In this document: piece by piece, positions 1-44,024 of the stretch
Layout of the letters: the number at the start of each line of letters is the position of its first letter
How positions within the stretch are numbered: the first letter of the stretch is position 1
Virus record (IMG/VR): IMGVR_UViG_3300037308_000576
Location: 1-44,024 of that record
DNA from: a virus
Lineage: Duplodnaviria; Caudoviricetes
Reading direction: 5' to 3' (one strand)
DNA: 44,024 nucleotides
Notes under the pieces: generated by a model
Told to the model about the DNA's origin: nothing
Seen by the model: the letters and a program-made list of their open reading frames with translations, nothing else
Databases searched by the model: none
Position numbers and translations under genes: made by a program

Positions 1-188
1 TACCCTTGACCTTGGCGGTCGGGGCCTTGGCGACACCTTTCGTGGCCTTCTTCGCAGCGGGCGCAGTGGCGATACGGGCTTTCTTGTTTTGCCAGCGGCG
101 GGCGCGGCGTTCGCGCATCGTACAGGGCTTGCACTTCGTCACCTGGAAGAGATCCGCATTCTTGACCCATCGGACGTTTCCGCATTCG
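1..188. repeat. Terminal direct repeat, copy 1 (assembly circularisation overlap)
   Basis: Identical to 43837-44024 except C128 vs T43964; lies inside a coding region. Confidence 0.95.
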
Positions 189-1075
189 CACTTGACCTTG
201 TTGTGGTACAGATCGGCGGGGACGGTTTCTTCCTGGTTGAAGTAGTTCAACTGGGTGTTGAATCCGGCACTCTGTTTCGGTGCCGGGGCCTTTGCCTTTT
301 CGGCGGCTTTCTTCTTGGGCATGGTGTCTCCTTCTTTGACGGGGTTCGATGCTGCTTGGTTGGGGCCATAAGGGCAGTTCTTCTTCCCGCATCCTGCGGG
401 GTAGGACGCGTTTTGCTTCTGGCAAACGGCAAGCTGGATCCTCGCATTGCGCACCTCGCACCAACGCTCGCCATTGGGTGCCGGCGTCGGTGCCGGCGTC
501 GGTGCCGGTGTCGGTGCCGGTGCCGATCCCTGATGATAAGCTGCAACGGCCTTGTACACTTTGCTCGTGACCTGAACGGGAGTCCATCCGGAGATCAGAA
601 GCTGGTAGGCGGAGGTCACGATGGGTGAACACATGTTGGTGTGGGATGAAGGAGTGAAAGCAAGGTACTTTGACTTGCCCATGAGCGCTCCCGTGATGGT
701 CCAACCGTTCATTTCGGTGGACCATCCGCTCTGGTACCCCTCCTCGGTGAAAGTGCCTGCGAATTCCTGCCCAAATTCGTCCACTATCTTTTGGGCATCG
801 AGGTTGGCGCCCATGGCGGCACCGACCAGTTTAGTCGCCGTGCCGATCACCTTCCGCCCCACGGCGGGGCCGGGCCGGTGCACCGTGCCAGCTTCTCGGA
901 TCTCGCGCACCATGGACGGATCGTCCGATGGGGCGACCCATATCTTGCCCTCGAACTTGAAGGCGACCGCCCTCTCGCCATTTAAGGCAATCACTTGTGG
1001 GTGGTCTTCCGTCACCGATCCCAGGAGCACAGACACATGGTCCTTGACCAACTTAATGAAGCTTTTTTCTTCCAT
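1..1075 (-). CDS. Junction-spanning 366-aa protein (continues 43836->43811): N-terminal domain, PAPT linker, two Cys-rich modules, Lys/Ala-rich tail; probable internal start at 322
   Basis: Manually translated from ATG 1075 (SD AGGAG) with no stop before the window edge; TAG at 43811-43813 after circular joining. Absent from the ORF track because it crosses the window end. Confidence 0.85.
   Translation of the reverse strand, partial: MEEKSFIKLVKDHVSVLLGSVTEDHPQVIALNGERAVAFKFEGKIWVAPSDDPSMVREIREAGTVHRPGPAVGRKVIGTATKLVGAAMGANLDAQKIVDEFGQEFAGTFTEEGYQSGWSTEMNGWTITGALMGKSKYLAFTPSSHTNMCSPIVTSAYQLLISGWTPVQVTSKVYKAVAAYHQGSAPAPTPAPTPAPTPAPNGERWCEVRNARIQLAVCQKQNASYPAGCGKKNCPYGPNQAASNPVKEGDTMPKKKAAEKAKAPAPKQSAGFNTQLNYFNQEETVPADLYHNKVKCECGNVRWVKNADLFQVTKCKPCTMRERRARRWQNKKARIATAPAAKKATKGVAKAPTAKVKG
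479..523. repeat. 12-bp tandem repeat encoding a (PAPT)n linker
   Basis: TGCCGGCGTCGG-like unit, about 3.5 copies; translates to APAPTPAPTPAPTPAP on the minus strand. Confidence 0.85.
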
Positions 1076-1135
1076 AACGCTCTCCTCTCGTTTGGTTGTG
1101 GGGCCGCGACGAATGCGGCCTCTCGGTTTTAAGCC

Positions 1136-1164
1136 ATCTTACCACGGCGCGGCTTAACTGTCAA
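1136..1164 (-). promoter_or_regulatory. sigma70 promoter with extended -10, upstream of the junction-spanning gene
   Basis: Minus strand reads TTGACA-gttaagccgcgccgtgg (17 bp)-TAAGAT, with TGn before the -10. Confidence 0.75.
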
Positions 1165-1447
1165 GGTCTTCCTGCTGCGCCCCAGCCGCATCCAAGCTTC
1201 GTCCCTCACCGGGCGCTGATGAAGTTCGTCCCATCGAGATCCTCAAGCACATACTCGTCGTCCAATTCGGGGCCGCCTTTGGCCAGGATCCGCCGCATAC
1301 GGAGGCGAGGCGCTCACGATAGGGCACCAGCGCCGGTAGCGCAGCATTGGAGCCGCCTTCCGTCCGCTCCACGTGAAAGGCTTCGTTCATCGTGGTCAAG
1401 AACCTGACCACCTGGGTGAGGCGCGTCGTGACTTCACCTTCCTTCAT
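1154..1447 (-). CDS. Hypothetical protein (97 aa)
   Basis: ATG with SD GAGGAG; tightly packed in the leftward gene string. Confidence 0.6.
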   Translation of the reverse strand: MKEGEVTTRLTQVVRFLTTMNEAFHVERTEGGSNAALPALVPYRERLASVCGGSWPKAAPNWTTSMCLRISMGRTSSAPGEGRSLDAAGAQQEDLDS

Positions 1448-1628
1448 CGCCGTAATCTCCTCTCATCAGTTTACCGGAAACGATCAGCACCTCCAGCGCG
1501 GCCAACTGCCGCAGCGAGAGCGAGCACAGCGCGAAATACGCGGTCGAGTACGTTTCCGTGTCCTTGGGGTAGTTGGTGTCGAGCATGCGTAAGAGCCTCT
1601 CGACGGTGGCCATCGCCAACTTGTCCAT
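1434..1628 (-). CDS. Hypothetical protein (64 aa)
   Basis: ATG 2 nt after the upstream stop, SD GGAGG. Confidence 0.6.
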   Translation of the reverse strand: MDKLAMATVERLLRMLDTNYPKDTETYSTAYFALCSLSLRQLAALEVLIVSGKLMRGDYGDEGR

Positions 1629-1630
1629 GT

Positions 1631-2080
1631 TCAGTAGTCCTCCATTGCTCTGGCTTCTTCAGCCGTAATCGGTGCGCCGTCAAGGCGCACCGTGAATCCG
1701 TGGGCGATGAGCTGGCCAATGACCCGGCCAAGGACGGTGACGTCGGAATCGGCGGCAGCGAGCGGGGCCTTGATTTCGATGAGCTGCTCATCGCGATCGG
1801 CGGGGCCATCCGGCAGGCCATCCGGCGGGGCATGGGTGAACAGCGCCGCGAATGCGACCAGGAGAGCAGCCATGACCGCGACCAGCCAGTTGAGGCCGCG
1901 AGCGGGGCGGGGGACGGCGACGGCGGGGATCGCCCCGTAGAGCACCAGACCGCCGTCAGCGCAGCAAGTCGCGCAGTAGAAGTCGGCTTCGTAGTACGGG
2001 TCCAGTTCGTCCTCGCACCGCAGGGGTCGCGGGCGGTCAAGCGGGTGGCCACAGATCGGGCAGAAGAAGACGGCGCTCAT
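1631..2080 (-). CDS. Hypothetical protein with CxxC pairs and a hydrophobic segment
   Basis: CPICGHP...CATCC; WLVAVMAALLVAFAALF; ATGA overlap with the upstream gene. Confidence 0.65.
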   Translation of the reverse strand: MSAVFFCPICGHPLDRPRPLRCEDELDPYYEADFYCATCCADGGLVLYGAIPAVAVPRPARGLNWLVAVMAALLVAFAALFTHAPPDGLPDGPADRDEQLIEIKAPLAAADSDVTVLGRVIGQLIAHGFTVRLDGAPITAEEARAMEDY

Positions 2081-2454
2081 GAGCGCACCTCCTCAGTCAG
2101 CCAGGCATGGAAGCGATCAGCGATGTGGTCCTTGATGCCGTTCTTGTCCAGGCCACGCACCTGGATGTCGATGCCCCAACGGAGGCTGGGCCTCACCACC
2201 ACGTCATGGTGGGTCCAGTACTCGTACGCGCCGTGCTCGTTCATGTGGTGGAAGCTGGTGCGGAAGACCAGGCGGCCTTCGTCGCACTTCGCCCATTCGA
2301 GCGAAGTGCCGGAGTCGAAGCCGCTGCCGCAAGGGGCGCACTCCATGTGGGGCCGGAGGCGGTCCTCGTAGAATTTCCGCGTCTGTTCGTGCTCAGTCAC
2401 GTTCAGGATCGTTGCGAATTGGGCAATCTTCTGGTACCGTTTTTCGGTCTGCAT
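2077..2454 (-). CDS. Hypothetical phage protein (125 aa)
   Basis: ATG with SD AGGAGG; protein-like composition (GSGFDSG...FHHMNEHG.Y..WT.H). Confidence 0.75.
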   Translation of the reverse strand: MQTEKRYQKIAQFATILNVTEHEQTRKFYEDRLRPHMECAPCGSGFDSGTSLEWAKCDEGRLVFRTSFHHMNEHGAYEYWTHHDVVVRPSLRWGIDIQVRGLDKNGIKDHIADRFHAWLTEEVRS

Positions 2455-2490
2455 CGGGTCAGTCCTCCTTGTGGTTTAGTCGCACGGCCT

Positions 2491-2516
2491 GCGGCACCCC
2501 CGGCGGGGGGTGCCGC
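2491..2516. other. GC-rich intergenic hairpin with no U-tract
   Basis: GCGGCACCCC...GGGGTGCCGC perfect 10-bp arms. Confidence 0.6.
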
Positions 2517-2528
2517 CTACCGCAACGG

Positions 2529-2918
2529 CTAAGCCTTCGGGCTGGCGTACTTGAAGCAGTTCAGGCCGAGGAACACCCCGGAATCGGTCACGGGCTTGTT
2601 GCCGTTGGTGCTGGCCATGATGATCGTCTTCCCAGAGGCCGAGGGACCGAGTTCGCGGGGGGTGACCAGGACCCGGAGCTTGCCCTTGGCGACCGCGGCC
2701 TTCACCCCGTTGAAGTCGGAGACGGGGCTGGTCGGGCGGGGGTTCTCGTACCGGTAGCAGTTAACGCCGAGGAACAGCTCCGAGTCCGGCACCCGGTAGT
2801 TGCCACCCGTGCTGGCGATTACGAGCGTCTTTCCGGACGAACTGGGGGCAGCGTCCGCGCTCAGGTCGATCTCGACTTCGATGCCCTTCTTGGTCTTGGT
2901 GATGGCTAGGTTCTTCAT
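2529..2918 (-). CDS. Two-domain tandem-repeat protein of the 'SxSGKT..IASTxGN' small beta-protein type
   Basis: ATG 2918 with SD AAAGGA; internal duplication PSSSGKTLVIASTGGN...LGVNCYRY / PSASGKTIIMASTNGN...LGLNCFKY. Confidence 0.8.
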   Translation of the reverse strand: MKNLAITKTKKGIEVEIDLSADAAPSSSGKTLVIASTGGNYRVPDSELFLGVNCYRYENPRPTSPVSDFNGVKAAVAKGKLRVLVTPRELGPSASGKTIIMASTNGNKPVTDSGVFLGLNCFKYASPKA

Positions 2919-3001
2919 TGGTCTGGTCCTTTCTGCGGGTTTCCCGCTCGCAGCCGGCGGCTGCGGGTTAAGGTGTTTGGGGGCACTCGCTGCTCCCACC
3001 C

Positions 3002-3024
3002 ACGGCACTGGAGGCCAGTGCCGT
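3002..3024. other. Intergenic hairpin with no U-tract
   Basis: ACGGCACTGG-agg-CCAGTGCCGT. Confidence 0.6.
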
Positions 3025-3031
3025 CAAAGGG

Positions 3032-3532
3032 TTAAGCGAGTTCGTCCTCCAGGACTACACTCAGGCGCTGCAGCACGGCCTCAAGCGAGGACTCGTCCTC
3101 GTTTCGGGGGTACGCCTCGTAGCGGTCTTCGTCCACACGGTCCAGGTCGATCGGGGCCTTCAGCGCGTCCACGGTCAGCGACAGTCGGAGTCGGGCCAGC
3201 CTGTTGCGCTTCTCCCGGAGGAGGCGGTCCGCCTGGTCCAGCAGCTCGAAGAGGGGCACCGTGCCCTCCGGGTGGAGGGGGCACCCACCGCACTCGTAGG
3301 TCACGCTGACCGACCAGGTCCCGCCCCTGGACTCCAAGCACCGCACCGACCGGGGAGAGGAGAAGGCCGACTCCAGCGCCCGCGCCGCCAAGTCAACTTG
3401 GTCCCCAGGGACTCCCCAGACCTTCAGCCTCCGCCCGCCCTTTCTCTTGTCCGTGTACAGCCGCTCGTAGCGCACCGCCTTGCCTTGGAGCGCCTGCCTT
3501 GCCCGTTCCGTCTCCGTTCTCGTCTTAGCCAC
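3032..3532 (-). CDS. Hypothetical protein (166 aa), first gene of the leftward module
   Basis: GTG start with SD AGGAG; ECGGCPLHP motif. Confidence 0.65.
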   Translation of the reverse strand: MAKTRTETERARQALQGKAVRYERLYTDKRKGGRRLKVWGVPGDQVDLAARALESAFSSPRSVRCLESRGGTWSVSVTYECGGCPLHPEGTVPLFELLDQADRLLREKRNRLARLRLSLTVDALKAPIDLDRVDEDRYEAYPRNEDESSLEAVLQRLSVVLEDELA

Positions 3533-3870
3533 CGTTCGTGCTCCTGTTTTGGGGTTGGGCCGCTTCGCCGTCGCGGCCTGCCCGGAAGAGTTGCAGGGGC
3601 CGTGCCAGCCTCAACGCCGCAGGGGGGTTAACGCCCGCGACGCCGCCGCCGTCGCGGCCTCGCGGCCCCGTTGAGCGCTCCGAGGTTAACACCCGCTCCA
3701 GGGGGGAGCAGTGTCGGCGGCTTTGCCGGAGTGTAAAGAGAGCCGACACCCCCGCGAGGCCGCGACAGCGGCGGCCTCGCGGGGTGGGGTAAACGGCAAG
3801 CCGCGACGGACGCGGCCTCGCGGGTGTAAAGAGAGCCGACGGGTGGTGGGTGGGCCGCAGGGGTCTGAGG

Positions 3871-3910
3871 CTGCGCCGGGGAGCTGGGGGCTGCGCCGGG
3901 GAGCTGGGGG
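3871..3910. repeat. Perfect 20-bp tandem duplication forming a G-quadruplex-type motif
   Basis: CTGCGCCGGGGAGCTGGGGG x2. Confidence 0.85.
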
Positions 3911-3939
3911 TCGCGGTCGGCGTGACGGCCCTTGGCACA

Positions 3940-4067
3940 GCCTTAGCCTTAGCCTTAGCCTTAGCCTTAGCCTTAGCCTCAACCTTAGCCTTAGCCTTAG
4001 CCTCAGCCTTAGCCTCCGGCCTCCGGCCTCCGGCCCCCGGCCTCCGGCCCCCGGCCTCCAGCCTCCG
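3940..4067. repeat. Short tandem array: 12 x GCCTTA-like hexamer followed by 8 x GCCTCCG-like heptamer
   Basis: Units counted directly: 3940-4011 and 4012-4067. Confidence 0.95.
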
Positions 4068-4236
4068 GCCACAGAAGGTACACGGGCCAGCGCACACTCA
4101 CCCACACGGGCCGGGGGCGTGTGCGCGGGCCAGTACACCCACACGCGCACACGCGAGGGACCCACCAGCCCCCCTACCCCACACCAAAAAACGCGCCGCG
4201 AAAGCCGGTGCGGTGGATCGATTGAAGGCCGCAGCA

Positions 4237-4705
4237 AATTTCTGAAATATAAAATTATATATGCCCCGATGCACGTATATATGTTTAATATGCATTAACA
4301 CATCCGGAGGTGTCGGTGACACCTATTAGTCTTGAGGTGTCACAAATGACGAAAGTATGACACCACCCCACAAACCCGCGACGGACGGATGGAGCCGATA
4401 CTTAAGGTATTTGGGTGACATTCAGGTGACATTTATCGCCACCTTGAATTCACAGCGGTGTCACTCGCAGCGGCCCCGTGACGGACGGGATATCGGGTCC
4501 GTCGAGATCCATTCCTGGTGACAGTGACACCGGTTTCCGCGTTTTTCTTCTTTTTTATGTCTTTTTCGCTCTTTTGGTGTCACCGTGTCACTTGCAGTAG
4601 TCTCGATGCACCGCACCCCCCGTCCGTCGCGGCCTCTCTGCGAGTGCTGCGTCTCCGATAGTCGGTGTCACCTCGGTGTCACCTCGGTGTCACCCGATGT
4701 CACCG
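4237..4705. promoter_or_regulatory. Putative replication origin or packaging site: AT-rich tract plus about 13 TGTCAC/GTGACA iteron-like sites
   Basis: AT-rich 4237-4300; motif in both orientations 4316-4703, including an 11-bp-phased GGTGTCACC(TC) triplet at 4664-4695. Confidence 0.55.
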
Positions 4706-4930
4706 GAAAGGTTTTTCTAGTGGTCCCGCCGTTCACCTACCACAACCGGTTGTGATCGAATGTTCTTGGCACGTTTCTTGCCTTCTTTTTAAGCATTCCT
4801 ATGCAAGATTTGGGTACAACCGCGCTGAATTACACGATTGTAACCGCGAGCCTCAAACCCGGCCAACATATTCAACTTTATGTTTAAATATGTAAATTGC
4901 ATAATTTACACCATTGACACCCCCGCCCGC

Positions 4931-4960
4931 TTGACGCGACCCCCCGCCCCATGATATAAT
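4931..4960 (+). promoter_or_regulatory. sigma70 promoter of the virion operon (extended -10)
   Basis: TTGACG-18 bp-TATAAT with TGa before the -10; a second TTGACA at 4914. Confidence 0.8.
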
Positions 4961-4966
4961 CGTCCT

Positions 4967-5359
4967 ATGGTGCATGAAATTCACTCAATACCGTCGGTGG
5001 TGCCCGTCTCGGCAAAGAAGTCGTTCATACTTAACATGAACAACTATAGGAATGCGCATTTCCGTGTCCTTGCCAAGGCGAAAGTGGCCTTTAACGCTCA
5101 TATGGATGCCGCTTACCGTAACGCTTTGCCGCCCCCCATTCCGTTTCCTCCTCCTTATGCATTCGAGTACTTTATAATGCCGAATTCGCACAGGGACTTC
5201 GATCTTACCAACGTGGGGGCGGTGGTGGACAAGTTCGTGTCCGATTGGCTCGTCGCTTCCGGACTGCTTCCGGACGACGGCATCGAATTCATTGCCATGG
5301 TCGCTTTTCGCCGTAGCGCGTCCCTTACCAATTTGAGGATCTATCCCTATGGAGTTTAA
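4967..5359 (+). CDS. RusA-like Holliday junction resolvase
   Basis: RDFDLTNVGAVVDKFVSDWLVASGLLPDD fits the RusA D-x-x-N...K...D...G...DD pattern; sits before the terminase genes. Confidence 0.7.
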   Translation: MVHEIHSIPSVVPVSAKKSFILNMNNYRNAHFRVLAKAKVAFNAHMDAAYRNALPPPIPFPPPYAFEYFIMPNSHRDFDLTNVGAVVDKFVSDWLVASGLLPDDGIEFIAMVAFRRSASLTNLRIYPYGV

Positions 5360-5900
5360 GTGGCCGAATAAGCAGATGCGCCGCCGGAAGAAGGAGCGGG
5401 CCGTGCTCGACGCCATGTGCGCCCCGGTGCCCGATGACTTCCATAGGCGCTTCGGGCTTACGGTGCGCCAGGAGCGCTTCGTGCGCGTCTATGACGGCAC
5501 CAACATGGAGGATGCGCTGCGCATTGCCGGGTACAAGAAGTGGCACGGCAATAAGCTCGTGGTGCGCAAGAAGATCCGTGACGCGATGCGTTTCATATGG
5601 AGGGAGGAGGATCCCGTTATGAGCAAGTTGATAGCCGACCGTGCGGCCCGACAGCAGTTTTGGACCGACGTGATGAACGATCCCAACGTCGATATGCCGG
5701 CCCGTCTCAGGGCCTCGGAGCTTTTGGGCCGCTCTGAGGGCGACTTCATATCGGTGGTGGTGCCGCCTGGGCATGCGCAGTCGTTGCGTCTGGCCGGTCC
5801 TTTGGCTGAAAAGTTAATTGAAGTGTATAATGCGACCCGCACGTTGAAAGTGATCGATTGTGATACAGGAAAAGCTAAGCACAAGAAAACTGGCACATGA
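5349..5900 (+). CDS. terS: Terminase small subunit
   Basis: HTH-like N-terminus (LTVRQERFV...ALRIAGY); RQQFWTDVM...RLRASELLGR; directly upstream of TerL. Confidence 0.75.
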   Translation: MEFKWPNKQMRRRKKERAVLDAMCAPVPDDFHRRFGLTVRQERFVRVYDGTNMEDALRIAGYKKWHGNKLVVRKKIRDAMRFIWREEDPVMSKLIADRAARQQFWTDVMNDPNVDMPARLRASELLGRSEGDFISVVVPPGHAQSLRLAGPLAEKLIEVYNATRTLKVIDCDTGKAKHKKTGT

Positions 5901-7407
5901 ATTCTACGCGGACATGCTGGCGACCGCGGAGCGCCGCCGTCAGGTCCCGCAATGCATGGCCACCCTCGGACGCACCGATTTGTTCTTTCTGATCGTGCGC
6001 CTGCTCAACCGCCGTGACGTTGACCGCGATTGGCTGTATTACCGCTGCCTGGAAGTCGCCGCCGCTCCGGACGGCTATCTCGACTTATGGGCGCGGGAGC
6101 ACTATAAGTCGACCATCATCACTTTCGGTTTGACCATTCAGGACATCCTGAACGATCCGGAGTTGACGTCCTGTATATTTTCTCATAGCCGTCCGATAGC
6201 TAAAGGGTTCCTGCGCCAGATCAAGGGAGAGTTTGAGCGCAACGACCTTCTTCACTCCCTGTACCCTGACGTGCTGTACTCCGATCCCAAAAAGATGTCT
6301 CCAAAATGGTCTGAAGACGACGGGATCGTGGTGAAGCGCAAGGCCAATCCGAAGGAGGCCACTCTTGAAGCCTGGGGCCTGGTGGACGGCCAGCCTACTT
6401 CCAAGCATTATAGCCTTGCCATTTACGACGACGTCGTCACCAAGGAATCCGTTTCCACTCCTGAAATGATCAAGAAGGTGAATGATTCGTGGGAGCTTTC
6501 GTTGGCCCTTCATTCTGACGGTGGCCGCGTTCGGTATATCGGTACCCGTTATCATTTCGCTGATACTTATAAAACTATTCTAGACAGGAAGGCCGCTATA
6601 GAGCGCCGTCACCCCGGCACCACCAACGGTAAGATGACGGGCGATCCGGTGCTGTTCTCTAAAAGATATAATGATGAGAAGCGTGAACGTATGGGGTCCT
6701 ATGTTTATTCTTGCCAGATCCTGCAAGACCCCAAGGCTGATGACACTATGTCGTTTAAGCAAGAATGGTTGAGGTATTATAACAATCTTCATACCGTCGG
6801 TATGAACCGGTATCTGATCGTTGACCCGGCTTCGTCAAAGAAGAAGGGGTCCGATTACACCGTCATGTTGATCATCGGAGTGGCCCAGGACCGCAACTAC
6901 TATCTATTGGACGGAGTGCGTGATCGGCTTTCCTTGACCGAGCGGGCCATGCGGCTGTTTGGCCTCCACCAGAAGTGGCGCCCCAATAAAGTTGGGTATG
7001 AAAAGTACGGTAAGGATTCCGACATTGAACATATCCAGGATCAGATGGATAGACGAACTTATCATTTCGACATCGTTGAACTGGCCGGTACCATGTCAAA
7101 GGTCGATCGTATCCTGCGCCTGGTGCCGGTGTTCGAATTTCATCATTTCTTTTTGCCTAAATATCTGTATTTCCGCGACTATACTGGATTCCAGCGCGAT
7201 TTGATTTTGGAATTCGTCAACGAAGAATATTCTGGCTTTCCGGTCGCTTCCCATGACGACATACTGGACTGTGTGGCCCGTGTGCTTGATCCTGAATTGG
7301 GGGTGGAATTTCCGATTTCTGATGCTGACTTGGAACAGATTGGGGATTTAAGTGAGGCTGATGATGGAGACTGGTCACCGCTCAAATATTTCGGTAGAAG
7401 AGGTTGA
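5860..7407 (+). CDS. terL: Terminase large subunit
   Basis: AREHYKST (deviant Walker A), AIYDD (Walker B), IGTRYH, IVDPA...SDYT nuclease motif, HDDILDC. Confidence 0.93.
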   Translation: MIQEKLSTRKLAHEFYADMLATAERRRQVPQCMATLGRTDLFFLIVRLLNRRDVDRDWLYYRCLEVAAAPDGYLDLWAREHYKSTIITFGLTIQDILNDPELTSCIFSHSRPIAKGFLRQIKGEFERNDLLHSLYPDVLYSDPKKMSPKWSEDDGIVVKRKANPKEATLEAWGLVDGQPTSKHYSLAIYDDVVTKESVSTPEMIKKVNDSWELSLALHSDGGRVRYIGTRYHFADTYKTILDRKAAIERRHPGTTNGKMTGDPVLFSKRYNDEKRERMGSYVYSCQILQDPKADDTMSFKQEWLRYYNNLHTVGMNRYLIVDPASSKKKGSDYTVMLIIGVAQDRNYYLLDGVRDRLSLTERAMRLFGLHQKWRPNKVGYEKYGKDSDIEHIQDQMDRRTYHFDIVELAGTMSKVDRILRLVPVFEFHHFFLPKYLYFRDYTGFQRDLILEFVNEEYSGFPVASHDDILDCVARVLDPELGVEFPISDADLEQIGDLSEADDGDWSPLKYFGRRG

Positions 7408-7894
7408 ATGTTACGGTCAGGCGCGGATGTTGTGGGAGCGCATGGAGGCGGAGCGCCTGCTGCGCTGGTTCTGCAGGACCGGACCGCCTAAGCTGGATAA
7501 GTGGATCAAGAAGATGTCTAATGGAACGCGCGTGTTCTATTTACAGCGTGATTGCGCACCATTGATAGTGGTGCAATTGGAGTCGATCCGTCCGCGCCGC
7601 GCTGAGATCCATTTCGTCACTTTCCGGGCGAAGGACTTGGATAAGCCCCGTGCCGGTAGGATGATGCTATTGTATCTGATGAATAAGTTGAACATTGAAG
7701 TGTTGTACGGTTTCATTCCATCTTCAAATTTTAAAGCGATGCAGTATGGCAAGGAAGTTGGATTTAAAGTGACCGGTTATCTTCCGCAGGGGTCCTTTTC
7801 CCACGCGGACGGTCAAAGTGAATGTTCAGTTTTTGTAAATCTTTTAAGGAGTGACGCGCATGAACGGCAGATGCAAGTTGATTCAAAAAGATGA
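7352..7894 (+). CDS. GNAT-fold acetyltransferase-like protein (start uncertain)
   Basis: AEIHF...LYGFIPSSNFKAMQYGKEVGFKVTG fits the GNAT C-terminal motif; such genes are common in podovirus head regions. Confidence 0.6.
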   Translation: MRLMMETGHRSNISVEEVECYGQARMLWERMEAERLLRWFCRTGPPKLDKWIKKMSNGTRVFYLQRDCAPLIVVQLESIRPRRAEIHFVTFRAKDLDKPRAGRMMLLYLMNKLNIEVLYGFIPSSNFKAMQYGKEVGFKVTGYLPQGSFSHADGQSECSVFVNLLRSDAHERQMQVDSKR

Positions 7895-8753
7895 TTATAG
7901 GTTTGATGGTGGGGGCGACGGGGGCGACGGGGGCGACGGGGGCGACGGCGACGGAGACGGCAGCGGCCTGGGAGGCGAGGCAGGCCTGGGTGACCCTGGC
8001 GGCGGCGAGGGTGACCCTGACGGCGGCGAGGGTGACCCTGGAAATTCCGACGCCGGGGCCGAATCCGGTGGGGGTTCCCCCTTAGGGGGCAGTGAGGGGG
8101 ATGCCGGTGCTCCAGGTATGGGAGATGAAGGTTCCAGCGACGTCAGCGGTGACGTTTCCGGTGATCCGGAATCCGGGGATGATCCGGCTTTAAGCTCCCC
8201 TGAAAACAGTATCACTGCTGATGACGATGCCGTCGCTGAAGCTGAACAGGGCATCGCCAATCAGAATTCATTGAGCGCTCAAATAAATTCGATGTCCCAA
8301 GAGGTCACGTCGATCAGCGTGAATTCGGCGTTGAGCATAGCCCAGGCGGCATTGGCGCTCGCGACCGGCAACATCCCCGGTGCCATCGGTGCGATAGGGA
8401 ACGCGTTCGGCATAAACACTTCCCAAGCCGATCCGTCGGAATCGGATGCCCTTGACGCACTCGGTCTTGGGCAGTCGTCTGGCGCGGCCACGACGAGCGA
8501 CCCGCAAGGGGGGCCTGGTGATTCGACCGCCGCCGCCGGTCAGCCGCAGCCGATACAGGAGCCGATGGCCCCTCCGCCAGCCGTGACCGATGAGATCGAT
8601 GAAGTCATTAATAATGAAACTTTGTCCCCTGACGAGAAACAGGACCTGATTGAAGCCATTTTAAGGCGCGGGCGGTGGTCGACCATCCTGACTTCAGAAA
8701 GAGGACTCAGGTCCAAGGCCCCAACCAATGTCATCTCAATATTGGGATTTTAA
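7860..8753 (+). CDS. Gly/Asp/Glu-rich putative virion or ejection protein preceding the portal
   Basis: ATG 7860 with SD AAGGAG; GGD repeats; C-terminal RRGRWSTILTSERG, typical of the small pre-portal protein of BPP-1-like podoviruses. Confidence 0.7.
   Translation: MNGRCKLIQKDDYRFDGGGDGGDGGDGGDGDGDGSGLGGEAGLGDPGGGEGDPDGGEGDPGNSDAGAESGGGSPLGGSEGDAGAPGMGDEGSSDVSGDVSGDPESGDDPALSSPENSITADDDAVAEAEQGIANQNSLSAQINSMSQEVTSISVNSALSIAQAALALATGNIPGAIGAIGNAFGINTSQADPSESDALDALGLGQSSGAATTSDPQGGPGDSTAAAGQPQPIQEPMAPPPAVTDEIDEVINNETLSPDEKQDLIEAILRRGRWSTILTSERGLRSKAPTNVISILGF
7912..8041 (+). repeat. Coding tandem repeats (9-bp GGGGCGACG; 21-bp GGTGACCCTGRCGGCGGCGAG)
   Basis: Read directly; encode (GGD)n and (GDPxGGE)n. 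Confidence 0.8.
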
Positions 8754-8756
8754 GCC

Positions 8757-10436
8757 ATGGCAGACGAAAAGATCGATGAAATCAATCGTAGGTACCAGAA
8801 GATGGCCGATGATATGGTTGAAGTGATTGCTCAGTTTGTCGATCTGAGCAATTACGTCAATCCGGCTAGAGGAATGTTCACGACTCTCGGTGACCGCCCC
8901 AATGAAGTTGAGGGCAGGTGGGACCACATCATTGACGGCACGCCGATCAGGGCGGGCCGCGTCCTCGCGGCTGGAATGCAGGCCGGCATCACTTCCCCTG
9001 CCCGTCCATGGTTTCGGGCCACCCTTCCAGATCCTGGCATGATGAAGTTCAATTCGATAAAATTATGGCTTTCCCAGGTTGAAAACGTGATGCGCACCGT
9101 CTTAGCCACGTCCAATTTCTATTCGTCCATCCATCAGGTGTATGATGAGGAAGGTACGTTTGGGACCGGTGTGGTCGTGGCGGAGGAGCACCCTCAGTAC
9201 GTGGTGTGGTTCAGGGTGATGACGGCGGGTGAGTACATGCTGTCGGCTGACCGTTTTGGTCGCGTGGACACGATGTACCGGCTGTTTTACATGACCCCAC
9301 GCCAGGCAAAACAGTCACTTGAAAGCCGCAGGAAGTCGGTGCCGGAAGAGATCAATAAGATGTACAAGGATGATCCGGACAAGTGGTATCCGGTCCTCCA
9401 TGCCGTGGAGCCGAATAACGATCATGACCCAGAAAAGATTACGTCAAAAGCTTTTTCTTCCAATTATGTCATAGGCGGCGTTGGCGGGTCTTTTTCCGGG
9501 TTTGACACCATCGTATCGGCTTCCGGGTTCAATGAACAGCCCATGGCCTGCCCCCGGTGGAGCGTCGTCGGGTCTTCGGTGTACGGCATCGGCCCCGGTC
9601 ATGGAATCCTTGGGGATTCCAAGATGCTGCAGGAGATGCAGCGGTCGAAGCTGAAGGCGCTCGCTAAGATGGTCGACCCCCCGCTTAAGTCGCCGTCGGG
9701 GATGAAAAACAGGATCAAGCAGAACCCAGGCGGCGTGACGATAGTGTCGGACACGCAGATCGACAAGTTGAACGCGCTGTACCAGGTGGTGCCTGACATT
9801 CGCGGGATTCGTGAAGAGATCGCGGAGGTGCGGGAGCAGATCAAAGCTGGCATGTTCAATGATCTTTTCCTTTTCATTCAGAATAATCCTTATGCCACCG
9901 CAACCGAAATAATTGAACGGCATGAGGAGAAGTTGATTATGTTGGGTCCCGTCACCGACGCCCAGGAGCATGATCTGCTTGACGTCAGCCTTGATCGCGT
10001 GTTCGGCATCTGCGCCCGCCTTAATTTGATCCCGCCCATGCCGAAAGAATTGGTGGAGGAGATAAAGAGGAGTAATATAAAGCGCATCAACATAGACTAT
10101 ATGTCGATTTTGTCTCAAGCGCAGAAGCAGCTTGGTCATAAGCCGATCGATCAGACCTTGACGTTTGTTGAACGGTGTGCTAAAATAAAACCAGATGTCA
10201 CAGACGTGTTTAACTTTGACGAAGCTGTGAGGACATATGCAGACCAATCCGGCGCTGAACCGAAATTGATTGTAGCCCAGGACATTGTGACGGCACAGCG
10301 CGCTGAACGCATCAAGCAGGCTGCCATGATGAAAGCGGCTGAAATGAAGGCCCAACAGATCGAATCCGCGAACACTTTGTCGAGGACTGAAGTGGGCGCG
10401 GATTCAGCCTTGGATAGGGTGGCCGGAAATGCCTAA
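8757..10436 (+). CDS. Portal (head-to-tail connector)
   Basis: LAAGMQAGITSPARPWF, SNFY, YGIGPG, ATEIIERHEEKLIMLGPV: T7/BPP-1-type connector motifs. Confidence 0.95.
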   Translation: MADEKIDEINRRYQKMADDMVEVIAQFVDLSNYVNPARGMFTTLGDRPNEVEGRWDHIIDGTPIRAGRVLAAGMQAGITSPARPWFRATLPDPGMMKFNSIKLWLSQVENVMRTVLATSNFYSSIHQVYDEEGTFGTGVVVAEEHPQYVVWFRVMTAGEYMLSADRFGRVDTMYRLFYMTPRQAKQSLESRRKSVPEEINKMYKDDPDKWYPVLHAVEPNNDHDPEKITSKAFSSNYVIGGVGGSFSGFDTIVSASGFNEQPMACPRWSVVGSSVYGIGPGHGILGDSKMLQEMQRSKLKALAKMVDPPLKSPSGMKNRIKQNPGGVTIVSDTQIDKLNALYQVVPDIRGIREEIAEVREQIKAGMFNDLFLFIQNNPYATATEIIERHEEKLIMLGPVTDAQEHDLLDVSLDRVFGICARLNLIPPMPKELVEEIKRSNIKRINIDYMSILSQAQKQLGHKPIDQTLTFVERCAKIKPDVTDVFNFDEAVRTYADQSGAEPKLIVAQDIVTAQRAERIKQAAMMKAAEMKAQQIESANTLSRTEVGADSALDRVAGNA

Positions 10437-10716
10437 TATTGAACTTTACCCTGGTGAGACTAAGAGGGACCGTGAGGAACAGATAAAATACGATCTGTTC
10501 CTTGAACGTTTTAGAAAAGTCTTCAGTTCACCGGATGGTAAAGTTATTTTCAGCGACCTCATGGAACAGACGATGGTGTTCCAAACCACTTTCACCGGAA
10601 ATTCCAATACCTATTTTAATGAGGGTAAAAGGGCTATAGGCTTATACTTGCTCAAGTTGAAGAGGGAATCGTTCCAAAAACCTATAGAATCCATCACAGA
10701 AGAGGAGATTTTATGA
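10429..10716 (+). CDS. Bbp19-like protein
   Basis: VFSSPDGK...FNEGKRAIGL; located between portal and scaffold. Confidence 0.75.
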   Translation: MPNIELYPGETKRDREEQIKYDLFLERFRKVFSSPDGKVIFSDLMEQTMVFQTTFTGNSNTYFNEGKRAIGLYLLKLKRESFQKPIESITEEEIL

Positions 10717-11414
10717 GATACAGAGCGATTAGCCTGACATTCGCGGATCGCACCGCTCGAATGGGAGGCGATTCAGGGACCCCGCCCGCTGGTGGAGCCG
10801 CTCCGGCGTGGCACGTTTCGCTGCCCGATGATCTTAAGAGCAATCAGGCAGTAACCCGTCATGCATCGACGACAGACCTGATTAAAGATTATGTCAATCT
10901 TCAGGGTAAGGTTGTGAAGGTTCCGGAAAAGCCGGATCAGTACACTTTCACTCCTCCTGGCGATCTGACCGACGGAACTGTGGTGCCGGAAAATATCGTT
11001 ACCGGTTTCCGTGAGGCCGCGCACAAAGCTGGGATGTCGAACGAGCAGTATCAAGCGGCGTTGGCGTACTATGCCAACTCGCAGGATCGCGCACGTAAGG
11101 AGGCGGTCAAAGCCGAAGCCGCCGCGATCACTGAAACCACAAAAGCTCTGAAGAGCGAATTTAAGGATTTCGATTCCAAGATCGTGAAGGCGAGGCAGTT
11201 GGCCACCAAGGTAGGTGGGGAGCCGTTCATCGGTTTCCTTAAGAAGACGAAATTGGGATCCCATCCGGACATGATCCGTTTCCTGTTTTCCGTAGTGGAC
11301 CAGGTTTCCGAAGACGTGTTTATAACGTCAAAGGGAAAGGGGTCGGGAGGGGAGATGGAACGCACCCCCGGTGGGACGCCGCTTTTAAACTTCCCATCTT
11401 TGAAAAAGAAATAG
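10713..11414 (+). CDS. Capsid assembly scaffolding protein
   Basis: W..SLPDDLK...VPEKPDQY...LGSHPDMIRF; located before the major capsid gene. Confidence 0.85.
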   Translation: MRYRAISLTFADRTARMGGDSGTPPAGGAAPAWHVSLPDDLKSNQAVTRHASTTDLIKDYVNLQGKVVKVPEKPDQYTFTPPGDLTDGTVVPENIVTGFREAAHKAGMSNEQYQAALAYYANSQDRARKEAVKAEAAAITETTKALKSEFKDFDSKIVKARQLATKVGGEPFIGFLKKTKLGSHPDMIRFLFSVVDQVSEDVFITSKGKGSGGEMERTPGGTPLLNFPSLKKK

Positions 11415-11427
11415 GAGAATATAAACT

Positions 11428-12444
11428 ATGTCCAAGATTCTGTTCGTAACTTTCGCTGGCCCTCAACAGCGTCTCGCCGTCACTACCCTCGGTGCCTTGA
11501 CGCTTCTCGAACTTGCAAACCGCATGGACCCCAAGGGTGACACGGCCAAAATTGCCGAGATCCTTTCCAGGGACAATGAAATGTGGATTGATGCCGTCAT
11601 CCAGGAAGCCAATGCGGTTACACACCACCAGGTCACTCGTCGGTTCAGTCTTCCTCTCGGTACCTGGCGGCAGATCAATCAGGGCGTTCAGCCTGAAGCT
11701 TCCCGTACTGGGACGATCAATGAAAATATCGGTATGCTGGAGTCTTATAGCCAGCCCGATAAGGCGCTGGTTGACATGGCCCCTGATCCCGCAGTGTTTC
11801 GCATGCAGGAGGCCGCAGCCTTCATCGAGGGCATGAGCCAAAACATCGCCACGCAGTTCATTTACGGCAACTCCAACGTTGACGTGGAGAAGGTGACCGG
11901 ATTGGCCCCCCGCATGGCCTCACTCGCCACAACCGCCAATGTCATTGGCTGCAGCGGCACCGGCAGCGATCTCACCTCAGTGTATTTCGTCCAATGGGGC
12001 GAAGACCGTGTCTTCATGGTCTATCCCAAAGGCAACAAGACTCTTGGGATCGAGCATCGGGATCTTGGAGAGGTCACCGTTACCAATTCCGACGGTTCCA
12101 TGTTCCAGGCGTATCGGGACCATTTCAAGGTCACGATGGGTCTGGTCGTTAAGGACCCCCGGTCGATTGCCCGCCTGTGCAACATCGAGTCGGTTGGAAC
12201 ATCCAACATTTTCAACGAAGACGAGGCCATTCGTCTGATGAACCGGATGCCGATGCGTGGAAAGGGCAGCGTCCTTTACATGAATGAGACGGTCTTGACC
12301 CAGGCTGAAATCAAGCTGAAAGACAAGACCAATGTCAATTTCACCAAGGACGAGGGCATGGGCGGCGTGGAAATCATGAAGTTCCGTGGCAAGCCCATTC
12401 GGAAAATGGACGCCATCCTCAACACCGAAAGTGCTTTGACCTAA
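11428..12444 (+). CDS. Major capsid protein (BPP-1 Bbp17-like)
   Basis: LTLLELANR, WRQINQGVQP, TSVYFVQWG, GLVVKDPRSIARLCNI, FRGKPIRKMDAILNTE. Confidence 0.93.
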   Translation: MSKILFVTFAGPQQRLAVTTLGALTLLELANRMDPKGDTAKIAEILSRDNEMWIDAVIQEANAVTHHQVTRRFSLPLGTWRQINQGVQPEASRTGTINENIGMLESYSQPDKALVDMAPDPAVFRMQEAAAFIEGMSQNIATQFIYGNSNVDVEKVTGLAPRMASLATTANVIGCSGTGSDLTSVYFVQWGEDRVFMVYPKGNKTLGIEHRDLGEVTVTNSDGSMFQAYRDHFKVTMGLVVKDPRSIARLCNIESVGTSNIFNEDEAIRLMNRMPMRGKGSVLYMNETVLTQAEIKLKDKTNVNFTKDEGMGGVEIMKFRGKPIRKMDAILNTESALT

Positions 12445-12487
12445 CTTTTGAACGCCTTGATCTGATCGAAGGCAGGAGGGTAATACC

Positions 12488-12937
12488 ATGATTCTTGATG
12501 CCAAATTGATTTTTGCACAGGATTTTGATCTCACCACCATCACGGTGGGCACCAATGCCAATCTGACCAACATCATTGATCTCGGTGTCGGTAAGACGGC
12601 ATTCGATGCCGCGTTGGCCACCCACGTCATGCCCAATGCGTGGCGACCCGTGGTTCAGATGGTTTGCTCCACCAGTTGCGGATCTGCTGGCACCCCGGCA
12701 GTTACCGTTGAAGTGCGCACTTCCGCCTCTTCGGACCTGTCCACTCCAACGGTACTTTTTACCAGCACCACCGCTTTGGTGAAAACCAAAGTGGCCGGTG
12801 ATGTCATTTTCCGGTTCCCGATCCCGATGGGTGATCTTCTTCGTTATATCGGGGTCAATATCGCCGTCGCCACCGCCGCTTTCAGTTCCGGTAAGGTGGA
12901 TGCTTTTATTTCTCTTGATTCTGTAGACGGCAAGTAA
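12488..12937 (+). CDS. Capsid cement/decoration protein (Bbp16-like)
   Basis: MILDAKLIFA...NIIDLG...LRYI...GKVDAFI; immediately after the major capsid gene. Confidence 0.8.
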   Translation: MILDAKLIFAQDFDLTTITVGTNANLTNIIDLGVGKTAFDAALATHVMPNAWRPVVQMVCSTSCGSAGTPAVTVEVRTSASSDLSTPTVLFTSTTALVKTKVAGDVIFRFPIPMGDLLRYIGVNIAVATAAFSSGKVDAFISLDSVDGK

Positions 12938-12960
12938 TTAGGACACCGTCAATGTTGATG

Positions 12961-12998
12961 ACAGAGGCCCCCTATATTCGGGGGCCTCTGTTGTTTTT
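12961..12998 (+). terminator. Intrinsic terminator after the capsid genes
   Basis: ACAGAGGCCCC-loop-GGGGCCTCTGT followed by TGTTTTT. Confidence 0.85.
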
Positions 12999-13010
12999 GG
13001 GGGGCGTAAA

Positions 13011-13124
13011 GTGCCATTCAGATCGATCAAACAACGTAATTTTTTAAAGTGGAAAAAGCCTTCGGTATATAAAAAATTCGTAAAACATTCTGGCACTAAA
13101 ATACGGAAAGGGAGGAAAAAATGA
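13011..13124 (+). CDS. Small basic protein (37 aa, MPFRSIKQRNFLKWKKP...)
   Basis: Manual translation from GTG; stop overlaps the next ATG (ATGA); resembles MPFKSxKQR-type small phage proteins; below the ORF-track cutoff. Confidence 0.65.
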   Translation: MPFRSIKQRNFLKWKKPSVYKKFVKHSGTKIRKGRKK

Positions 13125-13444
13125 CCACGAAAGTGTATAAAATGACGAAATGGCAATGCGTGACCCCATGCTATTGGGAAAATTATTATTGGAACATCAA
13201 CGACACGGTGATGGGGAAAAGACGACCCAATAGACATTTTGTTGAGATTCCGATCAATTCCGGTAAAAAGGCCACTCCGGTTAAACCTGGGGCCAAGATC
13301 CATTCCACCAATCCGAATATCGATGCCGCCAATCCCGGGTCGGTGACGCCTCCTGATTTTGATGAAGACGGAGAGATGGTGGTGCCGGAACCGGCTATAG
13401 ATGAGATCGATATGTCTGAAGAGGATTTTATTGAAGGGAAATAA
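13121..13444 (+). CDS. Hypothetical protein with acidic C-terminus
   Basis: ATG with SD GGAGG; lies within the operon. Confidence 0.7.
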   Translation: MTTKVYKMTKWQCVTPCYWENYYWNINDTVMGKRRPNRHFVEIPINSGKKATPVKPGAKIHSTNPNIDAANPGSVTPPDFDEDGEMVVPEPAIDEIDMSEEDFIEGK

Positions 13445-13447
13445 GCT

Positions 13448-14011
13448 ATGGGCACGTCAACTGTCGGTATATGCAACTTAGCTTTGTCCAGGATCGGGGT
13501 GCCGCCCATTGGGGCGATAACTGAAAATTCCGTGGCTGCAAGGTTATGTAATCGATTTTACGAGTACACCAGGGATGCCACGTTGGTTGCGGCTAATTGG
13601 AATTTTGCTTCAGATTTCATTGAACTTGCTGAAGTCACTTCCAGCGTCAATTTGCCGGATAAATGGCAATATGCGTTTCAAAAGCCGGTGGGGTGCCTTA
13701 AATTGCAGAGTCTTCAGGACCCTGAATCGGAATTTCGTGTTGTCGGTGACAAGGTGTTTACCAACGTGAACCCGTGTTTGGCCTATGTGACCAATTTGAT
13801 TGAAGATCCGGCCAAATTTGCTCCGATGTTCGTTCAGGCCATGTCCTGTTTGCTTGCCGCCGAAATTTCACAGCCGGTTACGGGGAAGACTGAATACAGA
13901 TCGGCTATGGAAAGGCTATTTAAATATTTCCTTGATATGGCGATGTTCGTTGACGCGACCGAATGGAACGAGTCGATTGGGGACTCTAATCCTTATGTTG
14001 AGGCCCGGTAA
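13448..14011 (+). CDS. Tail tubular protein A / adaptor (T7 gp11-like)
   Basis: ICNLALSRIG...WNFA...WQYAFQKP...F..AMS..LAAEI. Confidence 0.9.
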   Translation: MGTSTVGICNLALSRIGVPPIGAITENSVAARLCNRFYEYTRDATLVAANWNFASDFIELAEVTSSVNLPDKWQYAFQKPVGCLKLQSLQDPESEFRVVGDKVFTNVNPCLAYVTNLIEDPAKFAPMFVQAMSCLLAAEISQPVTGKTEYRSAMERLFKYFLDMAMFVDATEWNESIGDSNPYVEAR

Positions 14012-16392
14012 TGGCTAAGCGTGAAAACAGAAATGTGTCAATTCAAAAGCATGCCATGAATGCCGGGGAGATTTCTCCCCGGCTGTTCGGTAGGATGGAT
14101 CTGGCCAAATATAAAAATGGGCTTAAAACGTGCCTCAATGCGATCCCGTTGCCGCACGGTGGCGTCACTAACCGTCCAGGTTTCAGATTTATCAATTATA
14201 CAAAATTTGCTAACCTAAAATCCAGATTAATTGATTTTGAATTTTCGGAAAGCGAATCGTATGTTTTGGAATTTGGCGATTATTACATGCGGGTGTTTGT
14301 CGATGGGGGTATCGTAGTCCACACTACCTCTTCAGTGTCCTCATGGGTAACGGCCACTTCTTATTCTACCACGAAACCGGATTTCGTTAAGAGCGGTGGG
14401 ATAATTTATAAGTGCATTATCACTCACACTTCAGGCACGTTTGCGACTGATCTTGCACAGGGGAAATGGCTGGAAACTAACGTCTATGAAATTTCTACTC
14501 CGTATTCTGCTGCCGAGGTATTTCAGCTTGATTGGACTCAATCCGCTGATACTCTTATTGTTGTACATCCTTCTTATCGTCCTCGCGCGTTTGTTAGGAC
14601 TGCTCATAACAACTGGACGGATACCGGTATAACTTTCGCTTGGCCGTGTACTCTTAAAACGGATTATACTGGCATCACTTTAACGCCGTCAGGGACCACC
14701 GGATCAATTACTTTAACCGCTTCATCGGCGTTTTTTGATTCGTCGCATTTGTCTTCACAATTCCTCCTGCACGGCGGATATGTTAAAGTTACCAGTTATA
14801 CGAGTTCAACGGTGGTGGTGGCTTTGGTCATAGAGACGTTGAGTGCGACCACGGCGACGACGTCATGGTCAGAAGAAATTTTTAGCACTTATCGCGGATG
14901 GCCATCTAAAGTCACTTTTTTCGAAGACCGATTGGTGTTTTCCAGTACCCCGTATAAGCCCCTTGGGGTGTACGCTTCACAAACTGGTGACTATTATAAT
15001 TTTAAAATTGACAGCCCCGTGGTGGCATCAAGTGCGGTCAAGTTTAATCTGCAGACTTCCGGTAAACAAAATGCCATTAGATGGATCGTACCGGGCAAAA
15101 AACTTTTTATTGGTACCACCGGGTCTGAAGGCCATATGGATGGGTATGGGGATGAGCCGATAGCGCACAATTCGATCATTGCCAGAGAGGAAACGCCATA
15201 CGGTTCAAAGAACATTCGTCCGGTGAAGATTGGTGATACCATCATGTTCGTGCAGAGGCACGGGAAGGTCCTAAGGGAATGGAGATTTTTCCTTGAATTG
15301 AATTCTTACCTTGGCAAGAACGCTTCTTTATTGGGGGAGCATTTGACGTTTGATTACACGTTGACGGATCTCGCTTATCAAAAATCATCTTCTGTGTTGT
15401 GGGCGGTCCGATCGGATGGGGCGTTGCTTGGGTTGACGATGATGCCGGAACATGATGTCTATGGGTGGCATCGGCATTTAACCGATGGGGTCTTTGAATC
15501 CATCACCGTAATACCGGGACAGGTGGAGGACGAATTGTGGGCTTCAGTGGCCAGAAAGATAAATGGTTCATGGATAAGGTTCATAGAGAGACTTGATCCA
15601 ATGTTCCTGTCCGATGATCCTAGTGACGCCTTCTTTGTCGATTCTGGGTTGACTTATGAGAATTCATTTGTGATAGAATCGATTTCAAAAGCTTCTACCG
15701 GCGTACTCACTACGGTTGTGAATCATGATTTTTCCGACGGGGATGAAATATACATAAACGGCATAATTCATGGGATGACCGAATTGAATGGTGTGGTGCT
15801 CAAGATCGATAACGTCAGTGCCGATACCATGGAACTGTATCATGTAGATGGCGTCACTCCATTCAGTACTTCCGGGTTCACCTCCTGGAGCACTGACGAT
15901 GTCGCCGCAATGGTGTATAGAAGAGCCGATGTCATGACCAATTTAGATCATCTTGAGGGGGAAGAGGTAGCTATCCTTGCCGATGGCGCTGCCCATCCAA
16001 ATAAGGTGGTGACCAGCGGACAATTGACGTTGAACAACAATGCCAGTAAAGTGCACATTGGATTGCCGATAGTTTCCGATATTGAAATGTTGAACCTTGA
16101 AAGTACGGCTTCTGGCGAAACCATTCAGGGCAGAAAAAAGCATGTAAACGCACTAATACTGAAACTATTCAATACATTGGGTATGAAAGTTGGCAGGGAC
16201 GTCGATCATTTGGATGTGGTGCCATTTAGGGATTCTTCCATCCCATTGGGTAGTGTAAAAATGTTTACCGGGGACGTGTTAATTCCGTTTGAAGGCGATT
16301 GGTCTTATTTGACTTCTATCCTTGTGAGGCAGGACCAGCCTTTGCCGATTACGGTGTTATCGATTTCGGCTAGTACCGAATTGGGAGGCTAG
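14011..16392 (+). CDS. Tail tubular protein B / nozzle (T7 gp12-like)
   Basis: AGEISPRLFGRMD...GGVTNRPG, QSADTL, GWPSKVTFFEDRL, GWHRH.TDG, HLEGEEVAILADG, QDQPLPITV. Confidence 0.93.
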   Translation: MAKRENRNVSIQKHAMNAGEISPRLFGRMDLAKYKNGLKTCLNAIPLPHGGVTNRPGFRFINYTKFANLKSRLIDFEFSESESYVLEFGDYYMRVFVDGGIVVHTTSSVSSWVTATSYSTTKPDFVKSGGIIYKCIITHTSGTFATDLAQGKWLETNVYEISTPYSAAEVFQLDWTQSADTLIVVHPSYRPRAFVRTAHNNWTDTGITFAWPCTLKTDYTGITLTPSGTTGSITLTASSAFFDSSHLSSQFLLHGGYVKVTSYTSSTVVVALVIETLSATTATTSWSEEIFSTYRGWPSKVTFFEDRLVFSSTPYKPLGVYASQTGDYYNFKIDSPVVASSAVKFNLQTSGKQNAIRWIVPGKKLFIGTTGSEGHMDGYGDEPIAHNSIIAREETPYGSKNIRPVKIGDTIMFVQRHGKVLREWRFFLELNSYLGKNASLLGEHLTFDYTLTDLAYQKSSSVLWAVRSDGALLGLTMMPEHDVYGWHRHLTDGVFESITVIPGQVEDELWASVARKINGSWIRFIERLDPMFLSDDPSDAFFVDSGLTYENSFVIESISKASTGVLTTVVNHDFSDGDEIYINGIIHGMTELNGVVLKIDNVSADTMELYHVDGVTPFSTSGFTSWSTDDVAAMVYRRADVMTNLDHLEGEEVAILADGAAHPNKVVTSGQLTLNNNASKVHIGLPIVSDIEMLNLESTASGETIQGRKKHVNALILKLFNTLGMKVGRDVDHLDVVPFRDSSIPLGSVKMFTGDVLIPFEGDWSYLTSILVRQDQPLPITVLSISASTELGG

Positions 16393-16393
16393 T

Positions 16394-16942
16394 ATGGGAA
16401 TCTTTGGGGACATCGGCGATGCCGTCAGTGATTTTGTGGGTGGGGCGGCGGATTGGTTTGGTGAGGCCACAAGCGGATTCGATTGGGGTGGTTTGTTGGA
16501 AACCGGTATGAGTGCCCTTGGGATGGGCGCTAAGATTTGGGGTGCGGATGAACAGCGGGACTATTCAGAAAAGATAGCGGAGATCAATAAAGAGATATAT
16601 GAAGAGGAAAGAAAATTGATCCATGAAAGTACTATGTTGGAGCTGCAGAAAAATAGAGACGATGTGCATAGGATCATAGGGAAACAGCGGGTTATGTACG
16701 GTGCCTCAGGGGTAGGGTTCGAAGGAACCCCGGCGGAAGTGATTGCGGAAACGTATGAAAATGGTTTGATTGATCAAGCTATCATAAAGAAAAAGGGAGA
16801 AGTGGCGGAGTTCAGAGCCAGGAAGGGGCTACGCATACAGGAAGAGAAGGAGGATCAAGCTGATGATTTATTCAACGTTCAAGTAGGCACTTCCATTATC
16901 GAGGCCGCTACAGAATGGGACTGGCTTAAAAAATTAATGTGA
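16394..16942 (+). CDS. Internal virion (ejection) protein, gp14-like
   Basis: Gly-rich amphipathic N-terminus; IGKQRVMYGASGV..GTP; synteny after the nozzle gene. Confidence 0.75.
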   Translation: MGIFGDIGDAVSDFVGGAADWFGEATSGFDWGGLLETGMSALGMGAKIWGADEQRDYSEKIAEINKEIYEEERKLIHESTMLELQKNRDDVHRIIGKQRVMYGASGVGFEGTPAEVIAETYENGLIDQAIIKKKGEVAEFRARKGLRIQEEKEDQADDLFNVQVGTSIIEAATEWDWLKKLM

Positions 16943-16952
16943 GACTTTTAAG

Positions 16953-18611
16953 ATGCCAAATATTCCGGAATATTTAATCAGAGAGTCTATACCAATTTCC
17001 ACCGGCGCTCCTCTGGCCAATGACTTTGACCCGGCTGCAAGGGAATTGATGAACTTTGGCGACCGGATGTTGGCTAGGGCTGAGCAGTTTTCGCGTCAGA
17101 TGGATACGGTCCGTGCCGCTAGGGCCGTTAATTCGTTTAAGGATGAAGAGCGCTCTTTTCTGGTGGAATCCAAACAGCGGATGGGGATGGACGCCGAAGG
17201 GGTGACCGATCAGGGAAAGGAATTTTACGCTAAAAGTCAAGAAAAGTATGGTAAAGGTTTATCAGCCGGCGCGTCGTTGTTGTACACTGCCCAGATGGCC
17301 TCTTTAAAGGATAATGGCATTGATTCACTGGCCGCGCATGAATCAGCGCAGATGAAAGCCGCAAGAACCGATACGATTGAGAAATCATTTACTGCTATCA
17401 GGGACGATACGGTTGCTGGAAAGTATGAGACACCTGATAAGCTGGAGGAAGCAGTCGAACAACACGTGCTGTTAATGGATACCCTTTTTCCTGGGGAAGG
17501 GCACGATGCCGCTGCTGCTAAGGTAAGGGCGCAGTCCTATAAGCTATATATTGAACAGACCGCTATCCACAGTCCGGAAATGATTCCAGGGTTGGTGGCC
17601 AGATGGCAGGGTAAGGTTGACGCTAAGGATTTATGGGAAGGCAAAAATTTGGCCGAGCAGGTTATGTCCGAGAGAAACATGGGTGCTGCTTATGAGTCTC
17701 TGGTGACGCAATTCGGCACTAATCATAACAAAATGATTTTAACGGCGATGGACCCAAGGTGGGGGCGCTCTAATGGCTTAACTTTTAAGGCGCAGCGCCA
17801 GCTTGTGGAGTCATTAAAGGCTGACCGCAGCAATTACGAGCACGTGGAAGACAGGAAAGAGACGCTATATAGAAGGTCCCAGGCCCAGGTGGGATTGGAC
17901 ACCTATTTAAAATACTATAAAGGTGAATTGTCGGTTGACGAATTACATCGTAGGGCTTCCAGGGGAATGATAGATCGTGAAACGTTAAGCGGGATTCAAT
18001 CATTGATGAAGCAGGCTAAGGATGCTGAAATTCGTGGTCCTAAAATTGATAATCCGTTTGCGGTGCATGATGCGTATGAAATGATGAAACGGGACGATCC
18101 GGAATTTGAATCCAAGTTAAAAATCGGTATGGATGCCGGGTCCATTAAACCGGAAACGGCGGAGAAACTTCTGCAGCAGCGTTCTGATCAAAGATTCAAA
18201 AATGCTTTTAATTACATTGATGACATATTAAAACCTGGCGTTTTCGACAAATATTCACCGGACATTAGGGTGCGCTATGGCGAGGCAATGGACCTACTGT
18301 ATAAGGAGTTGGCCAGGCCGGAAAACAAAGATCGTCTTCCGTTGGACGTGGCAAAGGAAGTTGGCAATAGGTATGTTGGCGATTTGACGAGGACCATTAT
18401 AGGGCTTCCGGCCCCAAAAGGATTTACCGGCGACCGTGAGTCGGTGGCGGACATCCAAGCCCATCGCGCCAAGCTTGCCGAAGAGATCAGGAACGGAAAG
18501 ATCAGCAGAGAAGAGGCTGATTTCGAAGCCGTTTTGCTCGAACGGCACCTGCAATTGGCCAGGGAACTGGAAGATATGAGAAAGAAGGTGCAGGCGGGAG
18601 GGAAAAAATAA
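16953..18611 (+). CDS. Internal virion (ejection) protein, gp15-like
   Basis: MPNIPEY start; helical composition; synteny. Confidence 0.7.
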   Translation: MPNIPEYLIRESIPISTGAPLANDFDPAARELMNFGDRMLARAEQFSRQMDTVRAARAVNSFKDEERSFLVESKQRMGMDAEGVTDQGKEFYAKSQEKYGKGLSAGASLLYTAQMASLKDNGIDSLAAHESAQMKAARTDTIEKSFTAIRDDTVAGKYETPDKLEEAVEQHVLLMDTLFPGEGHDAAAAKVRAQSYKLYIEQTAIHSPEMIPGLVARWQGKVDAKDLWEGKNLAEQVMSERNMGAAYESLVTQFGTNHNKMILTAMDPRWGRSNGLTFKAQRQLVESLKADRSNYEHVEDRKETLYRRSQAQVGLDTYLKYYKGELSVDELHRRASRGMIDRETLSGIQSLMKQAKDAEIRGPKIDNPFAVHDAYEMMKRDDPEFESKLKIGMDAGSIKPETAEKLLQQRSDQRFKNAFNYIDDILKPGVFDKYSPDIRVRYGEAMDLLYKELARPENKDRLPLDVAKEVGNRYVGDLTRTIIGLPAPKGFTGDRESVADIQAHRAKLAEEIRNGKISREEADFEAVLLERHLQLARELEDMRKKVQAGGKK

Positions 18612-18612
18612 C

Positions 18613-21600
18613 ATGTTTAATTTGGATAAAGTTTCGCAAGATCCGGAACAGGAAAACATTGAAGCCCCTTACAAACAAAAGATGCAAATCTTGTCCGATC
18701 TTGACTCCCCAACAGCGCGGCTGTTGTCCGAATTCGGGGAGGGGTCAACTCCAGCGGCCCCCGATAAGGACCTGAAATCGGGATCGACGTCCGCGCAGGT
18801 TCCGCCTCAGGCCACCCCACCTGAGGCGGAACCAACCATTTCCAGCGATGCCCCTGAACCCGCCAACCCTCGTAGGGACATTGGCGCGGTGATGCAGGGG
18901 TTTGGGTGGCTTGTGCGCCCTTTAGGTGCTATTCAAGAAGCCGCTATCGCGCCGATAGTCAAAAAAGACTATAAATCGGATACTTTTTTCGGTAAGACCG
19001 CCGAAGCGTTTGGGGAATCGTTTAAGGCACTTATTGGCGGGCTTTTTCCCAAGTTGGGAGAAACCCGGCCAGATTATGAGGAGACATTACTCAAAGATCT
19101 TAATCTGGACAATATGCACCCAGTCATTAAGGAAACGGCGAAAGCCGCCATTCAAGTCATATCCGATCCAGCCGCTGCAACTTTGCCGTTTAAAAAAGTT
19201 TTGACTGAGTCCATCAAAAGGATGCAAGTGACAGGCGATCGCCCAGGGCTTTTTCGTGGGGCCGTTGAGGAAGTGCTGTCATATTTACCTACTAAACCGG
19301 AAGAAACTAATGCGTTACTTGAATTAGCCAAAAAAGCCGATGCTGGTGATGTTGCGGCTGGAAAGGAATTGGCTTCGAAAATAGTTAAATCGGAACATAA
19401 ATTTGCAGATGATGTAGCCGGGCAAATAAACGAAGCTACTGGATACGATAAGCGTCCAGTGGTTGACATCATTAAAGATGAACCACATGCGCTGCTCGAT
19501 AAGAAAAAATATGGCATCAATGCTGACATTCCGGTGAAACCGGACATTGATTGGATTCAGCCGGAACATGTGGTGCGGACCGGAATCCGCACGGCTGAGG
19601 ACGGTAAAATTTTTGAAGGCGCGGCCCATGCCGATGCGGCTGGCTCCATGTTGGATTATATGGAGACCAGTGGAAAAATGTATAATTGGAACAGTGTTGA
19701 AAAGGGGTTCCTGACTAATACCGGTAGATTTATCAGCCTTGAAGAAGCGAGGTCCCTTGGGGTAAATCGTTCGGTGGACATTGCGGACACCAAACCAACG
19801 CTGCATTTCAATGATAGGTTTACTGACTTTGCCGAAATGGCGAAGAAATACGACGATTTAAAGCCTGGACATTACATTGTCGATAAAATGATCATCATTA
19901 AGAACGATGACGGGTCCATTCAGAGGGTCAGGAACCGAGAATTGTGGACCGATCCGGTAACGAAAAAAGAGGTCCTCCGCCCTGCATTCACGCTACAACA
20001 GATGGCGGAAAACCCACGGCACGGCAACAAAAAGTACGGTGCCATTGAAAGGCAAATGAATAAGGATCTTGTATCGGAGAAGTTAAAATCCGGGGATTAT
20101 ACCCCCGGCATGGCTATTCGATCGACCACCACTTCCGAATTGGAATACCTCATTCGAAACAGGAAACTTAGGGTGTCGGAGGAGCATGGCATCATCCACG
20201 CCACTCCGTTAACCGGTGGGTTGTCGCCTCCGGCTTACGGTAACATTGAAAAACACCATTTATTCGTGGTAGTGCCGGAAAAGTACACGCAAACCATTCC
20301 AGATGCTCGTGCTGTAGAGACAGCCATATCGCTTAAGGCTCCAGTTGAGGATATGAAGTTCATTGCCGGTGGGCGTGAATATACTTTTGATGAGATCGCT
20401 AAATTGAGGGCCGGTAGAGAGGTGCCGTTTCCGGAAATCAGGACCATCGAGGAGGCCACTTCGTTCGGGTTGGCTATGAAGTCCCATCCGAGCGGATCTA
20501 AAATGGCCGACGATTTAGTTGGCGCCATAGAATCAGCTAAGATTCAGCAAAGGATTGCCAATGTTGGTGGTGAGAGGAATAGGGCACTTGAATTGTCCCT
20601 TAAGATCCAGGCCATGGAGGATGCCATGGAAGCCTATAAAGGGACTTCTGTCGTGAAGAAGGTCGAAAAGGGCGACGTATTGATAGACCCTAACGTGAAT
20701 GTAAAAGATTTAAAATTTATCGTTGATGGGAAGGAGTATACTTTTAACCAGTTGGTATTGAAATGGAACGAAAGGCCATTGTTGAGATCCATTTCGGAAA
20801 GGTACATTAAAACTGAAGTGGAGCGCGGCCAACGTAGGGCGTACAATATTAATTTCAATTACATTAAAACTACTGATGATATTGAGGCCGCCATCACTAA
20901 GACCGCTGCTTTTTGGCCGCAGGAAATGTTTTCAGCCGCCAGGGGTGTGGTTTCACACCAGGAGACGCTTGAATTGGCGCAAGTGTGCGGTGTTTCACCT
21001 GAAGTGTTGTTAAAGAGGATGGAGGGTCAAACGTATAACGCCCAGGAACTAGTAGCTGCTAGGCAACTTCTCGTTTCCTCCGCTGAGCGCCTTGAAAGTA
21101 TGGCGTTCAAATTGAAATCTGGAATGGCCACTGATTTGGAGAAGTTTCAATTCAAAAGGCAGCTTGGTGTCCATTACGCCATTCAGTCTCAGGTGACCGG
21201 TGCCGTGGCCGAAGCTGGTAGGGCGTTAAACGCGATGAAGATAGAAGCTGCTTCGACCACTGAACGTTTAAAAATGATTGACGATTTTATGAAGGCTGGC
21301 ACGGACGGCATGAGTATCGATGCCATGGCCGATGCTATCATTTCGATGAAGGGGGATTTGAATAAAATATCGGGATGGGCAGCAAAGCAAGGCCAGGTGA
21401 AATCCAGTCATATGTTTTTGGAAGCTTGGATCAATGGCCTGTTGTCGGGGCCGGTGACGCACATGGCCAATATCATTTCCAATTCCTTGACCATTGCGTG
21501 GATGATACCGGAACGGATGTTCGCGGCTGGATGGGCGTTGGCCTTTAAAAGTGATACTCAGTTTCGTGAATCCGTAGAAATGTTATATGGGTTGATGGAG

Positions 21601-23175
21601 GGGTTTAAAGACGGTTTCCATTCGTTTGGACGCACTATCATGACCGGTGAAAGCATCGATCCGATGACCAAATTGGAGATGACAAATTTTCAAGCCATCA
21701 CTTCTGATAACATCAGGAAAATGAGTTCAACAGCCTCCAAATGGATCAAAGAAGGGGGGTCGGTGGCTCAGGGCATCGATCTGCTTGGCAGCGCAGTTCG
21801 GTCCCCAGGAAGGCTATTGACGGCTGAGGATTCATTCTTTAAAACGATAGGATATCGTATGGAACTTCGCCGTTTGTCGTATAAGCAAGCGGTGTCGGAA
21901 GGCCTTCAGGATAGCGGTGCTGTGGCAAACCGCATAGCCGAAATCATGACGATGCCGGAAAGGTTTGCTCCAGATTTACATCTTGCCGCCATCGACGCCG
22001 CGAGGTACATGACATATACCAATTCGCTCGGTGACGTTGGCCGATCAATTCAGAACGTTGCCGGTAAGCATCCTGTTTTCAGGGTGGTGTTGCCGTTCAT
22101 CCGTACTCCTACTAATATTTTAAAGTTTACACTTGAACGTTCGCCCATGGCCCCGTTCATGCCGTCATGGAGAAAAGCTTTTAAGGCCGGTGGGGCTGAA
22201 CGTGATCTGGCCATGGCCAAATTGAGCCTTGGGTCCATGGTCATGGGGGCAGCCGCCATGATGACCGCGAACGGCCACATTACCGGAGGGGGGCCGGTGG
22301 ATCCAGATATGCGCAATATCAAACGCAACACTGGGTGGGTGCCGTATTCGATAAAGATAGGAGATCAGTATTATTCTTATAATAGGCTTGAACCCATAGG
22401 TATGGTGTTGGGTCTTGCGGCTGACGTGGTCGAAATATGTGGCCAGATCGGTGAAGTTGAAGCATCTGAATTGGCCGCTGCTGCTGTAATTGCAATGTCT
22501 AAGAACACGACCAGTAAGACCTGGTTAAAGGGCATGTCGGAGGCGTTAAGGGCATGGGGCGATCCGGACATCTATGCCGTAAAGTATATACATAACTTTG
22601 TCGCATCGTTGGTGCCAGCCGGGTTGTCCCAAATTGAACGTGCCATTGATCCGGAAATATCAGCCGTGTATTCGATGATGGACGCGATCAAACAAAGGGT
22701 CCCCGGTTGGAGTAGGAGCCTCTATCCGAGGCGCAATATCTGGGGTGAACCGATTGTCCCCCCTGAGGGGTGGGGTCCGGATATTCTTTCCCCAATATAT
22801 ACCAATTCTAAGACTCATTCTTCTATAGATGAGGAGTTAATTCGGTTGAAGATGCCAATAGGGATGCCGAAGAAAGTTATCAGTATCGAGGGAGTTGACG
22901 TCGATCTGGAATCGGATGGCGGCAAAAAATATGATAAATATATAACGACTATGAACCAGATTAGGCTGCCTTCCACTGGCAAACCGTTAAAAATGAGCTT
23001 AGATGAGATGGTAATCAGGGACTCTACTTATAGGAGGGCCAGTGACGATATTAAAGAATTGATGATCAGTGCCTTATTGAGTGAGGCCAAAGATTTAGCC
23101 AAACAAGTTTTAAAGCGTGAATTTTCCGATATAAATCTTACCATTAAACAGGGACACATGGAGAAGGCGAAATGA
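18613..23175 (+). CDS. Large internal virion (ejection) protein, polyvalent, with LPD38-like C-terminus
   Basis: 1520 aa; NGLLSGP.TH..N, LPFIRTPTNI, ITGGGP...GWVPYSIKIGDQYYSYNRLEPIG. Confidence 0.8.
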   Translation: MFNLDKVSQDPEQENIEAPYKQKMQILSDLDSPTARLLSEFGEGSTPAAPDKDLKSGSTSAQVPPQATPPEAEPTISSDAPEPANPRRDIGAVMQGFGWLVRPLGAIQEAAIAPIVKKDYKSDTFFGKTAEAFGESFKALIGGLFPKLGETRPDYEETLLKDLNLDNMHPVIKETAKAAIQVISDPAAATLPFKKVLTESIKRMQVTGDRPGLFRGAVEEVLSYLPTKPEETNALLELAKKADAGDVAAGKELASKIVKSEHKFADDVAGQINEATGYDKRPVVDIIKDEPHALLDKKKYGINADIPVKPDIDWIQPEHVVRTGIRTAEDGKIFEGAAHADAAGSMLDYMETSGKMYNWNSVEKGFLTNTGRFISLEEARSLGVNRSVDIADTKPTLHFNDRFTDFAEMAKKYDDLKPGHYIVDKMIIIKNDDGSIQRVRNRELWTDPVTKKEVLRPAFTLQQMAENPRHGNKKYGAIERQMNKDLVSEKLKSGDYTPGMAIRSTTTSELEYLIRNRKLRVSEEHGIIHATPLTGGLSPPAYGNIEKHHLFVVVPEKYTQTIPDARAVETAISLKAPVEDMKFIAGGREYTFDEIAKLRAGREVPFPEIRTIEEATSFGLAMKSHPSGSKMADDLVGAIESAKIQQRIANVGGERNRALELSLKIQAMEDAMEAYKGTSVVKKVEKGDVLIDPNVNVKDLKFIVDGKEYTFNQLVLKWNERPLLRSISERYIKTEVERGQRRAYNINFNYIKTTDDIEAAITKTAAFWPQEMFSAARGVVSHQETLELAQVCGVSPEVLLKRMEGQTYNAQELVAARQLLVSSAERLESMAFKLKSGMATDLEKFQFKRQLGVHYAIQSQVTGAVAEAGRALNAMKIEAASTTERLKMIDDFMKAGTDGMSIDAMADAIISMKGDLNKISGWAAKQGQVKSSHMFLEAWINGLLSGPVTHMANIISNSLTIAWMIPERMFAAGWALAFKSDTQFRESVEMLYGLMEGFKDGFHSFGRTIMTGESIDPMTKLEMTNFQAITSDNIRKMSSTASKWIKEGGSVAQGIDLLGSAVRSPGRLLTAEDSFFKTIGYRMELRRLSYKQAVSEGLQDSGAVANRIAEIMTMPERFAPDLHLAAIDAARYMTYTNSLGDVGRSIQNVAGKHPVFRVVLPFIRTPTNILKFTLERSPMAPFMPSWRKAFKAGGAERDLAMAKLSLGSMVMGAAAMMTANGHITGGGPVDPDMRNIKRNTGWVPYSIKIGDQYYSYNRLEPIGMVLGLAADVVEICGQIGEVEASELAAAAVIAMSKNTTSKTWLKGMSEALRAWGDPDIYAVKYIHNFVASLVPAGLSQIERAIDPEISAVYSMMDAIKQRVPGWSRSLYPRRNIWGEPIVPPEGWGPDILSPIYTNSKTHSSIDEELIRLKMPIGMPKKVISIEGVDVDLESDGGKKYDKYITTMNQIRLPSTGKPLKMSLDEMVIRDSTYRRASDDIKELMISALLSEAKDLAKQVLKREFSDINLTIKQGHMEKAK

Positions 23176-24896
23176 CCATTGAATCCACGACCAATAAAAT
23201 TATTTATGATTGTAATGGTTCGGCCACGGTATTCTCATTCCCATATTACTTTTTTCAGAACGCCGATCTTAAAGTGTATTTATACAATGAATTGACTGAG
23301 GAAGAAACATTACTTACTATCACCACCCATTATACGGTGACCGGGGCGGGAAACCTCGCCGGCGGCTCCATCACTACGGTATCGACATACAGTGCTGATT
23401 ACAAAATCATTATCCTTCGTGAAGTCGCCATTACTCAGGGTTATGATCACGTTGATAATGAAGCCTTTCAAGCTGAAAGTCTGGAGGCCGTGTACGACAG
23501 ATTAACCATGATAGCGCAGCAGCTTTCCGAGAAGATCAATAGGTCGATTCTGTTGCCGGTTACGAGTCTGATTTCTGGGCTGTCGGTGCCAGATCCCCAA
23601 GCAAATAAGGTTCTGGCGTGGAACGCCGCTGCTGATGCCCTCGTGAACGGGCCTACGGCAAATGACATTGCTAGTGCGCAATCGTACGCGGCGACGGCAG
23701 CGGCGGACGCAGCGGCGGCAGATGCTTCGGCTGATGCCGCCGCTGCGTCAGCCTCTACCATAGACTTGCCATCGAAAAGTACAACTGACGTTGATCTGGC
23801 GTTAGTGGTTAACGATGCCGGTGAGTACGAATTCGTTTACCCTGGGCGTCGATCGGTGATCATTAACGGTGACATGGATGTGTGCCAGCGTCATGGGTCT
23901 GGGGGCAGTCAGGCTGTCAATGCTGATGGAACGGTATACCATGGGCCTGACCGTTTCAGTGCTACTATAGTCTCCGGTATGGCAGTAACGGCAAACATCC
24001 ATCATTCGACGACCGTGCCGACTGGAAAATTTGGGCATTCGTGTCGGTTGGAGATCACGGGGGCTGATACGTCTATCGGGGCAGATGACCGTGTCCGTCT
24101 CCGTTATGTGATCATGGGCTATGACATTCGTAAACTTATGGGGCGCTATTGCTGTTTGCAGTTTTTGGTGCGCAGTGGGATCACTGGAATCCATTGTGTT
24201 TCTTTTCGCAATAATGGCATTGACAGAAGTTTAATTAAGGAATACACGATTAATGCCGCCAACACTTGGCAATTAGTTGAGGTTCCTTTCCAAATGCATG
24301 ACGGCCAATCGGGAACATGGAATTTTACTTATGAGGCGGGCATCTATATCGATTGGACGCTCGCCGCCGGTAGCAATTGGCATGCGACCAAGGACGCCTG
24401 GCAGTCAACCGATAAAGTGGCAACTTCAGCCCAGGTGAATGGGGTGGCTTCGACACATGATTTTTATCTTAAAGAGGTCCAGTTATGTATCGGCAAACAG
24501 GCATCGGATTTTGAGCGCTTGCCGTTTAACGATACGCTTAAATTATGTGAGCAGTACTATGAAAAGACTTATGACCATGACACGCCGCCAGGAACTGCGA
24601 CGGCTGTTTATGGTGGCGTCAGGTTCCGCCTGACTGCGTTGCCGTCAGCGAGTTACAGCACTGCGCTTAATTTTCCGTTCAAAACGCGCAAGAGAGCGAT
24701 CCCATCGGTTACGGTTTACAGCACAAATAGCGGAGCGTCCGGATACGCATATGATTCCATCGCCACTGCCGCTGACGTCGCTGCAACGTCAGCGATGGTG
24801 GGCGAAACGAGTGCCGTCTTCACCGCAACGACAAGTGCATCAAAATCAGCTTGCGATATCCGTGCCCATATCGTCGCTAATGCTGAATTCCCTTAA
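23172..24896 (+). CDS. Tail fibre / receptor-binding protein
   Basis: T7-gp17-like anchor (NGSATVFSFPY...DRLTMIAQQ); Ala-rich linker; IINGDMDVCQR...CEQYYEK carbohydrate-binding-like region. Confidence 0.85.
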   Translation: MTIESTTNKIIYDCNGSATVFSFPYYFFQNADLKVYLYNELTEEETLLTITTHYTVTGAGNLAGGSITTVSTYSADYKIIILREVAITQGYDHVDNEAFQAESLEAVYDRLTMIAQQLSEKINRSILLPVTSLISGLSVPDPQANKVLAWNAAADALVNGPTANDIASAQSYAATAAADAAAADASADAAAASASTIDLPSKSTTDVDLALVVNDAGEYEFVYPGRRSVIINGDMDVCQRHGSGGSQAVNADGTVYHGPDRFSATIVSGMAVTANIHHSTTVPTGKFGHSCRLEITGADTSIGADDRVRLRYVIMGYDIRKLMGRYCCLQFLVRSGITGIHCVSFRNNGIDRSLIKEYTINAANTWQLVEVPFQMHDGQSGTWNFTYEAGIYIDWTLAAGSNWHATKDAWQSTDKVATSAQVNGVASTHDFYLKEVQLCIGKQASDFERLPFNDTLKLCEQYYEKTYDHDTPPGTATAVYGGVRFRLTALPSASYSTALNFPFKTRKRAIPSVTVYSTNSGASGYAYDSIATAADVAATSAMVGETSAVFTATTSASKSACDIRAHIVANAEFP

Positions 24897-24906
24897 GGAT
24901 TTAACC

Positions 24907-25185
24907 ATGAGCAAAAACAAAAAAGATGAATTTGAAGAATTAATCAAGCGTTGGCCAACCGCCAGTTGGGATTGGCGCATGCGCAATCTTGAAAATTTGA
25001 TTGATGACCCTATCGATAAATTTAAAGAATGGCTCCATGGTCATCCATTGCCATTTGGGTATGAACTTAACATTAGTTTTGCAATGAAAAACAGGCCAAC
25101 TACTTGGGACGTTATACGTAAACGTGGAGATTACCCAAATGAAGACCCGGAAGATCTCCCTGGCGGGATGGAGAATAAAAATTGA
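24907..25185 (+). CDS. Hypothetical protein (92 aa), possible fibre chaperone
   Basis: ATG 24907 with SD AAGGA, directly after the fibre gene. Confidence 0.6.
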   Translation: MSKNKKDEFEELIKRWPTASWDWRMRNLENLIDDPIDKFKEWLHGHPLPFGYELNISFAMKNRPTTWDVIRKRGDYPNEDPEDLPGGMENKN

Positions 25186-25583
25186 TTGAATGGATTACGA
25201 CTCATTGGCAGATTATAACGTTCATGATTTCTTGCACTGCTGGTGGCGCTGTGGCGTTCCTGGTGGTGATGAAAGTGAAAGTACCTAACTTGGAAAGGAG
25301 GATCGTTGATGTTGAGAAAAAATTATCGGATCAATCCATGAGGATCTCCGATGCTAATGGGGCGTTGAAGTTCATATTGAGAGAGGAGTGCCATGATATG
25401 AGACATTCATGTGCATTGGGTATGGAACAAGACTTCAAAGCTGGAACGTCTGTCATGGAACGGTTGAGATTGGCAATAGAGGAATTGGCTAGAGTCCAGC
25501 AAAACAATCGGACTTTACAAATCGGATTCATGAGCGCGGTGAAAGAACGGTTAGATCTAAAATTTGATGTGCCAAATGAATAG
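25182..25583 (+). CDS. Membrane-anchored coiled-coil protein (possible lysis accessory)
   Basis: TTG start with SD GGAG; one N-terminal TM segment followed by a coiled coil. Confidence 0.6.
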   Translation: MIEWITTHWQIITFMISCTAGGAVAFLVVMKVKVPNLERRIVDVEKKLSDQSMRISDANGALKFILREECHDMRHSCALGMEQDFKAGTSVMERLRLAIEELARVQQNNRTLQIGFMSAVKERLDLKFDVPNE

Positions 25584-25593
25584 GAGGTAACAC

Positions 25594-25785
25594 ATGATCG
25601 CGGAATTTCGCATGATTATCACTGGGACCTTTGTCAACGCAGCGGATCGTGATGCTGCATACAACGCAATGAAGACAAACATCCAAACTTACAACACCAA
25701 CAACCCAGGCAAGTTGAAGCGGGCCGACATGACCAGGGACGATTACTTCATCCCTGACGGGAATGCGACCGAAAAGGTTGTCTAA
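25594..25785 (+). CDS. Hypothetical protein (63 aa)
   Basis: Strong SD AGGAGG; stop overlaps the next start. Confidence 0.7.
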   Translation: MIAEFRMIITGTFVNAADRDAAYNAMKTNIQTYNTNNPGKLKRADMTRDDYFIPDGNATEKVV

Positions 25786-26513
25786 TGGCCATTCAATGGT
25801 TTGGAGAGTGCTCTTCGGACGGCAGCAATCCTGGGGGCGGTTCATGGGATTCAATATCCGGCAATCAATCCATTTGGAACTATAACCGTTCTTATACTTG
25901 TCCCGGTAGCGGCACGATGTTGGTGCGCCGGATGCAATGTTATGTTCAAAACGCCGATGATGGTGGGCTTCGGTTGGGGATCTATGACAATTCAGGCAAC
26001 AGGGTGCACCAATATGGCCCATACGACCCCAACAGCGAAGTTTCTGGGTGGCAAGGATATTCCTATGATGCTGGAACGGATCAATTAACTGGAGGCGCTT
26101 CTTACCGCTTTTGGTTTTTCGGCAATAGTTACGATGGATATTACCTTAGCGGGTCTACCGGTGATGTAAGATATGATACAAATGATTATTCAAGCGGCCT
26201 GCCAAGCACCTTGCCAAGCGGTACTGATTGGACCGGGCGGTACATGTTCCGCTGCGGCGTCGAGGAGCAATCGACGGGAATACTTGAACAAGAAGGCTTT
26301 CGCTTTCGCAACGACGATGGCAGCGAATCCGCCGCAACATGGAAGGCAGCGCAAGACACCAATATCAATTTGGCGGCGGCGACAGTGACCAGACTGCGGT
26401 TCTTAATCAATGCCACCGGAGATCCGACTGAGAGACAGTTTAAACTTGAATATCGGCACAAACCTTCCGGTGGGAGCTTTGGGATTTGGAAGCCGGTAAT
26501 CAATCCCCAATGA
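25785..26513 (+). CDS. Putative accessory virion protein (beta-rich; C-terminal FRFRNDDGSE module)
   Basis: Gly/Ser/Tyr-rich composition; lies in the structural operon. Confidence 0.65.
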   Translation: MAIQWFGECSSDGSNPGGGSWDSISGNQSIWNYNRSYTCPGSGTMLVRRMQCYVQNADDGGLRLGIYDNSGNRVHQYGPYDPNSEVSGWQGYSYDAGTDQLTGGASYRFWFFGNSYDGYYLSGSTGDVRYDTNDYSSGLPSTLPSGTDWTGRYMFRCGVEEQSTGILEQEGFRFRNDDGSESAATWKAAQDTNINLAAATVTRLRFLINATGDPTERQFKLEYRHKPSGGSFGIWKPVINPQ

Positions 26514-26521
26514 GGTGACAT

Positions 26522-27352
26522 ATGATTTCAGCCGGAAAATCAGGATTCAATTGGTGGTACAGCCTGCAGACCACTCCGTCGTCAACGCCGGGGGTGTCCG
26601 TTACGCCCGGTAGCGGATCGAAGGGGAGTTATGTGCAGCTTGCCAGTGGCGCGAACCTTGTGCGGGATTGCCATCTTATGCGCGTATGGGTGGTGGCCGG
26701 AAACACATCGGCTGCCATCCGCGACATCCTCATGGACATCGGGATCGACCCGAATGGCGGGACGAGCTACAGCCAGCTTGGCGGGATAAACAATATCTTT
26801 GTCCCGCAAGCCAGCAATGCCGTAGACGGTGGCCGGTGGTTTCTATTCCCGCTATTTATTAAGAATGGGAGTTCCGTCGGTGTGCGCGGCCAATCGAATG
26901 TCACAACCACGTTTCGGGTGGCTGCCTGGTTCTTTGGCCTTCCGGCGGCCCCGGAGAATGTTTTTTCTGGACAATATAGTGAAACGATCGGCGTGAGTGG
27001 AAACGGAGGAACCCCGTTCACTTGCGGAAACACCTCCGCTTGGGGGTCATGGACGTCCCTCGGTACGACAACGAGGCCCTGCTGGTATTGGACCCTTGCA
27101 TGGGGAAACAATGTCACTGTGACAACAAACCAAGGGTATTTTGCAGAGCTTGCCTACAGCCCCAACGGGACAAACATGATTACGATTATACCATGTTTGC
27201 CCATGTTTAATCCTGGGACGGCTGAGAAAAGCGGAAGCCCATCGATCCATGGAATGTGGCAGGTGCCAGCCGGGGGAACACTTTATGTGCGTGGAAGCGC
27301 ATCAGGCACGGCCGAGGGAACCGAGGCAGTCGCTATAGGGATAGGAGGCTAA
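26522..27352 (+). CDS. Putative accessory virion protein with an internal two-domain repeat
   Basis: VTPGSGSKGSYVQL...G.SVGVRGQS and FTCGNTSAWGSWTSL...GGTLYVRGSA halves. Confidence 0.65.
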   Translation: MISAGKSGFNWWYSLQTTPSSTPGVSVTPGSGSKGSYVQLASGANLVRDCHLMRVWVVAGNTSAAIRDILMDIGIDPNGGTSYSQLGGINNIFVPQASNAVDGGRWFLFPLFIKNGSSVGVRGQSNVTTTFRVAAWFFGLPAAPENVFSGQYSETIGVSGNGGTPFTCGNTSAWGSWTSLGTTTRPCWYWTLAWGNNVTVTTNQGYFAELAYSPNGTNMITIIPCLPMFNPGTAEKSGSPSIHGMWQVPAGGTLYVRGSASGTAEGTEAVAIGIGG

Positions 27353-27353
27353 A

Positions 27354-27698
27354 ATGGGAATCACTTTTACGAATGACAACGCGACAATCTCAAGCTCCGA
27401 ATACAGCTTGCCGAATGACGGAACGACGTTGACTCCGCAGACTACGGACGGGGTTTATCAATTTTTCGTTGATTTGTCTAATGTTTCGGCTGCTGATCAG
27501 TATCGACTTAGACTCTACGAAAAATGCGATGCTAGTGGAACGCAATGGTTGGTTGAAGAATGGATTTTTACAAACAACCAGAGCAAGCCGATATTTGTGT
27601 CCCCGTCATTTATCCTTGGAGAAGGGTGGGACTTTACCGTTACTAAGTTGTCTGGAACTGACCGAATTATCTTTTGGAGCATTCGTAGGGTGGCGTAA
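27354..27698 (+). CDS. Putative accessory virion protein (114 aa)
   Basis: SD GGAGG; beta-rich composition. Confidence 0.65.
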   Translation: MGITFTNDNATISSSEYSLPNDGTTLTPQTTDGVYQFFVDLSNVSAADQYRLRLYEKCDASGTQWLVEEWIFTNNQSKPIFVSPSFILGEGWDFTVTKLSGTDRIIFWSIRRVA

Positions 27699-28673
27699 GT
27701 GAGTTGGGCTTTCGGAGTCATATCGTCGGCTGCGGCGCTTACTGATCCAGAACGGGTAAATCTTTCGGCGTCGAGCAACATAGCATCCGGCGCGGCAACT
27801 GCTACGACTGCGCAGCTCACCGCGCCGAGCGGTAAGTCAACGTCTGATTTTCAGGCCGGTAAAATTTCCGACGACACTAACCCGTTGCCGTCAATCGATT
27901 TGAACAACTTAAAATACACCGAGCTCGAATGGTCGATCATCACGGCTTCCGGTCTATCCTCCAACGATGAAATCGAGTTCCGAATTACTAACAATGGAAC
28001 TGTTTTAGATACCTACACCGTCACGCCGAAAATAACCATATCATCAGCGGGTACTCTATACTATAAGAGCATAGATGGAACCTTGCCCGCTGCCACGGGC
28101 GCTGTGATAAAAAAGGCCATTAAAGGGTTGGCCGGTGTCATGCCGTTTGCCGTAGGAGGGGCAATAAGGCTGATATCAGTATCCAGGACCGGTGCCATGC
28201 CCGCCCCGTACGGTTCAGCATCAAAAAAGATGTTCATGGCGTTTGCCGGTGCCATGCCGTCTGCGTCCGGTTCCTTGGGCACTCAGATATCAATGACGCG
28301 AACGGTCACCGGGGCATTCCCGGCCCCCGTCGGCGGTACCGTCAAGTTAATCTCCAGGAGCCTTACCGGAGGTATGCCGAACGCCGCCGGGGCCATTCAG
28401 CGCCGCACGGCACGGACTATTTTCGGAACGCTCCCCGCACCATCCGGAAGTGTATTTAAATTGACTTCCATCATCCGATCTGGTATAATGCCAGCGGCGA
28501 TGGGGGGAGTCGCGGCGGTGCTGACCCTCACCCGCTCGCTGTCGGGCGCTCTCGGTGCCATCTCCGGAGAGCTTCAAACGCAGATTGTTGTAAGTTCACC
28601 TTATGTTAGGGTAAAAAGAATAATTAACAATGGACTTAACAAACTACTAAGCCTTGGGAGGTTGTGGCGATGA
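27699..28673 (+). CDS. Putative fibre-like virion protein with about 9 GxxPxxxG repeats
   Basis: N-terminal TTAQLT...YTELEWSI...IEFRIT module followed by 19-21-aa repeats. Confidence 0.7.
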   Translation: MSWAFGVISSAAALTDPERVNLSASSNIASGAATATTAQLTAPSGKSTSDFQAGKISDDTNPLPSIDLNNLKYTELEWSIITASGLSSNDEIEFRITNNGTVLDTYTVTPKITISSAGTLYYKSIDGTLPAATGAVIKKAIKGLAGVMPFAVGGAIRLISVSRTGAMPAPYGSASKKMFMAFAGAMPSASGSLGTQISMTRTVTGAFPAPVGGTVKLISRSLTGGMPNAAGAIQRRTARTIFGTLPAPSGSVFKLTSIIRSGIMPAAMGGVAAVLTLTRSLSGALGAISGELQTQIVVSSPYVRVKRIINNGLNKLLSLGRLWR

Positions 28674-29281
28674 AGAAGGAAAAGCGAGACGTTAACGGAA
28701 AGATTAAGGAAACGTTGTGGACCCGTTTTAAGAGTTGGAGGCTCGGTCGAAAGATAAGGAAAGGGAAGCTTCCTCGCGGGAGAACGGCGAGTGAGGTGTT
28801 GAAAGCGATCCATGATTCGACCAAGGGGGAGATGACCGAGATTTGGGGGATACTTTCCGCCGTCCTCATCCGCAAGGATGGAACCCGTAAGGATTTTGGC
28901 GTCATTTCGATCAGGAAGGTCACTGTCGCCTTTAGGGATTACATCGTTGATTCCTTGCAGAACAGCGGCACCTACCCATTGAGTAATTTTAAATACCATG
29001 GCAGCGGCACCGGGGTGGTGGCGGAAGCGAATACCGATACCGCATTAGGCACTGAAGTCGAATCGCGGGTTTCAGGGTCCCAGGCGGAGGCCGCTGCTAA
29101 CATTTACCGTACGGTGGGTACGATCAGTTACACTGGAACCCGTGCCATTACCGAGCATGGAGTATTTTCAGCATCGACCTCCGGTACGTTGATGGACCGT
29201 TCAGTGTTTTCGGCCATTAACGTGATTTCAAGCGATCAGATTCAGTTCACCTATGATTGCACCTTTGCGGCGGAGACTTAA
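28670..29281 (+). CDS. Putative virion protein (tail-collar/fibre-anchor-like domain) with a basic N-terminus
   Basis: GSGTG...TDTALGTE...ITEHGVF...LMDRSVFSAINV; ATG 28670 with SD GGAGG. Confidence 0.65.
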   Translation: MKKEKRDVNGKIKETLWTRFKSWRLGRKIRKGKLPRGRTASEVLKAIHDSTKGEMTEIWGILSAVLIRKDGTRKDFGVISIRKVTVAFRDYIVDSLQNSGTYPLSNFKYHGSGTGVVAEANTDTALGTEVESRVSGSQAEAAANIYRTVGTISYTGTRAITEHGVFSASTSGTLMDRSVFSAINVISSDQIQFTYDCTFAAET

Positions 29282-29283
29282 AA

Positions 29284-29625
29284 ATGAGCTTAGCAGACAA
29301 GGTTATTCTTAATCGCGCCAACGATATCGGAGTCATCGGCCATGCCAGTAAGCCCAAGACTTCTTCATCTTTGATCTGTACCGGGCCTTGTCTGATCTTG
29401 GGCATTAAGATTAAAACCAATAAAGTGGCCGATGTGGTTCTTAACATTTATGACAACACGTCCGCCAGCGGAGATGTTTGGGATGATTGGTTTATCATCG
29501 GTCCGGACGGGACCGGGGGCGGGTTTTATCCGGCACCAATGTATATGGAAAATGGTATATACATTGACGTGACGGCAGGATCCGCCTACACTTATAACGT
29601 ATTTTTTGCTAAACTGAAAGTTTAA
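29284..29625 (+). CDS. Hypothetical virion protein (113 aa)
   Basis: ATG 29284 with SD GGAG; IYDNTSASG...ENGIYIDV. Confidence 0.65.
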   Translation: MSLADKVILNRANDIGVIGHASKPKTSSSLICTGPCLILGIKIKTNKVADVVLNIYDNTSASGDVWDDWFIIGPDGTGGGFYPAPMYMENGIYIDVTAGSAYTYNVFFAKLKV

Positions 29626-29634
29626 GGGGGGCGA

Positions 29635-29859
29635 ATGGGTATCTCACTGAACGATTTGAAAAAGGTCGTGGCAGAGGCCGTGGAAGAGAAGTTAACGGAG
29701 GCCAAGAACAGCAGAACCACCATCGAAACCATGCTCGCCGCCAATAAGGCCCAGGCGGAAGGGTTCTGGAAGAAGCACGGGAAGGTGGTGCTGGTTTCAT
29801 TCGGCGTCGGGTTCGGATTGGCCATCGTCCTTTCCGTGTTGGGGCTGTCTTTAAAATGA
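29635..29859 (+). CDS. Small protein with a C-terminal TM helix
   Basis: VVLVSFGVGFGLAIVLSVLGL; adjacent to the holin. Confidence 0.65.
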   Translation: MGISLNDLKKVVAEAVEEKLTEAKNSRTTIETMLAANKAQAEGFWKKHGKVVLVSFGVGFGLAIVLSVLGLSLK

Positions 29860-29873
29860 GAAAGGGGGGCAAA

Positions 29874-30341
29874 ATGATTCCCATCATCAGTGATCTTATT
29901 GCCAACACTGTCGGCAAAGTGGTGGACGGCGGAATGGACATCATCAAGAAGCTCGTCCCTGATAAGGACAAGCAGATTCAGGCCGAAATGGAGCTTCGTA
30001 ACCTCGGCATCCAAATTGCGGCTGAAGCCACTAAAATGGAGCATGAAGAGCGCATGGGGCAGATCGAGATCAACAAGATCGACGCCTCAAGCCAGGACGC
30101 CTACCAGCGTCGGGCTAGGCCGACTACGCTTTGGATCTGTAACATTGCCCTTTTCTATGTCTTCATCGGATTCCCGATCGCGGAGTGGCTCCTTAAGATA
30201 TCCGTTCTCTGGACTACAAAGCTTGCCGGAATCACCCCACCGCCGTTGCCGGATGCCGAATATCTGTTGATCGTATTGGGTGCGCTATTGGGCTTTGGTG
30301 GGTACCGCACCTTTGAGCGTGTCAAAGGCGTCATTCAATAG
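29874..30341 (+). CDS. Holin (3TM, gene-transfer-release type)
   Basis: KLVPDKD...QIEINKIDA...RARP..W...LLGFGGYRTFERVKG. Confidence 0.85.
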   Translation: MIPIISDLIANTVGKVVDGGMDIIKKLVPDKDKQIQAEMELRNLGIQIAAEATKMEHEERMGQIEINKIDASSQDAYQRRARPTTLWICNIALFYVFIGFPIAEWLLKISVLWTTKLAGITPPPLPDAEYLLIVLGALLGFGGYRTFERVKGVIQ

Positions 30342-30362
30342 CTCAGACGCGGCGGCGTGACC

Positions 30363-30392
30363 TTGACAGGCCAAGCCGCCGCGTGGTACAAT
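30363..30392 (+). promoter_or_regulatory. sigma70 promoter of the replication operon (extended -10), overlapping a 10-bp inverted repeat
   Basis: TTGACA-18 bp-TACAAT with TGg before the -10; arms ACGCGGCGGC (30347-30356) and GCCGCCGCGT (30375-30384). Confidence 0.8.
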
Positions 30393-30418
30393 TAAGTTGA
30401 ATCGAGAGGAGAGTCGCA

Positions 30419-30793
30419 ATGAAAGCTTTTATCATCCAGGACGATGGCAGGAAAAATTTCTCGTCGGTGGTGAATCAAGTCGATGAGGTACGTATATTGT
30501 GTACCCGCGACTGCCCGTTGTTCGATGACGAGGACATTCGCGTCCATGTGTCAAAAATCAAAGACAAATTGATGTCCTATGATCCAGACAATGACGTGAT
30601 TGTGTTAGTCGGAGATCCGGTCAACATCGGGTTGGTAACTGCTGAAGTCCTTAGGAAAGGGGGAGGAAGATTCTTAAAATACCACCGCTCAACTGAAACT
30701 TACAGAATGTTAACGTTAAAGGAGAATGAATACCATGCCTCAAAAAACTTTCGCCAAATCGGCATCAGCACCGGCACCAACCGCAAACACTAA
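30419..30793 (+). CDS. Hypothetical protein, first gene of the replication operon
   Basis: SD GAGGAG; YDPDNDVIVLVGDP. Confidence 0.7.
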   Translation: MKAFIIQDDGRKNFSSVVNQVDEVRILCTRDCPLFDDEDIRVHVSKIKDKLMSYDPDNDVIVLVGDPVNIGLVTAEVLRKGGGRFLKYHRSTETYRMLTLKENEYHASKNFRQIGISTGTNRKH

Positions 30794-31610
30794 ATCGCCT
30801 GCGCCCAAGGCCCCGCCCAAGGCTCCGCCCAAGGCTCCGCCGGCCCCGCCCAAGGCCCCGCCGGTCCCGCCCAAGGCCCCGCCGGTCCCGCCTACGCCCG
30901 TTGCATGGCAAGAGGAAACCGCACAAGTGGTGGCCACTGAAATGGGCGACCGTCCGGATTACGTTGAGGAACAGGACGTCCACGCCCCTGTCGATTCCGG
31001 AAACTTGCTCCCCGTCGTCAAATTGATGCAGGCCCTGTCCCCTGAATTGGATAAGGCCGATGAGCGTTACGTTGAAGGAGCTGAAGTGGGCGACATTGTC
31101 GTGGTCGATGGCGCGGACAAATATGTGTTTGGCGGTGAAGCTGGAATCCGCATCATTCCCATCATCGTTCGCAAGCAATGGGTTGAATGGGTTCCGCGCA
31201 AAATGGGCGGCGGATTCGTTGCCGCTTACAACACCAAGGAGGAGATGGAAGCCGGGGTCACTAAGGGCAACGAGGTCCAGGTGTCCATCGATTACCTTTG
31301 CGTCACTCCTGAATTGGTCGAAGGCGAATTAAAGCCGGTGGTTCTGCAGTTCAATTCGGCCACGAAGTTGGGGGTAGCGCGTAGTTTTGCGGAGATGATT
31401 AAGAAATTCCGGACCATGATCGGGGTCTCTTACATTGTCCATTCGGTTCGCAAGACTAATCGGCAGCGTCAAGTGTATTACAATTTCGGCATTCGTCACG
31501 AAGGGTGGGTGCAGAAGGAACTTTACACTACCGTACAGGCCATCCAAGCCGAGAATCAGGGGTTCTTCCTCAGCCTCAACACTACGCAGGACGCTGCTAG
31601 TGAGTTGTAG
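30735..31610 (+). CDS. Putative single-stranded DNA-binding protein with a Pro/Lys/Ala-repeat N-terminus
   Basis: LP.VKLMQALSPE...YVEGAEVGD...WVEWVPR..GGGFV, typical of phage SSB-like proteins before helicase/polA; SD spacing favours ATG 30735. Confidence 0.6.
   Translation: MPQKTFAKSASAPAPTANTKSPAPKAPPKAPPKAPPAPPKAPPVPPKAPPVPPTPVAWQEETAQVVATEMGDRPDYVEEQDVHAPVDSGNLLPVVKLMQALSPELDKADERYVEGAEVGDIVVVDGADKYVFGGEAGIRIIPIIVRKQWVEWVPRKMGGGFVAAYNTKEEMEAGVTKGNEVQVSIDYLCVTPELVEGELKPVVLQFNSATKLGVARSFAEMIKKFRTMIGVSYIVHSVRKTNRQRQVYYNFGIRHEGWVQKELYTTVQAIQAENQGFFLSLNTTQDAASEL
30801..30892 (+). repeat. Coding tandem repeat (CCCAAGGCYCCG), encoding PPKA/PPV
   Basis: Read directly. Confidence 0.85.
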
Positions 31611-31615
31611 GTGCT

Positions 31616-32977
31616 ATGTCGTACGTTACGGCATACTTCGGTCCTCCAGGAACCGGGAAGACCACTTTTTTGTGCACCAGAGTCATGCCATGGGTGCATG
31701 AAAAATACTACGGTATGCCAACTGCCGTACTTTCTTTCTCACGGGCTGCAGCCAGAAAATTGACTTCGAGGCTGCAGCCCGTTCCTTCCTTGTATGTCGG
31801 GACCATTCACTCCCTGTGTTTTCATGAACTTGGTCTGTCTAAATCGGATGTGGCCACCCCGGAAAAATTTGCTGATATGCATGGCGTTGACGTTAACGTG
31901 GCTTATATCGTGACTAACACGGACTCTTTGGCCAGGAACATTGAGGGGGACCCAAAAGATGTCTACAGTAAAACGATGTTTAACTACAACGATGTCATCA
32001 CCATGGACTCCTTTGAATTCTATCTCAATCTATATAAGGAATGGAAAGAGAAAGGAGCCTATCTCGATTTCACAGACATTCTTGAAGAAGCGACAAGACT
32101 TGGCGTTCTTTATAAGGTTGGGTTCCGGGCCGTGGTTGTGGATGAAAGTCAAGATCTCACCCCCTTGCAGTGGAAAACTATTACCGCTATGGATGCGGAA
32201 CAAATTATTCTTGCAGGAGACGACGACCAAAGTATATATACCTTTAACGGGGCCGATCCTGCAATCATGGTTAACGAATCGCAAAGCAAATTCATTCTTA
32301 ATCAGAGTTACCGTTGTCCAAGACGTATTCACGAAGCCGCTAACAAAGTGGTTAACAAAATATCTTCTAGGCAGAAAAAATCCTGGCTCCCCAGGCCGGT
32401 CGATGGAGTGCTTGACATGTTTGGGTCCTACGAACACGCATTCCATAATGTTCCTGCGCCGCATCTGGTCCTCGTCCGTGATCGGTGGCGAATGTCAGAA
32501 GTGATAGATTTCCTGACCATGCTGGCAGTGCCGTTCAGAATTGCCGGGGGCCGTTCAGCCTTTGAATCCAGGCATGCGAAAGTTATTCGGGCTGTGGCCA
32601 ATAAAGATTATGAGTACCTTGATGACTCGCTTGGATTCATGAATCCGTTAATGACGATGAGGGTGCAGGCGAGGAAATTGGATGGAAGTGAGAAAAAAGA
32701 AGACATCATCAATTGGGAAAAGATTGATTATAATGAGGGGAAATATCTGCTCAATGTGGATCTAAATTCCAAAGAAATAGTTACGGTGTCCACCATACAT
32801 GGCTTTAAAGGTGAGGAGGCCGATCGCGTGGTCCTTGACTGTAATTGCACCATTAGGGTGGAGAACGCACAATTTTCTGATGATTTGGATTCAGAGTTAC
32901 GTGTATGGTATGTTGGGATCACAAGAGCCAAAGAAAGTTTATACATGATAGGCGACAATTCATTCATAAGGGGATAA
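31616..32977 (+). CDS. UvrD/Rep-like SF1 helicase
   Basis: GPPGTGKT, TIHSL, VVVDESQD, GDDDQSIY, SYRCP, STIHGFKGEE, YVGITRAK. Confidence 0.95.
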   Translation: MSYVTAYFGPPGTGKTTFLCTRVMPWVHEKYYGMPTAVLSFSRAAARKLTSRLQPVPSLYVGTIHSLCFHELGLSKSDVATPEKFADMHGVDVNVAYIVTNTDSLARNIEGDPKDVYSKTMFNYNDVITMDSFEFYLNLYKEWKEKGAYLDFTDILEEATRLGVLYKVGFRAVVVDESQDLTPLQWKTITAMDAEQIILAGDDDQSIYTFNGADPAIMVNESQSKFILNQSYRCPRRIHEAANKVVNKISSRQKKSWLPRPVDGVLDMFGSYEHAFHNVPAPHLVLVRDRWRMSEVIDFLTMLAVPFRIAGGRSAFESRHAKVIRAVANKDYEYLDDSLGFMNPLMTMRVQARKLDGSEKKEDIINWEKIDYNEGKYLLNVDLNSKEIVTVSTIHGFKGEEADRVVLDCNCTIRVENAQFSDDLDSELRVWYVGITRAKESLYMIGDNSFIRG

Positions 32978-32982
32978 TAGAG

Positions 32983-34770
32983 ATGAGAGCGGAAATAACT
33001 AAAATTGAATCATTGCCTAGATTTAATGAAGGGGATGTGTTGTTTCTGGACACTGAAACCACCGGCTTGAATTACATGAAAGATAAGCCATTCATGTTCC
33101 AAGTGGGGTGGGGCGCGGGTAAATTTGCCGTCACTGATGTGGAAAAGATGGTGAAATGGCTCAATGAGAACCTGACTCGTGCCAAGATCGTGGTTGGACA
33201 CAATGTTAAATATGACATGCACATGTGCGCTAACGCGGGTGTCGATAACAATGCTATTTTTAATTCTAGATGGCATTGTACCACTGTAGGGGAATTCCTG
33301 GTGGACGACCATCAGAAATCGTACCATCTTGAAGAATTGTGCCAATCCCATTTCGGTCTTAGGAAGGAGGATAAAGCGCTGCTTGAATGGTTGGCCGCGA
33401 AATTTGGTGGCGAGCCTACGAGAAAAGCGCAAATGAAGCACATCGTTCATGCGCCTAGGGACATGGTAGCTTATTATGGAATAGGTGACGTTAAATGTGT
33501 GGAAATGCTTTATAACCGACAAATGGAGGAATACACTCAACAGGATTTATGGAAAGTGAGCGAGTTGGAGCGCAAGACGACCAGGGCGCTTTGGTGGACT
33601 GAACGCATAGGTGTGCCGATCGACATGGAGAGGTTGGAGAAAAGCGAAAAAGGTCTTAAACGAATGTGGGTTAAAGTGCAAGAGGAAATAAACAATCTTG
33701 TGGGCAGGCCCACTAACGTAAAGTCCAATAAAGATCTACTGTACGCCTTTGATCATCTTGGTCTAGAGTGCGCCATGTCGGCTTCCGGCAACGGAAAATT
33801 CGACAAGGACACATTAAAGGCAATTGATCACCCGCTGTGTAAACAAATTTTAAAATTGAGATCAATCAGGGTAATGATCGAAACTTTTATCGACACCATT
33901 CGTTCCCATGCGCATGACGATGGGCGCATTCATTGTAATCTCAATCAGACAAAAACTGAAGATTACGGGGTAAAGACCGGTAGGTTATCGGCAAGCGATC
34001 CTAATCTGCAGCAGATCCCAAAACGCAACGATGAATTTGCTTCTCTCATACGGTCCTTGTTCGTGGCGGTGTCCGGAATGAAGTGGTTTCGTGCCGATTG
34101 GAGTCAGTTCGAATTCCGCATGTTCGCCCATTACACTAAATCCCCGGCCCTGATAGAGAAATTCAAGCAGGATAAGACTATTGACTACCATCAGGCGGTG
34201 GCCGATCTGACGGGATTGATTCGTGACCCCCATGCCAAACAATTGAACCTTGGGTTGGTGTTCGGCATGGGCGAGGGACTTATGGCTATGAAATGCGGCT
34301 TGCCATACCGTATCGAAATCGTGTACGGAAAGGAAGTCAAACGGGCGGGCGATGAGGCCAAAAAGATATTCAACACCTACCATCAAACGTTACCGGAAGT
34401 CAGACAGATGCTATTGACGGCTGAACGGAAAGCAAAGGCCGTGGGGTTTGTGCGCACGTTGTTCGGTAGAAAACTTAGGTTCCCGAATCGATACGGGTGC
34501 CATAAAGCGGCGGGTTATGTGTTCCAGGGATCATCAGCCGATATGATGAAAAAGAAATGTTGTGAATTGGTGGAAGCTTCATATGGCACCGACGTACAAT
34601 TCATGCTTCCGGTACATGATGAATTTAATCTTCTCGGTCCGATAGACGCGGAAAACGAAATCAAGGAGGTGATGGCGTCGATACTTGAAGACTGTCCAGA
34701 AATGAGGGTTCCGGTATATGCTGATATCGGGATGGGTGACGATTGGTGGCAAGCAACGAAAGGGGCTTAA
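32983..34770 (+). CDS. dpoZ: Family A DNA polymerase with 3'-5' exonuclease, DpoZ-like
   Basis: DTETTG, HNVKYD, TGRLSASDPNLQQIP, motif A DWSQFEFR, motif B AKQLNLGLVFG, motif C VHDE; co-located with purZ. Confidence 0.85.
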   Translation: MRAEITKIESLPRFNEGDVLFLDTETTGLNYMKDKPFMFQVGWGAGKFAVTDVEKMVKWLNENLTRAKIVVGHNVKYDMHMCANAGVDNNAIFNSRWHCTTVGEFLVDDHQKSYHLEELCQSHFGLRKEDKALLEWLAAKFGGEPTRKAQMKHIVHAPRDMVAYYGIGDVKCVEMLYNRQMEEYTQQDLWKVSELERKTTRALWWTERIGVPIDMERLEKSEKGLKRMWVKVQEEINNLVGRPTNVKSNKDLLYAFDHLGLECAMSASGNGKFDKDTLKAIDHPLCKQILKLRSIRVMIETFIDTIRSHAHDDGRIHCNLNQTKTEDYGVKTGRLSASDPNLQQIPKRNDEFASLIRSLFVAVSGMKWFRADWSQFEFRMFAHYTKSPALIEKFKQDKTIDYHQAVADLTGLIRDPHAKQLNLGLVFGMGEGLMAMKCGLPYRIEIVYGKEVKRAGDEAKKIFNTYHQTLPEVRQMLLTAERKAKAVGFVRTLFGRKLRFPNRYGCHKAAGYVFQGSSADMMKKKCCELVEASYGTDVQFMLPVHDEFNLLGPIDAENEIKEVMASILEDCPEMRVPVYADIGMGDDWWQATKGA

Positions 34771-34771
34771 G

Positions 34772-35371
34772 ATGGCGAAATTCAATGAGGGCTTGTTGTA
34801 TTTAGGGCCGATTGAAGGCGGCTACGTCAATGACCCCGTTGATTCAGGCGGGGAAACTTATCGCGGGATCGCGAGGAGATTTCATCCGTCCTGGGGCGGG
34901 TGGCCGTTCATCGATCAATTGAAAACTACATGTAACACCGTGACCGAGTTGGCTGCGGCACTTACAAAACCGCCGCCGATGATTGAGGCCATGGTGGCAG
35001 ATTTTTATCGGATAAAGTTTTGGGAGGCCGTGGGCGGCGATCATATCGCGGACCAGGATGTGGCTAATCAATTTTTTCAGGCCGGCGTCCTGTTTAATCC
35101 GGTAAGAGCGATTCGTGCCATGCAGCAGGCGCTGAATGTACTGAACCGAGAGGGCAAATTGTTCGCTGACTTACAGGAAGACGGCATCATCGGATCGAAA
35201 ACGATAGTGGCGGTCAACACGCTCTGCATGGCCGGGGACAAACAGATCCTAAGATTGGCGTTCGCAGTGTATCAAGCTGCCATGTGCCTGGAACTGGCGA
35301 AAAAGGACCCGAAAAAGGAAAAGTATATTCGTGGATGGTTGACGCGGGCAATGAAAGGGTTAATTAAATGA
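34772..35371 (+). CDS. Endolysin, glycoside hydrolase family 108 with a peptidoglycan-binding domain
   Basis: EGGYVNDPVDSGGETYRGI; DGIIGSKT; KYIRGWLTR. Confidence 0.92.
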   Translation: MAKFNEGLLYLGPIEGGYVNDPVDSGGETYRGIARRFHPSWGGWPFIDQLKTTCNTVTELAAALTKPPPMIEAMVADFYRIKFWEAVGGDHIADQDVANQFFQAGVLFNPVRAIRAMQQALNVLNREGKLFADLQEDGIIGSKTIVAVNTLCMAGDKQILRLAFAVYQAAMCLELAKKDPKKEKYIRGWLTRAMKGLIK

Positions 35372-35766
35372 AAATCTATTTTGCAGCACCGTGCTTTTCC
35401 CATGCTGAGCGTGAATGGAATCTGAAAATGGCCAACGAATTGACCACGATGGGGCATAATGTGTTTTTACCTCAAAGAGACAACAACGAGGGCATTTTAG
35501 AGAACATTTGCCTTGCCAATATTGCGGCGATTAGGAGATGCGATTTCGTGGTGGCCATATTCGATCGTTCAGACCCCGATTCCGGCACCGCATGGGAGTG
35601 CGGTTTCGCCCATGCCATCAGTAAAATCGTGTATGCAATACGTACCGACTTCCGTCGGGGCGGTGATGATGCGCGGTTCGAAGTCAATCTAATGTTGTCG
35701 TGCACCGCCGATGTCATTTTCACTGACCTAACTCACTTCTGGACGACCATGCGGTCGAAATTGTAA
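35368..35766 (+). CDS. Nucleoside 2'-deoxyribosyltransferase / dNMP N-glycosidase family protein
   Basis: KIYFAAP.F...CDFVVA...DSGTAWECGFA (Glu nucleophile)...NLML. Confidence 0.88.
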   Translation: MKIYFAAPCFSHAEREWNLKMANELTTMGHNVFLPQRDNNEGILENICLANIAAIRRCDFVVAIFDRSDPDSGTAWECGFAHAISKIVYAIRTDFRRGGDDARFEVNLMLSCTADVIFTDLTHFWTTMRSKL

Positions 35767-35776
35767 AGGAGGACGA

Positions 35777-36895
35777 ATGTTTAGAGCTTACATGATCATT
35801 GACGGTCAATGGGGTTCCACGGGCAAGGGGCTGTTGTGCGGGTACCTGTCTCGTTTGGTGGAACCGGACGTGGTAGTATGCAATTTCGGGGCCAATGCCG
35901 GGCATACTTATGTGTATGATGATGGTAAAACCATCATGACGCAACAACTTCCAACGGCGGCGATTACCGGCCCCAAAATCACTATGGTCTTGATCGGTCC
36001 AGGATCAATCATAGATCAAAGAATCTTGCTGCGTGAAATGGATATGATGAGCGCAGTTCGGGGAGGACTTGCGCCGGAAATTTATATCCATGAACGTGCC
36101 GCTGTCATCACGCAAGAGCACAAGGACATTGAGTGTAAAAAATTGAATTCGATCTCTTCCACCTGTAAAGGAGTGGGTGCAGCCCAGGCATCAAAAGTGA
36201 TGCGAGAACCGGATTGTACAGTGCGAGATTATTCCCATCTCAAGTTCGCCCCCGCCCGTATAGTGTCCGACAAGGAGTATGTTAATTTGCTGTGTTTGGC
36301 GCGGACGGTACAGATCGAATCAGCTCAGGGGTTCGAATTGGGGGTGAATACCGGGTCCCATTACCCCTACTGCACGGCGCGGGATGTCACGCCGTGGCAA
36401 GTGTTGTCGGATTGCGCGATTCCTCAGGCACTCCTCATCAACTGCGATAGATACGTAGTGATGCGCACTTTCCCCATTCGGGTGGGCAATGCGTTTGACA
36501 AAGATGGCAGCCAGATCGGATGGAGTGGGCCGGTTTATGATGATCAGCAAGAGGTCGAATGGGGCGATTTTCCAGGGGTGGAACCGGAAAAGACGACGGT
36601 GACCAAAAAGGTTCGTCGGATTTTCACCTTCTCGTACAAGGCGTTGGAGAGGATGATCTATCGGCTTGACCCCACCAGCGTGTTTCTTAACTTCGTCAAT
36701 TACCTGGAGGAAGATCCGACTTTCAATGCCATAAGGACCCAAGCCATGATATTGAAGATCGAAGAAACGTACCGTAAAGTGTGCATCAATCACGGACTGC
36801 ACATTCGTACGCCGTTTGTGCGGTGGATCGGCACCGGCCCCCGTCATGGTAACGTATTGGAAAGGCCGTGGACAGGTGATGTCGATGAATCGTAG
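35777..36895 (+). CDS. purZ: PurZ, N6-succino-2-amino-dAMP synthetase
   Basis: PurA fold with DGQWGSTGKG (Ser in place of the PurA catalytic Asp of GDEGKG), NAGHT, AQGFEL, YPYCT.RD, RTFPIRV, TTVTKKVRRI, FLNFVNY. Confidence 0.93.
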   Translation: MFRAYMIIDGQWGSTGKGLLCGYLSRLVEPDVVVCNFGANAGHTYVYDDGKTIMTQQLPTAAITGPKITMVLIGPGSIIDQRILLREMDMMSAVRGGLAPEIYIHERAAVITQEHKDIECKKLNSISSTCKGVGAAQASKVMREPDCTVRDYSHLKFAPARIVSDKEYVNLLCLARTVQIESAQGFELGVNTGSHYPYCTARDVTPWQVLSDCAIPQALLINCDRYVVMRTFPIRVGNAFDKDGSQIGWSGPVYDDQQEVEWGDFPGVEPEKTTVTKKVRRIFTFSYKALERMIYRLDPTSVFLNFVNYLEEDPTFNAIRTQAMILKIEETYRKVCINHGLHIRTPFVRWIGTGPRHGNVLERPWTGDVDES

Positions 36896-37358
36896 AAAAT
36901 ACAAATCGATGTTACAAGAGGCCATCATGGTTGATGGCCTCGATTTCTGCCTCAACGCGCTGCAGGAGGAGTGCGCCGAATTGATCGTTGCCATCTCTCA
37001 CCTGCGGCGCGAGAGGTGCGGTCGTAGTCAGGTTATGATGGAGATGGCGGATGTGCAAATTATGTTCGATCTGGTACTAACCGGATTCGGACATGGGCGC
37101 GTTATGCTTGATCGCATGATATACGAAAAAGCCACTATAATTGGGGAAAAGGTCCGGTTTAGGAGAGACAATGGACAAAATGGCCTTTCAAAACACGTTA
37201 CGGCTGTCGCATGTCCCACGATGGGTGATCGTAGACATGTTGAAACCACAAAGCGTATCGGATCACTCCTTCCGAGTGATGGCGGTATGTCTTCGGTTGA
37301 TGAAGAAGCTGAGGGTCACGGAATTACAGAACATTTTAGCCTCTATCCTGATTCATGA
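36885..37358 (+). CDS. MazG-like NTP pyrophosphohydrolase (MazZ-role candidate)
   Basis: QEECAEL...EMADV all-alpha NTP-PPase motif; lies between purZ and datZ. Confidence 0.75.
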   Translation: MNRRKYKSMLQEAIMVDGLDFCLNALQEECAELIVAISHLRRERCGRSQVMMEMADVQIMFDLVLTGFGHGRVMLDRMIYEKATIIGEKVRFRRDNGQNGLSKHVTAVACPTMGDRRHVETTKRIGSLLPSDGGMSSVDEEAEGHGITEHFSLYPDS

Positions 37359-37644
37359 CTTGGATGAGGCCGAAACTGGTGATACCCCATCCAATCACAA
37401 AACGGAAGTTCCGAAAAACGGAAGTTGTAAAGATTTACAAGAAGCACTGATCAAGTTGTCCGATACCATCGAAGCGACCATCTGGCTGGAGCGTTACGCA
37501 GTGCGACCAGGACGAATAAGGAGGTGGCTGGAATCAAAATTAAATTTCTTGACCAGTGAAACGAGCAGATTCATCGCAATAAGTGAACGCGCAATCATGG
37601 ACGCGGTCACTGAAGTGATTACAGAGGGAACCTCCTATGATTGA
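37171..37644 (+). CDS. datZ: HD-domain dATP triphosphohydrolase (DatZ-like)
   Basis: LSHVPRW...QSVSDHSFRV...HDLDEAETGD.P...K..D; ATG 37171 with SD AGGAG; within the purZ cluster. Confidence 0.85.
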   Translation: MDKMAFQNTLRLSHVPRWVIVDMLKPQSVSDHSFRVMAVCLRLMKKLRVTELQNILASILIHDLDEAETGDTPSNHKTEVPKNGSCKDLQEALIKLSDTIEATIWLERYAVRPGRIRRWLESKLNFLTSETSRFIAISERAIMDAVTEVITEGTSYD

Positions 37645-39112
37645 CGAATCGGTAGTTACGAGATTTATGGCCGTATTTTCCGGCCTGAATAGAGCGTATG
37701 GCCGATACTTGAACGGCCAGGCCAGGACCATCTTAAAACCGGTTGGTAAGGAACTGTACACAAAGCACCTGGAAGGAAAACAGGGCCTTGGAATCGTTCC
37801 TGTAAACGACAAAAATATGTGCATATTTGGGGCCATTGACATAGATAACAACGGTGTAAATCACGTTGAACTGGAAAAGAAAGTAATAGAGTATGACATT
37901 CCCTTGGTAGTATGCAGAAGCAAATCAGGGGGCGCCCATCTTTACTCGTTTCAACCGTTGCCTGGGGTCCCGGCTTCAGTGATGCAAATGAACTTGTCAT
38001 CATATGCATCAAGATTGGGGTACGGTAATAGTGAAATTTTCCCCAAACAGACCAGGCTACGTGACGGTGAAGCCGGCAACTGGATAAACTTGCCATATTA
38101 CAACAGTTCGGAACGGGTGGCCGTTATCAATGGCGAAAATGCTGAATTGACCGGTTTCTTGGACCTGGTCGATTCAATGAAATCGATGGAAATAACCCTC
38201 GATGGCAATGGCACTGGAAAGAGTGCCGAATCCCCGCCCTGTCTAGTGTGGGCTATGGAAAATGGGATTCCGATATCGCATAGGAATGAAACATTATTTA
38301 ACATGGCGATATTCCTTAAAAGGGCGCACCCTGCCGATTGGGAGGACCGGCTGGTAAAAATTAATATGGAGCGATGCGACCAACCGCTTCCGCGTAAGGA
38401 ATTAGAAAAAATCATCAAATCGGTGGACAAGAAGGATTACCGGTATCGGTGCACCGACCCGCTGATAGCCGAGCATTGTGATAGATTAAAATGTGCACAA
38501 ATACAATTCGGCATCGGCACCATGCCAAATTCATTCGACAATTTAATGATGGGCAGAATCATAAAAGTTATGACCGATCCCCCGCATTGGATCGTTGATC
38601 TTAATGGAAAGGACACGAGACTAACTACTGAGGAATTGATGGATTATCAGGTTATTAGGAAAAGGGGCATGGAATTGCACAATCTAATATGGCCGTTCAT
38701 GAAAAGGGAGGAATGGGCGCAGATCCTAAAATCCAGAATGAAGGATGTTAAGGAATTGGAAGCGCCAGAGGATGCTTCAAAGTATGGGGACCTGTATGAC
38801 ATGCTAAGGGAATTCATGTCCCTTGGCCTAAGAAACGTGGACCGTGGGGCCATGACACGGGGAATACCGTGCCTGACTGAATTGAATGGGGCGAAAGTGA
38901 TCGCTTTCAGGAGTCAGGACTTTGTGTCGTTTCTCAAAAAGAAGAGATTCAGGCCGATCCAAAACCCCGATATGTGGATGGCCTTAAGGCAAGTTGGGTG
39001 CGACCACACCAAAGTTAAAGTGGAAGACCGTGCCGTTCAAGTGTGGTATTCACCGTATGATGGAACCATGGACGTTACGCCAAAGGATTTGGACGACGTA
39101 TCCGAATTTTAA
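37637..39112 (+). CDS. AEP-family primase-polymerase with a PriCT-like domain
   Basis: GAIDID, RSKSGGAHLY, EIFPKQ, GNWINLPY, PPC...RNETLF. Confidence 0.9.
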   Translation: MIDESVVTRFMAVFSGLNRAYGRYLNGQARTILKPVGKELYTKHLEGKQGLGIVPVNDKNMCIFGAIDIDNNGVNHVELEKKVIEYDIPLVVCRSKSGGAHLYSFQPLPGVPASVMQMNLSSYASRLGYGNSEIFPKQTRLRDGEAGNWINLPYYNSSERVAVINGENAELTGFLDLVDSMKSMEITLDGNGTGKSAESPPCLVWAMENGIPISHRNETLFNMAIFLKRAHPADWEDRLVKINMERCDQPLPRKELEKIIKSVDKKDYRYRCTDPLIAEHCDRLKCAQIQFGIGTMPNSFDNLMMGRIIKVMTDPPHWIVDLNGKDTRLTTEELMDYQVIRKRGMELHNLIWPFMKREEWAQILKSRMKDVKELEAPEDASKYGDLYDMLREFMSLGLRNVDRGAMTRGIPCLTELNGAKVIAFRSQDFVSFLKKKRFRPIQNPDMWMALRQVGCDHTKVKVEDRAVQVWYSPYDGTMDVTPKDLDDVSEF

Positions 39113-39125
39113 TGGGGAGGCAGAA

Positions 39126-39545
39126 ATGAGCAATGGAAAAGATTGTTTAATCAGAGTAGTGAGCCATATTACGGGAATCTCGTTACCGGACGTAATGAAA
39201 GCAATCGGCCATGAAGGACCGATGACCCTGTTTGAAGCATATCGATTTCTTATCTTAAACGGGATCGTCATGGGTGTGGGAGGAACCTTTGGCGACGGAC
39301 AGAAACTGCCGAAAGAGGAAGACACGTTGATGGTGAAGATACCAATATTCGGCATCCCGGCCATCGTTTCGGTAGTGGGCAAGACGGGGACCCCGCACTC
39401 GATCGCATGGACGGGCCATGAGGTGTGGGACCCGGACGAGAATATAAAGCAGGGGATCCATGAATACACACTCCTTGATTGGTTTCCGATCTACAGACTA
39501 ATTGAAACGAAAGTGGAGGTACCAAATGTTGAAACCGTGCACTGA
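39126..39545 (+). CDS. Putative papain/C39-like fold protein
   Basis: DCLIRVVS...H.IAW...VWDP Cys-His-Asp pattern; SD GGAGG. Confidence 0.55.
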   Translation: MSNGKDCLIRVVSHITGISLPDVMKAIGHEGPMTLFEAYRFLILNGIVMGVGGTFGDGQKLPKEEDTLMVKIPIFGIPAIVSVVGKTGTPHSIAWTGHEVWDPDENIKQGIHEYTLLDWFPIYRLIETKVEVPNVETVH

Positions 39546-39807
39546 ATGCGGTGGTGTGATCCATAAAATTGAAGTGGTTGAATCGTTTGCTGCTAAAACG
39601 ACGAGTTACGTAAAAATTTGTGTGGTATGCGGTAAAGTAGAGGAATCGAAAAAGAACCCGAATGTAATAATCAAGGAACAGCTATCGGTACAGGGGCCGG
39701 TGGTGGGGAGGAGAGTGGGGGCGAATGGACGAGATCAAAATAGAGGTCGGAAAAATTATGATCCCGATGACGAAGGTACTGGAGAGGAAACTGAACCGGC
39801 CGTTTAA
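39526..39807 (+). CDS. Zn-ribbon protein
   Basis: CTECGG...CVVCG; SD GGAGG. Confidence 0.6.
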   Translation: MLKPCTECGGVIHKIEVVESFAAKTTSYVKICVVCGKVEESKKNPNVIIKEQLSVQGPVVGRRVGANGRDQNRGRKNYDPDDEGTGEETEPAV

Positions 39808-41458
39808 GACCGTGATGCAAGAAGCACACTGGACGGGGAAAAAGGAAAATAAATTTTGGGCGTTTGCCACTGCAGAAAACATAGCAAAAGTTAATGCAAT
39901 CTTCAATTGTAACTTGATGCCGCCAGTTATGGACTGCAGCATACGTATCGATAACCTTTTACGGGACCACAGCACGGTATTTAAGACCAAACCCAGGCCA
40001 CATCAGGTTGAAGCGTTGGCCAAATGCGGCGGGCGTGAATTCTTTGCGTATTTCATGGAGCCCGGACTCGGTAAAACTAAAACTGTAATTGATGATGTCA
40101 TGATCCTGAACAGCCAGGATAAGGTCGAATCCGTGCTCGTGGTCTGCCCAAAGTCAGTCATTCAAGTGTGGTTGGAGCAGTTGCAGATCCATGGCAACTG
40201 GCATGATTGGCGCATTCTATATTGGGACGGCGAAATGGTGCCGGTTACGCCATTACGATATGGGAAGATGCAATGGTTTATCATAAACTATGATGCTTTG
40301 GTGGCGGGGCTGAAAACCAAAAAGAAATGGGGGAGAAGGGTCATTACCGGTCAACGCACCGATGCCAGAGGGTATGTTAATGTTATTGATTTCCTCACCA
40401 AATGCACCAAATGTATGGTGGTGATGGACGAGTCCACGGCCCTGACTAATCCTGAATCTTTACGGACACAGCAAGCTTTATCCCTAAAGAAATATTGTGC
40501 GTTTCGCCGGATATTGACCGGCACCCCATTTGCCAACAGCCCCATGGATGCGTACGGACAGCTTGACTTTCTATCGGCGGAATGTATCGGCCACATGACA
40601 TGGAAGGCGTTTAAAGAGGAATACGGAATATGGGGAGGATACGAAGGCAAGAAGCTTGTCGGGGTGCGCCACCGTAACGCCATCAAGCAGATGCTCAAGA
40701 CCCATGGATACCGGTGCCGTACGGTTGACGTACTTGATCTACCGGAACCCGTGTTCCAAATACGGCGCGTTGAAATGTCAAAACAGTCCAGGAAAATGTA
40801 CGATAAGTTCCTTGAAGATGAAGTCATGAAATTCGAAGGCAATACCATCACGGCCAAACAGGCAGCAACGGTCCTGCTGAAGGCGCAGCAAATCACGGGC
40901 GGTTTCATTTACGACGACCACAAGAATGCCATCACATTGAACACCGATAAGCTTGACGACATGATGTCGGTAATAAAGGAGATTACGGAATCTAAAATTT
41001 TAGTGTGGTGCCATTACACTGCGGAAGTCGAAATGATATGGAACAGGTTAAAATATGAAGGCATACCTACTTGGCCATTTGATGGATCGTTAAACGTGAC
41101 CGAGAGGATGAGGACGTTGACCGAATTCAAACAGCACCCAGGCCGTGCCGTTTTGGTGCTGCAGGACGATACCGGCCATGAAGGACTGACCATCAATGAA
41201 GCCACTTACGCCTTAATTTATTCACACCACACCAGGCCAAAGATCCGTGAACAAATGTTGCGCCGAAATTGGCGGGACGGGCAGCGTGAAACTGTCATAT
41301 ACATCGACTTCCTTACGGATGGGGTTGATAGTTACATTTTCGATATGGTAAAATCGAAACGGGAAATGAACGAGGGTCTATTGGATGAAGTTACTGTCGA
41401 AGACGTAATGAGGATGGCGCGTGCCAAAAAATGGAAAGGAGAAAAGAAAAGAAAATGA
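39725..41458 (+). CDS. SNF2-like SF2 helicase
   Basis: MEPGLGKT, VVCPKSV, VMDEST, LTGTP, EGLTI, RNWRDGQ. Confidence 0.92.
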   Translation: MDEIKIEVGKIMIPMTKVLERKLNRPFKTVMQEAHWTGKKENKFWAFATAENIAKVNAIFNCNLMPPVMDCSIRIDNLLRDHSTVFKTKPRPHQVEALAKCGGREFFAYFMEPGLGKTKTVIDDVMILNSQDKVESVLVVCPKSVIQVWLEQLQIHGNWHDWRILYWDGEMVPVTPLRYGKMQWFIINYDALVAGLKTKKKWGRRVITGQRTDARGYVNVIDFLTKCTKCMVVMDESTALTNPESLRTQQALSLKKYCAFRRILTGTPFANSPMDAYGQLDFLSAECIGHMTWKAFKEEYGIWGGYEGKKLVGVRHRNAIKQMLKTHGYRCRTVDVLDLPEPVFQIRRVEMSKQSRKMYDKFLEDEVMKFEGNTITAKQAATVLLKAQQITGGFIYDDHKNAITLNTDKLDDMMSVIKEITESKILVWCHYTAEVEMIWNRLKYEGIPTWPFDGSLNVTERMRTLTEFKQHPGRAVLVLQDDTGHEGLTINEATYALIYSHHTRPKIREQMLRRNWRDGQRETVIYIDFLTDGVDSYIFDMVKSKREMNEGLLDEVTVEDVMRMARAKKWKGEKKRK

Positions 41459-41694
41459 GTATCAGCATGGACGTACGCAATCAAATTTCGAATTATGAGA
41501 TGTGGAAGGGACGCCGACCCTACTACATTCACATCACTGAAAAGGAATTCCGGACATTAGTAGAAGAAGAGTGGAAAGCGGCCCGGAAGATGAGTTTTGG
41601 CGATCAAAATCCCGATAACGTTAAAGAACTAATTATTTTCGGCGTGAGGATCCGTCCAATTAAATGGGAGGGTGAAAGGTGGCAAGGACGATAA
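41455..41694 (+). CDS. Hypothetical protein (79 aa)
   Basis: ATGA overlap with the helicase stop. Confidence 0.6.
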   Translation: MSISMDVRNQISNYEMWKGRRPYYIHITEKEFRTLVEEEWKAARKMSFGDQNPDNVKELIIFGVRIRPIKWEGERWQGR

Positions 41695-41861
41695 TAGCTG
41701 TAGTCATCGTCATCGTGATCGTGGTGTATTTGGTGTCGTATGCATACGTCCGGATAAGGTGGTGGTGGTATGACCGCGACTATCGGAAAAGGAGAGAGGA
41801 CGTCGATCCGGAGCGTTTACTGAAACTACTGGAAGGAATCAAGGACGATGATAAACAATAA
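41679..41861 (+). CDS. Small membrane protein
   Basis: GTG start with SD GGAGG; IIAVVIVIVIVVYLV. Confidence 0.6.
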   Translation: MARTIIAVVIVIVIVVYLVSYAYVRIRWWWYDRDYRKRREDVDPERLLKLLEGIKDDDKQ

Positions 41862-42555
41862 GAAAAACATGACACGAAACGAAAATTTTTGTTCCATAAA
41901 ATTCGATGCCGTCAATCACCAGTACCACACTCCGGATGGAAGGGCATGCCCGTCCGTCACCCAGGTGCTGCCTGAGTTACCTGAGCATCTTAAGTACAAC
42001 CAAAATTTCATCGATAAGACCGAATTGGGGACAAGAGTACATTTCGCTACGCAAGTAATCGACTGTGGCGGTGCACCATTGAAGCCGATCACCCTTCATG
42101 TCCTCAACACAAAGTGCTTACCCGATGATCCGGACGTGCCATTTGCTAAATACCAGGAACAGGACGTGCCGTACGTCAACGCCTGGATAAAGTGCAGGCA
42201 ACAGCATAAGATGGACATTCGTGCCGTTGAGAAGCGCGTGTTCTCAGTAAAATATGACTATGCCGGAGCGGTGGATCGGGTGGCCGTGATAGAGGATGCC
42301 TTGACCATCATCGACATCAAAACTGTAACTGAACTGTCTCCCACCGTGGCGTTACAACTGGCCGGTTACGCCATCGCATATATGGAAGAAAACGGAATAA
42401 AGTACCCGCCTGATCGAGTGGCCGTGCAGTTGAAGCCTGACGGCACCTTCGTGTGGAAGAAATACCATCGTAACTGTTTTAATTACGACTCTTCCGTGTT
42501 CCTGTCCAAAGTGGTGTCCGCTAAGTGGGATCTTGAGAACTTGAACAAGCGGTAG
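41848..42555 (+). CDS. PD-(D/E)XK exonuclease
   Basis: PSVTQVL...GTRVH...E...YAGAVD...IIDIKT...QLAGY. Confidence 0.9.
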   Translation: MINNKKNMTRNENFCSIKFDAVNHQYHTPDGRACPSVTQVLPELPEHLKYNQNFIDKTELGTRVHFATQVIDCGGAPLKPITLHVLNTKCLPDDPDVPFAKYQEQDVPYVNAWIKCRQQHKMDIRAVEKRVFSVKYDYAGAVDRVAVIEDALTIIDIKTVTELSPTVALQLAGYAIAYMEENGIKYPPDRVAVQLKPDGTFVWKKYHRNCFNYDSSVFLSKVVSAKWDLENLNKR

Positions 42556-42583
42556 GAGGGGGCCGTTAGGCCCCCTTCGTTTC
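42555..42583. terminator. Hairpin between the convergent operons (probable bidirectional terminator)
   Basis: GAGGGGGCC-gtta-GGCCCCTTC; only a weak T-tract follows. Confidence 0.65.
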
Positions 42584-43202
42584 ATCTCACTGAAATGGTC
42601 TTCTTCTCGGATATGATGAGGCCGGGGATGGAGCGCATGCCGGTGGACTTGACAAACGCCTTGATCGTGGACACCTTTACCGTGAACAGAGCGTTTACGT
42701 CTATGTTAAGCCTATCATTGACGATGGAGTGGATGAAAAGGTTGATGTCCACCACGGTTATCTCAAGGTCATTGGCCGCACCGATCCTCTCGGCACTAGT
42801 TGCCGCACTGACGGCTGGTGCCGGTATGAACTGCCCGTCTTCCGTCTCCATGGCCTGGGCTAAAGACATCTCCATGCGCCGACGCTCGTCTTCCAGGATC
42901 AGGTACTCGGACATCTTCTTCTTCAAGCCCGTTTCAAGTTCCAGGACCGGGGCGAGCGCGGCCTTTTTCTGGTTCAATGCCGTCTGCCATGCCTGGTACG
43001 CGGACGTGCATTGCGGCCCCAACCAGGTTTCCACCCGATTTTTCATCTCCTTGATCTTCTGCAGGACCTCACCGGCCAGGTGATAATGGACCGGAAGCGT
43101 TATTTCGAGGTTCTTGGCCTGCTTTGACAGGACGGTCAGAGCGCGGTTAAGGTCCACGTCCTTTTTATTTTCCTTCCCGTCAATTTTTCGGTTCTTTACC
43201 AT
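42582..43202 (-). CDS. Coiled-coil phage protein (Gam/Gp157-like architecture)
   Basis: ATG 43202 with SD AGGAGG; long helices followed by VVD...IKAFVK...IPGL.I. Confidence 0.65.
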   Translation of the reverse strand: MVKNRKIDGKENKKDVDLNRALTVLSKQAKNLEITLPVHYHLAGEVLQKIKEMKNRVETWLGPQCTSAYQAWQTALNQKKAALAPVLELETGLKKKMSEYLILEDERRRMEMSLAQAMETEDGQFIPAPAVSAATSAERIGAANDLEITVVDINLFIHSIVNDRLNIDVNALFTVKVSTIKAFVKSTGMRSIPGLIISEKKTISVR

Positions 43203-43213
43203 CGTTCCTCCTT

Positions 43214-43330
43214 TCATGGGATCATTCCAGGTCCAAAGATCAGACTTGGGGAAAACAGCCATTTGATGTTGTACAGCGCCAACAAAACGATGATGAGGGT
43301 CAGCCAGGTGAACCAATCCCCGTCTTTCAT
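43214..43330 (-). CDS. Small membrane peptide (38 aa, MKDGDWFTWLTLIIVLLALYNIKW...)
   Basis: Manual translation; ATGA overlap with the upstream stop; fills the gap between neighbours. Confidence 0.6.
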   Translation of the reverse strand: MKDGDWFTWLTLIIVLLALYNIKWLFSPSLIFGPGMIP

Positions 43331-43740
43331 GGCCGCCCCCTGAACGGGTCCGGCTGCCCCATGCGGCGCAGCAGGTCCTCGTCATAGAAGCCGTGGCCCT
43401 TATACTGCCTATGGGTGTCCTCTATCGTCCATCCATGACCGTTACCGTACTTGTCCACGTACTTCTGGAACCGGTCAAAGTCATGGTGCAAGGGGTTATC
43501 GGGTTCAAGACGGTCCATCCAGAACTGCTTGTCCCCCCTTTCGGTGTACTGTTGGCCAGTTGGGTAGCGTTGGGTGTGACCATCACTGACTGTCCACACC
43601 AAGAGCAGGACCACTACCATAATGGCTATGGTCCATTTGATCGCATGTTTGCTGATTAAAGTGATCCAGGCAAACAGATAGGCGACAGCGCCAAGGACCA
43701 GAAATGCCACAAAGTCGGGGTGAAGCGGTTTCGGTGCCAT
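43327..43740 (-). CDS. Membrane protein with 2 TM segments and a soluble C-terminal domain
   Basis: ATG 43740; two hydrophobic segments. Confidence 0.65.
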   Translation of the reverse strand: MAPKPLHPDFVAFLVLGAVAYLFAWITLISKHAIKWTIAIMVVVLLLVWTVSDGHTQRYPTGQQYTERGDKQFWMDRLEPDNPLHHDFDRFQKYVDKYGNGHGWTIEDTHRQYKGHGFYDEDLLRRMGQPDPFRGRP

Positions 43741-43764
43741 TTGGGGTCTTCCCTTCTGCCGAGA

Positions 43765-43794
43765 GGGGCCACGGAGCAGTCTCTCCGTGGCCCC
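43765..43794. other. Intergenic hairpin with no U-tract
   Basis: GGGGCCACGGAG-cagtct-CTCCGTGGCCCC 12-bp arms. Confidence 0.65.
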
Positions 43795-43810
43795 CGTAAG
43801 GCTTTCCGTT

Positions 43811-44024
43811 CTACTTGGAGGATTTGGCGGGGCCTTTACCCTTGACCTTGGCGGTCGGGGCCTTGGCGACACCTTTCGTGGCCTTCTTCGCAGCGGGCGC
43901 AGTGGCGATACGGGCTTTCTTGTTTTGCCAGCGGCGGGCGCGGCGTTCGCGCATCGTACAGGGTTTGCACTTCGTCACCTGGAAGAGATCCGCATTCTTG
44001 ACCCATCGGACGTTTCCGCATTCG
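43811..44024 (-). CDS. 3' end of the junction-spanning gene that starts at 1075
   Basis: ...CKPCTMRERRARRWQNKKARIATAPAAKKATKGVAKAPTAKVKGKGPAKSSK*. Confidence 0.8.
   Translation of the reverse strand, partial: ECGNVRWVKNADLFQVTKCKPCTMRERRARRWQNKKARIATAPAAKKATKGVAKAPTAKVKGKGPAKSSK
43837..44024. repeat. Terminal direct repeat, copy 2
   Basis: Matches 1-188 with one mismatch. Confidence 0.95.

Follow-up and report, generated by a model that had tools for sequence, protein, structure and literature searches.

A nucleoside deoxyribosyltransferase gene adjoining purZ in a DatZ-type Z cassette: probable identity and a candidate role in deoxyadenosine removal

A 44-kb virus record carries, inside a canonical Z cassette, a real and probably functional nucleoside 2'-deoxyribosyltransferase (NDT), as judged from its reading frame, residues and modeled fold. 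Placed in a cassette with datZ, the enzyme likely acts on the deoxyadenosine (dA) that DatZ is predicted to release and drains it, a reading to which we assign a probability of about 0.55. It is a new, rare example of a published role and not a new pathway; the original prediction of a new Z-pathway enzyme was anticipated by NDT-family enzymes of Z phages already in the literature (DmtZ; NDT-M2).

Genome record and Z cassette

The window, meaning the whole stretch of DNA analyzed (44,024 nt; IMG/VR record IMGVR_UViG_3300037308_000576), has a CheckV completeness of 83%. Its first 127 nt are identical to positions 43837-43963, the second copy ending 61 nt before the window end, and given this repeat the window may be a closed circle despite its linear class. 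Genes run in the order uvrD-like, dpoZ, lysin, NDT, purZ, mazG-like, datZ and AEP primase, with these features:

32983..34770, + strand: dpoZ, Z-incorporating class of family A DNA polymerase (NF038380.1, 511.5 bits, cut-off 500; PF00476)
34772..35371, + strand: lysin with GH108 and peptidoglycan-binding domains (PF05838, PF09374)
35368..35766, + strand: predicted nucleoside 2'-deoxyribosyltransferase, nucleoside (5'-OH) type (PF05014; residues; DpNDT and CtNDT as best matches)
35767..35776, + strand: 10-nt spacer with a Shine-Dalgarno-like AGGAGG for purZ (sequence)
35777..36895, + strand: purZ, ATP-type (Ser14; FLNFVNY; profile and PDB matches)
36879..37358, + strand: MazG-like NTP pyrophosphohydrolase (phrog_2245, E 4e-10; equivalent placement in the closest purZ loci)
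37171..37644, + strand: datZ, HD dATP triphosphohydrolase (PF13023; phrog_7076, E 1e-18; R-W-x-I motif)
37637..39112, + strand: AEP-type primase(-polymerase) (PF22548, PF08708; phrog_21866)

All four functions of the canonical PurZ-MazZ-DatZ-DpoZ system (S-2L, phiVC8, SH-Ab 15497) have a gene here, relative to which the NDT is an extra one, and the PurZ, DatZ, MazZ-like and DpoZ genes together suggest that the phage DNA contains Z. In the PurZ motif DGQWGSTGKG, Ser14 occupies the position of PurA Asp13, and FLNFVNY lies at the NTP site; the best PDB match is S-2L PurZ (7odx, E 3e-57, versus E 2e-21 for 7vf6, which we take to be PurZ0), and the best family is NF038379 (268 bits, below its cut-off of 300). 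The MazG-like protein, with no Pfam match in the profile search, likely fills the MazZ role (dGTP to dGMP), its position being what suggests dGTP specificity; its frame is 159 aa long and overlaps datZ by 187 nt, and its closest relatives have 96-108 aa. DatZ keeps the R-W-x-I motif that corresponds to R19/W20/I22 of S-2L.

The lysin, a singleton among the purZ neighbors compared, is outside the Z pathway; its stop overlaps the NDT start codon (ATGA). This GH108 gene is embedded among the replication and Z genes, roughly 4.4 kb away from the holin (29856-30341). The combination of DpoZ with an AEP primase next to datZ is seen again in four other loci (L001, L084, L087, L243). On spacing alone, NDT and purZ are predicted to share an operon; the promoter and terminator scan gave nothing above chance level.

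Enzyme type and predicted substrate

The original prediction described an NDT-fold gene with a Tyr, a DSGTAWE Glu and an NLML motif that ends 10 nt before purZ, and this description is accurate. The open reading frame (35368-35766, + strand) encodes 132 aa without an internal stop, and exactly 10 nt, containing AGGAGG, separate its stop from the purZ ATG (35777). A contig from a second run in another study (X2) covers 33392-37600, including the NDT-purZ junction; strain variants in that run comprise two conservative NDT changes (H30Y and I87V), too few for a selection test. The protein matches PF05014 at 81.9 bits (E 4.9e-23; cut-off 28.8), and its AlphaFold model (pLDDT 90.9) has DpNDT as best fold match (7o62; TM 0.84; E 2e-11), with CtNDT at a TM of about 0.8 and far weaker matches to DNPH1 and MilB (E about 4e-4). 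DpNDT (E 9e-15) and CtNDT (E 2e-11) are also the best solved relatives by sequence. Both are tetrameric bacterial NDTs that share the TD-R and NLM/N-M motifs with the window enzyme; they differ in being cellular and in having an Asp (DpNDT Asp74, CtNDT Asp62) where the window NDT has Asn51.

The nearest homologs are 45-52% identical and are ordinary NDTs. Cultured phages with homologs, among the tblastn matches listed, infect Enterococcus, Bacillus, Geobacillus, Streptococcus and Lactococcus, and no cultured PurZ-type phage with a homolog of the window or L031 NDT (see below) was among those matches. A plasmid search returned distant NDTs only, and a single-protein IMG/VR scan with the NDT gave no locus. 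None of 36 longer NDT matches carried a fused Z-enzyme domain, and none of four longer PurZ matches an NDT domain.

Active-site residues point to the nucleoside type. Residues Y4, D71, E77 (of DSGTAWE), N107 (of NLML) and M109 match DpNDT Y16, D94, E100, N127 and M129, with D71 invariant in 90/90 homologs and N107 present in 80/90; P35 of the water-shielding loop is also kept. In nucleoside transferases, the sugar 5'-OH is held by an Asp lying six residues N-terminal to the Glu together with the NLM Asn, and a Tyr rather than Phe is the mark of deoxy specificity, excluding ribose. DmtZ and dNMP hydrolases, as described by Poubanne 2026 (PMC12884076), are without the 5'-OH Asp/Asn and form a phosphate pocket from small uncharged residues; D71 aligns with DmtZ T97, and N107 is kept. 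By residue, then, the predicted enzyme is a nucleoside enzyme, not a dNMP glycosidase or DmtZ. Position 51 is variable among the 90 homologs (D 36, N 22, C 21, A 6, other 5), and Asn51 says little because it is found in those 22 besides DmtZ and L031.

S-2L DatZ converts dATP to dA in one step, with no intermediate seen and dAMP not a substrate, and a nucleoside-type NDT would fit such a partner. Since D71 and N107 are nucleoside-type residues, the likely substrate is dA, the DatZ product, rather than dAMP. The original prediction had the enzyme destroy the dA or dAMP left by DatZ: disposal of dA is plausible and matches the NDT-M2 preprint, whereas the dNMP-glycosidase branch is unsupported because D71/N107 are 5'-OH-binding residues and S-2L DatZ makes dA directly. 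Whether the enzyme is purine-only or broad is not readable from its sequence; DpNDT, the closest solved enzyme, is of type II, accepts purines and pyrimidines and has been called a poor catalyst.

Association with purZ and comparison loci

PurZ loci came from collected scans, one of which took 120 of approximately 470 matching IMG/VR stretches. Among 289 stored PurZ-profile-positive sequences (not dereplicated; the window, L031 and two cultured PurZ0 phages are among them), an NDT with the Asp and Asn (D/N type) occurred in just the window and L031. From 200 purZ loci, 146 distinct virus records were chosen, leaving out duplicates and most short contigs; a whole-record profile search found PF05014 above cut-off in 0/146 and at E <= 0.01 in four (L370, L298, L158 and L364). 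The L370 match looks spurious, and the remaining records have remote NDT folds that lack D71/N107. A D/N-type NDT was likewise absent from 86 PurZ loci of metagenome and genome collections, many of them short. An NDT is absent from all of the closest purZ loci, their polA-purZ slot being empty or holding other genes; across other purZ loci it holds ThyX, ligase, dUTPase or dCMP deaminase. As datZ is present in 195/249 purZ loci, DatZ phages are mostly without this NDT gene.

In the opposite direction, 107 NDT-bearing IMG/VR contigs distinct by name (best 80 of 129, plus 17, plus 10) were inspected with 5- to 10-kb flanks. One (L031) had purZ near the NDT, and 106/107 had no purZ in those flanks; the chance expectation, computed before adjacency was counted, was 0.017 contigs among 107, or 0.05-0.09 allowing three- to fivefold for length. 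Phage NDTs mostly lie instead beside dNK, nucleoside transporter, thymidylate kinase, NrdD or polA genes. A whole-record search of 49 NDT-bearing records found PF00709 in five, L031 and four others, of which three read GDEGKG (Asp type) and the fourth has no PurZ-profile score. The co-occurrence of NDT and purZ is thus suggestive, resting on one further case, and the NDT is a rare add-on to Z cassettes; the enrichment next to purZ anticipated by the original prediction gained that case and is otherwise weak (0/146 purZ records; 1/107 NDT contigs).

L031 (IMGVR_UViG_3300020047_011218, 6728-11509) has the order dpoZ-purZ-mazZ(PF04447)-NDT-datZ, with PurZ and DpoZ both above their model cut-offs. 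Its NDT is 38% identical to that of the window and also has Asn at the position of Asn51. The two NDTs were sisters in 0/200 bootstrap trees; a single origin was not rejected (p-AU 0.89 in a quick test, in which the constrained tree scored higher, and 0.40 in a careful one). Both D/N-type NDTs beside purZ, those of the window and L031, are accompanied by datZ. A "DUF1599-like" label for one neighbor cluster (c0) was discarded as unreliable, one of its members being PF04447.

HD_3 was matched in 0/5 records with NDT folds of other types (Ghobes, Wayne, L298, L158 and L364), two of which are only 12-15% complete. In L298 (7941-10512), an Rcl-type NDT fold (PSAGTSME), whose residue at the D71 position is Ser, adjoins a dimeric-dUTPase-like gene, one member of whose cluster matches PF08761; the locus also has purZ and a kinase-like gene, and no datZ was found in the 15-kb fragment. 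L298 may represent a third route that resembles DmtZ and uses an ATP-type PurZ. In this small sample, the type of NDT seems to track what the upstream phosphohydrolase produces. L428 (2357-6453) has a UDG-like-fused Pol A, a homing endonuclease and a YfbR-like HD nucleotidase gene abutting a D/N-type NDT, with no purZ on the 57-kb, half-complete record; given this locus, the pairing of HD and NDT genes may not concern Z.

Proposed role and alternatives

In NDT chemistry, a Glu displaces the base by attack on C1', and the sugar is then handed to another base or to water; the exchange of bases can run both ways, its direction set by pools. From the observed gene, neighbors, residues and fold model, we infer the following substrate, acceptor, direction and bearing on Z content. 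DatZ would flood the cell with dA, driving the reaction away from dA; Glu77 would cut the glycosidic bond, free adenine and hold the deoxyribose, which would pass to an available base (Z or guanine; pyrimidine if the enzyme is type II) or slowly to water. Draining dA in this way would keep host kinases from restoring dATP, and the freed adenine would return to the ribonucleotide pool through host salvage, which turns adenine into AMP. The phage genome has no match to PF01712 (dNK) or PF00265 (TK), so any dZ or dG product would need a host kinase to become a nucleotide, and the dA drain is therefore better founded than the making of Z precursor. The closed recycling loop into Z precursor that had been proposed would need both a free acceptor base and a kinase, and is hypothetical.

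The residue match to DpNDT and the one-step dA chemistry of DatZ are consistent with the dA role, and L031, a second, distant Z phage with the same enzyme type in its cassette, favors it. The dA preference of NDT-M2 (see below) also speaks for it. The rarity of the gene among purZ records and the ordinary character of its nearest homologs weigh against it, as do the inactivity of NDT-M3, the poor catalysis of DpNDT, the missing dNK and TK matches and the HD-NDT pair of L428. A host purine nucleoside phosphorylase could remove dA equally well, and this may account for that rarity.

It is possible, if doubtful, that the gene encodes a general deoxynucleoside-exchange enzyme that was acquired at a variable site within the replication module and plays no part specific to Z. 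Phage NDTs mostly stand without purZ and near other nucleotide-metabolism or replication genes, the slot also accommodates the lysin in this phage and, elsewhere among purZ loci, ThyX, ligase, dUTPase or dCMP deaminase, and the cultured phages with homologs, among the matches listed, are those of Enterococcus, Bacillus, Geobacillus, Streptococcus and Lactococcus. Such a view must however accommodate the placement of an NDT between mazZ and datZ in a second Z phage, L031, and the independent enrichment of NDTs in dZ-selected contigs reported by Yang 2025. We consider it improbable that the enzyme chiefly hydrolyzes dA, Asn51 substituting for the customary Asp so that water is favored as acceptor and adenine plus deoxyribose are formed in an irreversible sink. 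Asn51 aligns with DmtZ N77, whose change to Asp lowers activity (PMC12884076), the L031 NDT likewise has Asn, and NDTs hydrolyze when acceptor is scarce; against this, the same Asn is present in 22/90 other homologs, TbPDT has it and is a very active transferase, and P35 of the water-shielding loop is retained.

A DmtZ- or Rcl-like enzyme on dAMP, hydrolyzing it or moving deoxyribose 5-phosphate to Z to give dZMP, would require no kinase, and the fold and Tyr/Asn/Glu triad are common to NDT and DmtZ. This is very unlikely: D71/N107 fill the phosphate site, where DmtZ has Thr at the D71 position, the match to the Ghobes DmtZ spans only 36 residues, DatZ yields no dAMP, and DmtZ is reported with PurZ0 and DutZ (PMC12884076). 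Participation in a second base-modification route, raised by the original prediction, has as its sole point in favor that NDT-fold enzymes serve other nucleoside pathways (MilB); nothing pointing to a further modification enzyme was found among the window proteins scanned, and we give this very little credence.

The dA-draining role has precedent. Yang et al. (bioRxiv 10.1101/2025.10.22.683976) report an enrichment of PF05014 among dZ contigs that also carry DatZ and Pol A, the NDTs not lying immediately next to purZ, and propose that these enzymes deplete dA by base exchange. Of ten dZ-contig NDTs, two were purified there: M2 was active and M3 inactive on dA, dG and dZ. NDT-M2 was purine-specific and preferred dA 3.4-fold over dZ and 37-fold over dG. 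The window NDT resembles NDT-M2 as a PF05014 phage enzyme accompanied by DatZ and Pol A, and on that description it would work like NDT-M2.

It is not DmtZ. That enzyme, a dAMP hydrolase/transferase found in 85/98 PurZ0 genomes (Poubanne 2026, PMC12884076, where PurZ-type phages with DatZ and MazZ are also covered), likewise belongs to the NDT superfamily, has the Tyr/Asn/Glu triad, stands in a Z cassette and removes an adenine deoxynucleos(t)ide. DmtZ differs in acting on dAMP, having no 5'-OH Asp/Asn and accompanying PurZ0 and DutZ, whereas the window NDT has D71/N107, an ATP-type PurZ and DatZ and is alignable with DmtZ over 36 residues (33%). Literature background also came from PMC12372993, PMC12645435, PMC7308715, PMC8065100 and PMC8342488.

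What may be new is an NDT directly in a DatZ-type purZ operon, which gives a direct purZ linkage absent from the available parts of the 2025 preprint (Figures 4B, S4 and S8 of Yang may show similar cases), and possibly also the small-sample match of NDT type to dATPase product. Extended further, that match would have Z phages recruiting NDT folds repeatedly to suit the dATPase product: nucleoside-type with DatZ (dA; the window and L031, perhaps two captures) and nucleotide-type with dUTPase-like enzymes (dAMP; DmtZ with DutZ, and L298), the window enzyme being dA-selective and feeding Z or guanine into dZTP. We consider this extension rather unlikely. If true, the window NDT would be a counterpart of the DmtZ route at the nucleoside level, retained in hosts that lack purine nucleoside phosphorylase or that possess a dA kinase.

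Nearly all sampled purZ phages are without the NDT, and the Z pathway is unchanged by it. Z-DNA engineered in E. coli has been toxic and incomplete, the S-2L triad replacing 12% of plasmid adenine, and the NDT is a small, ready candidate for dealing with the fate of dA, its cassette having each of the four canonical genes.

Several other loci were recorded in passing. In L379 (1471-3270; the record of L364), an NDT fold and a DeoC-like gene precede purZ. Large phages (L061, 8469-10312; L372-L374) carry a divergent PurA-like gene (GDEGKG in L372-L374), which in L061 lies with an HAD gene just before an NDT. L087 (6753-7754) and L088 encode, between purZ and datZ, a 334-aa protein with a dUTPase domain after 200 N-terminal residues that have no assigned domain.
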